A stretch of 64,000 bases of DNA from positions 18,476,001 through 18,540,000 of the forward strand of contig NC_088802.1 of NCBI RefSeq assembly GCF_011386835.1, given 5' to 3'. Positions 1 through 64,000 of the stretch are shown in pieces; positions within the stretch are counted from its first letter, which is position 1, and every line of letters starts with the position of its first letter. The translations under genes were made by a program, and so were the position numbers. Origin of the DNA: Chrysemys picta bellii. Lineage: Eukaryota. Under the pieces are notes generated by a model. It saw only the letters and a list, made by a program, of their open reading frames with translations. It searched no databases and was not told the DNA's origin.

Positions 1-10
1 CAGCACTTAC

Positions 11-150
11 CTGGATTCATACCGAGAGGGCCCTGTGCCCAAGCACCCAGGGGTAATTGGGGAGCAGCCCCAGCCAACCAGAGATGCTTCTCTGATGCAC
101 CGGGGGTAGCAGAACCTGCATCCCACTTGCCTTTTGTGTTTCCATCACAG
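11..150 (-). other. Probable first exon of a neighbouring minus-strand gene that runs off the left edge
   Basis: Strong donor on the minus strand, CAG|GTAAGT (exon ends at 11), preceded by ATG AAT CCA G (ATG at 20-18). A ZNF143 motif array lies immediately upstream. The exon 5' end is not determined. Confidence 0.45.
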
Positions 151-152
151 AT

Positions 153-440
153 GCACTGTGGGAAATGCAGTCTCCACTGCAAGGCATAAAGACACGCACT
201 CTTTGTTGCAGAGCAAACTCCAAAGGGCAGTCTGTGTGGCGGAGAACTATGGGAAGTGTAGTCTCCCTTGCCGTGAAACAGCGTTTTGCATCGCAAGGCA
301 TTGTGGGAGCTGTAGTCTCTGGGCCTGGGCCTGATCAGAAATGTAGTGTTTGTAGTGGAGCATTATGGGGAAAGCAGTATGCATGGCAGAGCGTTATGGG
401 AAGTGTAGTTTGCATTGCAGGGCAGTATGGGAAATGAATT
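153..440. promoter_or_regulatory. Array of about 6 ZNF143/SBS-type motifs (GCATnnTGGGAnnTGTAGT = rc ACTACAnnTCCCAnnATGC)
   Basis: Full match GCATTGTGGGAGCTGTAGT at 298-316; near matches at 153-171, 244-262, 360-378, 391-409 and 422-440, all in the same orientation. Confidence 0.75.
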
Positions 441-633
441 TCTGGGAGGCATGAGGACTACTTGATGATTGTGATGTGCTGGAGAAGAGGCTGTGGAGGG
501 GCAGGGAGGCATCCCAGCTTTAAGAAACAAAGTGAGCCCTGCAGGATAACAAAGGGAGGAATTCTTTGCCTGCCGTGACTTCACCATTAGTTAATTCATT
601 TTAAACACCCAGTCCAAGGGCCTGGAAGAAATG

Positions 634-745
634 TGTTAAGAGCAGGATGTGAACCCAACCTCCACCTGCAGACTACTAATACCCAGCTCAAGAAAAGCAC
701 ACAGAGCCTTAAGCACGGTCCCTTTGATCACTTAGCTAGCCTGGT
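634..745 (-). pseudogene. Decayed tRNA-Leu-like sequence with an intron-sized insert
   Basis: Reverse complement begins ACCAGGCTAGCTAAGTGATCAAAGG (cf. tRNA-Leu ACCAGGATGGCCGAGTGGTTAAGG), has an anticodon-loop-like CTTAAG and ends GGGTTCACATCCTGCTCTTAACA (B-box/T-arm-like). At 112 nt it fits an intron-containing tRNA-Leu; many differences fit CpG decay. Confidence 0.4.
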
Positions 746-958
746 GCCAAGGACATCTATCTCTATCTCTGGATTTCACGGAGCCTTGAGGAAATGTCAC
801 ATTCCCAGCTAGGGCTGTTATGGAGGCTTGTTTTTCTCGGTAAGCTCATTGCAGGCTGAAGAAGTCTCTGAAGATGAAGGTTGTGATGTGGAGCAACTGC
901 ATTGCTGGGTTGGTCTCCTTGTATTTAAATGTACACCACAAAAACATCCAATCCACCC

Positions 959-961
<3 letters not shown>

Positions 962-990
<29 letters not shown>
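962..990. repeat. (TC)n microsatellite
   Basis: About 14 TC units read directly. Confidence 0.9.
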
Positions 991-994
<4 letters not shown>

Positions 995-1063
995 GTCCTT
1001 GTTTGTCTCTTTCACTGTCTGACTTTGTTTCTCTTTGTGCATCTGTCTCGGTTTCCTTTATGT

Positions 1064-1275
1064 TGTTGTGGCCGCGTTGGGGATTTCAGAGAGAGGAGGT
1101 GGGTGAGTTAATACCTTTGATTGGACCAAGTTCTGTTGGCGAGAGAGAGAGAAGCTCTTGATCCACACAGAGCTCTTCTGCAGGGCTGGGCTCCCGCCTG
1201 GTAAGCTTGAAAGCTTGTCTCTCTCACCAACAGAACTTGGTCTGTTAAAAGATATTACCTCACCTGCCTTCTCTC
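1064..1275. mobile_element. Old Penelope-like inverted-terminus fragment
   Basis: Imperfect inverted arms (GGTGGGTGAGTTAATACCTTTGATTGGACCAAGTTCTGTTGGCGAGAGAG ... CTCTCTCACCAACAGAACTTGGTCTGTTAAAAGATATTACCTCACC); a related partial copy lies at about 58735-58820. Confidence 0.5.
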
Positions 1276-2462
1276 TCTTTCCTTTGTCATTCTCTTATAG
1301 TAAACTCGGTACAACACTTAGTTATATCAGGATAAAGGTGCTTATATCAACATAGCTTATTCCCTAAATTTACAGGACTAATCTATGCTAGTATAGGCAT
1401 CTTTATACTGGTATAACAGCATCCATACTAAGGGGAGGTGTACTGCTTTAACTATACCAGTTTCAAACCAATATTGTTAAAGCAGTGCAAACACTGTGTA
1501 GACAGAAATTAAGAACTCACAGAGGAGATCATGATGCAGCATCACAGCTGCTGGGAGGATTTTCCATAGGCTGGGGGGGGGGGGGGGGATTGAAAACGGC
1601 CCCAGCAGTGATTTATCCAGCACTGGAAAACAGAGAGCACTCATAAACGAGAATTCATATGTTAGGGTAATTCAGTGTCACTGTAACTATTTGGTTAATG
1701 TAAGAGCTTTATTTCCCCGTGCCCTTCCCCTTGAAGGTTTGGGTGCATGATGAAGAGGTCAAAGAGACACAGCTAAAGCAGGAAGAGTTTGGGGCTCCTG
1801 GATGCTTGTGGATTGATAGTGGACATCATGGGCTCTTTTGTGAGTCTTCCTTTCTTGCCTGTAAGGGCTTCTTTCTCTTCCCTTTGGCATAATTATTCTC
1901 ATTTCATTTTGTTTTTTGTTGTTATCACATAGGAGCTGGTTGAAATATTTTGCCCGAACATTTGTCCAGTTAAAATACCTGGTTTCAAGGCCAAAATATT
2001 TTATGGCAACAGGTCAGTTTTGCTGAAATGTTCTGATTTCGTGAAAAAAAAAATTAAACAGAACATTGGGCTTCGGACTGATATTTTGACATGTCAACGT
2101 CGTGAAACAAATCATTTCATGTCCAGCGAAACAAAACATTTCCAGATCCAATGTTTTTAGAACTTTTCCTTCTATGTAATGTTTCTACGTTTTGAGGGTT
2201 TCCACCCTCCATTAAAAGCTAACATCACATATCAGCATGTTTAGTGGGAAAGAAATTCCACTTACTGAACAGCATTGTTAAGTTTTATTTAACTTGGTGA
2301 AGGTGTAAAAGGCTTTACCAAAAAGGGGGAGTCTTCCATGGTGCTCTGCTGACTTGCACCAACCGAGAAGATGACCATATGCGGATTAGTTTCCAGCTCT
2401 GCTAAATGGGTATGGGTAAAAGTGAGAGCAGAGACTGATCCCCCATGACACCAGTGGAGTTA

Positions 2463-2784
2463 CTGTAGAACCTCAGGGTTATGAACACCATAGTTACGAA
2501 CTGACCAGTCATTCACACACCTCATTGGGAACAGGAAGCGCGCAATCAGGCAGCAGCAGACACAGTATGGTACAAATACAGGACAGTATTGTGTTAAACG
2601 TTAACTACTAAAAAAATAAAGGGAAAGCAGCATTTTTCTTTTGCACAGTAGTTTCAAAGCTGCATTAAGTCAATGTTCAGTTGTTAACTTTTGAAAGAAC
2701 CACCATAACGTTTTGTTCAGTTACGAACGTTTCAGAGTGACGAACAACCTCCATTGAGGCGTTTGTAACTCCGAGGTTCTGCTG
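2463..2784. mobile_element. TcMar/Tigger-like MITE
   Basis: TIR C(A/T)GTAGAACCTC...GAGGTTCT(G/A)CTG with TA on the left flank; homologous second copy at 40370-40704. Confidence 0.7.
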
Positions 2785-3160
2785 TGTTCCTGATTTATAT
2801 TAACATAAGAGGGGAACGGAGCTTCATATTTTCCTCTCAAGCTGTGTTGTAAATTGATGGGCCTTGTTTCATGGGAAAGCAAGAAAGGATAGAAATAATT
2901 CTAATACCTGTTACTTCCCCCTGCTGTCGGGGATAAAGCCTTACTGCTTTAATGCAAGGGGAATGGGTGGGTGATTCGGGGTCTGAAGTTCTCACTTTTG
3001 ATCCCCACTAACAGCTGTGATGATATAGCTGCACACACAGGCACTTCCAAGCCCCTCTCCACCTAGGTACGTGGGTGGCCCCCTGTCACCACAGTGTCGG
3101 GGCACTTGATGGACCCAGGCCTGAAAATTTGGCTCCAGCAGACATCAGGGGAAAGCAGGG

Positions 3161-3839
3161 TGTAGTGGGGCAACTGCCCACTCCTGGAAAACAAGGGTTA
3201 AAAGCAGCCCTGGAGAGGGCTGGGGCTGTGAAATTGAGGCTAATTGAGGAAGCAGCCACAGCTGTGGCCAGCTTAATTGGGGCCCAACTGGCCGCTAAGA
3301 GGGCTGTGGGCCAGAAGCTGAAGGAGTCTCACTCTAGCCCTGGAGTGGGAAGGGGTAGCTGTCTGAGAGTGAGGTACCTGAAGTGGAGCAGTGCTGGGGA
3401 AGGGCAAAGGGAGCTGGGGAGCTCCAGCCTGGTGAACCCCCAGGCCGCAGGCCTTGGTGAAGGCCTACAAAAGGTATTGGGGCTGCAGAGAGGCAGCCCG
3501 GAGATAGGCAGAGGCAGCTGATCCTACACCCTTGCCAGTGATGAGCGGCCATTACAGACTGGTCTGCCCCAGTGAGTGGGGGCTAGATGATGACTGGCAG
3601 TAGCCACTCAGGCAAGATGGGTTTAGTGGTTGGGGGTTTCCCTGGGAGGGGAGAGTCAGATTTTGGGGTACTGCTGGGGGCAGAAACCCAAGGGTAAGGG
3701 GCACTGGGGTCTGGGAGGGACACAGGGCCAGCAGCAGGCAAGACACTGGTCTGCAGAGGGCACTCCATAGGCTGGAAAAAAGATAATTCCTAGATGACCA
3801 GCAGGAGGCGCTGCACCGGTGAGTCTCAACCTCGCTACA
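3161..3839. mobile_element. Solo LTR (Gypsy/ERV-type)
   Basis: TGTAG...CTACA termini with a perfect 5-bp TSD CAGGG (3156-3160 and 3840-3844). Confidence 0.85.
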
Positions 3840-3949
3840 CAGGGATTGAGGGCAGGCACTGTCTTTGTGTTCTGTTTGCACACTGTCTAGCACAAGCTGT
3901 GACTGAGATCCCTAGCTACTATGATAATATAAATAAATAAATATTTATA

Positions 3950-4649
3950 CAGTAAAAGCTTTGTTATCTGGCATGTTGGGGGGAATGGAGGTGCCAGTTA
4001 GTCAAAAATTCCAATTAACTAAGTGTTATACTTACCACTGGAATACCAATTTTCAAAGAATAAGAATACAATAAAGTGAATACAGCATAAAATAGTAGAC
4101 AGGTACTCAGCAATACTGGTACTCAGCAGAATTCAGTCGTAGTATTGCACGGCAGATTGGCTAGTTTCTTGAAGCACTTAGGTGTATACAGGGAGTTTTC
4201 TATATAGTAGGTTATCTTATGACACTGCATGTCACTGTGGGCAGCGCATGGTGTACACCCAGAACACTAAAGCTATACTGAACATCATTTAATCTTTCTT
4301 TGATGATTCAGAAGGCACTTCAGGATCTTGCAGTGCCTCCGGGTCAGCATTATCAATACCAATTATTGTACAGTAGATGTAGAAGGTGTAAGAGATTGGG
4401 CTGAATCTATACTGACCCTATAACACACCCTGGAAGCTGCTTTTTTGAATAAATCCCTGATATTAGTTTGTTTACTTGTCTTCTGCCTCTTTTGCATAAA
4501 AGCAGAGTGCAGAATGTGCAATTGCATAACCTCCTGGGCAGTATACTTGTCCCGGTTACTAGATTGAAGATTTGTATTGGGAGAGATCAGAAATGCCAGT
4601 TAATAGAGCTTTCCGGTTCATAAAGTGCCGGATAACACAGCTTTTACTG
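3950..4649. mobile_element. Non-autonomous TcMar/Tigger-like DNA transposon
   Basis: About 24-bp TIRs CAGTAAAAGCTTTGTTATCTGGCA / TGCCGGATAACACAGCTTTTACTG with TA on both sides. Confidence 0.8.
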
Positions 4650-4741
4650 TACTATTAATGAATAATCTTTCTCACGTAGCCTGCCTTGAACCCAGTAGGC
4701 ATGGCAGGGAAAAGAGAGCACCACCCCAGTTTATAAAAGAG

Positions 4742-4747
4742 TTTATT
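4742..4747 (-). terminator. Candidate polyadenylation signal of TRIM gene A
   Basis: AATAAA on the minus strand about 240 nt after the stop codon. Confidence 0.45.
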
Positions 4748-4985
4748 TCTGTCGTTTTTACCCAGTGCAACAGACAAGAGCTCCTTTTGTGATATACTAA
4801 ATCATACTTCAGCCCCCACCCCCGTCTCATTCTCTGCAGAAACGTTCAGCCCTCTGGGATCATAGAGAACAGGGACCAACAGGCCGGTCAGAGTCATTCT
4901 CGCATCTAGTCAGATCGCTCCCATCTTGAGGTTGCTTTGGCAGGCCAGAAATGCACTTCAGATGGGGGCTGTCCCGCCCTGCACC

Positions 4986-5503
4986 TCAGGGACACAGTTG
5001 GAGCTGCATGTCTTCCCCACAGAGATGGAACCAAGGGTGGACTCTCTCCCCGCCAAAGGAGGCCGGCGGGAAAGTGAAGATGGGTTTCTCGTTGTCCGCG
5101 TCGAAGAAAGACACCCGCCCCACTTCGTAGTCCAGCAAAACCCCAATCCTCCTGGGGTCCCAGCTCAGATAGAGGGTGGTCAGAGGGGAGGTCGGGACCC
5201 AGTATTCATCCACGCACTGGCACAAAATCCAGATTCCCGCCTCATGGCTATGGCTGATCTCTTCCTTCCTCCTCACAGACTCTCTGGCCACCCCCATGGC
5301 CCAGTATCCCCCATCCCCCACCTCCACCTCCCAGTAGTGTCTCCCCGAGGTGAATCCCTCACAGCCCAGCACACAGGGCTCAGCGTCAAATCTTTTGGGA
5401 TTGTCAGGCACTCGCCGCCGCGTGTCTCCCCATCTCGCGCTTCTCCGATCCTCAGACACCGTGAGTTCGGGATGAGCTGTGTCTGGATCCAGAGTCACAT
5501 TCA
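4986..5503 (-). CDS. Gene A terminal exon: B30.2 (PRY-SPRY) domain
   Basis: [10 protein letters not shown]...GRHYWEVEVG...LDYEVG...IFTF motifs; CAG acceptor at 5506-5504 and TGA at 4988-4986. Confidence 0.95.
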
Positions 5504-8500
5504 CTGGTGGGGGAGAGAATCACAGGGTTAGAGGCAGAGCTCAGCGTTAGGGGACATTGGGACCATTTCTCACACTCCCCAGCAGCCCCATCCTCGCTAG
5601 GACACTCCCCGATTTCCTGCCTCGCTGTCCTGGGACCCAGGCAGCTGCCTCTGTGCTGGGGTTGAGCTGGGATTTCACTGCAGCCCCCTCCTGCCAGAAT
5701 CTAGAAGGGTGCTGTTATGGCTGCCCCTCTGCCTTCTCCCCCACTCCCATCATCAGGGACGAAGCAGGGGAGGATGCCCGGACGGAGGCATCAGCTTTAG
5801 TTGCAGTTTGGGAACCCACCTCACGCCCCCGCGCAAGGAAAGAGAAGGGGGCAGTACACGGACAAGAAATCTGGCAGTGGGAGGAGTCAGAGGCACCAGC
5901 TGGAGAGACCCCTCCCCACCCAGCCATGGGGAGAGGGTAAACCCCCACCACATCCAGCCGATCCCCGGCGACATGCCTGGCTCCCGACACAGCAGCGCCC
6001 TCCGCTTGCAGGGCTCCGCAAGAGTCACCCCCACCGCCTCTGCCTTATTTTTAACGGGGGAGCTGCTATTTCTCTTCATTCATAACTATTTCTTAAACCC
6101 GCCCCCCATTCCGCCCCACCGACAATGCAAACAGATCTTCTGCCACCACAGACACATATTCTGCACTATGGACAATATGAACCTGTTCCTAGAGCAATCT
6201 ATTCCTGGGCCTTAGAGAGGCAGCACCTGGGGACACAGGCGCCAACTTTATCATATCCCAGGGGGTGCTCGACCCCTGCTCCGCCCCAGGCCCCGCCCCA
6301 ACTCCCCTCCTTCCCCCAAGGCCCCACCCCTTCCCACTCCATTCCACCCCCTCCCACAAGTGCCCCTGCCCTCACTCCTCGCCCCCCCCCCCCCGCGCCT
6401 CCTGCACACTGCTGAACAGCTGATTGCGGTGGGCGGGAGGCACTGGGGGAAGGGGGAGGAACTGATTGGCAGGACCCACTGGTAGGCGGGAGGCACTGGG
6501 GGGAGGGGGAGGAGCTGATTGTGGGGGCGCTGCTGGTGGGTGTTGAGCACGCACTATTTTTTCCCTGTAGCCCTGGAGCACCCACGGAGTCGGCACCTAT
6601 GCCTGGGGAGATTCCCCCCTCACCCCTAAGAACAGGGCACAGAGGCCTCCGAATCCGGGGAAAGGAGAGAGGGGGAGAACTGTGGTTTAATTACGGGAAA
6701 GATGCAGAGGTACCCAGAGGGAGAGGAAAAACCCTTGGGTTGGTCACTCTGTTTGAGGTGAATTGCACCTAGAGAAAATTTCTACGAAAGCCAGATTGAA
6801 ATTAAACAGAATCAAGAACACAACATGGGCCCTCGGCGTCAACAATAGAGTTTAAGTCCTCCAAAAGACTTTACATCCCTCCATAATTAGCATAAGCAGG
6901 TTCTTGACCAAGGAATCACATTCATGTCATTCCTGCTAAGTCATAAGGATAATTCCCCAGAATCTTCACTTGATTCAGATATTGTACCAGCTGCCTGTCC
7001 TCTTTGGGTGTTTGGTTTTACCGTATCAGGCAGAGCCCGCCCCCTCTCACATTCAGAGTTACAGCTCCATTTCCTGCCTCAGTACCTTTGGATTCCTTCA
7101 GCGTCTTCCTGACACTGTTCCCCTGAGAGAATTCACTGAGGAACTCCTCCAGCTCAAGAGGAATCTCCACCTGCTGCTGGGACTTCCCCTTTTTGCACCT
7201 AGAGAGACAGACTGCAGTCAGCCTGTGGAACTCTTTGCCAGAGGATGTTACGAAGGCCAAGACTATAACAGGGTTCAAAAAAGAACTAGATAAATTCATG
7301 GAGGATAGGTCCATCAATGGCTAGTAGCCAGGATGGGCAGGGACGGTGCCCCTAGCCTCTGTTTGCCAGAAGCTGGGAATGGATCACTTGATGATTACCT
7401 GTTCTGTTCATTCCCTCTGAAGCACCTGGCACTGGCCACTGTCAGAAGACAGATACTAGGCTAGATGAACCTTTGGTCTGACCCAGTATGGCCGTTCTTA
7501 TGTTCTAATTCATTGTTTTATAACATATAATGTATCACATCACCTGTCAGTACGAATTTCGGATAGTGAAGACTGCTAGATTGAGGGGTCAGGTGACTGA
7601 ATTGTTCTGTGGATCCCAGCCTCAGAACACGGTCAGTCAAGGCACCAATTTCCCCCACAGGTCCAGTTAACATGCTTCAGTTGCGACGTGAAGAAAGACC
7701 AGCTCCAGGGAGGGGAAAGGAGTTATTTTCAGGTGAATAATCCAGCCTTTAGGATGATTAATCACAGGGCCTTAAATAAAGAGCACCAAGTCCAGGATTT
7801 TGTTCAGCCGAGGAAGGCTGGGATCTGAATTTTAATCCTCCCCCATGCATTTGGCTGGAACCCTTCCCAGCATGATGAAGCCCGAGGGAGAAGTGAGAAG
7901 GCAACACATACCTGCTCAAGGTGCTTCTGACATCCTGGAGGGGAGGGGGGAAGAGAGAGGGAGAAAGAGAGAGAGATTCAGTCCCACAGTGCTAATAATG
8001 AAAACTGACACTACATAAATCTCTGTACCTGGTTACACTTTTCCATAGATTCCTAGGTCTGAAGGGACCATCGTGATCATCTTGTCTGACCTCCTGCACG
8101 TTGCAGGCCACAGACCCTCGCCCACCCACTTCTAATAGACCCCTGCCTCTGGCTGAGGTACTGACGTCCTCAAATCATGGTTTAAAGACTCCAAGTTATA
8201 GAGAATCCACCACTGACACTAGTTTAAACCTGCAAGTGACCTGTGCCCCATGCTGCAGAGGAAGGCAAAAAAACCCCAGGGTCTCTGCCAATCTGATCCG
8301 GGGAAAAATTCCTTTCTGATCCCAAATCTGGCGATCAGTTAGACTGTGAGCATGTGGGCGAGACCCACCAGCCAGACACCTGGGAAAGAATTCGCTGTGG
8401 TAGCTCAGAGCCCTCCCAATCTACTGTCCCATCACCAGCCTAAGTTAAATAGCATAGGGCCAGAACCAATCTTTGAGGGACCCCACTAGAAACACGTGTT

Positions 8501-11500
8501 CAGTGATGATTCCCTGTCTACAGTTACACTGAGACCTGTCAGTTAGCCAGCTTTAAGTCCATATCATGTGTGCCAGGTTAATTTTATGTTGCTCTATTTT
8601 TTTTAATCAAAAAGTGAAAATGAACAGTGTAACCTCAGGTGTATTTACTGCACCTTCACTAAATCTACCCCTTCTTGTCACTGTCCCTTTGAAGCACAAA
8701 GCAGTGAATGTAAACTAATAATGAATAAATACACTCTGGACCATGATTAAAGGGGGTAGGCCTTTAGCCACAGTGCAGACCTCTTGATGGGTTAGCACAG
8801 CGGTTCTCAAACTTTAGCAACCCGAGAACCCCCATTTTGATTTAAACATTTTCGTGGACCCCCAAGCCTCCCCATCCCTGCTCAGTCCCAGGCCCCACCC
8901 TACTCCACCCCTTCCCCCAAGGCCCCACCCCACCCCTCCTCTTCCCTGCCTCTTTCCACCCCCTCCCCCGAGCATGCTGCGTCCCCACTCCTCCCTTTCC
9001 CTCCCAGCAGGAAGTGCTGGGAGGGAGGGGGAGGAGTTGAGGGAAGGAGCTGGAGGAGTTGATCAGTGAGGCCAGCAGACTGGGGGTCTGTGGACCCCAG
9101 TTTGAGAAACACTGGGTTAGCACAACTGCCTTGAAGCATTGACCCAAGACCCTTTCTTGGCCCAAACAAAGCAGGAGAAGAAGGCCGGCCTTGTGATGAA
9201 GGCACAGGAATGGGGTTCAAGAGACCCAGAGTCAGTTCTTGACATCGTCAGAGACTTTGGCCCTATCTTTAGGGAAATCACTTAGTCTCTCTGGCCTCAG
9301 TTCCTCATCCATGAAATGGGGATGATAGAACATACCTACTATAGACCCTGGTGAGTAGATCTTCATTAATATTTGTGAGGTGCCCAGACATTGGACCAAA
9401 AGAGGTCTGATCACCAACTTCATAGAGTTTATTTATTTCGATTGGAAAGATCCATAATTATACGCCTCTCCCACCACTCTGACAAATCACAGCACGAAAA
9501 CAAACTACAATCAAGACTGATACAAAGCAATAGAAAACCCCATCTCCATTTCGCTGCAGAGATTGGAGTTCTCACCTGTGGGAATTCATTCGCTGCCTGC
9601 TGGCACTTCCGCTCCATCTCACTGATCTGCTCACTGAGCCGGGAAATCTTCTCGGAGAGTTTGGTGACATTTTCATTCTGTATCCTCACAATCGTCTTGT
9701 CCAGCTCTTTTAGCTGGACCAGCAGGAGTCGCTCTTTTTCCTCCAGCATCTGGTACAGTTGTTGAAATAGAGACACAATCTTCTGCCTCTCGGCTTGTGT
9801 CTGTTTCTGTAACAAACAGGGGAAAGGGAAGTTCAGGGACCCAGAGTGGATAAGAGTAATAATTAAAAAAACAAAACAAACCCAGAGTTTATTTAAACTA
9901 TTTGTTTTTTAATTTGGTGCTGCTAGATCTTTTCTTTCTTCCCATTTTGTCCAGTTAAATTGCTCAAGCGGAGGTTTGTTCAGTTTCCTAGTTGTTGGGC
10001 AAATTTCAGATTTTACAGAGATGTTTTTTTGGAAGAGGTTTTATAAGGAAAACGTTCGTCTGGGCTCAAAAAGGCAAGTCCAGGGTCTTATTAGCAGGGA
10101 CATGAGGACAGTCAAGTGACATTTGATAAAACAGAGGGGAGACTTTAGACATCAATACATCTAAAAATGCAGCACTTGAGATACTGAGAAATAAAAATGC
10201 TCGGCCTGCTACTCTCCCCAGGGTTCCTAGAGCCTCACACTTGGCCCTGGTGGCTCTGACTGGTGCAGCCTCATATCTGACCTGATCCGTCTGTCCCCGG
10301 ATAAAAGGGGGTCTTCACATCTGAGTCCTTTCCAGTAGCAGGAAGGGCAGGACTCACAATGACCTTGGCAGAGGCTTGGTGAGAGCGGGCAGGGGAGGGG
10401 GAGAAAATAATTCAGAAGTTCTGAGGAAAACTCTGATCTTCCGACACCCCCAGAGCCAGCCATGTGCAAATGGGAACACTGGGACCCTGACTGAGACAGG
10501 GTCCCAGCAGGGTGCATAAGGGGCATGTGATGGAGAAGAAAAATGGGCCTCTCTCTTATGTGTGGGACTGGCCACACTTACAGACCTGCCAGGATAGCTC
10601 CAGACTAGTGGCGCTAGTGACAAGGGAAGAAGGAAGCAGGACCAGGGCCCTATGCCTGCACTGTCCAGTGCCCACGGCCCCTCTCCTGGGTCTGGCCCAG
10701 CCTCAATGCAGGGCAGGAAGTTACTGCCACAATCCAGCCCACGGAAAGGGACATACAAAGACACAGATCTGGCCACCGTGCCAGGGGCCTTCCACCCCCC
10801 TCACAGAGCAGGGTCCTCAATTCACCACACCATGCCAGGCCTCCTTTCCCCACCCAGCAGAGTCCCCAATTCATCCCACCATACCAGGGGCCCCAATTCA
10901 CCCCCTCATGCCAGGGACCCTTTCCCCACCCCACACAGAGCAGGACCCCCCCAATTAAGGGAGCTATGTCTCTTTCCTCCCTCTGGCTTCCCCTGCAGGC
11001 TAAGTACCCGCCCCATGACTCCCTCCACCAGGGACAGCAATTATTCCTTTTGTAATTCAGGGTGCGAACACAGTTACCCTCTATTGGGAAGATGAGCGGG
11101 GCTATTGTTATACTGCAATGTGTTAACAAGGGCCATCCACAGATGTGGGTGGCTCTCATTTTACCCTCTCTTTGAATGTCCCAGTTGTCCCCCAAATCTA
11201 TAGGGCTCTGGCTGTTGAGGCCTAGAGCATCCCCTGAAATTTTGGCATGGATCAGATGCAGTGTTCAGCGAAGCTCCATCAACAATTACCTCCCCTGTTC
11301 ACAGAGTGACACTCCCCCAGACACACAGCCCCCCAAATCCATGTCCCTGCTTGCGTAACAACAGGCACCTACCAGATGCTGCTGGCATCTCCCCTCTTCA
11401 GTCTCTTTAAATCCCAGCAGCTTTGCCCTCTCTTCCTTCAGGGTCTGCAGGCGGGTCTGGATTTGTGCCTGAGCCAAGAGAAAGGGTTTGAGTGGATTGA

Positions 11501-12079
11501 AGTATTTTGGTGTGTGAGGTTTTCTTTGCCTTGGGGGGTTTAGTCTACACAAAGTCCTGTGTCTGAAGGACTGTGTGACTCTTACTCTTTGTCCCCTGAA
11601 ATAACAGTGCTATTAAAACAAATAAAAAAGAGGCACGAACTCTCTAGCCCTAGCCAGAGCTTCCTTACCTTGTAATCCAAGCCAGCCTCCTCTATGGGAA
11701 CCACCGTGTGAGCTCTGTGAGCCTGGGACTCTCTGCAAACCACACAGATGGGGGTTTGATCATCTTCACAGAACAGTTTCAGAGCCTCCTGGTGTTTCTC
11801 ACACCTTCCCAAGCCTTTGGCTGCCTGGAAACTCAGCCCTTTGGCTATTTCGATAACTCTCGCCAGCTCCCTGTTGGGCCTGAAGTTTCTTTTCCGGGCA
11901 GTTTTTCTGCACTGGGGGCAGGAGAAGTTTCTAACCGATCCCTCCCAGCACTGGCTGATGCAGGCTCGGCAGAAATTGTGTCCGCATTGTATCGACACCG
12001 GGTCCTGAAAGTACTCCAGACAGATGGAGCAAGCCAGCTCTCTTTGCAGGGTCTCTACCCCAGAGCTCTCTGTGGCCAT
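4986..12079 (-). CDS. TRIM gene A: RING/B-box2/coiled-coil/B30.2 E3 ligase (TRIM7/27/39-like class), about 463 aa
   Basis: Exons with GT-AG sites and consistent phases: 12079-11669 (411), 11468-11373 (96), 9806-9576 (231), 7934-7912 (23), 7198-7086 (113), 5503-4986 (518). C3HC4 RING and B-box ligands are intact and the frame is open. No intact linker micro-exon was found. Confidence 0.88.
6234..6601. mobile_element. GC-rich hAT MITE (CATAGGCGCC-type TIR)
   Basis: Perfect 8-bp TSD CCTGGGGA; family members at 41009-41454 and 62152-62588 (near-matching 8-bp TSDs). Confidence 0.8.
7214..7506 (+). mobile_element. CR1 LINE 3' end
   Basis: ORF2 C-terminus remnant (LWNSLPEDV...[17 protein letters not shown]) plus a CR1-type 3' UTR ending TTCTTATGTTCT. 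Related copies at about 28104-28390 (+), 50605-50920 (-) and 59545-59770 (+). Confidence 0.85.
8043..8440 (-). mobile_element. CR1 LINE 3' fragment
   Basis: Reverse-oriented CR1 tail CATAGATT...GAAGGGACCATCGTGATCATCT. Confidence 0.6.
8798..9114. mobile_element. hAT (Charlie-type) MITE
   Basis: TIR CAGCGGTTCTCAAAC / GTTTGAGAAACACTG with a perfect 8-bp TSD GGTTAGCA; close relative at 53876-54223. Confidence 0.85.
9200..9400 (+). mobile_element. MIR/CORE-type SINE remnant
   Basis: CORE motif TCACTTAGTCTCTCTGGCCTCAGTTCCTCATCCATGAAATGGGGAT; similar remnants at about 20040-20150 and 52325-52445. Confidence 0.55.
11669..12079 (-). CDS. Gene A first coding exon: RING + B-box2
   Basis: MATESSGVETLQRELACSICLEYFQDPVSIQCGHNFCRAC...CPQC...[32 protein letters not shown]; donor AAG|GTAAGG. 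Confidence 0.95.
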
Positions 12080-12384
12080 GGCCAGGGCTCCCTGCACCCC
12101 ACGTGCAGCCAGCCCGCACCTTGCAAATGCAGCAGCGGCAGCGATTTGAAATCTTCACGTGTTCAGTGTCTGTTACAGGAAAGGGGCGTTTCCATGCCTG
12201 GGCTGCAACATGAGCCTTGGTTGCACAGGGCCGTCCCCCCTTCCCCGCCGCCCAGGGGTCTGGGCAGAAATGTGCGCGTTTCTCTCTGTGCAGGGAATAG
12301 CACGCGATGCCCAGGGGTGGCGCTCAGTTACACGCAGGGGAGAGAAGAAACACGTGCCTGGTGTTTGAGTTGGGGGGTTACATG

Positions 12385-13125
12385 TCGCTCTATGTCCCAG
12401 CCTCACCTATGGTCACATGGGTGGTGGGTATAATAGGCGAGGTGAGGCTAAGCCTCCCCTGCCCCAGGTCCTGGCCTTGCCCATGCTCCACCCTCTCCCC
12501 CCGAAGCCGGTGGGGGCCAGCAGGCAATCTGGCGCTGGGTCCGGCGAGCGGCCCAGGTGCCGGATATGGCCCAGGGTGGTTTGGCCAGGGGTCCTCTGGC
12601 TGCCGGGGGGTGGGGAGGAGGCTTGGGGCTCCAGCAGACAAGGAGCGGGCAATAGGGGTGGGGCCCTGTGGCTCGCCTCCCCAAAGGGGGGAGCTCACGC
12701 GCCACCCATGTATGGTAATGACCTAAAGGACGAGATCGCGGGTACCGGCTGCAGAAATGAGGTTTCTCCGCAGGGTGGCTGGGCTTGCTCTCCAAGACAG
12801 GGTGAGGAGATCGGCTATTCAGGAGAGCCTTGGAGTAGAGCCGCTATTCCTTCGGATCGAGAGGAGCCAGTGAGGGGGTTCGGGCTCCTGATAAGGATGC
12901 CCCCTGGGAGGCTTCCTTCGGATCTCTCCCAGGCACATCCCACAGTGCGGAGGCCCCGAGGCCGACCCAGGACACGCTGGAGGGATTATATCTCCCGGCT
13001 GGCTTGGGAACGCCGGGGAATCCCCCAGGAGGAGTTGGAACCTGTTGCGGAGGGAAAGGGAGGGCTGGTTCTCCCTACTCTCCATGCTGCCACTGCGACC
13101 CTCACCAGGGAAGCGGCATAAAGGG
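12385..13125 (+). mobile_element. RTE-clade LINE 3' fragment (Rex3/Expander-like), interrupted by a hAT MITE
   Basis: Frameshifted RT-ORF C-terminus: SLYVP-LTYGH / VMT*RTRSRVPAAEMRFLRRVAGLALQDRVRRSAIQESLGVEPLFLRIERSQ / FGLLIRMPPGRLP...RRPRGRPRTRWRDYISRLAWERRGIPQEELE. The RPRGRPRTRWRD motif is typical of RTE C-termini. Confidence 0.8.
12416..12710. mobile_element. GC-rich hAT MITE nested in the RTE fragment
   Basis: TIR CATGGGTGG...CCACCCATG with 8-bp flanks TATGGTCA / TATGGTAA; relative at 60715-61111. Confidence 0.7.
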
Positions 13126-13989
13126 AAAAGAAGTAGAAGATCAGGCTCAGAATGCGGCTCAGGCTGGGTGTCAGCCCCATGCAAGGGCACAAGGGGGAAT
13201 CGCCCACACGTGTCCCGCGACCAACGCACCTGTGGGTCTGGCACAGCTGGCAACTGGCCACCACACTCCTGCTGCTGCTGCTCCTCACCCACCCCCTCCC
13301 CCGCAAGCACAGGTGTGCCACTGGGAAGGGCCATCATCGGCTGGTGGTGTGGGGACGATAGGCCGTTGCCACCACTTGGAGCAGGGAGGGAAGCTGGTGC
13401 TGGAAGAGGAGTGCTGTGAGGCTAGGCCCCTGCCTTCCCCCTGCCTGCCCAGCTCCAGGGTGGGGGCCTGCGGAGCTGGCCCTGCCCCCTTTGCTGGTGC
13501 TCGTGTGTAGGGGGTGCAGATGACGGGGTAGCTGCTCTCCCGCTGGCTGGGATGGGAGGGGGAGCTGCCCTAACCCTGAACTTGGGGGGAGTCTGCAGCC
13601 AGCGGGGGTAGTCCCAGCTGGGCTGGGCTTTGAGGCCCCCACCCTAAGTGCAGGCTGGTGCATGACGTGGGAGGGGCATGACTGGGGGATGGCCCCTCTG
13701 GAGGCAGAATTAAATAATTGAATAGTTACAGGAAAGGGGCGTTTCCATGCCTGGGGCAGCCCTGGCTGGGCTGCAACGTGAGCCTTGGTTGAACAGAGCC
13801 GTTCCCCCCTTCTCCGTGGCTGGGGGACTGGACCCTGGGTCTCCCACCTCCCGTGGGGGCAGTGCCCGAACCACCAGACTACAGCCTCCTAACCACCAGG
13901 CTACAGCGTCAGGCCCTCTCTCTGGCCCAATGGTTATTTAAGTATTCGTCTACAGTGAAACAGCTTCAGCAGGAGAGATTGAGGGAGCC

Positions 13990-14130
13990 CCGATCGGGGA
14001 GCCAGCAGTTAAGACATTCTCCTGAGAGGTGGGGACCCCTCTTCAAATCCTCCCTCCCACCGGGAAAGGGGGGATTTGAACCCTTCTTTCCCCTATCCGA
14101 GGTGAATGCTTGAACCACTGGCCTATGGAT
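13990..14130. mobile_element. tRNA-derived SINE heads in opposite orientations
   Basis: B-box-like TTCAAATCC on the plus strand and GGGTTCAAATCC on the minus strand, with degenerate A boxes and no complete cloverleaf. Confidence 0.4.
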
Positions 14131-16215
14131 TATAAGGGAGCTGGTGCTGGTGGCTGGGGTTTGAATGAGACCCACTCCAGCTTGTGGCCTCTAAGCACAG
14201 CTACTGGACTGGGCCCCTGGGAGATAGGTGTTTGCCCACCCAGGAGCAGCAGAAGCTTCCTAAAAGTGGGGGGGCTACCGGCACCTGAACCGTGGCCACA
14301 CACCCTCTGCCGCCCCTTCCCCTGAGGCCCTGCCCTGCGCCACCCCTTCCTCTCAAGGCCCTGCTCCCATGCCGCCTCTTCCCCTGAGCTCCCACCCCCA
14401 CACTGCCCCTTCCCCTGAGGCCCCGCCCCTTCCTCACAAGGCCCCACCCTCGTGCCACCCCTTCTCCCCAAGGCCCCACTCCTGTGCTGCCTTTTCCCCC
14501 CCAAGACCCTGTCCCCAGCTCACTCCTCTCTGCTCCCTCTCCCCCCATCACTTGCCCTTATGGCTGGTAAAAAGTGGGGGGCCATGGCCTCCTGACCCCC
14601 CCCGTTCTGGCGCCCCTGCCTACCTAACTTCCCCTGTTTTGTGGATCAATGTCTGGGTGCCTAGAGGAAGAAACTGAAGCAACTACAGAACTTGAACAGC
14701 GGAAATGTAGTTGCCAAGTAAATTTAGGCACCCGCAGGGTTAGGCGGCAGCCAAAGAGGAATTGTGTGGAGCCTAAAACTGGGATTGAGGCACTTAAGGA
14801 CCTTTGTGGGTCCAGGCTTTTGTTCCAAATTCACTTTCGTCCTTCCTCAAAGCCTCCACTGGCCAGTTTTCCTGCTTTGGCCTCCATGCCATTCTGCTGG
14901 GCTTTCTCTGGCATCGGCTCACAGCCCCTGAGCAAATGCTCATGGGACCTTCCCATCTCTGCAGCCCGTCACCAGCTTGCCTCTCATCAGGGCATTGTTG
15001 ATGGAGCCCAGTGTAGAGCGTCTGTACTCAGTACTCCTCGGTGCTTTCTGCACTCTGGTGTGGAAGCGGATTTTTGTGTCAGCTTCATCCTTTGTAGATA
15101 CACAATGAGCTTCAAAGTGGGCTAGGACCCACCCACCAAGATCAGTGTTCTCTGTGGGTGGGAGCTGAAAACTATTCTCCATTTCTAGGGCCTCTGATGG
15201 CTAATAAGCAGGGCTGGCTTTAGGCCGATTCCACCGATTCCCCGGAATCGGCCCCCGCGCCTAAGAGGGCCCCACTCCCCCGGCGGGAGCCCCGTGGCCC
15301 CGCTCCCCTGGCCGGAGCACCGGCCCGAGCCCGGCAAGCCCCGCGGCCCCGCTCCCCTGGCCGGAGTGCCGGCCTGAGCCCTGCAAGTCCCGTGGCGCCG
15401 CTCCCCGGAGCGTGGCAATCTGAAGTGCCACTGAAGACTCGGAGCGCCACCTGGTGAGTACAAGCCCCACGAATCGGGCCCCGCACTTGCTAAAGTTTTT
15501 GCCGCCCCAAGCAGCCTCCCCCCGTCCCAAAGCTGCGATCGCAATCTGCGGCACTTCGGCGGGAGGTCCTTCACTCCGAGCCGGAGAGAGGGACCCTCTG
15601 CTCAATTGCCGCCAACTAGCTGGACATGCCCCTTCCCCCCCCCCCCCCCCCCGAGTGGCCGCCCCAAGCACCTGCTTACTACCGGTAAGCTGGTGCCTGG
15701 AGCCGGCCCTGCTGCTAATAAGGCCAGTTTCCTGGCACTGCTCTTTGTATCTGCATCCACTGGAGGGGGAGGAGGGAGGACCTTTCTGGGTGCAGGGAAT
15801 GGCCAATAGGAGGGAAATAGTGGGGCTGAGAGAAGTGAAAGAGAAAGGAAGAGAAATCTCTGCTGGTTTTGTAACACTGACAGGCACAAACCCCACTTAT
15901 GGGCAGGTGGAATGGAAGCTGGGGCTTTTAGATCTTAGTGCACAAACCGCTACTGCATGAGCCTCAAGCCCTATGGCCCTTAGTTAAGGCTGTAGAGCAG
16001 ATTCATTAATCTGTCTCTCTCTCTCTCTTCCCCCCCTCACAGGAGGCGATCATGTGGCTCAGGGTTATTAGAGTGTCCTTGGCTCTGAATCCACACTCTG
16101 TAATCTGTGCCTGTTTCTTAAGTGAAACGTGAAGTTTGCAATCGCCAGGATATAAGATAATTAAGTTAATTCACTATTTATTAATGTTAGAAATGTGCAG
16201 GAGGTCAGGCTAAAT

Positions 16216-16417
16216 CAGTGGTTTTCAAACTTTTTGTATTGGTGACCCCTTCCACACAGCAAGTCTTGGAATGTGGCTTATTCATTAAAATCGGGGGTGG
16301 GGTCATTTACTTTAATGGGGGCTCGGGGCTGCCCCACGGAGCTGATAGCTCACGACCCCCCATGTAACCACCTTGCAACCCCCTAAGGGGTCACGACTCC
16401 CAGTTTGAGAACCCCTG
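16216..16417. mobile_element. hAT MITE inserted in a CR1 3' tail
   Basis: TIR CAGTGGTTTTCAAAC / GTTTGAGAACCCCTG; TSD GGCTAAAT/GGCTAGAT; the flanks rejoin as a CR1 terminus. Confidence 0.75.
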
Positions 16418-18269
16418 GGCTAGATGATCATGATGGTCCCTTCTGGCCTTTGAGTCTATGACTCATCTTCAGGGGGAGGAGACCGGAACAATAAGAATCC
16501 TTGCATAGATTTTTAGATGCACAATCATCGTTAGCCTTAAATGCTTGGATCTTCAGACATGGTTTTTTAAATAAATTCTTCAAAAGACCTCCCTTATCTA
16601 AAAAGCACATTTTAATTACTGTAGTAAAAAAACTTACTTCCAAAGTCTTCCTGTCCTTTCTGTCCATCCATTTCTCCCTTCACCCCCTCCCCACCGCCCA
16701 CTGAAGGAAGCAACAGCCCTTTGCTTCCAGATAGCTGGAGAAAGAGTTTCCCTTTCTTTACTTCTGACTATCGGATGAAAAAGTTTTAAGCAAAATCAGT
16801 ACCTTAGTGAGATATAAAATCTTTTGTTATGCCTAAAATCTTTGGAAACATATTTTTTAAAGTTGGTGACATTTCATAAACATGTGTATTGTTCTGGAGA
16901 TCACACACAGTAAATTAGTGTTCCCTTTTTCTAAAAGCAATGAACTTTGTTATGAACACGCTAAACCTCTGTGACTGATTAATTTAAAATAATGTCTGTT
17001 TCAGTGAGTTAAATATGTAGTAATCTGGAATGATGACTTTATGAAGGCTTAAGAGTACATTTAAAATATAAAATCACCTTAGAAATACTGATTAAGAAAA
17101 TGTAAAACAGAGAAGAGCTGCATCATGTATTCCATAATATTTAATGTTGTATACAGCTGACTCGCCCTTACTACAAAGTTTTTGCAAATAAATGTCTGAC
17201 AAACTTCAGGGTATATCAAAAAACCTGTGACTGACATTTTTTATTCCCAAGTTTAGTGCTTTTAATTAGGTACCTTCTGCATGTCAATTCTGCATGAGGG
17301 AGAGGGTACAGGGGTCTCTGCGGGGAACTGTGACTCTCCGCCACGTGAGGTGGGCTGGGCATCTTGTTATTCTTTCTGCCTTGTCCCTCCGCCCCGCTTC
17401 TCCCCTCCCCCCGCTGGGCTGCAAGCTCAGGCTGCCGTCGGGCATAGGGGCACCAGTTTAATAATACTGCATAGGGCCCCATAAATCCTAAGGACGGCCC
17501 TGGGGGTGCCAAAAAGCGGTGCCCTGAAGTCGCCTTCTGGAGGCACCGGAGATCCAGAGCGTCGGCGGCAAGCCCCAGCCATGGAGGAGCCGGCGCAGCG
17601 CAGGGGGGCAGGAGCCCTGCAAAGGCGGCAGCGCCGCTAGTGGGGAGCAGCTGCGCCCCCCGCCCCTCCTGCCCAGGCTGCGGCCTGGCACCCCTCCGGG
17701 GGGCTCCTGCAGGCTGCAGCAGATGCATGCGGGCAGAGGCCCCCGTGCACCCCCCCCCCGTTTCCTCACCACGCTCGGGGGCTGCGGCTCCTGGGGATGT
17801 GAGCCGCCGCCGGGGCGCGGGGCCCTGAGCCTGCTCCGGGAGGAGCAGCAGCGGCTCACACTCCCAGGAGCCGCAGAGCCCGAGTGTGGCGAGGGAGGAG
17901 CCGGGGGGGGGTGCACGGGGGCCTCTGCCCACATGCATCTGCTGCAGGATCCCCCAGAAGGCAGTTCCTCCCTGCCGAGCTGCTGCAGCGGCCCAAGCCC
18001 GGCAAAGCCAGTGAGTGGACTGAGGGCGGGGGCTGACGGGGGTGGGGAGGGCTCACGGTGGGGGGGGGAGGGGCTGTGTACCCTCCAGGGGAGTTCAGGG
18101 GATGGGTAGGGGGAACCTGGTCTGGGGAGCAGCCCCTGGGCACGGCTGGCCCCTGGGGTCTATAAAGGCTCGTTGGGATTTGCCCCTCAATGAACTGATG
18201 TTACGGGGGGGGGGGGGCACAAGGTGGCAGTTTCGCCTAGGGTGCAAAATATCCTTGTACCGGCCCTGG

Positions 18270-19146
18270 ATATCACCCTTAAAATTGGGCCAGTCTCCTC
18301 TGTTGGGAGTCTTGTCTTCTTTTCAGTGTTTTAGTTGCTTGCAGCATAGGTGGAGGCAGGAGAAGGGTGAAGCATGGACCTGCTCTGTTCTGTTTTATAC
18401 CCTCAATCCCATGTGCTGGGGAATACAAGGCCAGGCATGTCTGGGGGCATTGCTGAGTCTCCAGGCAAAGTTGAGCAATTCCCCTGGTGTGGCCTCATGC
18501 AGGTGAGTCATTGAATTGTAGCTTCCTTGCTGGGCAATGGTTGTTGATGAGTTGTTTGAAACCCCACCTGGGTGTTGGTCACTTTCCTTGCTGTTGCCTC
18601 TGGGGAGCTAATATCTGGCTGTTTCCCTAATTTACAGCATCTTTTAGTGACCACCATACTACACAATTCTCATAACTTCATCTGCATTAATGATACACAT
18701 ATATGGATAGAGAAATGACTTTCAGCAGGTCATAACCTTTCTCCTGATACATATAAAGCAGGGGTCGGCAACCTTTCAGAAGTGGTGTGCCGAGTCTTCA
18801 TTTATTCACTCTAATTCAAGGTTTCGTGTGCCAGTAATACATGTTAACGTTTTTAGAAGGTCTCTTTCTATAAGTCTATAATATATAACTAAACTATTGT
18901 TGTATGTAAACTAAATAAGGTTTTTAAAATATTTAAGAAGCTTCATTTAAAATTAAATTAAAATGCAGAGCCCCCCCCCCCCCCCACCCGGACCAGTGGC
19001 CAGGACCCAGGCAGTGTGAGTGCCACTGAAAATCAGCTCGTGTGCCGCTTTCGGCACGCGTGCCATAGGTTGCCTACCCCTGATATAAAGCATGCCTTGT
19101 AAGGTAAGATCACAATTATATGAAAATGAGGAATATGGGGGTTACA
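18270..19146. mobile_element. LTR-like remnant interrupted by a hAT MITE
   Basis: Ends GGGGGTTACA and resembles the 3' part of the LTR at 33307-34497; left end not defined. Confidence 0.4.
18759..19082. mobile_element. hAT MITE
   Basis: TIR CAGGGGTCGGCAACC / GGTTGCCTACCCCTG with a perfect TSD ATATAAAG. Confidence 0.85.
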
Positions 19147-19169
19147 GTACACTCCCCCCAGGTATGGAA

Positions 19170-19272
19170 TGTTACAGTTATTTTTAGTAAAAGTCAGGGA
19201 CTGGTCACAGGTGTCTGTGTATTTTTGTTTATTACCTGTGACTTTTACTAAAAAGAACCGTGACAGAATCTT
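19170..19272. repeat. Palindromic MITE-like fragment
   Basis: TTTTTAGTAAAAGTCA...GTCACAGG / CCTGTGACTTTTACTAAAAA inverted arms. Confidence 0.55.
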
Positions 19273-19279
19273 AACTTCT

Positions 19280-19476
19280 GTTATCACTGCCTGCTGTGTG
19301 CTTCATAATTTCTGTGGAGCAAAGGGAGAGACGTTTCCACAGGGGTGGGGGCAAGGCGGCAGATCAGCAGTCTACTAATTTTGAGCAGCCAGCTACCAGG
19401 GCTATCAGGAGCTCAGCAGGGAGCAATGCGGCTCAGGGTGGCTTTGAAAATCCATTTGATTAATGACCAGCGGTAA
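19280..19476 (+). pseudogene. Harbinger/PIF transposase C-terminal remnant (HARBI1-family-like)
   Basis: VITACCVLHNFCGAKGETF...(frameshift)...FEQPATRAIR...(frameshift)...AQQGAMRLRVALKIHL...*; ACCVLHN is the conserved C-terminal motif of Harbinger transposases. The 5' part is missing. Confidence 0.85.
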
Positions 19477-19741
19477 TGGGTGTTGCTTTTCTGCATTATG
19501 CCTGCCAGTAGTCTGAACCTTGCTTTGACGGCTGTGTGTGTAGTAATGTAACCTTGGAAATACACCCCTTACTTTGCTCTGAAAATGACTCCCAGCCCCC
19601 ACCTGCTGCAACCACTAGAGCCCCCTCCCTTGCTACAGCTGGGGAGACCACCCCACACTCCACTCAGTCCCTGGCCCCTCCAAAGGCACTGCCAGTGAGG
19701 GGGAAAACGATGCCCGGGGAATGGGCTGAGACCCTATAATG

Positions 19742-19966
19742 CAGGGGTTCTTAAACTGGGGGGCGGGACCCCTCAGGGGGGTCTTAAGATTATTACATGG
19801 GGGTTCATGAGTGGTCAGCCTCCATCCTAAACCTCGCTTTGCCTCCAGTATTTATAATGGTGTTAAATATATAAAAAAGTGTTTTTAATTTATAATGGGG
19901 GGGGGGTCGCACTCAGAGGCTTGCTATGTGAAAGGGGTCACCAGTACTAAAGTTTGAGAACCACTG
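19742..19966. mobile_element. hAT MITE nested in the Harbinger element
   Basis: TIRs CAGGGGTTCTTAAAC / GTTTGAGAACCACTG with a perfect TSD CTATAATG. Confidence 0.85.
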
Positions 19967-20309
19967 CTATAATGCATTCCTCATAGGGGCCACTCCAGTG
20001 GCTGCTGTGAGCGTGGGGGTAGTGTGGGCTAATGCTTAGAGCAAGAAGGGGGTGGGAGCCAGGATTCTTGGGTTCAATCTACAGGTCTGGCTCTGTGTGA
20101 CCTTGTTCACCCCCGTTGAGTGCCTCAGTTTCCCTCCCCTTTCACTTTGAAGTCTAAAGATGGTTTTGTTTTCAAGAAATGGACTTTTATTGCCCACAGA
20201 AACAGAAATATGTGCCACAGAGGTAAACCTTGGAAACCACAGGGGAATATACAACTGGGAGGGGGAATGCACATTCACCTTCTGTTTAAAAGTGCACAGG
20301 CCTGGCCTA

Positions 20310-22301
20310 TCACACGTCAGTGTATGGACGGCTGGGAGTCCATTCACCCTCCCCGGGGATTGAGTGGATGGGATACTGCATTGGGCCCCTACGCCAAGTG
20401 GAATGTGTGCGAGGGGGGGAGGGGAAGTAGGGCGATGTTAGAGTGCTGTTCTGGAGGGGCTGCAGAGGGAGTCGAGACTTAAAGTATCGCTCCTGAAGGT
20501 CAAGCAGACGCCTCAAAATGTCTGTTTGTTCCTTCAGAATCCCCAGCACCTCCTGCTGCATGGCACGCTCAGTCTCCTTGGCTTGCACCCTGCTCATAAC
20601 ATCCATTTTTTCTGAGACAGCAGTCCTTGGCTCGGTGTCCGCCCTCCCAGAGGCGTTCATTGTCTCATGAGGCGCGTCGGCGCGTGTTCTCTTCGGCCTT
20701 CGTCTTATCTGGAAGAGCCCCGCCGACAGTGTGGAGGGAGAGCCCCAGGCCGCGCTCCTGGCTGTAAAAGCACAAAGGAACCATTTCAGCGCAGACCCAG
20801 GGTCCAGGGCAGACGTCCTGCATAAAAATCACTCCCTTGAATCCCCGCAAATGTACAGCGGAACATTTGCATTTCTGCAAGGTGTTCATTGGACCGGTTT
20901 GCTGTTTTAGCCATGGGGAGTACGGCCCGGGGGCAGGGGCGTTGGGGCTTCTTCAGAAGTGAGGGTGGGGGAACACAGACCCCTGCCACCCAAATTACAG
21001 CCATGTTAAACAGCGGGTGGCCATGCCCCCCCGCCCCGATTCCGGCGCCCCTTCCCCATTGTGCTCCTGGGTTCTGGCACCCCTGTCCAGTGATGGAGGT
21101 TTTTAAGGCCCGGCTTGACAAAGCCCTGGCTGGGATGATTTAGTTGGGAATTGGTCCTGCTTTGAGCAGGGGGTTGGACTAGATGACCTCTTGAGGTCCC
21201 TTCCAACCCTGATATTCTATGATTCTATGGGAGTAGGACAAGCTATCACAAGGGCGTGGATGGAAGAGGAGGGAGAGAAGGGAAACAGGCACTAGTGTTT
21301 GCGGTTAGAGCAATTGAAATGAATACTAGCACCATCTCCCATAGGTGACCCTAGCTGATACCATGCTCCTGAGGGTAACAGAGGCGGAAAGGGAACAGCT
21401 GCTGCATGCGTTCAGGTATGGACTGGGTCCTTATGCTGCTATCCTGTGTACTGAGATGATGCCTGCTGAATCAATACTGGAGTGGCGCAGGAAAGTGTCC
21501 TACCGTGGTGGAAGAAATAAGGCAGCCCTCCCCAGAAACCTTCAACGGATTGCAGACTACCTCCAGGAAAGTTTCCTGAAGATCTCTATGGAAGATTTTT
21601 GGGACATCCCTGTGTACATAAACAATCTCTTTCGCAGGGCATCCTCTGCCTAGCTGGTCCGGGCACTGAGAAGCAGAGAGCCACTCTGCCTCCACTGATT
21701 ATTTCAATAAAAAATAGCAAATAAGAACATGTGTCCCTACAATATTAATGCTAAGTGTGTACTCACCAGAGGTACCCTCCCCAGCATCATGGCCAGCCAT
21801 GCTGCAGTGCTGCAACTGGCTGGACTGCTCCGGGGTTACAAACAGCTCCTGGCTCCCCCGGACAATGGATCCCCCGCTCGCCTGTCTCCAATTCGTCTCC
21901 TCCTCTTCCTCATCCAGCAGCTCCGACTCACCACTGCCTGCGGTGCCCTGGGACTCTGACTCCTCCGAGGACTCCAGGCGGCTCTTGGGGGTGGGGTCAT
22001 CGCAGAGGATAGCATGCAGCTCTTTGTAAAAGGGGCACGTCTGTGCTGCACCAGAGCGACCGTTCGCCTCCCTTGCCTTCTGGTACGCGAGCCGCAGCTC
22101 CTTTGCTTTCACGCGACACTGCAGCAGGTCCCTCTGGTAGCCCTTCTCCACCATGTCCCGAGAGATCTTCTCATAGACATCCGCATTTCTACGGCTGGAT
22201 TGGAGCTGTGCCTGCACAGCCTCTTCTCCCCACAGGCCAAGGAGATCCAACACCTCCCGCCTACTCCAGGCAGGAGAGCGTTTGGAGCGTGGACCCCGCA
22301 T
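20310..22301 (-). CDS. Harbinger-derived Myb/SANT-like DNA-binding protein (MSANTD-type), two exons, 328 aa
   Basis: Exon 1 22301-21767 (MRGPRSKRSPAWSRREVLDLLGLWGEEAVQAQLQSSRRNADVYEKIS...QCRVKAKELR...CPFYKELHAIL), donor TCTG|GTGAGT. Exon 2 20761-20310 after TTTTACAG, in frame (QIRRRPKRTR...LRRLLDLQE...). No stops; AATAAA at 20191-20186. Confidence 0.82.
21093..21229 (+). mobile_element. CR1 3' terminus inside the Myb/SANT intron
   Basis: ...GGGGGTTGGACTAGATGACCTCTTGAGGTCCCTTCCAACCCTGATATTCTATGATTCTATG; near-identical tail at 43850-43920. Confidence 0.9.
21345..21653 (+). other. Antisense exon-like ORF (102 codons) nested in the Myb/SANT intron
   Basis: Begins exactly at a CCATCTCCCATAG| acceptor, is open to TAG at 21653 and is followed by AATAAA at 21706-21711. 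The peptide is non-repetitive (WRRKVSYRGGRNKAALPRNLQRIADYLQESFLKISMEDFWDIPVYINNLF). Confidence 0.45.
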
Positions 22302-24061
22302 GCTCAGCTGGGCAGGCGAGCTCTCCACTCTGAACAAACAAGACATGGGAAATTCTAATGCTCCCGGTCCTTTAACAGGGGAGGGGTACCTGTGTACCCG
22401 GCTGCTGGGCAGCGGAGTTAAGAACGCTGACCAGAGCAGTCACCACGGAGCATTGTGGGACAACTCCCGGAGGCCACTTAAGCCGCCGGCATCGACTTCT
22501 TTAAGCGCTATGCTTCTCGCGGAGGCAGGGTAATAAAGTCGATGTAGTGGGCGAGTTACGTTGGCAGGAGGGACCTGGTAGTGTAGACGTGTACACAGTT
22601 AGGGCGACATAAACTGCCTTACGTCGACCTAACTCTGTAGTGTAGGCCAGGCCACAGGCAGGAAGTTCAAGCCTGAAGCCAAGCCGAGGAGTGTGTGATG
22701 GGGCTGGGAAGGGCCCAGGGAGCCTCTCTGATAGCCAGGGACTGACCATAATGCAGCCTTGGCCACGATCCCACTTCCTTATCACTCTGGCCACCTGCAG
22801 GGCCGGATTAACCTTGTGTGGGTCCGGCTCCAAACGTATTTATGGGCTCCCATGGAGGCAATGGAGCATGGCACAGGGAGGTCAGTCCCCAGAGCGAGGG
22901 GCCAGCCAGGGGCAATGGGGCATGGCAGGGGCGGCCCTGCTCCACCCAACCCAGGGCAAGAGCACTATTTACAAACCGGCAGTTGTCAGATGCACAGTGG
23001 CCCGCCCGGCCCTGTGCTTCCAGCATGTCCCTTCCTCTCGGGAGCAGGCCCATGCCGTGCCACACAGCCCCCCCCCCCCCAAACACAAATACCCCCACTG
23101 ACTCCCCCTATGCCAAGAGCCCCCCTGGACTCACTACGCCCAGCACCCCCCCCCCAGATCCACATCACAAATGCACAGCACCCTGCACACCACCCCTGCC
23201 CAGCACAGCCCCACCACAACTGCCCAGCACCCCACACAGAACCCCCACTCCCTAGTGCTCCAACACACACAGATCTTCAGACACCCCCAGATTCCCCAGA
23301 GACCCACTCCCCCATGCCCTGCCTCCCGGACGCACTCACCGGCCCTGCTGGGAGGCGACTGTGTCTGCCGGGCTGAGCTGGCAGCGCAGCCAGGGCTGGT
23401 CCCAGTGTTGGGAATCGCTCCGGCTCCTCAGACGTGGCGCAACTGCCCTGACCGGGCTCCCTAAGGACCCACTTGCCTGGAGGGGCCCAGCCAAGCCCCC
23501 CCACACTGTCCGAGACTGGCCAGGCTTCTGCACCAGTCCCAGGCGGCTCAGCTCCAGGGAGACAGGTGGGGCCCCACAGGTGGTGGGAAGCAGACTGCCC
23601 AGAGCCGGAAGTGCACTGCGGTCCGGCCAGGGGGCTAAGAGGAGCCGGCGGGTGGGGCCGGGGGTGGAGAGGAGCCCTGGGCCAGCGGAGAAGAGCAAGG
23701 GGTGGGTGGGGGGAGCCAGCAGGCAGGCAGGGTCTCAGGGCTCAGTGCAAGCAGAGCAGGCCAGGGCCCCTTCTGAGCATGGGCCCGGCTCCATGGTGCC
23801 ACTGGAAACCCGAGACTGGCCACCTGCTGCTGGATTCAATCAGCGTCTGCCCTGCCCCAGGGTTGCCCAGAGCTCCTGGGGAATCTGCCCCAGTCCCAGA
23901 GCCAGGCAAGGAGTCCCAGTCCCACTCCAGCCCACAGAGGGGAACAGAGACAGACACACACAATCCCCAACCAGCAGCACACGGCCCCAGAGAGACGCAC
24001 AAACTTCCCACACTGACATTCATCCCCACGGCCCTGCTGGGTAACAACACTGGGCACCTAC

Positions 24062-25240
24062 CAGGTACTCTGGGCTTCCTTTCTCTGGTCAGTTTCAATC
24101 CCAGGAGCTTTTCTCTCTCTTCCTTCAGAGCCTGCAGTCGGGTCTGGAATTGTTCCTGGGCAAAGGGACATGGGAGGTGCGGGGGAGGGTGTTAATTTTT
24201 TTTCTTTTGGAGCATGAGGCTCAATGATCCTCCCCTCCCCCCAACAATAACGCTGCTGTGCGGATTTAGCTTTCCAGTTTATTTAACCGAGCAGCAGGCC
24301 GGGAGAGCACCCCCATGGCAACTCACGGGCCAGGCCATGGAAGATGCAGGAACTGGGGGAGAACCCCTGGTCACAGAGGAGACCTAGTTTATCTTAGGAA
24401 TGCAAGCTGGGTCCAGGCCTCCAATGTACAAACCCTAGTGCCTCCCTATGTAGCAGTGGCCTCTCAGCGTGCTTGGTAGAGATCTCTTTCCTACAACTCT
24501 GCTCCCATATTGCTGATTGCTAGTAAAACAGAGGGAGGCAGGTTTGCTCCAAAAATTCATCATCAATTATTCCTAAGATTGAGGCCCAAAATCAGTAACT
24601 TCACCTAATGATCCTGATAAGATCATTGTAATTAACAAATAACAACCAATAAAGTGGCAGAAGATACGGAGTTCAGGTGAAAGGAACCCCAACATCTGAA
24701 CATCTGGAAATTCACAAGTAAGGTGCCAGACGCCATGAGGTCTGTCTGAACTGCTGAGTTTTGGCCTCTGAAATCTAGGTTTGGAAAAAAGCCACCGGTA
24801 CAAATATTGTTAGTGGGCAAATATTTCCTACCTTGTCCTCCTGGGCAGCCTCCTCTATGGGAACCACCCTGTGAGATCTGGCTCAGAGCCTTGGCTCTCT
24901 CACATACCACACAGATGGGGGTTTGGTCCACTTCACAGAAGAGTTTCTGGGCCTCCTGGTGTCTCTCACACACTCACTCGTCCTGAGCCTTTGGCCCTCT
25001 GGCTATTTCGATAACTCTCGCCAGTTCCCTGCTGGGCTGCAGGTTTCTCTGCTGGGCAGTTTCTCTGCACTGGGGGCAGGAGAAGTTTGGCTCCGACTCC
25101 CCCCAGCAATGGCTGATGCAAGCCCGGAAGAAGTTGTGCCCGCAGTGGATAGACACCGGCTCGTGGAAATACTCCAGGCAGATGGAACAAGAAGCTTCCT
25201 CCCGGAGACTTTCTGCAGTGCAGGGCTCTCTGCAGGCAAT
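24062..25240 (-). pseudogene. TRIM pseudogene B (RING/B-box exon plus second exon only)
   Basis: Exon 25240-24832: start codon reads ATT, RING Cys replaced by Phe (HNFFRAC), in-frame TGA at 24976-24974, frameshift in the B-box. Exon 24155-24062 is 94 nt instead of 96. No downstream TRIM exons found before gene A. Confidence 0.9.
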
Positions 25241-25639
25241 GGACCCCGGCGGGAAAGGGGTAACCAAGTTAGTTTGAATTTACAGCCCTCTGGCAGAGGA
25301 ACACAGGATGGAATTGGGTGTTTCCCTTCCTGGATCTGTCTCATTGGCTGAGCCGCGTCTGTGACTTCTCCAGGCCCCTGGGGGGATCTGGTGAGAAACG
25401 TGATCCTCTGTGTGCTGGGGACAGTGTTTAAACTCAGGTTAATAGGACATTTACACTGGAAATAAAGTCAGACAGAGAGATTTTGTTCCCTTAGGGGAAA
25501 ACAGACTTTAAAGGCAACGTCACTCTTTGAAAATAAATAAATAAATGGAATTCAGTTATTTGACTCCCAAATCACCACATAAGAACAGCCACAATGGCTC
25601 AGACAAGGTCCATTAAGCCCAGTGTCCTTCTGACAGTGG

Positions 25640-26502
25640 TAGGGTGACCATGTGACTGGTTTTTGATTGGAACACCCGGTCGAAAAGGGATCCTGGCAGC
25701 TCCAGTCAGCACTGCTGACCAGGCTGTTTACTGTCCGGCTAGCGGCGCCACTCAGCGGGGCTGGCAAGGTTCCCTGCTAGCCTCCATGACGTGCGGCTCC
25801 TGGGAAGCAGTTGGCATGTCCTCACTCCGGCTCCTATGCATAGGGGCAGCCAGTGGGCTCCACACGTTGCCCCCCGCCCCAAGCACCGCCCTCCCACACT
25901 TCGAACTCCCCAGCCCAGAGCCCCTTCCTGCACCCCAAATCCCTCATCCCCAGCCCCACATCAGAGCCTGGCACTCTCAGCCGGAGCCCTTACCCCCTGC
26001 CCCAGCCCGGAGCCCACTCCTGCACCCTGAACCCCTCATTTCTGGCCCCACCCCAGAACCCACCCCCCCAGCCCAGAGCCCGTATTTTCTCCCACACCCC
26101 AACCCTCTGCCTCAGTCCGGAGCCCCCTCCTGCATCCCAAACCCCTCATCCCTGGCCCCACCTCAAGCCCGCATCCCAAGCCCGAGCTCTCGCCCACTCT
26201 CGCACCCCAACCCCTTGCCTCAGCCTGGAGCCCCCTCCCTCACTCAGAACTCCTCATATCTGTCACCACCCTGGAGCCCGCACCCCCAGCCGGAACCTGC
26301 ACTCCAGCCCCCGGAGCCAGCCCAGTGAAAATGAGCAAGTGAGTGAGAGTGGGGAGAGCTAGTGACCGGGGGTGGGGGATGGAGTGAGGGGGACGCGAGG
26401 CCTCAGAGAAGGGGCGGGGCATGGGCGGGGTCTTGGAGGAGGGGCAGGGCAGGGTGGGGCAAGGGTGTTCAGTTTTGTGCCAGCAGAAAGTTGGCAACCC
26501 TA
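25640..26502. mobile_element. GC-rich hAT-type non-autonomous element inserted in an antisense CR1 tail
   Basis: TIR TAGGGTGACCA / TGGCAACCCTA; TSD GACAGTGG/GACTGTGG; the flanks rejoin as CR1 3' UTR. Confidence 0.75.
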
Positions 26503-27027
26503 GACTGTGGCTGATGCCAGGTGCCTCAGAGGGAATGAACCGAACAGGTAATCATCACGTCACGTGAGCCATCCCCTGTTGCCCATTCCCAGCTTCCGGC
26601 AAACCTGGCTGAGTGGGAGCCATTTAATCAGCACGGAGGCAGGAATCTCCTGGTTTCCATACAGGGCGCAGCAGGAGGCATGGGGCAGGATGGTCCGGGA
26701 GATCAGAGGCTGCTAGGAGCGAGCAGGCTCCAGCAGAGAGGCCTGGGAGTACAGGTATGTCTGCACCACACTGAAAGATCAGGCTGCGGCTGGCCTGGCT
26801 TAGCTGACTTGGGTTTGCAGGGCTCTGAAATATCAGTATGGACATTGGGGCTCGGGGTGCAGGGTCCGCGGCTGCCCGCGCAGTTCTTCCCATGGCCCGG
26901 CTGTGGCTCCGAGGACCTGCTTCAGACACAAGATTCTGGCTGATGTATCTTTACCAATGGCCCACTAGACCCTTCCTTTCTGCTTTCAGGAAGAGTGGCT
27001 GGCAGAATATGGATCATATCATACATT

Positions 27028-27139
27028 CAGGGCTTTGGAGCGGAGCCCGGAGCTGGAGCGCGGAGCAGCTCCGGAGCAGTGGAGCTGCAGGTTTTTGCCT
27101 GGAGCTGGAGCGGAACCGGAGCACAGCTCCAAAGCCCTG
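27028..27139. mobile_element. Short palindromic hAT MITE
   Basis: TIR CAGGGCTTTGGAGC / GCTCCAAAGCCCTG; TSD CATACATT/GATACATT. Confidence 0.75.
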
Positions 27140-27524
27140 GATACATTAATACATTTAACACATGCTACATTATTAACATTCTTTTATTTTATTCTAAATT
27201 ATACAAAATACAAACATAAAATCCTCCTACTACACGCTGCAGTGGCACACTGTGGACGCGCCCTCAGCTGCCAGAACAGAATTTGACCAAGCTTCGTAGT
27301 GTTGTGTGTAGACCAGCCTCAGTCCTATTGACACGGCTTGTCACACGGCGATTTCATACTGTGTCCTGCCCGGGGGGGGGGGAATTTCCCCTCCCCAGGG
27401 ACTGCAACTCCTCACAGCTCAGAAAATGAAGGAACTTCAGCAAGGGAACCGCCCAGTTGCTGACCAAGGCTGAAGAGATTGTAAAGTGAAACTAACCTTT
27501 TCATTCTCCCCCTGGCAGGCAGCC

Positions 27525-27941
27525 ATGGCAGCCCCGGATCCTGTGGAGTGTTTGCAAAAAGAAGTTTCTTGTTCCATCTGTCTGGATTATTTTACTGACC
27601 CGGTGTCTATCGATTGTGGGCACAACTTCTGCCGCGACTGCATCAGGCAGTGCTCGAAGAAATCGGAGGCCAAACTCTCCTGCCCTCAGTGCAGAGGCAT
27701 GGCCCTGAAGAGAACATTCAGGCCCAGCCGGGAGTTAGCAAATGTGGCCGAAATAGCCAAACGGCTGAGTTGCCAGGCTGCCCAAGGGGCTGGAAGGGAG
27801 AGGGTGTGTGAGAACCACCAGGAGGGTCTGAAACTGTTCTGTGAGGAGGATCAAAGCCCCATCTGTCTGATCTGCAGAGAGTCCCGCGCTCACAGATTTC
27901 ACACTGTGGCTCCCATAGAGGAAGCTATCCAGGACTACAAG
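27525..27941 (+). CDS. Gene C first coding exon: RING + B-box2
   Basis: [39 protein letters not shown]...CPQC...[32 protein letters not shown]; donor AAG|GTAAGA. Confidence 0.95.
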
Positions 27942-30900
27942 GTAAGAAACTACGGTTTAGCGCCATTTTTGTACCAGATTTTTTTTTTTTAATCCTTATT
28001 CTTTTCTCTATTTCAAAGGACACATAGCAGGAGTCAGATAATCTCTCACATGCACAAATCTGTAGAGGGAAAGTGACCACACCTCCCTTAGATTAATAGA
28101 GGATATTGTGAAGGCCAAGACTATATCAGAGTTCAAAAAAGAACTAAATATAATCATGGAGGACAGGTCCATCAATGGCTGTTAGCCAGGATGGGCAGGG
28201 ATGGTCCCAAGCCTCTGTTTGCCAGAAGCTGGGAGTGGGCAACAGGGGGTGGATCACTTGATGATTGCCTGTTCTGTTCATTCCCTCTGGGGCACCTGGC
28301 ATTGGCCACCGTCGGAAGACAGGATACTGGGCTAGATCAGGATACTGGGCTAGATGGACCTTTGGTCTGACTCAGTATGGCTATTCTTGTATGGCCAGAA
28401 GGGACCAGTATGATCATTTTGTCTGCCTTCCCGTATAAAACAGGCCATAGAACTTTGCCCAGTTACCTCTGTATCGAACCGAGTGACCTGCGTTTAGCTA
28501 AACCACTGCTTCCAGAAAGGCATGCAGTTATGATCAGAAAACTTCAGGAGTTGGAGAAACTCTGCCACTTCCCTGGCTACTCACCCTCACTGTTAACATT
28601 TTGTGCCTTATTTGTCATTTGAAATGATCTGTCTTTAATTTCCAGCCATTTGTTCTTGTTGCATTATCACCCAATCCACTAGATTAAAGAGTCCTTTAGT
28701 ACCTGGCATTTTTTTCCCCCTTTGAAGGTATTTATGCACTAATCAAGTCACCTTTCAATAGTCATGATAAAAATAATCAGATTGAAATCCTTAAATCTCT
28801 CATTGTAATGGCTGGTCTACACTGAAAACTTACACTGACATAGCTACGTCTCTCAGGGATGTGAAAAATCCCCCTAGCCCTAGTGTAGACAGTGCTACCC
28901 CACTTCTTTGCTCAACCTAGCTACCGCCTCTTGGGGCGGTGAATTAACTACAACAGCCAGAGAACCTCTCCCATGGCTGTAGTGTGTGTCTACACTGAAG
29001 TGCTACAGCAGCCACTGTAGCGGTTCAATTGTAGACATATCCCTAAGTCGTTATTTCTAGCCCTTCAGTCATTTTTGTTGCTCTTTACTGAACCCTCTCT
29101 GATTTTTCATCGTTCTTGTAAAAAAGTGGACCCTGGAATGGGAGGCATTATTCCAGGATCAGCCTCACCATGAACATATACACAGGTAAAAAAATATACA
29201 AACTAGTCACGACTCCACTGTTTATATATCCAGGGATCATATCAGCCTCCGCATCGCAGTCGGAACACATGTCGAACAGTTTGTCCACACTGACATCTAA
29301 ATCCATTACAGCAGTGGTCCTCAAACTTTTGAGGGTCATGCCCCCCTTACCCCTGTCCGCGTCCCCCTGGCTCCCCCCCCCCCCCCCCGAGCCAGGACCG
29401 GGAGCAGGGCTGCAGCTCCAGGCGGGGGAGGGAGGGCAGACAGGGGTAAGGGGGTTGAGGCTGCGGCCGGAGCTGGGGTGGGTCGGGGCTGGGCCAAGGC
29501 TGGGGGCAGGTGCGGGAGCAGACCCGCAGCCGAGCTGAGATGGGGTCAGGCAGCTGGGCCCGCAGCCAGGTATGGCTCCGCTCCCGGCCTCGCCCCCAGC
29601 CTCAGCCCCGGCCCTGGGGCTGGGAGCGGAGCTGCACTGAGGCTGGGGATGGGACTAGGAGTGGGGCCGGGAGCCGGGCACATGGAGCAGAGCAGGGGGC
29701 GGGGAGGGGTTGGGTGGCGCTCCTTCCCTGCCCCCTGTGGGGTCTGGCCTGGGTCCCATTGTGCCCCCCCCGGACATTCCTCCACAACCCCCTTGGGGGG
29801 CATGCTCCACAGTTTCGGGACCTCTTCATCACAGGGTCACTGCTTTCCAGGATACAGTCTCTCCTTCTGTAGGTCTGGCCTGCATTCCTCGTTCTTAGAT
29901 GTATAACTTTGAATTTGATTGTAATATACATTTAACTTATCAAATGATCCAGATCGCTCTATACGACTGCCCTATCTTCTTCATTATCTACCACTCCACC
30001 AATCTTCACATCATCCACACATGTAGTCAGCATTGATTTTATATTCACTTCCTGGTCATTGATAAAAATATTGACTAGTTTTAGGTCTTGCACCGATCCC
30101 TGCAGAACACCCCAATTCAGTGATGGTTCCCTATTGAAAACTATTTTTTGAGGCAGGTCAGGCAGTCCTTAATCCATTTAACATGGGCTCTGTTGACACT
30201 GTGTAGTGTTGATTGCATTATCACCCCACATTCTGATTAAAAGTCAAATGCCTTCCAGAAGTGTAAGTATAGTACATCTGTACAGTCAACAATTCAACTT
30301 GTAATCTCATTGAAAAAAAATTGAATCAGATTTGACGACCTGTTTTCCGTAAAACCACGTTGACTGGCATTAATTGTATTCACATTGAATCCCATATCAG
30401 TTTTTCCAGCATTGTGCCTGGAATTGATAGGCTAACCAGCCTAAAATCATCCAGATCATCTGATTGCCCTTTTTGATTACTGGCATGACATTAGAACGCT
30501 TCCAGTCTTCTGGAATTTCCCTACTGTTCCAAGAGTGAAACATGAACACCAGCTAGCTGGAGATCTCCTCAGCTAGTTCCTTTGGAGTTAGTTATCTGGG
30601 AACGCTGATTTAAAAATGTTTATCCCTCCTAGATGTTTTCTAACATCCCCCTTGGTTGCAGATGGGCTGGGAAATACTTCATCATCCTCACATGTGGAAT
30701 GGATCATCCTGCTTCTTCCAGAAATATTTATGGAACACTTCTGCCTTTTCTGCATTGTTCTTAGCAGGTTTATCATGATCATAATGTAGTGATGTGCCAA
30801 TACCATTGTTAGGGGGTTTGTTTGTTTTTTCTGATATGCTTAAAAAACTCCTCCTTGTTGTCCTTAGCCATGCCAGTTGTGATTTTTTTCCCCCCTGATG

Positions 30901-33900
30901 TCTCTGGCCTCCCTTATCAATTTTCCACACTTCATTACTTCACATTCATATTGAGTACTATCTACTTCCTCTTTCCCCCTTTTGTTATGTATTGTTCTAA
31001 GAAAATCAATCACAGAAGAAAATAGCCCCCTTTCCCCAGTGAAATCTCATCCAGATCATTTCCCCCCAAGGAACAAATCCAGATGCAATTGCAGACTCTG
31101 AAAGAAGAGAGAAGAAAGCTCCTGGGGTTTAAAGTGACTGGAGAGAGGAGAAGCCAGGAATATCTGGTAGGTGCCCATTGTTATTACCCAGCAGGGACAT
31201 GGGCGTGGGTCTCTCTCTCACTGGGTCAGCCTCACTCTTTGATCAGTAGAGTGAACAATAAAAATCAAAAGATGCTCAGGTTGCTAGATCAGCACCTAAA
31301 GCAAAACGCACAGGAGTCACCGGGAAGAAGAAATCAAACAGCCACAAGCTAGGCTGTTCCCGATCTCTTGCACGGAGCTATAACCGTGGCAGTTACTTCA
31401 CCGGAATGGCCCTGTGCCAAAATAATGCAGACTTGCTCCAAACGCAAAATCGGTGGCCACAAACTAGGGGTGGAAAGTGCAAAGCACAGTCTAAAGCAGC
31501 GTTTCTCAAACTGGGGATCCCGACCCAAAAGGGGGTTGCAAGACTATTGTGGGGGAGTTGCGAGGGCGGCGGCTGCTGGCCAGGCGCCCAGCTCTGAAGG
31601 CAGCGCTGCCACCAACAGCAGCGCAGAAGTAAAGATGGCCTGGTATGGGGGGGCTGGGTTGTCACAGCCTGAAGTATTTTCAAAGGGGGTCCCAAAAAAA
31701 AAAGTTTGAGAACCCCTGGTCTAAACCCAGAGAGGATGAGCTGAGCAGGCAACGGGACAGAGAGAGACACTTTCTACTCCAGCGGACTAAATACAAGGAA
31801 GTGAGAGACAGATATTGCCCCAAAAGTATGAGCAACCATAGAAGGTTTCTCAGCCAAACATGATGAGGATAAATTGTGTGCGACCCTGGGAGGAAGCGAA
31901 GAGACATCAGCGATAGCAGCTGGCCACTGGGTCACGAGCTTCCTAACTCTGAGGAGCGTTAAGCGCTGGGAGAGGTTAACTTGGGTGGTTGTAGAATCCT
32001 TGATCTTGGAGGTTTTTAAGGACAATTAAAGTCACCCTCCTGTACATTCAGGGCCCAGTTATATGTCCCCTGAATCTCTATGTTCTTGACCTGCCTTTCT
32101 TTTCCCTTTGTTTTAATCTGTTCATTACAGGAACAGACGAAAACCCAGAGGTGCAAGATCTTGTCTGAATTTGAGCAGTTGCGCCATCTACTGGAGGAAC
32201 AAGAGCGGCTCCTGCTGGCCCAGCTGGGAGAGCTGGAGAAGGAGATTGTGAACTGGCAGAATGGGAGTGTCGCCAAACTCTCGGAGGAGATTTCCCATCT
32301 CAGTGAGCTGATCAGTGAGTTAGAGAAGAAGTATCAGCAGCCAGTGAGTGAATTCCTGCAGGTGAGACCTCCGTTCTAGGCAAGAACTGGAGCCTAGGAA
32401 ACTCCGTGTCTGATTTATGGTATTTCATTCAAATATGTTGATTTTTTTACTTCACATTTTGTCATGGTGTTGAGATCCTGGGCGAGCATGGGCAGCAGGG
32501 ATAATAGGCATAGGAGGCTCTACCTCCCCTGGTGCTGCCGTGGTTGCAGGGTTTGGCGGCAAAGTTTTTGCTTTATTATGCCCCATTTAGGTTCCGGGGC
32601 GGCTGAGGGGTGGTATGTGCTATTTAGCTTCCTGGGTTCCTCAGTAATCTCCCTGGACTCCAAAGGGATTGTCACCTTGGCCTGGATTCACTCAATGTTG
32701 CAACACCTGGCTTTTCGGCCCCTTGAAAATCACTGGCGTCCACAAAGCCGGGTTAGCCGCCGTGGCTCCCTATTCAATGCACGCTCGGTAGGGAGCTGCC
32801 TCAGCCAGCCAATGGGAGATGCTGATGAGAGAGATGTGTGCTAAGCCCAGAGTTAGACGCCTAAACCTGGGATGCAGGGAGGCTCCTAGCTCTGCTTGGG
32901 AGCCACAAACAGGACCTGCTCTCCTCACTTAGGCATTTCTTGCGAGAAGGACTTAGGGCCAGGGGTTCTTAAACTTCATTGTACTGCAACCCTCTGCTGA
33001 CAACAAAAATTACTACATGACCCCAGGAGGCGGGACCAAAGCCCGAGCCCTGCTGCCCTGGGTGTGGGGGCCTGCAAATTGAGCTAGGCGGTGGGGCTCA
33101 GGCCTTGGCTTTGGCCCCAGATCCCAGCAAGTCTAACACGAGCCCTGGAGACCCCATTCAAATGGGGTTGCGACCCACAGTTTGAGAATCACTGGCTTAG
33201 GCATCTGCTTAACGCCAGACAAAATGGCTGGGTGAGGGGATGAAGCAGGCTGTGCCTCAGAAACCTGTAACGTAGTGGTTAGTGTACTTGCTTAGGCTGT
33301 GGGTGATGTGACGGGTTGGATCACAGAAACCCCCTTGGGAGCTGCCACCCGATGTGCCAAGACTACCCCTGCTCCTGTTTTCCCTGCCAGCTCAGGACTC
33401 CAGCACCCTGTCTTGCTGAGCCAGACACTCCCGTCTGGCTCCAGACACAGACCCAGGATCTGAATCTCCTGTCCCAAAGCTGCGAGTTTACCCGAAAACA
33501 GCTCACAGTAGCGCGCTTGTCTTTAGCACTCAGATGCCCAACTCCCAATGGGGTCTAAACCCAGATAAATCCGTTTTGCCCTGTATAAAGCTTATGCAGG
33601 GCAAACTCATAAATTGTTCGCCCTCTATAACACTGATAGAGAGATATGCACAGTTGTTTGCTCCCCCAGGTATTAATACGTACTCTGAGTAAATTACTAA
33701 ATAGAAAGTGATTTTATTAAATACAGACAGTAGGATTTAAGTGGTTCAAAGTAGTAACAGACAGAGCAAAGTAAGTCACCAAGCAAAATAAAATAAAATG
33801 CGCAAATCTATGTCTAATCAAACTGAATACAGATAATCTCACCCTCAGAGATGTTTCAGTAAGTTTTTCTCAGACTGGACACCTTCCAGGCCTGGGCACA

Positions 33901-36900
33901 ATTCTTTCCCCTGGTACAGCTCTTGTTGCAGCTCAGGTGGTAGCTAGGGGATTCTTCATGATGGCTTCTCCCTCTCTCTGTTCTCTTCCACCCCTTTATA
34001 TATCTTTTGCATAAGGCAGGAACTCTTTGTCTCTCTGGTTTTCCACCCCCCCTCACTGGAAAAGCACCAGGTTAAAGATGGATTCCAGTTCAGGTGACAT
34101 GATCACATGTCACTGCAAGACTTCATTACTCACTTGCCAGCACACACATATACAGGAAGACTCACAGGTAAATACAGCCATCTGCAGACAATGGGAGTCA
34201 TCAAGATTCCAAACCATCATTAATGGTCCACACTTTACACAATTACAATAGGCCCTCAGAGTTACATTTTATATTTCTAGTTTTAGATACAAGAGTGGTA
34301 CATTTATACAAATCAGATGATCACACTCAGTAGATTATAAGCTTTGTAATGATACCTTACAAGAGACCTTTTGCATGAGGCATATCCCAGTTACTTACAT
34401 TCACTTATTACCGTATTTTCTCTAAAACTATCTCAGTTACATTATATTGACTTATTATCAAGTTTTTATAAAACCATATAGACTGCACAACGTCACAGGT
34501 GACCCCTGTTCAAGTCCTGCTCTGGTGAGCAGGGTGTCTGCCCCCCTCTTAGGTGAGTGCCTGCCCTAGAGGATGGACTGCGGTGGGTCTTGCTGCTTGA
34601 AGCCATCTTTGTGCTTTATTTACATATTAATTAGACCAGAGACAGAATGAGAATCACCCTCCAGTGCAGTGAGGCCTCTTCCCCTTCCTCTGACCCCATC
34701 CCTGGGTCTTGTGCTTACCTGATTGGGCCCTATGGGAAAGCTTGGAATAGGAGCCGCTCTTCTCCCCTGGTTCATGGATCGGACTGGGGCTTGGATGTGA
34801 CGTAGGTGCCTGGACACCAGATGCTGCCTGCCAGAAGCTTGGGGGACTTGTACAGTGAAAATGTAGGTGCAGTGTGAGGCTGGTATCCTCATTTCACACA
34901 CGAGGCACGGAAAGATGAAGTAAAGCTCGCCAAAGCCACAGAGGAAGGAGCTGGGCCAGCAGCTGAACCCGGATCTAAGTCTGCCCCGGGCCATTAAGTC
35001 ACTTTGTGTTAGGCAATAAAGGTCTATCGGTTGGACAGCAGGTGTGCCAGCCGGGCACACCAGCAGCGCTGCTGCGTTCAGATCCTCATGTGGCCAGATC
35101 CCGACCTCTGGGGGCCTGCTGATTGATCAGTTCGTTATTTCATAATAACTGATTTGTGCTCAAAAGGGGCAGTGGCAGGAAGGTGCGAAATTAACAAAGC
35201 ACTGATGCTCACCAAATAGAGCGGAGGGTCATAGGGATAAAATGCATGGAAAGGTGCAAAGACCCTTTATTGTTCATTCTGGTTGTTATTGCTGTGAGAC
35301 TGAGCTCTCTGTATCTCTCTCTCCCCTGTAGGACATCAGAAGCACCTTGATCAGGTATGTGGCTCCTTCTCCTTCCCACTTGACTGTGTGGGAAGCTCGC
35401 CCCACAACTCAACAGCAAAGCACATGGGAGAGGGCCACAGTTCAGCTTCTCCTGTCTAGCTGGGGATGACTGGCTGATTCTGGTCCCCGAAGGAAGCACG
35501 ATTCAATTTGATTATATATACTGTGGCAAATTACCAGCACTACTATGATGGGTCTCGCGCTTTCTCTTCGCGGGGGGCGGTTCAGGGCGCTGTTTCTTGC
35601 CCCTGAACTGGGATATTAACTGCCCCACTAGTGTCCTAGAGGAGGGGAGTAGAGAGGGAGGGACCCGGGCCCGCCCTCTCCTCCGGGTCCCAGTCCAGGG
35701 GCCCTAGGGATAGCGGTAAACCACTTGAACTAGCGGTTCCTTCCCCTGGGCTACTTCCCTCTCCTTCCCTTCAGCTTGTGGGGGCTTCCTGCCCTCCTTC
35801 TGCACAAGCCAGGTGTCCCTTTACCTAGGGTCTTGGTCTTCTTAGCCCACTGCAGCACTTCTCCAAACTTTCCTCTACTTCCCTCCAAACTGCTCTCTGC
35901 TCCAACACCAATCCACTCTGCTTCAACTCCTCCAAACTGCTCTCTGCTCCAACACCAATCCACTCTGCTTCAACTCCTCCAAACTGCTGTCTGCTCCAAC
36001 ACCAATCCACTCTGCTTCAACTCCTTCCCTTGTCTGATTGAAGCAGGGGGGGTTTTATCAGGTGACTGGCTTCAGGTGCTCTAATTGGCTTCAGGTGCTT
36101 TAATTGGCTTCAGGTGCTCTAATTAATCTATAGCAAACTTTCTTCCCTCTACAGGGAATAAGGCTCCCTTTTAACCCTCTCCTGCTGCCCTCTGGCCATG
36201 CTGTATCACAATACTAAGGGGCCATACTGCAGTCACGAGGTATGGTTTTTGCTCCTAGCCAGCCTACAGCTCACGTACTGAGAGCAACCAACCTTCAGCG
36301 GCATGTGCTTTCGCACAGGCAGTATAAACCCGCTCAGAACCTTGGGTCATTCCTCACCTATGCTGAAGCATGTTCTGCCACGGCTTTACAGTCCGGTACC
36401 TGAGCTTGCTCAATGAAAGCTACCTCGGGTACGTTAACTGGCATTGCAATCCAGGGCCGGCTTTAGGAAGTGTGGGGCCCAATTCGAATACCCGGCGGCG
36501 GTCCGGGTCTTCGGCGGCACTTCGGTGGCGGGTCCTTCACTCGCTCTGGGTCTTCTGCGGCACTGAAGGACCCGCCACTGAAATGCAGCTGAAGACCCGG
36601 AGCGAGTGAAGGACCCGCCGCCGATGTGCTGCCGAAGACCCGGACCGCCACCAGGTGAGTAAAAAAATTAAAAAGGTGCCTAAGTTAGGTGCTCTTCTTT
36701 AGGGCGCGGGGCCCTCTTAGGCGCAGGGCCCGATTCAGGGGAATTGGCCTTAAGCCGGCCCTGTTGCAATCACATCCCAGGATTGCAGTATAAGCCATAC
36801 CCTGAATAAATAAAGCCCCGTCTCCCTAGCTCAGCCTGTGGGGCAGAGTCACCTTTGGTATAGAAATCTCCCACTGCTGAACAAACCCCCAGGGTAGATT

Positions 36901-39573
36901 CCATTTCTACTAGACTGTAGAATTAGCCATCCTAGGGAAAGGACTCGTCCGTCATCTGAATGTGTGTATTGAGTAACTTGGATACCTGAGGGACTGACAC
37001 ATCTGGCAGTGGGTTTTGGGTTTTTTCACCTCTGTGTCACGGGTTAGGACCCTGGCCAGATCAGCCATAATCAAAAATCTTCCCCACCCGATGAGTCTTT
37101 GGGGAGTTCTTGCTGGAGTCTTTGGGGAGTTCCAGCATGCCCTTCCCCCTAAGTGTGGAGTGGTGATGCCTCAGTTTCTCCACATGATTTTCAGCCCGCT
37201 TCCCCTGTAGAGGTGGCTTAGCCCTCCAGCCAAGACACTTGTTCAATCCCTTCCAGGGTAACAGAGTCCTCTGGTCAAAATCCAACAGAAACACCAGACA
37301 AAAGAATCATTAGCCCAACTGGGGTCTGCTTCCAACCTCCTTCCTAGCAGGCAGGCTCCTATCTGCAAGGGCCTGTCTCAACACCCAGAACATGTGCCTA
37401 GGCTTCAAGCAAACCAATAATCCAGTAGAGGCCTGCTCTCCTGCCATGGGCTCTGGGCAGCTGCCATCCCCAGACATCATTGATTTCAACTGGAGCTATG
37501 CACCTATCCCTAACCCTAACCCTAACCCTAACCCTAACCCTAACCCTAACCCTAACCCTAACCCTGGCTGCTTAGTCCAGCAGCATTCACTGGCGTGAAA
37601 GTCACGTTACAAGCCGATAAAATAAAGAACAATCAGTAAAAAAGCCTGTCTTCCTCCAGGTGCAAGGTGGGGGACTTCCAGCAGCCACTGGAGATTTTTC
37701 CAGATGTGGAAAAGAGACTCAGCAATTTCTCTCAAAAAAATATTGTTCTGAAGGAGACACTGAGGAAATTCAAAGGTACCAAGGGGGCGCAAATCCAGAC
37801 GTGTGTCTGTGACGGGGAGGGTTTAGGCACTAGGCAATTGGCTGCTAAGGGAAAGCCCAGCTAAATAACAGTAAAGGAATATATCATCACCCCTGAAGTA
37901 GGGATAGGGTTTGGAGAGGTGTATATAATTGTGTTTTCATAGATGGATTTGCGCATCTATCTTAATTACTGAGGAGCGCGATATACTGGGGATGACATCA
38001 GTTCTACCTAACACAAAGGGATCAAATCATATTCTTGATTCTATTTTATTTCAAACTGCCTAGGAATTCGCAGGAGGTGAAACTCACCCCTCTGCTGAGA
38101 GCCAATGGTCCATCGTCTCTCACTTGAATTGTATTTTGGAGATTCAAGAGGTGCATAGATCTTGGCCTGGCCCTTCTGTAGGGGGATGAATTCACACTCT
38201 GTCCACCTTAATTTCTCTCTGTCTGGATAGCTCTGTCCCATCGCCTCCATTTGTTTCCCATCATTAAAGTCCTGTTAGACTGGCGAATTGCAGAAATCTT
38301 CTCCTAAAGATAACACCATGACACGCCTCTCTCCTCTCTCTAGATTCTCTGCCGTCTGAATTGGAGGTGGAATGGGGTGAGTGTCTGGAAAACAGCTGGA
38401 AAAGTGACTTGTATCAGGGATATTTCCCTACTGAGAAGTCCATGAGAGTTGTGGCTCGGGCTTTGCTTGCAGAAGAAGTTTCTGAGGTCGGACACAGTAG
38501 CCTCTTGGCAATGAAGGAGGAGCTTTACAGGAAAGGGGGAAGGCCTTTAGCACCCCAGTATTAGTAATCCTTTAACTGCTATTATCCCATGGGAGGGAGA
38601 AGGGGGCTGCCGGGCCATATGGAGACTGGCCAGCCCCCATCGCCACTGAAAAACAGCTTTGCTAAAAATTGGAAAATTTGGAAGTTGTTTCGATTTCTCG
38701 TGTCTCAAAATTCCACCCTGCCCCTGGGCTGGGGAGAGGAGTCTTGAGTTGGTGCCTTTTCCATTCCCCGTGGGCTGGGGTGACCACCTGGGCTCTTTGG
38801 TACAAACAAGGCCTCTGCTCTCATTCGGGGCCACTGATTTCAACCCTCCAGGGTCATTCCATGTACACTGGGGTTTGCGTTCTCCCTTTGGCTGCCTTCC
38901 GGGTGGGTACAGGACGTCTCTGCAGCAGGCAGCATGATTCTCTTGTCTCTCTCTACTGCTAGGAGTGTCCCAGCCAGGCCGGGGCTGCTGGGGAGTGTGA
39001 GAAATGGTCCCAGCCTCCCCCAGGGCTGAGCTCTGCCCCTAACGCTCTGATTCTCTCTCCCCCCCAGTGAATGTGACTCTGGATCCGGACACGGCAAATC
39101 CCCACCTCGTCCTGACTGAGGATCGGAAAAGCGTACGGTGGGAGGACACGCCTCAGGATCTGCCCGACAATCCTGAGAGATTTGATACGTACTGCTGCGT
39201 GCTGGGCCAGGAGGGATTCACCTCGGGGAGGAACGACTGGGAAGTGCACCTGGGGCAGCAGGGATTCTGGACTGTCGGGATCACCCGAGAATCTGTGTGG
39301 AGAAAGGGATGGATCAGTCTGGACCCCGCCCAGGGGATCTGGGCTGTGGGGCTCTGTGGGGGACAGTACCGGGCTTACCCCGACACCCTGCTTCCTCTGA
39401 GTAGGAGGCCTGGGAAGATCCGAGTTTCTCTGGACTACGAAAGGGGGCAGGTGGCTTTTTTTGATGTTGATAACGAGGCCCCGATCTTCACTTTCCATCC
39501 TGCCTCTTTCAATGGGGAGAGAATCCTCCCTTTCTTCTGGGTCTGGGAATCCCAGCTCACGCTGTGTCCCTGA
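27525..39573 (+). CDS. TRIM gene C: RING/B-box2/coiled-coil/B30.2, about 473 aa
   Basis: Exons 27525-27941 (417), 31071-31166 (96), 32131-32361 (231), 35332-35354 (23), 37660-37775 (116), 38344-38376 (33), 39068-39573 (506). All GT-AG, phases consistent, no stops. Confidence 0.9.
28400..30960 (-). mobile_element. Old CR1 LINE remnant (RT region) with nested DNA elements
   Basis: The reverse strand near 30000-30120 reads like a decayed GxPQGSV...NIFIND...DD RT motif; interrupted by Harbinger and hAT MITEs. Confidence 0.6.
28810..29043. mobile_element. Harbinger-type MITE
   Basis: GGCTGGTCTACACT...TGTAGAC termini; same family at about 42070-42314, 45206-45490, 46020-46320, 47085-47330 and 47730-47806. 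Confidence 0.6.
31497..31718. mobile_element. hAT MITE
   Basis: TIR CAGCGTTTCTCAAAC / GTTTGAGAACCCCTG; TSD GTCTAAAG/GTCTAAAC. Confidence 0.75.
33307..34497. mobile_element. Solo LTR inserted into a tRNA-derived SINE
   Basis: TGTGAC...GTCACA termini with a perfect 5-bp TSD GGTGA. The flanks rejoin as A box (GTAGTGGTTAG) ... B box (GTTCAAGTCC). Confidence 0.85.
35544..36210. mobile_element. Solo LTR-like element with an internal 47-bp x3 tandem repeat
   Basis: T(A)TGAT...ATCACA termini, TSD not clean; 47-bp unit CTCCAAACTGCTCTCTGCTCCAACACC... repeated at 35883, 35930 and 35977. Confidence 0.55.
36452..36763. mobile_element. GC-rich hAT MITE
   Basis: TIR CAGGGCCGGCT / AGCCGGCCCTG with a perfect TSD TTGCAATC. 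Confidence 0.85.
37508..37565. repeat. Interstitial telomeric repeat (CCCTAA)9
   Basis: Nine perfect CCCTAA units plus CCCT in the intron before exon 37660 of gene C. Confidence 0.97.
39068..39573 (+). CDS. Gene C terminal exon: B30.2 (PRY-SPRY)
   Basis: [10 protein letters not shown]...[10 protein letters not shown]...LDYERG...IFTF...; CAG acceptor at 39065-39067. Confidence 0.95.
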
Positions 39574-40369
39574 GCTATGGGCTAGTCTATCCCAGTGTGG
39601 ACCATGAACCGGGCTCCTCTGGCCTCTGACAAGCCCAGCTCTATGATCCTGGAAACTGACGGGTATTTCTGAGGTGTCAAAACCAGGAAGAGAGTGAAGC
39701 GGTCGGGCTAGAGAAGCAATGGGCATGGCCTAGCCTATGTGTCTTCATCCTCCGTTCTTGGGGAGGATTGTAGGTGTCGGAAGGGTGAGCAAATTAGAAA
39801 TTCTGTAGCAAGTTCTCTGGATTTTGTAGCCCCTGGGCAAAATTTCATGGGAGCTCCAGCTAGTTGTTTCCTATGGAGTATTTGACTTGAAGTGAAATGG
39901 GGTATTTATTTTGGCTGAATTGGGTTTATTTTACTCTGTTCCCACACAGTCAGTTTCCGGGCTCCCATTCCTGTGTTTATTGACATTGTTGGGAGAAGGA
40001 GAATCTGAAGGCTTTGGCTGCTGGTTAGTACTAATAGGGCCTTTAAGGACGTTTGGGACTGTGGATGTTTCTGCTAAAAGCGATTGGCAGTCAAAGGGTT
40101 AACAATGTCGACGAATGAAATCGCCCTCTTTAGGTTTCAGAGTTAAACCCGTTGACTTCAATGATGTACTCCACATTTCTCAAGGCTGTGTGGTAAGAAT
40201 GGGTCCTGAAGGATGGACCTGGAAAGAGGTGGAGAAAATGTTATGGACTTTTATAGTGTTATTGTTTTAGCAAGTGGATTCTATGTCTTTATGATCCACC
40301 AGATGATTGTATTAAAGTGTCTTGATCGCTCCAATGGGCTCCCTTGTCTTTCCTGTTTAGTACACAATA

Positions 40370-40704
40370 CAGTAGCACCTCAGAGTTACGAACATCAGAG
40401 TTACAAAGTGACCGGTTAACCACACACCTCATTTGGAACCGGCAGTACGCAGCTAAGCAGCAGTAAAGCCAAAAAAAAAAAGCAAATACAGTACAGTGCT
40501 GTGTTAAACGTAAACTACTAAAAAAAAAATAAAGGGAAAGCAGCATTTTTCTTCTGCTTAGTAAAGTTTCAAAGTTGTGTCAAGTCAATGTTCAGTTTGA
40601 AACTTCTGGAAGAACCACCATGAAGTTTTGTTCGGCATTATGAACATTTCAGAGTGACGAACAACCTCCGTTCCCGAGGGCTTTGGAACTCTGAGGTTCT
40701 ACTG
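40370..40704. mobile_element. TcMar/Tigger-like MITE (copy 2)
   Basis: TA|CAGTAGCACCTC...GAGGTTCTACTG; homologous to 2463-2784. Confidence 0.7.
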
Positions 40705-42724
40705 GAGAGAAATAAGCCAAGGAACCCTCAGAATTAACGGGTGCGGTGGTTGCTTTTTACTGACACGCCCATTGCCACGAGGGTGGGCCACTCCAGTGAA
40801 AGGGAATGGCAATGAAAAGAACTTTCTCACCTCTTTTTAGAAATGCCCACGCGTCTACTGGGCAATATTCAAGTGTCTTCATGTGGTTCCTTCGGGATCT
40901 AAGTGTCCAGTGATGGAGGCACGTCCGTCACTACATCTGGCTGGAGAGCTCAGCTCAGTGCACGAACACTTCTTGAAACGCCTCCTGGACTTAAACAAGG
41001 TTCAGGAGCAGAGGCGCCGATTTTCTGAGTTCCCAGGGGGTGCTCGACCCCCACTCTGCCTCAGGCCCTTCCCCCACTCCACCCCTTCCCCCAAGCCCCC
41101 ACCTGCCCTGCCTCTTCCTGCCCCTGCTCCACTCCAGGCCCTGCCCCCACTCCACCCCTTCCCCCAAACCCCACCCACTCCACTTCTTCCTGCCCCTGCT
41201 CCACCCCAGGCCCCGCCCCCACTCCACCCCTTCACCCAAGCCCCCACCCTACCCTGCCTCTCCCTCCCCCCGCTCCTCTCCCTCCCCCCCCCAGGGCCTC
41301 CTGCATGCCAGTGAACAGCTGATAACTAGCAGAAAGGAGGCGCTGGAGGGAGGGGGAGGAGCTAATTGGCACTGCTGCCAATGGGTGCCGAGCACCCCTA
41401 TTTTTTTTCTGTGAGTACTCCAGCCCCAGAGCACACATGGAGTCGGTGCCTATGTTCAGGGACCTCAAGGGAAGCTGTCAGTCCGGCCTTCGGAGGTGGC
41501 GCTTCCTGAGGTGTTTATCTCATAGCAGCGTCTGTGACAACCCAGGCAGCCCTACCATGGCTGCCAGCTAGTGGTGTGACCGTGTCGGCCGTTCCACCGA
41601 CTTGGGTTCTAAATCTGTCCCTGCAGAACTTCTTTGCCCTAATTATCCATGAATGAAAAGCCTTTGGCTGACACAAGCCCTGGAGTCCCACAAAGCACTT
41701 GTATTATCTTCCTTATTTGGGGAGAAGAGATGGGGTGGGGGTGGGGCCTTGGGGGAGGATGGAGTGGGAGCGGGGCCTTGGGTGGGAGGGGCGGCACAGG
41801 GGCCGGGGTCATGGTTTGGGCACCAGTACCCCCCGCCCACTTTTAGGGAGCTTAAGCCGCTTCTGTCCCTCACGGGAAAGGTCCATAGACAAAACAATCA
41901 CAACAACCTGCAGACAAACAGACGAAACGTCAGAGCACCGACTTCCTGCTCTGCTTTGTCTCCTGTATCCCCTTCCCCCACCCATCGTCTGACTGGTCAA
42001 CCTAAACCAAAGGGCTCTCAGGGTGTGGATGGTCTAAAAACTCCAACCATCCCCGTCTCCTCCCACTGAGGGCAGGTCTACGCTTAAAACGCTGCCGCGG
42101 TGCCACTGTAGCGCTTCAGTGAAGACGCTACCGTTGCTGATGGGAAGACTTCTCCACCTTTCCAGAGAGGCGGTAGCTATGGAATTCTCCTGTCGACACC
42201 GTGCTCTCTACACTGGGGGCTAGGTTGGTTTACCTGTGTCACTCGGGGGTGGATTTTTCACATCCTCTGAGCGATGTCGTTATATGGACTGAATTCCCTA
42301 GTGCAGACCAGGCCTCCGTTTCTGATTTTTTTTTTTGATTGCTTGTTGCTCTGGTAGCACAGTTTGCCTTGCCTTTAATGGTCTGCCATGGTCGATCTAC
42401 GTCTCTGTCTGCAGCATCCACTCCTTTCCCCCCTCCAGGAAATCATGGGAATGTTAATGAATACGGAGGAAGGAGTTTTGCTTTGACCCAGGTCCTGAAA
42501 TGTATTTAGTCTCCTAACTTCCAATGGAGGCCAAATACCTGAGGATCTGGGCTTTTATTACAAGTTTGTCTGGCCTGCAGCACAACAGGACTCTGAGCCT
42601 GACTGGGGCAGGTCTAGGAGCTACAGGAATATCAATAAATAACATAAATGCAATTTGGGTGGCGCAAAGGTGGGAGATCAGCAGGGGATAAAGACGGACA
42701 GGGACAGCGCTTCCCTTCTTGGTA

Positions 42725-42856
42725 ATCATAGAATCATAGAACTGGAAGGGACCTTGAGAGGTCATCTAGTCCAGTCCCCTGCCCTCACAGCAGGACTAAG
42801 TATTATCTAGACCATCCCTGACAGGTGTTTGTCTAACCTGCTCTTAAAAAGCTCCA
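42725..42856 (-). mobile_element. CR1 3' terminus
   Basis: ATCATAGAATCATAGAACTGGAAGGGACCTTGAGAGGTCATCTAGTCC is a reverse CR1 tail. Confidence 0.85.
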
Positions 42857-43234
42857 GTGAGATTAGGTGAAATCTAACTCCTAACCACCAATAATTTTTC
42901 TTACTGTGTCTGGATTTAAATAAATGATTACATTACATTCATTTATTGACATTTGGGGGCCGGATTTCACCGTTCTGCCCTTCAGTAGCAGAGAGATGCA
43001 TTCTCTTAATTGCGGTTTCAAAGAGGTTTTTTTTAACCTGGGAATTAAGTAGCGTTGTTCCCTGCATGGGGAGGGTCACATTGCTCTCCAGGGCCTCAGG
43101 GGCTGAAACTAGATGGGGCTCATTCCAGCCCAGCAAATGAGCCGGCTTCAGGAGAAGAAATGCTGTCAGGATGCACTCAAAGGGAAGTGATGTGAAACTA
43201 ACCTGCTGTCACACTTGTCCTCACGGAGAGAGCC

Positions 43235-43642
43235 ATGGCTACTGTGGAAAAACTCCAAGAGGAAGCTTCTTGTTCCATCTGTTTGGAGTATTTCCAAGAC
43301 CCGGTGTCTATACACTGCGGGCACAACTTCTGCCGAGCCTGCATCACTCAGTGCTGGGCCGAACTGGCTACAAACTTCTCCTGCCCGCAGTGCAGACAGA
43401 CCGCCCAGCAGAGAAACTTCAGGCTCAACAGGGAGCTGGCGAACATGGTGGAGCTAGTGAAACAGCTGAAGTTGCCTCCAACAAAAGAGCCAGAGGCGGA
43501 GCGAGTGTGCGAGAAACACAGGGAGCCTCTGAAACTCTTCTGTGAGGAGGAACAACAATTAATCTGTTTGGTCTGCAGAGAGTCCTGGGCGCACGGAGCT
43601 CACGCTGTGGTTCCCATAGAGGAGGCTGCCCAGAAGTACAAG
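43235..43642 (+). CDS. Gene D first coding exon: RING + B-box2
   Basis: MATVEKLQEEASCSICLEYFQDPVSIHCGHNFCRAC...CPQC...CEKHREPLKLFCEEEQQLICLVCRESWAHGAH; donor AAG|GTAGGG. Confidence 0.95.
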
Positions 43643-46600
43643 GTAGGGAATCTCTCTCTCTCCAGAGTCTCTATTTATGCCTCTTTTATGTTTTTGGTTG
43701 GTTGCCTTTTCAATATCAAAATGGCAGGAGTTCAGTAAAGCCTAGTGTAATTTGGGCCCTTCGCTGGGCAATTTCTAGACTAAACGTTTGGGTTTCTTTC
43801 CAGTTTAACTTGAACTCCTCGTTTCCTGCGTTACTGATAGTCGATTTCTGCTTTGAGCAGGGGGTTGGACTAGATGACCTCTTGAGGTCCCTTCCAACCC
43901 TGACATTCTATGATTCTATGCTCACAACAGAGTTCTTGCATGGAATTTTGGCCCAGAGCTTCAGAGGTCTTTAGATTTCTGGATTCCATTGAAATCACTG
44001 GAAATTGAGAGCCTAGGTATCTTTGAGGAGAAAAGCCTGAGCCACAAAATTTTTGACCTGTGCTCCTCATAACTGGTTTTTTTTCTAGTGGAACCTGAGC
44101 GCCTAACGTCTCATTCATTCAATTTGCTAACAGGTGTTCCTGCAAGGGGTTGTGCTGTTAAGTTACTGATCTGTGCACCTAACATTTATGAAAATGCTGT
44201 ATAGTCTGGGAATTAGACCTAAATGAATGTGCCCTTTTGCATCAAAGGTCGCAGTCTTCCAAACACTAATTAGGGCTTGTCCATTACATGGAGAAATTCC
44301 TGATCAACCCTTATTTTGGAGCAAGAGTGCCCTTGCTCCTGTAAAGTGGATTAAGCTGAATAGGAATACGTCACTGTTGTTTTGGAGTAAAAGTGTCCAC
44401 ACATGTACTGTGCTTTAAATTCACACCTGCAATGACTGGCAAGTCCTTATGCACATGCTTAAATTTATATTACCATGTCAATGAGGCTACTCAGAGTAGT
44501 ACGTTAAGCATGTGTGTGTCGCAGGATCAGGGCTATTTCACCCTGAAATTACATTCCTCGGGCACTGAACCTGTTGTGACTAAAACTGACTGGAGTAATA
44601 TATTACTCCTTGCTCTATGCCACATATTTCACTCCCAATAAGGTAATATATTTCTCCAATTCTTGTTCGCTGAGTATCCAGTTTAACACTGACTCCTAAT
44701 GCCCTGGCTTTTTAATGGATGTATTTTGCTAACAACTGCAATGTTCTTGTAAAGACTTTTTACCCTTATGTTACTGATCTATGCTTTCAATCTTAAGGAA
44801 TATTTTTTGTTTGAAAATAGGATTTGAGTTATTTTGTCTTTTTGTCATCTAATAATTCTGTCCAACACCATATCCTTGAGGGCCTGGACACATGGATCTG
44901 GATTCACAAAGCTATGTAGGGCAGGTCTACACTAGCGCTTACTTCAATATAACTTAAGTCGCTTGGGGGTGTGGAGTCGCCTGCTCTCCTGCTGATATAG
45001 CTACTGCGGCTCCAGGAGTGGAGTCACAGGTGCTGTCTTTTTTTTCCCTAGTGGGTGCTCCACCCCTGCTCCACTCCACCCCTCCTGCCCTGCCCTGCCC
45101 CCTCCCTCACGGCCCCTCCCTCTTGCCCCTGGCCCCCCAAACAGCTGGTCAACATTGGTACAGCTGTGCTGCTCTAGGATTCTAGCATAGATAAGCCCTT
45201 TAGTGCTGGTCTACACTGAGGAGGGGAGGTGTCGATGTAAGATACGCAACTTCAGCTACAGGAATAGCATAGCTGAAGTCACGTATCTTAGATCGATTTA
45301 CCTCCCGTCCTCATGGCGTGGGATTGACGTCCGCGGCTCCCCCATCGACTCCGCTACCGCCGCTCGCCCTGATGGAGTTCCGGAATCGACGGGAGTGTGT
45401 TCGGGGATCGATATATTGCGTCTAGACGAGATGCGATATATCGATCCCCGATAGATCGATTGCTACCCGCTGATCCGGTGGGTAGTCTGGAAGATGTTGC
45501 AAGTCCCTTTCTGAAGCTGGTCTATTTGAAATAAAGTTGACTAAGGTCCTTTTATTCTTCTTTTGTGTCATTAATTTCATACCCAACAAAGCAATAACCC
45601 ACTCCTTGCTCCCCAGACCGCCTGACTGCTAAGCTCTTGGTTTGTGTAGATTATACAGACCAGCATTACTGACTGGGGGGGGGGGGGGACCCAGTGAATT
45701 ATGGGAGGCAGACTTGGCCCCATCCATCCATGGAATTTACATGCAAGTGACATTAAGAAAGTTCTCCCCATGAGGTAGAGTAGCTGGTAAAGAGTTTATT
45801 TAAATGAAATCTGAATTGGATTCACTCCTCCCCCACCCAAAACAGAAATCCCACCAAACCCTTTTTCTCTTCTCAGGAGCAAGTCAAGGCTCGACTGCAG
45901 GCTCTGAGGGAAGAGAGAGAAAAACTCCTGGGATTTAAACTGACTGGTGAGAGGAGGAGCTGGGAGTATCTGGTAGGTGCCCAAAGCAGAGATGGGTATT
46001 TCTGCCTCTGAGTGAGTATCGCTGGCCTTGTGTAGACTAGAATTTAAATATGGGCTAGTAGATGTTGGGGTTAGTCTATACTGAAAACACCACCGTGGCA
46101 CAGCTGTAGTGCTTCAGTGTGGACACAACTTACGCTGAAAGGAGGGGCTCTCCCATTGGCGTAGGTAATCCACCTCCCCGAGAGGTCGACGGAAGAATTC
46201 TTCCTAGTGCTGGCTACATGGGTACTTAGGCTGGCTGAACTATGCTGCTCAGGGCTGTGAATTTTTCACACCCCTGACCGTTGTGGTTATGCTGATATAA
46301 CTTTTAAGTGGAACCCAAGCTTAAGAGCCTGGGATGTGAATAGCAACAGAGGGTCCTGTGGCACCTTTAAGACTAACAGAAGTATTGGGAGCATAAGCTT
46401 TCGTGGGTAAGAACCTCACTTCTTCAGATGGGTTCTTACCCACGAAAGCTTATGCTCCCAATACTTCTGTTAGTCTTAAAGGTGCCACAGGACCCTCTGT
46501 TGCTTTTTACAGATTCAGACTAACACGGCTACCCCTCTGATACTGGGATGTGAATGTTTGTGACCCTCTGAGACAATAAATGTGTGTTTGTCAGGGTGTT

Positions 46601-49600
46601 TCTCGCTCTACGGCTTCCGTGTGGGGACAGTATTTGGGTTTTGTTGTGACCACATGCTCCTGAGTGTGATGCATGTGTGATTAAATTTCCACATGCCGAG
46701 GCAACACATAGGGGGGTCATGTGCCCCCCCAGATTTGCTGCACAATTTGTACTGAGCATGCTCCCATGGACTGAGCATGCTCAGTAACACTGCTGAAGCC
46801 GGCTGCCCTCACTCTGTCCCCCCCCCCCCCCCTCCCCAGTGGCAGGCATGGATTGTCGCTGTCCACGGGAGTGCCTATAGGAAGTTTCTGGATGTCTCTC
46901 TCATGTGTGTCCATGAACATTTGTCTCTGCAGTTTGTATTTGTTTTTTAAATGACCGATGTGCTGATATCATGATTTTTCTCATTGGATTTTTTTGTTGG
47001 TGTCATGCTTTTAATTTCCCGCACCTCCCTTTGCCCAGGAGTCGCTGCCAGTGCAGTGTGTGTGTGTGAGAGAGAGAGAGAGAGGGGCCAGGTCTACACT
47101 GACATGTTAGTTTGACCCAGCTATGTCATTCAAGGATGTAAAAAATCCACCCCCCCGAAAGACGTAGTTAAGCTGGCCTACCCTGATGTAGACAGTGCTA
47201 AGTTGATAGAAGAATTCTTCCATCAACCTAGTGACTGCTTCTCAGGGAGGTGGATTTAGCACAGCAATGGGAGAACCAGTGCCAGATTACCGCATGGAAA
47301 AATCTCCCCCTGCCACAGCCCCAGGGCGGGAGGAGCTCTCTCTCCCCACCACAACCTCCGTGCAGAGCTTCTCCAGTCTCGGTGCTGCAATAGGGGGGAG
47401 GAGCAAGCCGGGGGGGGGGGGTGAGGCTGTGGTGGAAGGGGTGGAATGGGGGTGGGACTGAGGGCAGAACAGGGGCATGGCCACGGGGGAAGGGGCAGAA
47501 CAAGGGAGGGGCCGTGGGTGGAACGAGGGCAGGGCCACAGGGGAAGGGGCGGAACAGGGTGGGGTCATGGGCGGGGTTGCAGGTGGAAGGGGCGGAACGG
47601 GGGTGGAACTGAAGGTGGAAGGGGTGGGGTAGGGCCACAGTTTTGGCATTGGGGCCCCCTCACTTGCTCCGGCCCAGGGCCCCAGGAGACCTTGATCTGC
47701 CTCTGGGGAGACCCCCTCCTGTTGCTGCAGTGAGTGTCTACACTGACGCACTAGCACGACGCAGCTGCAGCGCTGCCACTGTAGCGGTTTCAGTGTAGAC
47801 ACAGCCAGAGAGGGAGAGAATGTTAAGCTGAGTCCTGCCTCCTGCTGCCCTTTCTGCTGCTAGACGAATCTGGAGTTCACTAAGCCAGTGATATGAGAAC
47901 ATCCTAATCATGCAACACTGTAGCCAAAATGTGCTCCTTGGATGCATAACCATGGGACTCTTGAGTAGGGGTAGAGAGGTTATTTTACCTCTGTATTTGG
48001 TCCTGGTGAAACCGCTGCTGGAATCCCATGTCCAGTTCTGGTGTCCTCAGTTCAGAAAGGATGTTGATAAACTGGAGAGGGTTCAGAGAAGAGCTATGAG
48101 ATTGATCAGTGGAATAGAAAACATGCCTTCTAGTAATAGATGCAAAGAGCTCCATCTATTTAACTTAACATAAAGAAGGCTTCAGAAGTGACTGGATCAC
48201 GGTGTGTAAGTACCTAATTGGGAAACAAATGTTTGATAATGAGCTCTTTGAAACTAGAGGACAAAAATATACCACCATCCTCTGGCTGGAAGTTGAAGCT
48301 AGACAAATTCAGACTGGAAATAAGACATATATTTCTAACAGAGCGGGTAATTAACCACTGGAATATTACCAAGGGTCATGGCGGATTCTCAATCACTGAC
48401 AATTTTTCCATCAAGATTGGATTTTTTTTTAAAAAATAGATTTGCTCTAATTAAAGAGAAAATGTTTTGGAAAATCCTATGGCCTGTGTTACACAGGTCA
48501 GACTAGATGATCACAATGGTCTCTTCTGGCCTTGGAATCTATGAATCCATGCTAAAGATTGCACACTATTAACATAAATTAGGACTGACTAAGGAAGCTT
48601 TAGGAAGATCTCTCTCTCATCCATAGGGAGTTTGTCTCAAAAAAAGTCTTGAAATGACTTTTTGGGGTAGTGAGAAATTTCCCTTTGGCAGACACATGGC
48701 TGTATGAAATACCCCTGATCTCTCTGCAGGGTCTTTACCTGCCCATTCCCCATTTCTATCTGTCTGTTACAGGAAAAGATCAAAAAGGAGAGGCAGAGAA
48801 TTGGGTTTGAATTTCAGCAGCTCCGCCAGTTTCTGGAGGAACAAGAGCGCCTCCTGCTGGCCCGGCTGGAAGAGTTGGACAGGATTATGAAGTGGCAAAA
48901 GGAAACGGTCACCAGATTTCCCATGGAGATTTCCCATCTTAATAGCCTGATCAGTGAGCTGGAGGGGAAGTGCCAGCAGCCAACGAGTGATTTCCTGCAG
49001 GTGAATTTCCTTTTTGTGGAGATAGGCTCCAGCAGTGGGCAGCTGCAGGAGCCTTTCCCCGTTGCCAGAGCCTTTCCCCACTTCTGTTAGAGACACCCCA
49101 GTTGCCTCTGCACAGTATCCTGAACTATTTTCACAGGGGATGATGCATAAAATTGGGGATGATGCACAGGGGATGATGCCAAAATTACCCCCAACATTTT
49201 CTCTGATGTGGAATATTCCTGGTATGTAGCCTGCTCTCCCAGTTCTCTGTGAGACGCTGCCTACGGCTGCCCTGTGCATGCAGAATGCGTCAGAGCCCTG
49301 TGGCAACTTTGCTTGCCAGAGCTCTGCACCCAGCTAGTGCCCTAGGGAAGTTCAAATCCAAATGAGCCCATAAATATTTAACTTATTGTTTGTATTGCAG
49401 TAGCCTCCAGAGGCCCCAATGTGCCAGGCACAGAGAGAGGCTGCAGCAGAGCCCGCAAATGAACCCCATAATCCAGCCTCCAAAGTAGGAGGCTAAACAT
49501 TTTGCTAAGGCAACATAACACGCGCCAACCCCAGGAATTTGCTGTGGAGATGGCGGTGGAGATTGGAGTGGGAAATGTTAATCTTCCTGATTAGCATTTG

Positions 49601-52600
49601 CCTTTTGAAAACACCCTGGATTGTTTCTCTGTGCCCAATAGAACGTGCCGCCTATCCCCAGGGGAAGATTTAGGGGCCATTTTGGAAAATCCAACTCCGT
49701 GATCTAAATGCTTTAATAAATATGTAGAAGTAGGTTGTGACTTTAACCTATGGAACTTGATGGGTGAAAGCTCATTTCCCGCAGGCGGGATCTTTGGCAT
49801 TTCACATGTGCAATCAACTTCCTTTCTCTCTTTCTCTCCCTTCTAGGACATCAGGATCACCTTGAGCAGGTACATGGCTCCGTCTCACTCTCCCTCGCCT
49901 TTCATTCTCTTGTCATGTTAAAACCCCGGGGCACAGCAGCAAGGGGTAGGGGGCACAATCACAATTCTCCCAGTGTTAAGTTTAATTAAGTGGTTTTAAA
50001 TAGCTTCCACCCAGTGATTACTTTGTAATGAAACAAGTGCCGTGGCTCAGGCAATTAGAAGCCATATTTTTTACTTTCATAACTGATGCGTCAAGCCCAG
50101 AGGTGCCGGGGCTATGAACTGCCAGGCCTAGAGGTGCCGGGGCTATGAACTGCCAAGCCCAGAGGTACCGAGACTGTGAACTGCCAAGCCCAGAGGTGCC
50201 GGGACTGTGAACTGCCAATCCCAGAGGTGCCGGGACTGTGAACTGCCAGGCCTAGAGGTGCCAAAGCTATGAACTGCCAGGCCTAGAGATGCCGGGGCTA
50301 TGAACTGCCAACCTAAAGGTGCCGGGGCTAGGAACTACCAAGCCTAGAGGTGCTGGCACTAAGCCCTGGCAAGCCTTGGCACAAATTAAGCAATGCTTCT
50401 ACCTCTAAGGGACTGGCTGTGTCAGGATGCTGGGGATGGAATAAGAGGCCTTTCATCTCAGCACCTCTACAGGCAAGATAGGTAGGGGGACACCTCCCCG
50501 ATTTGAGGATTGCACTGCAGCATAGGCAGGAGATGCCTACTGGGAGGTAACAGTGCCCGTGCCCAGAGGCAGAAACATGGCATTTTTAGAACCCATGGCA
50601 TTTTTAGAACATAAGAGTGGCCACACGGGGTCAGACCAATGCCCCATCTAGCCCAGTATCCTGTCTCCCGACAGTGTCCAATGCCAGGTGCCCCAGAGGG
50701 AATGAACAGAACAGGCAATCATCAAGTGATCCACCCCCTGTCGCCCATTCCCAGCTTCTGGCAAACAGAGGCTAGGGACCCCATCCCAGTCAGCCAGACT
50801 AATAGCCATTGATGGATCTATCCTCCATGAATGTATCTAGTTCTTTTTCGAACCCTGTTATAGTCTTGGCCTTCACAACATCTTCCGGCAAAGAGTTCCA
50901 CAGGTTGACTGTGGGTTGTGGCTAAAAGGTAGGTGTTGAGTGAGCTTAGGCACCTACAGGGTTAGGTGGCAGATAAAGGGGGTTGCAATGCCACCTAAAT
51001 CTGGGACTCAGGTGCCTAAATCCCTTTGTGGATCTGGGCCTAATAGTCTCTGTAGCCTAAGGATGGATCATAACTGTGGGGGAAGCATGCACAGCTAATG
51101 CCTCGGTGTCACCTTCTGTGAGGGTAGGACACACAGAGGAATCCATTCTCCAGGGACCCCAGTACAGCAGCATTGACTAGCATGAGCTTCATATTAAAAG
51201 GCAATTAAGTAATGCATAATAAGGAGTAATTAATGTAATTAATACAATTCACTTCAGAGAGTTTTCTCTCTCCAGGTGCGAGATGTTCCAGCAGCCCACA
51301 GGGATTTCTCTTGAGCTGGAAAAGAGACTCAGTGATTTCTCTCAAAAAACTATTGCCTTAAAGGAGACCCTGAGGAAATTCAAAGGTACCAAGAGGGGAG
51401 GCAGGCAGAGAATCGAGATGTGTCTCTGTAACTGTAAGAGGGGGCGGGCTCTGGCCACTTAGCAGCCAATGTAAAACCCAGCAAAAGTACAGTAGAGGAC
51501 CATTGGACGGGCAGTGGGAACTGTCCAGGGCTAAAGAAGTTTCGAACGAGGATTCAGAAATGAAATAACATGAATATGGTTCAATGTTATATTTACTTGT
51601 TTCTCCTACATCATGAGAAATTTAGGATCCAGGTGAAGGGAGCAGTGCCAGATCCAAAAGGGGCTGAATCCTGTGTATGAATAGGGCCTTACCAAATTCA
51701 TGGTCCATTTTGGTCAATTACACAGTCATGGGATTTTAAAAATCATAAATTTCATTATTTCAGCTATTTAAATCTGAAATTTCACAGTCTTGTAATTGCA
51801 GGGGTCCTGACTCAAAAAGGAGTTGTGGGGGAGGTCACAAGGTTATTGTAGGGGCGGTTGCAGTACTGCTACCCTTACTTCTGTGCTGCTGCTGGTAGCG
51901 GCGCTGCCTTCAGAGCTGGGCAGCTGGAGAGCGGTGGCTGCTGGCTGGGAATCTAGCTCTGAAAGTAGCACCACCGCCAGCAGCGGCGCAGACGTAAGGA
52001 TGGCACAGTATGGTATTGCCACCCTTGTTTCTGCGCTGCTGCCTTCAGAGCTGGGTCCTCAGTCAGCAGCCGCCACTCTCCAGCCGCCCAGCTCTGAAGG
52101 CAGCAATGCAGAAGTAAGGGTGGCAATACCGCAACCCCCCTAAAATAAACCTTGCGACCCCCCTGCAACTCCCTTTTGGGTCAAGACCCACAATTTGAGA
52201 AACCATTAAATCTATATAGTATAGGGCAAAAGCACACAAAAGACCTGATTTCACAGGGGGAGAAAGAGCTCCAGTAAACAATGGTTTAATAACAGAGAAA
52301 AAGAGGGAACAGATCAAGGAGATAGAGCTGGGGGCTGGGAGTCAGGAGACCTGGGTTTTGTTCTAGCTCCTCCACCGATTTGGTGAGCGACCCTGGAAAA
52401 ATCAATTCGGTTCTCTGTGCCTCAGTTTCCCCATCTCCAAAATCACGACGTTCTATTCCTCCAGCACAGCCACCCCCTTGCACTTTGTGCATAGGAAGTC
52501 CCTTCTGGCTTCCGGCAGGAAAGAAAACATGGCGCATCCGTGGTAGGTCACCGCCGCTGTTCTAGTGCTGGCCATCTTGAAATCTGCACAGAGAAGGAAA

Positions 52601-55600
52601 GCTTCTCGCGTGCCCTCTCTTGGCTCTCTGCCAAGCTCTCCCGTTACTTAGCCTAGCAAATGAGGATTTACACCAAGTCTCCCGGCTTAGGTTAGCCCAG
52701 CCCCTCACCATTAGGGAGCAACAAGTGGGCTGATCAAAGCTCAATGGGTCAGGCCAACAGACAATGAGAACTGCAGTCTGTGCTGGGTTCTCTGATGTTC
52801 AGTCTAGGAATGTATTGGTGTTCTGAGATCCTTCAAGGAAACAAGTGATATAGTCACATAAAAATGCTCCTGGGATATTCTTGATTTGGTTTAAGGTACA
52901 TCTGGTTTGACTAAACAAGTTTTTTCTCTCCATATCTCTGCCCCTTTCCCTCTCTCTGTTTCCCTTCCCTCATTAAGCGGGCTTGTTTAATTCAGATTGG
53001 AAAGCTGGGCATAAAGTTGACTGCATGACATCTCTCCTCTCTAGACACTCTGGCTCTGGGACTAGAGACCGGTGCAGGGAGATCTCTAGCGTGGGGTGTG
53101 GACACCATAGGAAGAAAGGGTGAGTTTTTACAGGGATATTTCCTAGTTTGCATTTGTAGCTCTGGCTTGAATGGCAGAAGAGCCTCTGAGATCAAACAAA
53201 ACAGCCTCCTGCCAACAGAGAGAGAGAGAGAGAGGGCAACAGGAAAGGGGAGGGGGACTTAAACATCCTACAATATTAACCCCTTAACTGCTGTTCCCAC
53301 ATGACAAGTGCGGCATGGGAGTGAGACAGGGCCGGCAGTGCAATCCCCTGACTGAATGGGACTCAGTGCTGTTGGCTTGAACCTCCCCCAGTGTTCCCCC
53401 CGGGGCACTTGCTTCCCTCCCTCAATCACCTGAATCTCCCATTTTCTCTTCCCACTGGGCTGCGGGGTCTCCATTTATGGTCCTCCCTTCACCCTGGCTC
53501 TTTAGGACCTCTCCACTGTTGCCTGACCCTTTGGAAGGTTAATCATGTTTGGATTGGTGGCCAATTGATCGGAGTCTTCCCCCAGAATCAGACCTAACAC
53601 TACAGAGATTGATATCTTGTGGGGAGTCTCAAGTTGGATGACAAGGACTCATACCCGGGCGGCAAAGTAAAACCTTAGATACCTTTATGAAAATAAAGGA
53701 GAAAGCTAGAAAAGACTCGAGCCAAATAACAAGGTAGAGATCATACAGGACTGGGGTTATCTGTGGTATCACTCGATGCATAAGCTCCTAGAATTTCATA
53801 CTCATAGCCTGGGTTGAGGACCTGGTGGTAAGAGACAACAGGACCAGCCCCATCTCTGGCATCTATAGGCTAACACAGCGGTTCTCAAACTTTAGCAACC
53901 CAAGGACCCCCATTTTGATTTAAAAAATTTTGAGGACCCCCCAAACCTCCCCTCCCCCCTAGGCCCCGCACCACTCCACTCCTTCCGCCAAGGCCTCTCC
54001 CCCTCCCCATCTCTTTCTGCCCCCGCCCCACCCCTGCCCCTCCTCTTTCCCACCTCCTCCCCCGAGCGTGCCCCATCCCTGCTCCTCCCCCTCCCTCCCA
54101 GCGCCTCCTGCATGCTGCTGAACACTGTTCCCTGGTGTGCAGGAGGCACTGGGAGGGACGGGGAGGAGTTGATCAGCTGGGCCCCTGGAGTACCCTCGCA
54201 GACCCCCAGTTTGAGAAATGCTGGGTTAACATGTAACAGCCATTTCAGCCCATGATCATACCATCACCCCTTGCTCCAGCGGATTCGCGATTATTTCTTC
54301 TGATGTTCCTTGCGGTAGCACTGACTGGAACATTGTAACTCATACCATTGAGCAAGCTCTCCTTAGTTCCCAATATCTAAAGGTAACCGCTAGGCCATTA
54401 ATCTATGCCAAGGGTTACCACCTGCTTAACCACGCTTATGCTAATTTATGCTTCAGCTAATCCTGCAGCGGTTCTCAAACTGGGGGCTGGAATCCCAAAG
54501 TGGATTTTAATGGGGTCACCAGGGCTGGCTTCGACTTGCTGGGATCCAGGGCCAAAGCCAAAGCCCAAGCCCAAGCCCCACCACCTGGGGCTGAAGCCAA
54601 AGCCCGAGGGCTTCAGCCCTGGGTCGTGGGGCTCAGGGTTACAGACCCCCTGCCTGGGCTGAAGCCCTTGGGCTTTGGCCCCTCTGCCTGGGGCAGGAGT
54701 GCTTGGGTGGGCTCAGGCTTCGGTCCCCCTCCTGATGTCATATAATATTTTTTGTTGTCAGAACAGGGTAGCGGTGCAATGAAATTTGAGAACTCCTGAT
54801 TAACAGTACACAGGCCTGTAGGTTTCTCACATTATAGCTGAATATAATGAAAGCAGCTAAATATAGTGAAGGCAAGTGTCACGGAGTGGGGGGGAGTCAG
54901 GGCCCCGCACCCCCCACTTCCTGCGATTCACAGTGACTCTCAGCCATCCAGTAAAAGAGAAGGTTTATTAGACAACAGGAATACAGTCCAAAACAGAGCT
55001 TGTGGGTACAGAAAACAGGACCCCTCAGTCGGGTCCATCTTGGGGGGCTAGGAAGCCCAGACCCCGGTGCTGGGCCTCCCTCTGTTTCCCCAGCCAGCTC
55101 CAAACTGAAACCCCCTCCAGCCCCTCCTCTGGCCTTTGTCTCTTTCCCGAGCCAGGAGGCCACCTGATCTCTTTGTTCTCCAACACCTTCAGTTGGCACC
55201 TTGCAGGGGAGGGGCCCAGGCCATCAGTTGCCAGGAGATGGGATATCGGCCATTCTCTGTGCAGACAGCATCACACTGGCCCTCCAGGGCTCTGCAACAA
55301 TCACACACCCTTATCCTTATCCCACCACCTAGATACTTAAGAAAGGCATAGGGGAAACTGAGGCATTCACACAATATTCAGAGAAAACATTAAGAACATT
55401 CCCACTTGGTCACAGCCAGACAGTGAATATCGGCAAGCTTGCCCTATGGGCTACACCACTGGCTGCCTCCTCCTCCTCCTGTCTGCCACGTGGGCTGGGA
55501 GGCAGCTCTCCATCGGTTGGCGTCCCCTAGTTCTCTTCCATTCCGCAGTGGGCTGGGTGCTCTTCCCCAGGGGTTCCCCCTCCCCCCGCACTGCACAGAA

Positions 55601-56433
55601 GTTTGAGCTGTGATCTGGGCTGCTTCCTCCTTGCTAGCTGGGGACGGGGCGTCTCTCCCTAACAGGACAGCTGGTGGCTCCCAGGATCTGTCCCTGCTGC
55701 TGGCAGTGGGGCAGCCCCCACAGGGAGACGCAGCAGGGGAAGAGGCAGAGAGAAGCAGTCACAGCAGCAGATATAGCAGCACCCCTAGAGCCTGGGAGAG
55801 GACAGAGAGGCAGAAAATCAGGGAGCGACCCAGGTGGGACGGGGCTGCTGGGGAGTGCGAGAAAAGGTCCCCTCCTTCGACAGGGCCGAGCTCTGCCCCT
55901 AACGCTCTGATTCTCTCTCCCCAGCGAATGTGACTCTGGATCCAGACACGGCTCATCCCCAGCTTGTCCTATCTGCGGATGGGAAAGGCGTGAGACGGGG
56001 ACACGAGCAGCAGGATCTGCCCGACAATCCCGAGCGATTCGATTCCGTTCTCTCCGTGCTGGGCCGTGACGGGTTCGCCTCGGGCAGACACTACTGGGAG
56101 GTGGAGGTGGGCGTTGGGGGAATCTGGTCGGTGGGGGTGGCCAGGGAGTCTGTAAGGAGGAAGGGACGGATGAGCAATTACCCTGAGCAGGAGATCTGGG
56201 CTGTGGGTCACTGGGGTGGTCAGTACCGGGCTTACACCGCCTGTGAGACCATCCTACCCCTGCCTACGATCCCCAGGAGAATCCGGGTGGCTCTGGACTA
56301 TGAAGGGGGGCGGGTGGCATTTTTTGATGTTGACAACAAGTTCCTGATCTTCATTTTCCCACCGGCCTCTTTCACTGGGGAGAGACTCTTCCCTTTCTTT
56401 TTGGCGGGATCCACACTCCGGCTGTGTCCCTGA
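43235..56433 (+). CDS. TRIM gene D: RING/B-box2/coiled-coil/B30.2, about 482 aa
   Basis: Exons 43235-43642 (408), 45877-45972 (96), 48773-49000 (228), 49847-49869 (23), 51276-51385 (110), 53045-53119 (75, least certain), 55925-56433 (509). GT-AG, phases consistent, no stops. Confidence 0.87.
46342..46542. mobile_element. Young Penelope-like insertion with a perfect 74-bp inverted repeat
   Basis: Arms 46342-46415 and 46431-46504 are exact reverse complements around a 15-nt loop; 13-bp flanking duplication CTGGGATGTGAAT (46329-46341 and 46543-46555). The Penelope assignment comes from recognising the terminal sequence. Confidence 0.75.
47885..48550 (+). mobile_element. CR1 LINE 3' portion (ORF2 C-terminus and tail)
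   Basis: REVILPLYLVLVKPLLESHVQFWCPQFRKDVDKLERVQRRA...GWKLKLDKFRLEIRH-FLTERVINHWN, with stops and frameshifts. Confidence 0.9.
50092..50360. repeat. 31-bp minisatellite (about 8.5 copies) inside a MITE-like element
   Basis: Unit CCCAGAGGTGCCGGGGCTATGAACTGCCA(A/G)G; the element ends GGCACAAATTAAGCA. Confidence 0.85.
53876..54223. mobile_element. hAT (Charlie-type) MITE
   Basis: Same family as 8798-9114; TSD GGCTAACA/GGTTAACA. Confidence 0.8.
54877..55414. mobile_element. Solo LTR
   Basis: TGTCAC...GTCACA termini; 5-bp flanks GCAAG/GCCAG (one mismatch). Confidence 0.75.
55925..56433 (+). CDS. Gene D terminal exon: B30.2 (PRY-SPRY)
   Basis: [11 protein letters not shown]...GRHYWEVEVG...LDYEGG...; CAG acceptor at 55922-55924. 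Confidence 0.95.
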
Positions 56434-57507
56434 GATAGGGGTGAAGGGGAATGGTCCCATATGATCATAGGTGCTGACTCCACAGGTGCTCCGGGGATGG
56501 AGCGCCCCTGGAAAAAAAAATAGTGGGGGCTCAGCACCCATCAGCCACAGCTGTTCAGCGGCATGGCCGATCAGCTGTTTGGCAATGCCCCTGATTAGCT
56601 AATTGGGGGGCTCTGCTAAGCAGCTGATGGCGGTCCCAACGAACAGCTGTTTGGTGGCTTGGAGAGGGGTTTGGGGGAGGGCAGAAACCAGTGAGTGGTG
56701 GGCAGGCGGGGGCTTTGGGGAGTGGGCTGAGCAGGGGTGGGAAGAGGCAGAGCGAGGATGGGACTTGGGGGAAGGGGCAGAGTGGGGGCGGGGCCTCAGG
56801 GCAGAAACACCCCCGGGGAAAAATAAAAGTTGGAGCCTATTCATGTGACAACCATAAAATAGGTTTCTCTAACTTCTGACGTCATGACACTGAGGCTAGA
56901 GCATATTTCTGGCCAGACAAAATGGCAGAGAGATGGACGTGAAGGCGAAGCAAATGACATTTGTCTGTCAATTCTTTATGATTCTGGAGGCCCAGGGATT
57001 TTGCAAGATCAGGGAATAAGAAATGCTGCCCGTAGTCACCTGTGATTCTGCAGCCTCTAGGGGAAATTTTGCAGCAACGTCAGAGACAATTTTAAAGGAC
57101 GTTTTTAAATAGATTTAAATGGTGCAGTTAGTGTAGCAAGATATTTGATTGTGTTTATTTTACACTATTCCCAGGTGATCAGTTTCCAATATCCCAACAT
57201 CTTTGTGCTGAGAATGCGTAGCTACAGGAGAGATTCTTTTAAGGGGGAGCTGGAGGTTTTAGTTTCTGGATGGGGGACATTTGGGGATTTTGGCGCAGGA
57301 CCTTAAAGGTGTATAGGAGTCTATTTCAATGGGAGTTACACACCTAAATACGTTTGAGGATCTGGGCCATTGGCACCTGGGGTGGGATGAGAGGCTGTTT
57401 GGTATTGAGGGATCGGTGTGTGGCTGGAGGTTTTGGTGAAAACAATCAGCAGTGAAAGAATTGACAATGCCCAGTGTAGTAGGAAGAGAACCTAAGATAT
57501 AAGCCCT

Positions 57508-58227
57508 TGTATCAGAGGCCAGGTATGAGGCCTGAGCTAAAGTAGTGGGCAAGCTTTGCTGATATAAAGCAAAGTTAGCAAAAGTCAGGCTGTGAGCAAA
57601 CGTCAGGCTCCGCCTGCTTGCAAGCTCACAGAATCTGGCAAGGACAGAGCTAACATTGCAGAAACACAGATTCCTAAGAAGTGCTAGGCACAGAGTACTC
57701 ACCCAAACACATTCCAGAAGAGTGGTACCAGAACATCCCTATATCAAAGATGGTACCAAAACATTCCCCAAGGATAACAAGAACACACTGACCCCTCCTA
57801 AAAGATAAGGTCAGGATGACAGTGTAATAAATAAAGATGTTTTAATCAAACCAATATGTACAAGGAAATGGGTAATAACTAGCTATGTCACGGGGCAGTA
57901 ACTAACTATGTCAGAGGGGCAGTAGATAATTTGTTTGTATCAGGGTATAAAGGTGTATCTCTGAGAGAGTCCAGCCGAGGGGGTAACGGAAAATCCCGCC
58001 ATTCCCTGAACTGTGTCCATTGTCCATTGTCACGGGCATACGTGTCTTTGTAAAGTCTGCCAGGTGCCATTACCGTGCTTTGTCGACAATAAACCTGGCC
58101 TGGTTCATCCCTTAATGGATCTTGTGGTCATTGGGCGGTTCGCTTGAGGTCCGCTGTGCCGGCTGTCTGCGCAGAGCTGGAGCAGCACACAGGGAGTACA
58201 CACACATGCAGCCAACATCTAGCCACA
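57508..58227 (+). mobile_element. ERV-type LTR (boundaries approximate)
   Basis: Starts TGTATC; TATA-like GGGTATAAAGG at about 57943, AATAAA at about 58088; TSD uncertain. Confidence 0.55.
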
Positions 58228-61200
58228 CCCATCTTTATGTCTGAGTTAAAAACCCACTGAACTCAATGGGGGAATCTGTATTTCTCAGAGCAATTGGAGG
58301 TGGGGGGAGGTAGGGAAGGGAGAAGAGAAGACCAAAGAAGAGGGAACCTGAAGAGAAGGGAGAAAACGAATCATTTCCAAGTTTGAAGTTTTAGTTTTTT
58401 TTAAGGAAATGGGTTTGACCTTTTCAGGATTCACAAAATTGATTGTGTTAAAGTGTCTCAATAGCTCAAAAAGGCTCATTTGGCGGGGAGGGGAGTTATG
58501 GATTTGTTTGCTGTTTTTCTGTTGGGTGAAAGAATTAACAATACCATCATTAGGTTTCAGAGTACCCCATTGATATCGGTGGTACAGGCCACATTTCTCC
58601 GAGCAATGGGATTATGGTTGGGGACTCCATGGAGAGGGGAGAGGAGATGGTGGGACTGGAGTGGCAACCTGAAGATGGTGGAGAAAATTATTAATCTCCC
58701 TAGCTGAAGAGTATTTCACAGGATTCTATATAGAGAGACAAGGCAGGGGAGGGGATATCTTTCATTGGACCAACTTCTGTTGGTGAAAGAGACAAGCGTT
58801 GGAACTTGCATAGAGCTCTTCGGGTCATTTTATTTCAGGATTTCATTTATTTATTAAGGAAATGGATTTGACATTTTTATGATTCACCCCGACCCCAGGA
58901 ATGCTTCTGTGTGTGTATGTGTGTGTGTGTGATGTACAGGAGCTCTCAAATCCCTTTTATAAATTGTGAATGCTTTTTTTGCCGGCGTGTTTGTAACCAC
59001 TGAGATGAGTTAGAATGAATGGGAACTACACCAACCCCTTGCTCCTTTTCAGTGATATGCTGCATATAAATGTGCAAGCCTGGATGGGTCAGATGCTCAT
59101 ATGCTACCAAGATAGAGGCACATAATAAACTAGAGACCTTAGCATATCCTCCCCAAGACTGAAACATTTATTCTTTGAATAGAGAATGCACGTTCTGAGA
59201 ATTTACAAACAAATCGGTTAGTTGGCTTATACGTTAAAAATGGAGCCTTTCAGAACTTTATCACCCTGTGTCAGACCATTTTTTGGATCATAATGAGCTT
59301 AGAGAAGACTGCAGACTCCTTAAACTTCCCATATTTCACTGATATCTAATCCACAGGCTACACTTGAAGTTTTTTTGTCCTTTTTTTAAAAGGAAGAATA
59401 GTAATTTTTTGCCATTATTAATAGATTTTAGGCCCAGAAGGGATGATTATGATAATCTAGTCTGACCCGCATAACATAGACCAGTACAATTTACCTAGTG
59501 ATTTCTGCATCAAGCCCATACCTTGTGGCTGAGCTAATGAATAGGTCCATCAATCGCTATTAGCCAAGATGGTCACGGATGCAACCCCATGCTCTGGGTT
59601 TCCCTAAGCCTCTGACTGCCAGATGTTGGGACTGGATGATAGGGGATGAATCTCTCAATAACGCTTCTGTTCTGTTCATTCCCTCTGAGGCATCTGGCAT
59701 TGGCCACTGTCAGAAGACAGGATACTGGGCTAGATGGACCATTGGTCTGATCCAGTGTGGCTGTTCTTCTGAGCATACATTTTAGAAAGCCAGTCCATCC
59801 TGATTTAAAGGCCTCAAAGCATGGAGAATCTGCCATATTCCCAGGAGGGTTGTTCCAAAGTCAACCAGGAGGCAGTGTGGAGGGAGCCTTCAGGATTGGG
59901 GCTTAAATGTAACTCAGATACTCACTAGTGGGCTCTGCTGGGAAAGGCTGAGAGATGGAACCCAGGGTGATCAAAGTGAGCAGAGAGTTCTATGGATCTC
60001 TCCATCTCCCTTGTGGAAGCTGCTGTCATGCAGATTCCAAACTGAAATATTCATTGGACCAGAGACAGAGAGACACTAGCTAAGGCGCTCCCTTGAGGAG
60101 GTGGGGAAACCCCTGCAAAAATCCCTTCTCCTCATCGGGTGGAGTGGGGGGAAGGGGGAATTGAACAAGGATCTCCCACGTCCCCGGCGCTGAGTGTCCG
60201 TCTCCACCTGGTTTGAGGATTGCACTGGGGCTTTGGCAGTAGATGGGCATCCAGATGACTAGAGGGAAGCAGCACACGCCCATGAGCAGAAACGTAGGTG
60301 CCTAGGGGACTTTCACACTGAAAACTCAAGGACCAAGTTGAGCTGAGATGCCAGCTGAGTGGGGTGGGGGGAAGGGAGGGGTTCTGTGGATCATAGTAGC
60401 ACTGAAATCTGGGGTTTATAATCCTCCATGTCTTTGTGGAGCTGGGCCTAAGTGACGTCCTAGATTCCAAGGCCGGAAGGGACCGTTGGAATCATCTCGT
60501 CTGCCCTGCTGTATCACACAGGCCAGAGGACTCCCCCGAAATAATTCCTAGTGCCGATCTTGATTTTTAAAATGGTCAGTGACGGAGAATCCACCCTGAC
60601 CCCGGGAAGCTGTTTCTGTGGTTAATTACTCTTGTTGAAAGGTCGGAGACAAGAAGGTTGCGGCAGAGCATGGAGCTGAATCTAGATCCTAGGCTAGTGG
60701 ATCATCCTCCCTCTCATGGGTGGTGGGTATCATACACCAGGGCAGGCTAAGCCTCCCCTGACAGAGGCTGTGGCCCTGCCCCTGTTGTGCTCTGAAGCCC
60801 CGCCCTGGTTCTCTACCTGGCGGGGGCTCAGCTCTAGCCGGTGGCCCTGAGCTCAGGCCTGTCGGCGGACAGGGGTGGCGCTGGGCCCAGCGGGGGAGGA
60901 GGGGTCAGGCCAGCAACTCGGCCCAGCGCTGGCGGGGGCTAGCGGCTCAGCCTGGTGCTGGGGCAGGCCCTGCGCTCAGGGGGGCCAGCTGGGGCAGGAA
61001 GGCCAGGGCTCCTCTGGCCATGGGGGGGTACTCAGGGCTCCAGAGGGCAGGGGGCCTCAGGTGGAAGGGGGCAAGCTAGCCTCCCCAAAGTGGGGGTTCA
61101 CCCACCCCCATGCATCCCTGTGCATTCCTCACCAAACTCCCCCAAGGTCTGTAACTCTGAAAGTCTTGCCTATGCAATCGGAAATACCCCTTGCTGTCAA

Positions 61201-61425
61201 AGGGGGGCGGTTAAGGTGCAGCTAAGCCAGTGCTCAAAGCAGTTCAGCCCTAAGTGTGGGCAAATTCACTGCACCCGTCGCTCATGACTATAACAACAGG
61301 TGAGGTCTGTCACCCAGAAGAGGTGACTTCAGGAAGCGAAAGGCTGGGTTGCTGCTTCCTGCTATGTGCGTTTCAGACCAGAGGGGAAACTGAAAATAAC
61401 CCAGTCAGGCTCCCTGCAGCTAGCC

Positions 61426-61842
61426 ATGGCCACAGAGAGCCCTGTAGGAAAGCTTGAAGATGAAGTCACTTGTTCCATCTGTTTGGAGTATTTCAAAGCC
61501 CCGGTGTCTATCCACTGTGGGCACAACTTCTGCCAAGCCTGCATCGACCAGTGCTGGGGGGAGTCGGAGACAAACTTCTCCTGCCCCCAGTGCAGAGAAA
61601 CCGCCCAGCAGAGAAACTGCAAGCCCAACAGGGAGCTGGGGCGTATTGCAGAAATAGCCAAGCAGCTGAGCTTGCGGGTGGCAGCCGGAGAGGAGGGGAG
61701 AGTGTGTGACCTGTATGAGGAGGATTTGAAATTCTTCTGTGAAGAGGATCGAAAACTAATAGGTTTGATCTACAGGGACCGTGAAGCTCACAAGTCTCAG
61801 CCTGTGGGTCCCACACCGGAGGCTGCTGCTAGGAATTACAAG
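61426..61842 (+). CDS. TRIM gene E first coding exon: intact RING, degenerate B-box2 (rest of gene outside the window)
   Basis: MATESPVGKLEDEVTCSICLEYFKAPVSIHCGHNFCQAC...CPQC; 417-nt open exon with CAG acceptor and AAG|GTAGGA donor; B-box region reads CDLYEEDLKFFCEEDRKLIGLIYRDREAHKSQ. Confidence 0.85.
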
Positions 61843-64000
61843 GTAGGAAATCGTGGTTAGTATCATAAAGTTAAAACTGTCCTTTTAAAAAGGGGTTGAT
61901 TTCATTTCTCATGTTCTTCCATGCTCGTCATTTTCATCTGATCTCATCTGCTCCGCCCGGTGACCCCATCTCCCGGCTCTCATCTAAGACCTCTTCCTAG
62001 CCAGTGCTCAGAGCCAGGACTCTGGCCTCTTCCTCCACCTGTCGTCCACTTTCAACGTTGTGGACTAAGCTCCTCTGGAAATCTTGCCCTCCCTTCGCTT
62101 TTGTGACTGTCCTCTCCTGCTTCTCCTTCTCTCTCTGTAATCGCACCTTCACATAGGTGCCGACTCCGTGGGTGCTCTGGGGCCACAGAGAAAAAAAAAT
62201 GGGGGAGGCTCAGCACCCACCGGCAGCCCCCCTGATCAGCTCCCCCTCCCCCCAGTGTCTCCCACCTGCCGGCGGGCCCCACTGATCAGCGCCTCCCCCT
62301 CCCTCCCAGCACCTCCTGCTTGCCACGGATCCGCTGTTCCACGGTGGGCAGTAGGCGCTGACGGGGAGGAGTGAGGGCGGTGCGTGCTCGGGGGAGGGGG
62401 TGGAAAAAGACAGAAAGTGATGGGGCAGGGGTGGAGCGGGGGCAGAGTGGGGGCAGGACAAGGTGGGGGTGGGGCAGGACAAGGAAGGGCGGGGGTGGGA
62501 CCTTGGGGAAAGAGGTGGAGTGGGGGGTGGGGTCTGAGGCAGAGCAGGGTCAAGCACCCCCTGGCACAATAGAAAGTCGGCATCTTTGCTCCTTCAGCAT
62601 ATCCTTTGGAGCATTGTCTTCATCCCCAGTCCAACTTTATGCGCCGGCCTTCTGGCCTCCTTCTCTTCTCCTTCTTACACCTTGTCTCTGAGCAATCACA
62701 TTCACAAACACAAATCCCTCTCTCCTCTCTATACAGATGACTCACAGACAGGAGCAGGAAAAGGTCCCTAAAAATGCGGGGGGGGGGCCACAGGTGTCCG
62801 AAGCATTACCCCTCCCCTCGTGCTGCCCTTCCCCCAAGGCCCCACTCCCATGCTGCCTCTTCCCACCCAAGACCCCGCCCCTCGCTCGCTCCTCTCCTTC
62901 CCCTCCCCCCGAAACTCACCCATACAGTCGGTAAAAAGTGGGGGGGGGGGCATGCCCCCTAGCCCCCGTTGTTCCGGCACCCCGCTCACAGAGCTACCCA
63001 TCTGCTCTGGACCTTCTGTTCATCTCTGCCTCCCTCTGACATCTCCTTGTGGATGATCAGCCAATGTGGCCAAGACAGAGTTCTGAATCTTTCCTCCTAA
63101 GCTCTTCCCTCTCCCTCCTTTCTCAGTCATCTGAACCGTCACCTCCATTTCCACTGTCAAACACACCTGTGACCTGTGTAATCCTTTGACTCCACCTCCT
63201 TTCTAGGGCCAAGGCTGTGTTTAAATCTTGCTGCTGTTCCTTTACCTCTCTAGGATCTGGCCTTTCCTCTGTCATCCAGGGCCAGGGCCTCGTCATGTCA
63301 CGTCTCAGTTACAGCAAGATCCTCCTTTCTGGCTTTGGCAAATGCACTCTTACCCCACGTCATCTCTATCCAGAATGCTGCTCCTCGGGTCATTTTCCTG
63401 GCTCGTCACTTGGACCATGTCACCCCTCTGTTTTTGTGTCTTCACTGGCTTCCCTTCTCCATCACATCGACACAATCTCCTCGTCTTTGCTTTTAAGACC
63501 CTTCACACTTATCCTCACCCTACCTGCCAACTCTCATCGGGGCGCAAGAACCGGGGGGGGGGCACTTTTTACTGGCCGTAAGGACGAGGGACTGGGGGAC
63601 GGGACGGAGAGGAGCGAGCGGGCGGGGGATCTTGGGGGGAAGCAGTGGAGCGGGGCTTTGGGGGAAGGGACGGTGCGGGGGCAGGGCCTCATGGGAAGTG
63701 GTGATGTGGGGGGCAGGGCTGTGAGGCCTCGGGGAGGAGCAGTGCGGAGGCAGGGCCTCAGGGGAAAGGGGCAGTATGGGAACTGGGCTTGGGGGGAGGG
63801 GAGGTGTGGGGTAGGGCCTCAAGGATGGGGCGGGGCAGGGGCAGGGCCTTGGGGAAGGGCGGGGCAGGGGTAGGGCTTCCGGGGGAAAGGGTGGCACAGT
63901 GCAGGGGGGGTGGAACCCTGGCCTAATCCCCAGCCTCGGCCCCCTTTCCTGGCCCCAGACCCATCCCCAGCTGCGGCCCCAGCCTTAGAAAAGTTTTGGG

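What the first reader, a model, noticed from the sequence alone, without database searches (positions are those of the whole stretch)
19280..22653. Harbinger copy with a destroyed transposase but a complete spliced Myb/SANT gene (domestication candidate)
Seen: the transposase survives as about 200 bp with two frameshifts. The element has since gained a hAT MITE and an intronic CR1 tail. Yet the 987-nt two-exon Myb/SANT CDS has no stop or frameshift and keeps its start, canonical splice sites, stop and AATAAA. Established: Harbinger elements encode a transposase plus a Myb/SANT protein, and both have been domesticated in vertebrates (HARBI1, NAIF1, MSANTD-type genes). Inference: this asymmetric decay suggests selection on the Myb ORF.
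Basis: partly seen in the sequence, partly recalled or inferred. Interest (0 to 1): 0.7.

Follow-up and report, generated by a model that had tools for sequence, protein, structure and literature searches.

The report
Turtle gene domesticated from Harbinger transposon
A Myb-like gene left behind by a long-dead Harbinger transposon has been kept intact, spliced and expressed at the same chromosomal spot in hidden-necked turtles for very roughly 100 million years or more, so it is a turtle-specific host gene (RefSeq LOC101937139) and not a decaying transposon copy.

Summary
On the minus strand a two-exon, 987-nt ORF (ATG 22301; intron 21766-20762; stop 20310) encodes a 328-aa protein with a Myb_DNA-bind_4 domain. 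It lies tail to tail with a ~200-bp C-terminal scrap of a DDE_Tnp_4 (Harbinger) transposase. The exon translations are identical to RefSeq LOC101937139 of Chrysemys picta bellii.

The domestication reading is supported.
- Syntenic orthologues with the same intron, splice sites and stop are intact in 11 durocryptodire species. A probable orthologue exists in Carettochelys.
- Codon models give omega 0.5-0.6 and reject omega = 1 (p = 1.5e-4). After correcting for the local CpG and transition bias, omega is about 0.75.
- The ORF signal is stronger. About 10 nonsense and about 14 frameshifting changes were expected from the intron and flank rates. None is seen, and all five coding indels are in frame.
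- A neutral control ORF inside the intron is broken in two of eight species.
- Contigs of four runs (probably RNA) and a Mauremys transcript show the predicted splice plus TRIM-derived 5' exons.

No sea-turtle orthologue is annotated. The function is inferred only. The scan noted a similar "Myb intact, transposase dead" case on another piece of this genome (s1-318459, unchecked). This is a new member of a known kind (NAIF1, MSANTD1-4).

The parts
24832..25120 (-). Putative first 5' non-coding exon, made from the RING/B-box exon of a decayed TRIM gene copy. Its 5' end is not defined.
   Evidence: The joint 24154->24831 (CT..AC, which is GT..AG on the minus strand) is seen in contigs of all 4 runs. 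The sequence reads as a TRIM RING/B-box exon with stops. It evolves at the neutral rate. No single contig links it to the Myb exons, and paralogous TRIM transcripts could contribute to it.
24062..24154 (-). 5' non-coding exon 0, derived from a TRIM coiled-coil exon and spliced onto the Myb exon 1.
   Evidence: Joints 22329/22330->24062/24077 are seen in 3 of 4 runs. The same exon is present in the Mauremys transcript L006. It shows 1-3% divergence within Testudinoidea, against 7-10% in the flanking introns. In the window and Emys the split codon TG|A makes an in-frame stop.
21767..22329 (-). Exon 1: 28 nt of 5' UTR, ATG at 22301, then 178 codons plus one base.
   Evidence: The exon translation is identical to P0121.
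22008..22274 (-). Myb/SANT-like (trihelix) DNA-binding domain, protein residues 10-98.
   Evidence: Pfam PF13837, E = 4e-19. The AlphaFold2 helical domain has pLDDT 80-92. The profile hits the GT-1 trihelix domain in the PDB at E = 1.3e-8. The Foldseek top hit is 2jmw. This is the lowest-omega part of the gene, at 0.57.
20762..21766 (-). Phase-1 GT-AG intron of the Myb gene.
   Evidence: The joint 20761->21767 is seen in contigs of 4 runs from 4 studies. The splice sites are conserved in 9 species.
21345..21653 (+). Antisense 102-codon ORF nested in the intron (the family's 'third gene' exon according to other notes of the scan). Here it is a neutral relic.
   Evidence: It diverges at the intron rate and is broken in Gopherus and Macrochelys. 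One contig shows a plus-strand splice 20881->21345 (X2 record 18).
21101..21234 (+). CR1 3' tail insertion, specific to the Chrysemys lineage.
   Evidence: Absent from Trachemys, Emys and all other species examined. It ends in two ATTCTATG octamers. Contig depth over it is very high, typical of a repeat.
20181..20761 (-). Exon 2: two bases plus 149 codons plus the stop (20310-20312), then the 3' UTR with AATAAA at 20186-20191.
20485..20634 (-). A single long helix (protein residues 225-274), a candidate coiled coil or partner-binding helix.
   Evidence: AlphaFold2 helix 225-274 with pLDDT 86-96. The core is invariant in 8 durocryptodires and conserved in Carettochelys. obsN/expN is 0.60.
19742..19966 (.). 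hAT-type MITE inserted in the 3' flank, flanked by the 8-bp duplication CTATAATG.
   Evidence: Direct repeat at 19734-19743 and 19967-19976. Present in the window, Trachemys and Emys only.
19274..19480 (+). C-terminal remnant of the PIF/Harbinger (DDE_Tnp_4) transposase, convergent with the Myb gene and read in three successive frames.
   Evidence: three frames; conserved in all durocryptodire loci. (best library hit is a DDE_Tnp_4 protein, aligned at the end of that domain). There is no direct Pfam hit.

Best explanation
This is a host gene that arose when one Harbinger insertion was immobilised, before the split of Testudinoidea and Chelydridae and probably before the split of soft-shelled and hard-shelled cryptodires. 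The transposase was truncated to its last ~65 codons early on. The Myb-like gene was retained as a single-copy, syntenic gene embedded in a TRIM gene cluster, and it is transcribed with 5' non-coding exons taken from a decayed TRIM copy.

Shown here: orthology and synteny; intact ORFs; conserved splice sites and stop; frame-specific purifying selection; spliced contigs.

The selection is strongest on the DNA-binding domain and the long helix. It is absent on the acidic linker.

Inferred mechanism: the protein binds DNA through its trihelix (Myb/SANT-like) domain and enters the nucleus through a basic patch at the start of exon 2. Its ~50-residue helix dimerises or recruits a partner. It would therefore act as a sequence-specific adaptor or transcription/chromatin regulator, as proposed for NAIF1 and the MSANTD proteins.
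For: Identity and annotation. The exon translations equal P0121, which is LOC101937139.

Orthology.
- The loci are colinear over more than 20 kb in Emys, Chelonoidis, Pangshura, Mauremys and Macrochelys. The gene lies between TRIM genes.
- Trachemys, Malaclemys, two Gopherus species and Mauremys mutica have 324-328-aa cluster members.
- The 11 orthologues form a clade with 100/99 support that follows the species tree. Its sister is Carettochelys P0014.
- P0014 has colinear flanks on both sides and the same intron position.

Integrity. All nine gene models translate straight from the genome with a GT-AG, phase-1 intron. Chelonoidis lost the ATG but has a new one two codons upstream.

Selection.
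- GY94 omega is 0.50 and 0.61; the LRT against omega = 1 gives p = 1.5e-4. With Carettochelys, omega is 0.33 and 0.48, p = 3e-17.
- Using the local neutral spectrum, obsS/expS is 1.04 and obsN/expN is 0.78 (p = 0.001).
- 9.8 nonsense events were expected and none was seen (P = 6e-5).
- 14.3 frameshifting indels were expected and none was seen (P = 6e-7).
- The coding indels of 3, 6, 9, 9 and 12 nt are all in frame.

Control. The nested ORF in the same intron is broken in 2 of 8 species.

Expression. The exact intron joint is seen in contigs of 4 runs from 4 studies. The three-exon Mauremys transcript L006 matches its genome at 100%.

Fold..
Against: - Selection on amino-acid sequence is weak. 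The spectrum-corrected omega is about 0.75, and about half of the protein is disordered and evolves neutrally.
- The species were found through annotated proteins, which favours intact copies.
- No orthologue appears among the annotated proteins of five sea-turtle species, Chelydra or Terrapene. The gene may therefore be dispensable or lost in some lineages.
- The four runs are only guessed to be RNA.
- Nothing here tests DNA binding, partners or phenotype.
- Carettochelys orthology rests on a few short colinear matches.
Confidence: 0.82

Rival explanations
1. The protein works on the turtles' still-active Harbinger families. It would be a host-encoded decoy or repressor that occupies transposon ends or titrates their transposase, or conversely a helper. 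It would not be a general gene regulator.
For: The putative recognition helix and most core residues of the Myb domain are invariant between this gene and the multi-copy transposon-type paralogues (invariant columns R57, D58, Q61, C62, K65, E68, L69, Y73, K75). The genome holds more than 100 annotated young paralogues. Harbinger Myb-like proteins bind transposon ends and the transposase N-terminus (Sinzelle et al. 2008, as cited in PMC9392472).
Against: Overall identity to the transposon-type proteins is only 39-45%. The gene predates the young families by a very long time. NAIF1, the best-studied analogue, no longer binds its source transposon's sequence. Nothing here tests this idea.
Confidence: 0.12
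2. It is a neutral relic. The ORF has simply not been hit yet, because turtle genomes evolve slowly and only intact copies get annotated.
For: Exon substitution rates are close to the intron rates. The linker has omega of about 1. A neutral 309-nt ORF nearby is still open in 6 of 8 species. Sampling went through protein databases.
Against: About 24 frame-breaking events were expected on the 8-species tree and none was found. All 11 annotated testudinoid and chelydrid orthologues are intact. The start codon was compensated in Chelonoidis. The LRT rejects omega = 1. The probable Carettochelys orthologue is intact despite 27-33% nucleotide divergence.
Confidence: 0.03
3. The conserved unit is the transcript or a regulatory element of the TRIM cluster, and the protein is irrelevant.
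For: The 5' exon 0 is more conserved than the coding exons. The gene sits inside a TRIM cluster and uses TRIM-derived exons.
Against: The constraint is frame-specific. Only in-frame indels are tolerated, there are no stops in this one frame, and synonymous sites evolve at the neutral rate while non-synonymous sites in the Myb domain do not.
Confidence: 0.03

Closest known systems
MSANTD1-4 and NAIF1 (vertebrate genes domesticated from Harbinger Myb-like genes; PMC9392472)
   Same: These genes also derive from the second (Myb-like) gene of a Harbinger transposon. They are single-copy and syntenic, keep a trihelix DNA-binding domain, are under negative selection and are expressed. As in MSANTD1-4, no partner transposase is retained at the locus.
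   Different: Those genes date to the base of jawed vertebrates or sarcopterygians, about 430-500 Mya. This one is restricted to turtles (cryptodires). It is only 39-55% identical to any other turtle Myb-like protein and shows much weaker amino-acid constraint. No orthology to any MSANTD gene was tested or claimed. NCBI's names for the orthologues (MSANTD7-like, ZSCAN29) are similarity labels.
Myb-like protein of autonomous Harbinger elements (e.g. Harbinger3_DR; Sinzelle et al. 2008, as cited in PMC9392472)
   Same: Same domain family (PF13837). The two-exon layout is shared with the turtle paralogues. The gene is convergent with a DDE_Tnp_4 transposase gene. A long C-terminal helix is conserved across the paralogues.
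   Different: This copy is immobile, its transposase is reduced to a ~200-bp scrap, it is single-copy, and it is transcribed from host (TRIM-derived) 5' exons. Terminal repeats and target duplications of the original element were not identified.
Arabidopsis GT-1 trihelix DNA-binding domain (PDB 2jmw, 2ebi)
   Same: It is the closest solved structure by profile (E = 1.3e-8) and by fold (Foldseek top hit, TM 0.69 on the target).
   Different: Only the ~85-residue domain is shared, and the relationship is distant (28% identity over 70 columns).
Co-domesticated Harbinger pairs (HARBI1-NAIF1; Arabidopsis ALP1-ALP2 and HDP1-HDP2; insect DPLG pairs, PMC9710019)
   Same: A Harbinger-derived Myb-like protein is retained as a host factor.
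   Different: In those cases the transposase-derived partner was kept too. Here the linked transposase was destroyed before the durocryptodire radiation. Whether the protein pairs with HARBI1 or another transposase-derived protein is unknown.

Membership tests
Myb_DNA-bind_4 / trihelix DNA-binding proteins (PF13837) | Match to the family profile above Pfam's gathering score | tested here: met
   69.2 bits against a cut-off of 27, E = 4e-19, covering the profile 2-89/89.
Myb_DNA-bind_4 / trihelix DNA-binding proteins (PF13837) | Helical trihelix fold related to solved members | tested here: met
   The AlphaFold2 domain 11-99 has pLDDT 80-92. GT-1 is the top hit by profile and by Foldseek.
Myb_DNA-bind_4 / trihelix DNA-binding proteins (PF13837) | Sequence-specific DNA binding | not testable with these tools
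   This needs DAP-seq, EMSA or ChIP.
PIF/Harbinger transposon copy (origin of the locus) | DDE_Tnp_4 transposase gene next to a Myb-like gene | tested here: met
   Only the last ~65 codons remain, in three frames. The best hit in a 1.84-billion-protein library (E = 1.8e-4) carries DDE_Tnp_4 and aligns at the end of that domain. Direct Pfam scans of the scrap were negative.
PIF/Harbinger transposon copy (origin of the locus) | Terminal inverted repeats and a 3-bp target-site duplication | not tested
No family consensus or empty site was available. The 22347-22760 end has no second copy in the window.
PIF/Harbinger transposon copy (origin of the locus) | Multi-copy relatives of the Myb-like ORF in the same genomes | tested here: met
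   417 proteins at E <= 1e-30. More than 100 are annotated in C. picta at 39-45% identity, and they form a separate clade with short tips.
Domesticated transposon gene | Single-copy orthologues at a syntenic position across distant species | tested here: met
Domesticated transposon gene | ORF kept intact under purifying selection | tested here: met
   The selection is weak on residues and strong on frame integrity.
Domesticated transposon gene | Transcribed and correctly spliced | tested here: met
   Intron joint in contigs of 4 runs. Mauremys transcript L006. The run type 'RNA' is only a guess in the run table.
Domesticated transposon gene | A host function (phenotype, binding sites, partners) | not testable with these tools

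The most novel reading that the evidence does not exclude
A turtle-specific transcription factor was born from a Harbinger Myb-like gene that captured the promoter and first exons of a dead TRIM gene inside an immune-type TRIM cluster. It keeps the DNA-recognition helix of the still-active turtle Harbinger families. It would therefore act as a host-encoded guardian that reads Harbinger and MITE ends scattered through the genome, either restraining transposition or wiring those MITEs into a TRIM-like (possibly interferon-responsive) expression programme.
Probability: 0.1. Interest if true: 0.7.

Novelty: new member of a known kind. Interest (0 to 1): 0.5.

Why it matters
Recurrent domestication of Harbinger Myb-like genes is documented at the base of vertebrates, in insects and in plants. 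Lineage-specific, fairly recent cases in amniotes are hardly described. No paper in the searched library mentions this gene.

This locus still carries several traces of its origin: the transposase scrap, the family's nested antisense exon as a neutral relic, datable later insertions, and a captured TRIM promoter region. Related Harbinger families still appear active in the same genomes. That combination makes it a usable natural experiment on three questions: how one gene of a two-gene transposon becomes a host gene, what minimal constraint looks like early after domestication (frame integrity first, residues later), and whether such genes interact with their still-mobile relatives.

Tried and rejected
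- Pfam scans of the transposase scrap gave nothing. A phmmer search of PDB sequences gave only noise. A findings look-up by sequence was blank. The full HMMER scan finally placed the scrap.
- Emydura P0009 and Malaclemys P0007 could not be traced to contigs. Pleurodire orthology is therefore open.
- Pelodiscus P0137 looked like an orthologue by name and length. It shares no flank synteny and has a different acceptor. It groups with Carettochelys P0011 and not with the focal clade, so it was left out of the codon tests.
- My first two neutral references were inflated by misaligned Macrochelys sequence. They are superseded, where synonymous sites match expectation (1.04).
- ORFs downstream of the Carettochelys gene showed no transposase.
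- An N-terminal fusion with the TRIM exons was considered and rejected for this genome, because the split codon at the exon 0/exon 1 junction is TGA. In non-emydids that codon is TGC, so an extension there is not excluded.
- Joined step left out: I never assembled the two exons into one spliced sequence. All searches, translations, codon alignments and likelihoods were done exon by exon and the results summed. The split codon was left out of the tests. Whole-protein queries used the database proteins P0001 and P0121 by id.
Full report
**What is there**

On the minus strand an ORF starts at ATG 22301 and runs to a donor CTG|GTGAGT after 21767. It resumes after the acceptor ttttacag| at 20761 and ends at TGA 20312-20310. 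The two exons are 535 and 452 nt, 987 nt in all, with a phase-1 intron. Both exon frames are open. AATAAA lies at 20191-20186.

Exon 1 carries a Myb_DNA-bind_4 domain (Pfam E = 4e-19). The two exon translations are identical to P0121, which is XP_008165363.2, 'uncharacterized protein LOC101937139' of Chrysemys picta bellii. The gene is therefore already annotated, but it has no described origin. No paper in the searched library mentions it.

Everything below was done exon by exon, or with database proteins by id.

**The transposon context**

Downstream and convergent, 19274-19480 (+) reads in three successive frames like the C-terminus of a Harbinger transposase. Pfam does not see it. A full HMMER scan of 1.84 billion proteins gave three hits at E 2e-4 to 9e-4. 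The best hit has a DDE_Tnp_4 domain (2.9e-28), and the match sits at that domain's very end.

The insertion at 19742-19966 has an 8-bp target duplication, as hAT elements do. It is confined to the emydids. The 134-bp CR1 tail at 21101-21234 is found in this genome only. It is absent even from Trachemys and Emys. The outer limits of the old element (19280 and 22653) could not be verified.

**Orthology**

A word search with exon 1 and a second search with P0001 returned a tight group at 82-98% identity. After that group there is a gap down to 55% or less.

Cluster members add more species. In total there are 324-328-aa proteins in Chrysemys, Trachemys, Malaclemys, Emys, Chelonoidis, two Gopherus species, two Mauremys species, Pangshura and Macrochelys.

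- The fetched loci are colinear with the window over more than 20 kb, and the gene lies between TRIM genes.
- In a protein tree the 11 orthologues form a clade with 100/99 support that mirrors the species tree.
- The more than 100 annotated C. picta paralogues (39-45% identity; transposon ORFs carrying odd borrowed names) form a separate clade with short tips.
- The sister of the orthologue clade is Carettochelys P0014 (55% identity) plus a Logan contig protein, P0133 (from a 1.3-kb contig; not examined further). The Carettochelys locus shares colinear matches upstream (window 24300-23974) and downstream (window 4429 down to 1). It also shares part of the intron, the same donor and acceptor, and the C-terminal residues.
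- I take P0014 as a probable orthologue. That places the origin before the Trionychia-Durocryptodira split. The topology follows 10.1101/2021.10.14.464421. My figure of roughly 100 My or more for the durocryptodire node is from memory.
- Pelodiscus P0137 is not syntenic and was excluded.

**Integrity**

In nine species the model translates directly from the genome, with GT-AG and a phase-1 intron at the same place. Chelonoidis has ATA at the usual start but gained an ATG two codons upstream.

**Selection**

Raw substitution rates in the exons are close to those in the intron, so the test needs care.

- NG86 pairwise dN/dS is 0.37-0.73.
- IQ-TREE GY+F3X4 on a fixed species tree, run per exon, gives omega 0.50 and 0.61 for eight durocryptodires. 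The summed LRT against omega = 1 is 17.7 (df 2, p = 1.5e-4). With Carettochelys added, omega is 0.33 and 0.48 (p = 3e-17).

CpG hypermutability inflates dS, so I took CpG-transition, other-transition and transversion rates from 1,274 well-aligned intron and 3'-flank sites on the same tree (0.240 events per site). I then applied those rates to the coding sequence.

| Measure | Result |
|---|---|
| Synonymous changes, observed/expected | 1.04 |
| Non-synonymous changes, observed/expected | 0.78 (p = 0.001) |
| N/S omega | 0.75 (p = 0.02) |
| Observed/expected non-synonymous changes, Myb domain | 0.57 |
| Same ratio, long helix | 0.60 |
| Same ratio, acidic linker | about 1.0 |

Earlier versions of this calculation used partly misaligned Macrochelys sequence and are superseded.

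The frame signal is much stronger.

| Event type | Expected in the CDS | Observed | P |
|---|---|---|---|
| Nonsense changes | 9.8 | 0 | 6e-5 |
| Frameshifting small indels | 14.3 | 0 | 6e-7 |

The indel expectation comes from the neutral reference, which has 24 small indels, 20 of them not multiples of three, in about 1.37 kb. The five coding indels (3, 6, 9, 9 and 12 nt) are all in frame.

There is an internal control in the same intron. The 309-nt antisense ORF at 21345-21653 evolves at the intron rate. It is broken in Gopherus (a stop and a frameshift) and in Macrochelys (a 273-bp insertion and stops).

Two caveats apply. The species were reached through annotated proteins. No orthologue is annotated in five sea-turtle species, Chelydra or Terrapene. 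I could not tell loss from missing annotation.

**Expression**

Fourteen small runs hold 41-63% of the sampled words of a stretch of which about 55% is exon (my arithmetic from the exon coordinates). Four large runs, which I take for DNA runs (kind not recorded), hold 85-90%.

Contigs of four of the small runs, from four studies and two organism labels, were laid on 19900-25800.

- All four show the joint 20761->21767 with GT..AG ends.
- Three of them join 22329 to an upstream exon ending at 24062.
- All four show 24154->24831.

The run kind is a guess, but intron-less joints at canonical sites are what cDNA gives. Independently, a 1,203-nt Logan contig (L006) matches the Mauremys reevesii genome at 100% as three exons. 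These are the orthologue of exon 0, then exon 1 from the same acceptor, then exon 2.

The 5' exons are pieces of a decayed TRIM gene: a RING/B-box exon with stops and a coiled-coil exon. Exon 0 is unusually conserved, at 1-3% against 7-10% in the neighbouring introns. In this genome the junction codon is TGA, so the ORF cannot extend upstream. In non-emydids it is TGC.

**Protein**

AlphaFold2 with a 45-sequence alignment gives four parts:
- a confident helical domain at residues 11-99;
- a disordered acidic stretch at 102-221;
- one long helix at 225-274 (pLDDT 86-96);
- a disordered proline-rich tail.

The domain's closest solved relative is the GT-1 trihelix DNA-binding domain. Core residues of the third helix are invariant even against the transposon-type paralogues.

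**Interpretation**

The locus is a lineage-specific domesticated Harbinger Myb-like gene. It is of the same kind as NAIF1 and MSANTD1-4 (PMC9392472), but far younger and under lighter residue constraint.

The proposed function is a DNA-binding adaptor or regulator that dimerises or recruits a partner through its helix. That is inference from the domain family and from what is known of Harbinger Myb-like proteins. A role directed at the turtles' own active Harbinger elements is a live minority alternative.

Other notes of this scan pointed me to the TRIM leader (s1-322516) and the nested ORF (s1-322545, s1-325556, s1-314109). I checked both with my own data. A similar 'Myb intact, transposase dead' note exists for another piece of this genome (s1-318459), and I did not examine it.

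Noticed in passing
window 20733-20881 and 21345-21682 (+): One contig (run X2, record 18) joins these two stretches across a canonical GT..AG intron on the plus strand. An antisense transcript containing the nested 102-codon ORF therefore seems to be made. The ORF itself evolves neutrally and is broken in Gopherus and Macrochelys.
   Followed up: partly
window 24062-24154 (-): The TRIM-derived 5' exon 0 is far more conserved (1-3% divergence in Testudinoidea) than its flanking introns (7-10%) and than the coding exons. The reason is unknown; it could be a UTR element or a regulatory site. Pangshura has lost its acceptor AG.
   Followed up: partly
window 22329 / 24062-24063: The codon split across the exon 0/exon 1 junction is TGA in the window and Emys but TGC in Chelonoidis, Pangshura, Mauremys and Macrochelys. 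An N-terminal extension is therefore possible outside the emydids. An older 349-aa Chelonoidis model (P0126) may reflect this.
   Followed up: no
protein P0134 (Chelonoidis abingdonii, same 8.6-Mb contig as the orthologue P0003): A 407-aa protein combining Myb_DNA-bind_4 with a KRAB domain. It is 49% identical to the focal protein and represents a 90%-identity cluster of 24 members. It may be another Harbinger Myb-like domestication, this one fused to KRAB.
   Followed up: no
proteins P0011 (Carettochelys) and P0137 (Pelodiscus; locus L008): These two trionychian Myb-like proteins form a tight pair with short branches on a long stem, separate from the focal clade. They are a second candidate for a conserved Harbinger-derived gene in soft-shelled turtles.
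   Followed up: no
C. picta proteome: More than 100 annotated proteins at 39-45% identity are evidently transposon Myb-like ORFs. They carry borrowed names such as 'SRRM2 protein homolog rsr-2-like', 'pre-mRNA-splicing factor CWC22 homolog', 'G1/S-specific cyclin-D3 isoform X1' and 'adapter molecule crk'. This is annotation contamination by Harbinger ORFs and exon traps.
   Followed up: no
window 20587 (residue 237) and other sites: The reference carries Val where contigs of all four runs and every other species have Ala. The older RefSeq protein P0001 differs from the window at two C-terminal residues. There is thus amino-acid polymorphism within the species.
   Followed up: partly
window 21101-21234: The CR1 tail insertion is absent from Trachemys and Emys. 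CR1 retrotransposition therefore continued after the Chrysemys-Trachemys split.
   Followed up: partly
L003 (Macrochelys) intron, about 10900-13630: The Macrochelys intron has gained a 273-bp and a ~2.2-kb insertion, yet the exons and splice sites are untouched.
   Followed up: no
proteins P0127 and P0128 (Mauremys mutica): Two separately named 324-aa proteins of the orthologue cluster lie on one 83-Mb contig. This could be a tandem duplicate or a doubly annotated locus.
   Followed up: no

Follow-up and report, generated by a model that had tools for sequence, protein, structure and literature searches.

How does a gene carried by a DNA transposon come by a host transcript? This question is raised by a 64,000-nt stretch of the Chrysemys picta bellii genome (NC_088802.1, 18,476,001 to 18,540,000; hereafter the window), which is part of a TRIM gene cluster. 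A Harbinger-derived Myb/SANT gene lies here about 1.7 kb 3' of a dead TRIM gene, TRIM B, of which two exons survive, on the same strand; both, and all the features described, are on the minus strand (Table 1). A preliminary description of the window had proposed a transcript joining B exons 1 and 2 to the Myb/SANT gene, which would place the latter under an immune-gene promoter. The proposal was examined in the window and in the orthologous loci of Emys, Chelonoidis, Mauremys, Pangshura and Macrochelys.

Table 1. Features of TRIM B and the Myb/SANT gene (window coordinates).
Feature	Position	Strand	Details
TRIM B upstream module	25268..25396	-	CCAAT and EICE/ISRE-like GGAAGGGAAAC; homologous to the upstream modules of intact TRIM paralogues
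TRIM B pseudo-exon 1 (RING and B-box remnant)	24832..25267	-	Last base 24832, then GT; Pfam; 5' boundary not fixed
TRIM B exon 2 (coiled-coil exon, 94 nt)	24062..24155	-	Donor GT 24061-24060; putative 5' untranslated leader of the Myb mRNA
Putative captured intron, B exon 2 to Myb exon 1	22330..24061	-	1732 nt, GT...AG
Upstream ATG in frame with the Myb ORF	22344..22346	-	ORF 21699-22346; conserved in six species
Myb/SANT exon 1	21767..22329	-	28-nt leader 22329-22302, ATG 22301, Myb_DNA-bind_4 domain
Myb intron	20762..21766	-	Exon 1-exon 2 junction at nt 621 of Mauremys contig L008
Myb exon 2	20181..20761	-	Stop 20312-20310, 3' UTR, AATAAA 20191-20186; L008 nt 621-1202, protein P0059

TRIM B was reported to have lost its start codon and all exons beyond exon 2, and both statements hold: at 25240-25238 it has ATT, in contrast to the ATG of four intact paralogues in the window, and tblastn of the downstream sequence recovered neither a B30.2 remnant nor any other later exon. 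The RING frame (Pfam zf-C3HC4_4, E 3.6e-12) is terminated by TGA at 24976-24974, there are frameshifts, and the B-box remnant recognized by Pfam lies in a different frame from RING; B therefore does not qualify as a functional TRIM gene. The loss of the ATG and the stop are common to six turtle species, with extra lineage-specific frameshifting indels on top, and B was already dead in the common ancestor of these six durocryptodiran turtles. Remnants of B exons 3-7 lying 3' of the element would point to its insertion into B intron 2; tblastn found none there. B retains both donors at the positions given previously, with last exon bases 24832 (AAG/GTAGGA) and 24062 (CTG/GTAGGT), and the only ATG in exon 1 (25300-24833) and exon 2 is, as described, an ATG-TGA, at 24905. 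We considered whether this ATG depletion reflects selection on a 5' UTR and rejected it: exons 1 of the intact paralogues likewise have just 2 ATGs against about 6 expected. The ATG-poor leader is thus not special to B, as the composition is inherited from TRIM genes.

The Myb/SANT gene corresponds to C. picta LOC101937139 (protein accessions XP_008165363.2 and XP_023961298.2), and its exon 1 is identical to the protein of that locus (P0059). Residues 25-113 of the ORF match Pfam PF13837 (Myb_DNA-bind_4, E 5.2e-19). The family is multi-copy and transposon-like, with dozens of paralogues of 41-64% identity in turtle genomes, and the element flanks at 22476-22409, 21571-21475 and 19470-19278 are homologous at the DNA level to a Caretta copy. 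No Pfam match, whether to a DDE_Tnp_4 transposase or to anything else, was found in ORFs of at least 50 aa in 19405-21695, a scan of ORFs only that small remnants could escape, and there is no matching pair of terminal inverted repeats between the proposed ends of this old element. A relative in Pelodiscus (L006) was rejected as an orthologue, since its similarity is confined to exon 1 (68%) and it has no TRIM neighbour within 10 kb. The Myb intron contains a lineage-specific 134-nt SINE-like insertion (21229-21096), absent in the orthologues, and an antisense ORF (21345-21653, plus strand) whose state was compared in the orthologues. A 33-aa antisense ORF, sought in the transcript collection as a way of counting junction contigs, was absent from it.

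The preliminary description predicted a junction 24062>22329, and this junction is present in three Mauremys RNA-seq assemblies (Logan SRR27880526, SRR27880527 and SRR27880529). These transcripts come from the orthologous locus of a related genus rather than from Chrysemys. The three contigs (L008, L009 and L010) run from B exon 2 through Myb exon 1 and Myb exon 2 to AATAAA, match the Mauremys reevesii genomic locus (L003) at 99.7-100% identity, and break exactly at the genomic GT and AG. Nucleotides 1-70 equal L003 8183-8252, which corresponds to 24129-24062 of the window. The acceptor had also been placed correctly, with AG at 22331-22330, 28 nt before the Myb ATG at 22301, which has A at -3. 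Comparison of the contigs with L003 and the window thus documents, in the orthologue, a host donor spliced to the acceptor of a transposon gene, and the dead TRIM B exon is the 5' leader of the Myb mRNA at the Mauremys locus; we infer that the same splice is used in Chrysemys picta. The proposed three-exon transcript was accordingly seen in part: the splice from exon 2 to Myb is there, whereas exon 1 is absent from the three contigs. Within the captured intron are the CpG-rich 5' end of the element (22700-22332) and, at about 23336, a conserved GTGAGT that resembles a donor but is not used. In L008 the leader is ATG-free and an in-frame TGA lies 5' of the Myb ATG, and B, with stops and no ATG, forms no single host-transposon fusion ORF. 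Exon 2 is 94 nt long in the window, whereas most orthologues have 96 nt. We also rejected a TRIM-Myb fusion protein that was once in frame: after the ancestral exon 2 of 96 nt (phase 0), translation would enter the Myb exon in the wrong frame and run into a stop.

The arrangement recurs at orthologous loci: dead B is followed by Myb, between two live TRIM genes, in all six durocryptodiran turtles, and the stretch from 28000 to 18000 is collinear across them, with a TRIM neighbourhood on either side. The B exon 2 donor, the Myb acceptor and the leader are conserved in the window and the five other turtles. We rejected conservation as proof of leader function, because identity across the six turtles is 0.87-0.96, or about 90-95%, whether exons, introns or intergenic DNA are compared; in genomes that evolve so slowly, conserved splice sites and a conserved promoter carry little weight alone. 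No stop interrupts the Myb ORF in any of the six species, an outcome with P of about 0.016 or less in neutral simulation. Its indel blocks come in threes in five cases of five; in B exon 1 this holds for one block of eight, and in non-coding DNA for about 23%. Its dN/dS, summed per exon with the exons analysed separately, is 0.37-0.80. These patterns suggest that selection has preserved the Myb reading frame ever since the durocryptodiran radiation while B decays by frameshifts. The gene shows the fixed orthologous locus and the selected ORF that mark a domesticated Harbinger-derived Myb/SANT gene.

Upstream of B, a motif search located the ETS-IRF composite-like GGAAGGGAAAC at 25330-25320, as described; the CCAAT box is present as well, but at 25347-25343, one base from the 25348-25344 originally assigned. 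GGAAGGGAAAC occurs three times in the window, where 0.64 occurrences would be expected. Aligning the module with the upstream regions of four paralogues showed that it is homologous to theirs and that an aligned ISRE/EICE element of the GGAANNGAAA type, common to related immune genes, lies upstream of the intact paralogues. The module is nearly invariant in the six turtles. An Ensembl fragment from Gopherus (P0069) reads through the B upstream region and exon 1 from the equivalent of about 25396; since it starts 5' of both CCAAT and EICE, the two motifs would be transcribed sequence rather than promoter.

From the B>Myb splice it follows that transcription must start in TRIM B territory, provided that the junction is genuine. 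The alternative, an assembly chimera of TRIM and Myb transcripts, would be favoured by the similarity of TRIM exon 2 among paralogues (about 80-92%), but B exon 2 itself matches the 70 nt at 100% whereas no paralogue exceeds 92%, the breakpoints fall on genomic splice dinucleotides, the alleles differ among the three runs (P0062, P0063 and P0064) and the join has no shared k-mers; a chimera is therefore extremely improbable. It could also be argued that the 5' end of the element (22700-22330) is the main promoter and the B>Myb splice a minor read-in isoform. CpG o/e is the highest of the region there (0.6-0.8), and one part, 22476-22409, is conserved in the Caretta paralogue and so belongs to the transposon family. 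An ATG at 22346-22344, which the preliminary description did not list, lies just 5' of the acceptor; it would be the start codon of any unspliced element-driven transcript and is removed by the B>Myb splice. An older Chelonoidis model (P0068) is unspliced and does start at this ATG. However, every assembled transcript found has the spliced leader, and the current models from several pipelines all start with MRGPR..., 3' of the acceptor, although the upstream ATG is open and in frame. The element is thus unlikely to be the main promoter, and its CpG-rich 5' end may drive other isoforms.

Two readings place the start within B, a position that, like any immune regulation, we infer. Under the more extensive of them, transcription would begin at the B promoter (CCAAT plus EICE/ISRE-like) and pass through exon 1 and exon 2 into Myb, under interferon-type control. 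The conserved promoter module shared with the intact paralogues speaks for this, as do the exon 1 donor and exon 2 acceptor, intact in all six turtles, the fact that B exon 2 is ordinarily an internal exon, and the Gopherus fragment spanning exon 1. So do the two NCBI transcript variants per species; in each of four species, two protein accessions have an identical CDS, which fits alternative UTR structures. On the other side, all three contigs begin at L003 8182/8183 (window 24130/24129), 25-26 nt inside exon 2 and at the same base within one nucleotide, while their 3' ends look natural, and the Gopherus fragment starts upstream of the very motifs that should drive it. Moreover, the transcript assemblies yielded no product of the B exon 1 ORF, which has no Logan match and only a UniProt/Ensembl tortoise match, the fragment; this absence counts because the Mauremys ORF is 131 aa long and the gene caller should report it. 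We therefore hold a start at the TRIM promoter to be possible, with considerable reserve. The other reading is a start in B intron 1 or exon 2 (about 24130), which would give a short first exon and capture the donor with the TRIM promoter uninvolved. It accounts for three contigs from three runs with one common start and natural 3' ends, and nearby paralogues have no k-mer of 17 or more in common with it that might break the assembly there. Against it, no TATA or initiator-like motif lies at the right distance, CpG o/e is low there, the exon 2 acceptor is good and conserved, and a shared polymorphism or a feature of the assembly graph could yield equal contig ends. This reading is a serious candidate, if still short of probable.

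We propose that the exon 2 donor of TRIM B (24062, followed by GT) would still be functional and splice to the acceptor AG before 22329, 28 nt ahead of the Myb start. The dead host exon would provide an ATG-free 5' leader, and the splice would discard the in-frame upstream ATG of the element itself. Transcription would start either at the TRIM-family promoter of B, via exon 1, or in B intron 1 or exon 2. The arrangement appears to have been fixed ahead of the durocryptodiran radiation, with the Myb frame then maintained by selection. The data show directly that orthologous transcripts carry the junction, that the sites are conserved, that synteny holds and that the ORF is maintained, and we consider it probable that the account as a whole, a Myb mRNA built on a TRIM B exon 2 leader with a start in B territory, an old arrangement and a selected ORF, is right.

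The Myb gene would then not have brought its own expression signals; it would depend on the donor left over from a dead duplicate of an immune gene, and perhaps on the promoter of that duplicate too, the pair being kept across turtle families; a pseudogene exon would be able to survive as a working 5' leader. The locus offers a clean and datable case of a transposon gene becoming a host gene. It is doubtful that the ISRE/EICE promoter of B is the real driver and that the Myb protein has belonged to a turtle interferon or innate-immune programme for about 100 million years. If so, the wiring would have come through non-coding capture of the exons of a dead TRIM inside a TRIM cluster, and a reptile would provide a testable example of innate immunity controlling a DNA-binding protein of transposon origin.

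B resembles reptile MHC-linked-type TRIM genes (RING-B-box-coiled-coil-B30.2; four intact-looking copies in the window) in exons 1-2 and the upstream module, with 73-82% DNA identity, and differs from the intact copies in having no ATG, a premature stop, frameshifts and no exons 3-7. Newly inserted retrogenes recruit nearby promoters or 5' exons. The Myb gene likewise gains expression by splicing from an older upstream exon, but the arriving gene here is that of a DNA transposon, and its donor exon comes from a dead duplicate of an immune gene. The gene is also comparable to the NAIF1/MSANTD family (PMC9392472), Harbinger Myb/SANT-like genes with a fixed locus, an intact ORF and no recognizable transposase there; unlike those, it is turtle-restricted as far as seen, with identity of at least 79% only within durocryptodires, is under weak constraint (dN/dS about 0.5), still sits in recognizable transposon sequence and has a dead-TRIM leader. 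In host-transposase fusions such as KRABINER, a DNA-transposon gene has landed in or beside a host gene, whose exons are joined by splicing to an acceptor immediately 5' of the transposon ORF, as here, but the host part in our case is non-coding (no ATG, stops, out of frame) and no fusion protein results. Transposase capture can use an acceptor that pre-existed in the ancestral transposon (Cosby et al., bioRxiv 10.1101/2020.05.07.082677). An acceptor-like pyrimidine tract and AG lie 20-50 nt 5' of the ATG in the two divergent Myb family members compared, the Pelodiscus and Caretta relatives, in a part that aligns poorly. In contrast to transposase capture, the host gene here is a pseudogene and the captured gene is the Myb-like accessory gene of Harbinger, so that the present case would widen transposase capture to such accessory genes and to a purely non-coding host contribution.

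The junction proposed in the preliminary description, in which the donor of exon 2 of the dead TRIM gene B is joined to the acceptor ahead of the Harbinger Myb/SANT gene (24062>22329), is present and exact in three Mauremys RNA-seq contigs. The 90% cluster of the Mauremys Myb orthologue holds three Logan products (P0062, P0063 and P0064), and the corresponding contigs are each about 1200 nt long (L008, SRR27880527; L009, SRR27880526; L010, SRR27880529). L008 aligns in blocks to the Mauremys reevesii genomic locus L003 (Table), where GT follows the first block and AG precedes the second, and the joins of L009 and L010 are identical. The 70 nt of the first block are 100% identical to B exon 2 itself and no more than 92% to its paralogues, and the join has no shared k-mers. 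Between one and three residues distinguish the three products, which therefore come from different alleles or animals. The join is a real splice. Because the leader of L008 has no ATG and carries an in-frame TGA ahead of the Myb ATG, the host exon is purely untranslated. B exon 2 probably serves as the Myb 5' leader in Chrysemys picta as well, the junction itself having been seen in Mauremys.

Table. Positions of features around TRIM B and Myb, with the Mauremys transcript blocks
Feature	Window position	L003 position	Detail
TRIM RING/B-box first exons	12097, 25267 (B), 27486, 43235, 61366		five
TRIM upstream modules	12065-12295, 25225-25450, 27310-27540, 43020-43250, 61210-61440		TCACATTTCTC > CCAAT-like box > GGAAGnGAAAC > GAAACTAAC > ATG
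CCAAT box of B	25347-25343
GGAAGGGAAAC upstream of B	25330-25320
Former B start codon	25240-25238		ATT
B RING-frame stop	24976-24974		TGA
ATG-TGA in B	24905
B exon 1 last base	24832		GT donor follows
B exon 2	24155-24062		GT donor follows
Mauremys B ORF		6943-7338	131 aa
L008 nt 1-70	24129-24062	8183-8252	B exon 2 to last base
L008 nt 71-621	22329-21767	9972-10523	Myb exon 1 from first base past AG
L008 nt 621-1202	20762-20181		Myb exon 2 and 3' UTR, ending just past AATAAA
GC-rich block	23337-23700 (-)		donor-like GTGAGT at ~23336
Imperfect palindrome	22592-22639		48 nt, 75%
Upstream ATG	22344-22346 (-)
Myb acceptor AG	22331-22330
Myb ATG	22301
Internal Myb donor	~21930 (-)		GTGAGT
Antisense ORF	21345-21653 (+)		102 aa
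SINE-like insertion	21096-21229		134 nt

The window contains a cluster of TRIM genes with three B30.2 exons, and the minus-strand first exon of B still yields a RING match (Pfam E 3.6e-12) and a B-box remnant. The lesions and signals described earlier for B were borne out: ATT stands where four paralogues have ATG, exons 1 and 2 both end at GT donors, a search for a later TRIM exon of B found none, and the sole ATG of exons 1-2 runs straight into TGA. That reading of the sequence was correct with two caveats, namely that an in-frame ATG lies upstream of Myb and that ATG scarcity typifies the TRIM family, intact paralogues having only 2 where about 6 would be expected. The ATT is common to all six turtles (the window, Emys, Chelonoidis, Mauremys, Pangshura and Macrochelys), the RING-frame stop was found in the window, Mauremys and one tortoise fragment, and lineage-specific frameshifting indels of 5-16 nt have since accumulated; B is thus already a dead gene in every one of the six. 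In Mauremys, a single additional base places a CCAAT-box ATG in frame with the B RING and gives a RING-only ORF.

Comparison with orthologous loci, as had been suggested, found 28000->18000 collinear in all five, at 82-95% identity, flanked upstream by a divergent TRIM and downstream by one on the same strand. Since B is dead in all six turtles and the loci are collinear, the B-Myb pair is older than the divergence of Emydidae, Geoemydidae, Testudinidae and Chelydridae, an event of roughly 100 million years ago. The conserved sites include both B donors, the acceptor of exon 2, the promoter motifs and the Myb acceptor (CAG; TAG in Mauremys), and exons, introns and intergenic DNA all have mean identities of 0.87-0.96, so that conservation alone proves nothing at this locus. 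A GC-rich block ending at a strong donor-like site is kept in all six turtles; it has the look of a non-coding exon, yet lies outside the Mauremys transcripts.

The Myb/SANT ORF is identical to P0059, the Chrysemys picta bellii protein LOC101937139, and carries a Myb_DNA-bind_4 domain (E 5.2e-19). Its ATG has A at -3, and a pyrimidine tract and AG lie 28 nt upstream, as previously described. An upstream ATG absent from that description is in frame with Myb, open and conserved in all six species, and is removed by the B-to-Myb splice. Protein orthologues of 322-328 aa are graded in identity (Emys 96%, Chelonoidis and Pangshura 87%, Macrochelys 84%, Mauremys 79%, the last from the best local protein alignment, with DNA about 89-93% identical), and the many paralogues at 41-64% from the same search point to a transposon family. 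Pfam detected no transposase remnant in the ORFs of the element, and no terminal repeats of it were found. Constraint was analysed across the six species exon by exon, with exons kept separate. The Myb CDS contains no stop codons, and 5/5 of its indel blocks are multiples of three, compared with 1/8 in B exon 1, 0/3 in B exon 2 and about 23% in flanking non-coding DNA. The no-stop outcome had P of about 0.016 or less in a neutral simulation (total tree length at least 0.10), and pairwise dN/dS is 0.37-0.80. These alignments indicate that constraint on Myb is weak but real and that the gene is alive. In X2 isoform proteins of three species (P0007, P0008 and P0065), an internal donor skips the acidic tail of exon 1. 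The Myb intron holds an antisense ORF with no significant Pfam match, open in 5/6 orthologous loci and broken in Macrochelys by a 273-nt insertion, and also a SINE-like insertion that the orthologues of Emys, Chelonoidis, Mauremys and Pangshura lack; the Macrochelys and Pelodiscus loci have copies of the latter at other places, and the insertion is a recent one in the Chrysemys lineage.

Upstream of B, the GGAAGGGAAAC element was confirmed, and the CCAAT box is present one base away from its earlier placement. When aligned with B, the intact paralogues carry a CCAAT-like box, a GGAAGnGAAAC element and a GAAACTAAC element before their ATG. By this homology the B module clearly looks like the TRIM family promoter, and its sharing among all five TRIM first exons suggests a common promoter that is possibly IRF/ETS-responsive. 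That it drives Myb through B exon 1, as first hypothesized, is a tenable reading somewhat short of an even chance. Besides the homology, it draws on P0069, a Gopherus agassizii UniProt/Ensembl fragment that reads through the B upstream region and exon 1 beginning near the counterpart of 25396, a point upstream of both the CCAAT and the EICE motif; this fragment is the only sign of exon 1 transcription. Against it, each of the contigs starts at L003 8182/8183 (window 24130/24129), 25-26 nt inside B exon 2, and querying with the ORF of B exon 1 retrieved no product from any transcript assembly, although in Mauremys this ORF, opening at the CCAAT-box ATG, is of a size that a gene caller should report.

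The same contig starts, with 3' ends that look natural, argue for initiation within B intron 1 or exon 2, which we consider quite possible while stopping short of calling it probable. Four species each have two NCBI accessions for one and the same CDS; by NCBI convention, such pairs imply transcript variants differing in their UTRs. Within the region, CpG o/e is instead highest (0.6-0.8) over 22700-22300, the 5' end of the element itself, part of which is conserved in a Caretta paralogue, and an older model for Chelonoidis, P0068, begins at the upstream ATG, unspliced. Both observations weigh against the TRIM promoter and favour that of the element, which is unlikely to be the main driver and could coexist with either other start. 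An imperfect palindrome situated where the element is proposed to have its 5' end is partly deleted in Pangshura and Macrochelys.

Among described processes, transposase capture comes closest to the B-Myb splice; there, host exons are joined to an acceptor that the transposon already carried (Cosby et al.). One relative from Pelodiscus and one from Caretta show acceptor-like tracts immediately ahead of their ATG too, and on these two copies the Myb acceptor may be a feature of the transposon family. Domestication of Harbinger Myb-like genes is already known (PMC9392472). Unlike transposase capture, the B-Myb splice yields no fusion protein, because B has no ATG, contains stops and would, with a 96-nt exon 2, be out of frame; the captured gene here is a Harbinger Myb-like accessory gene, and its host partner is a pseudogene.
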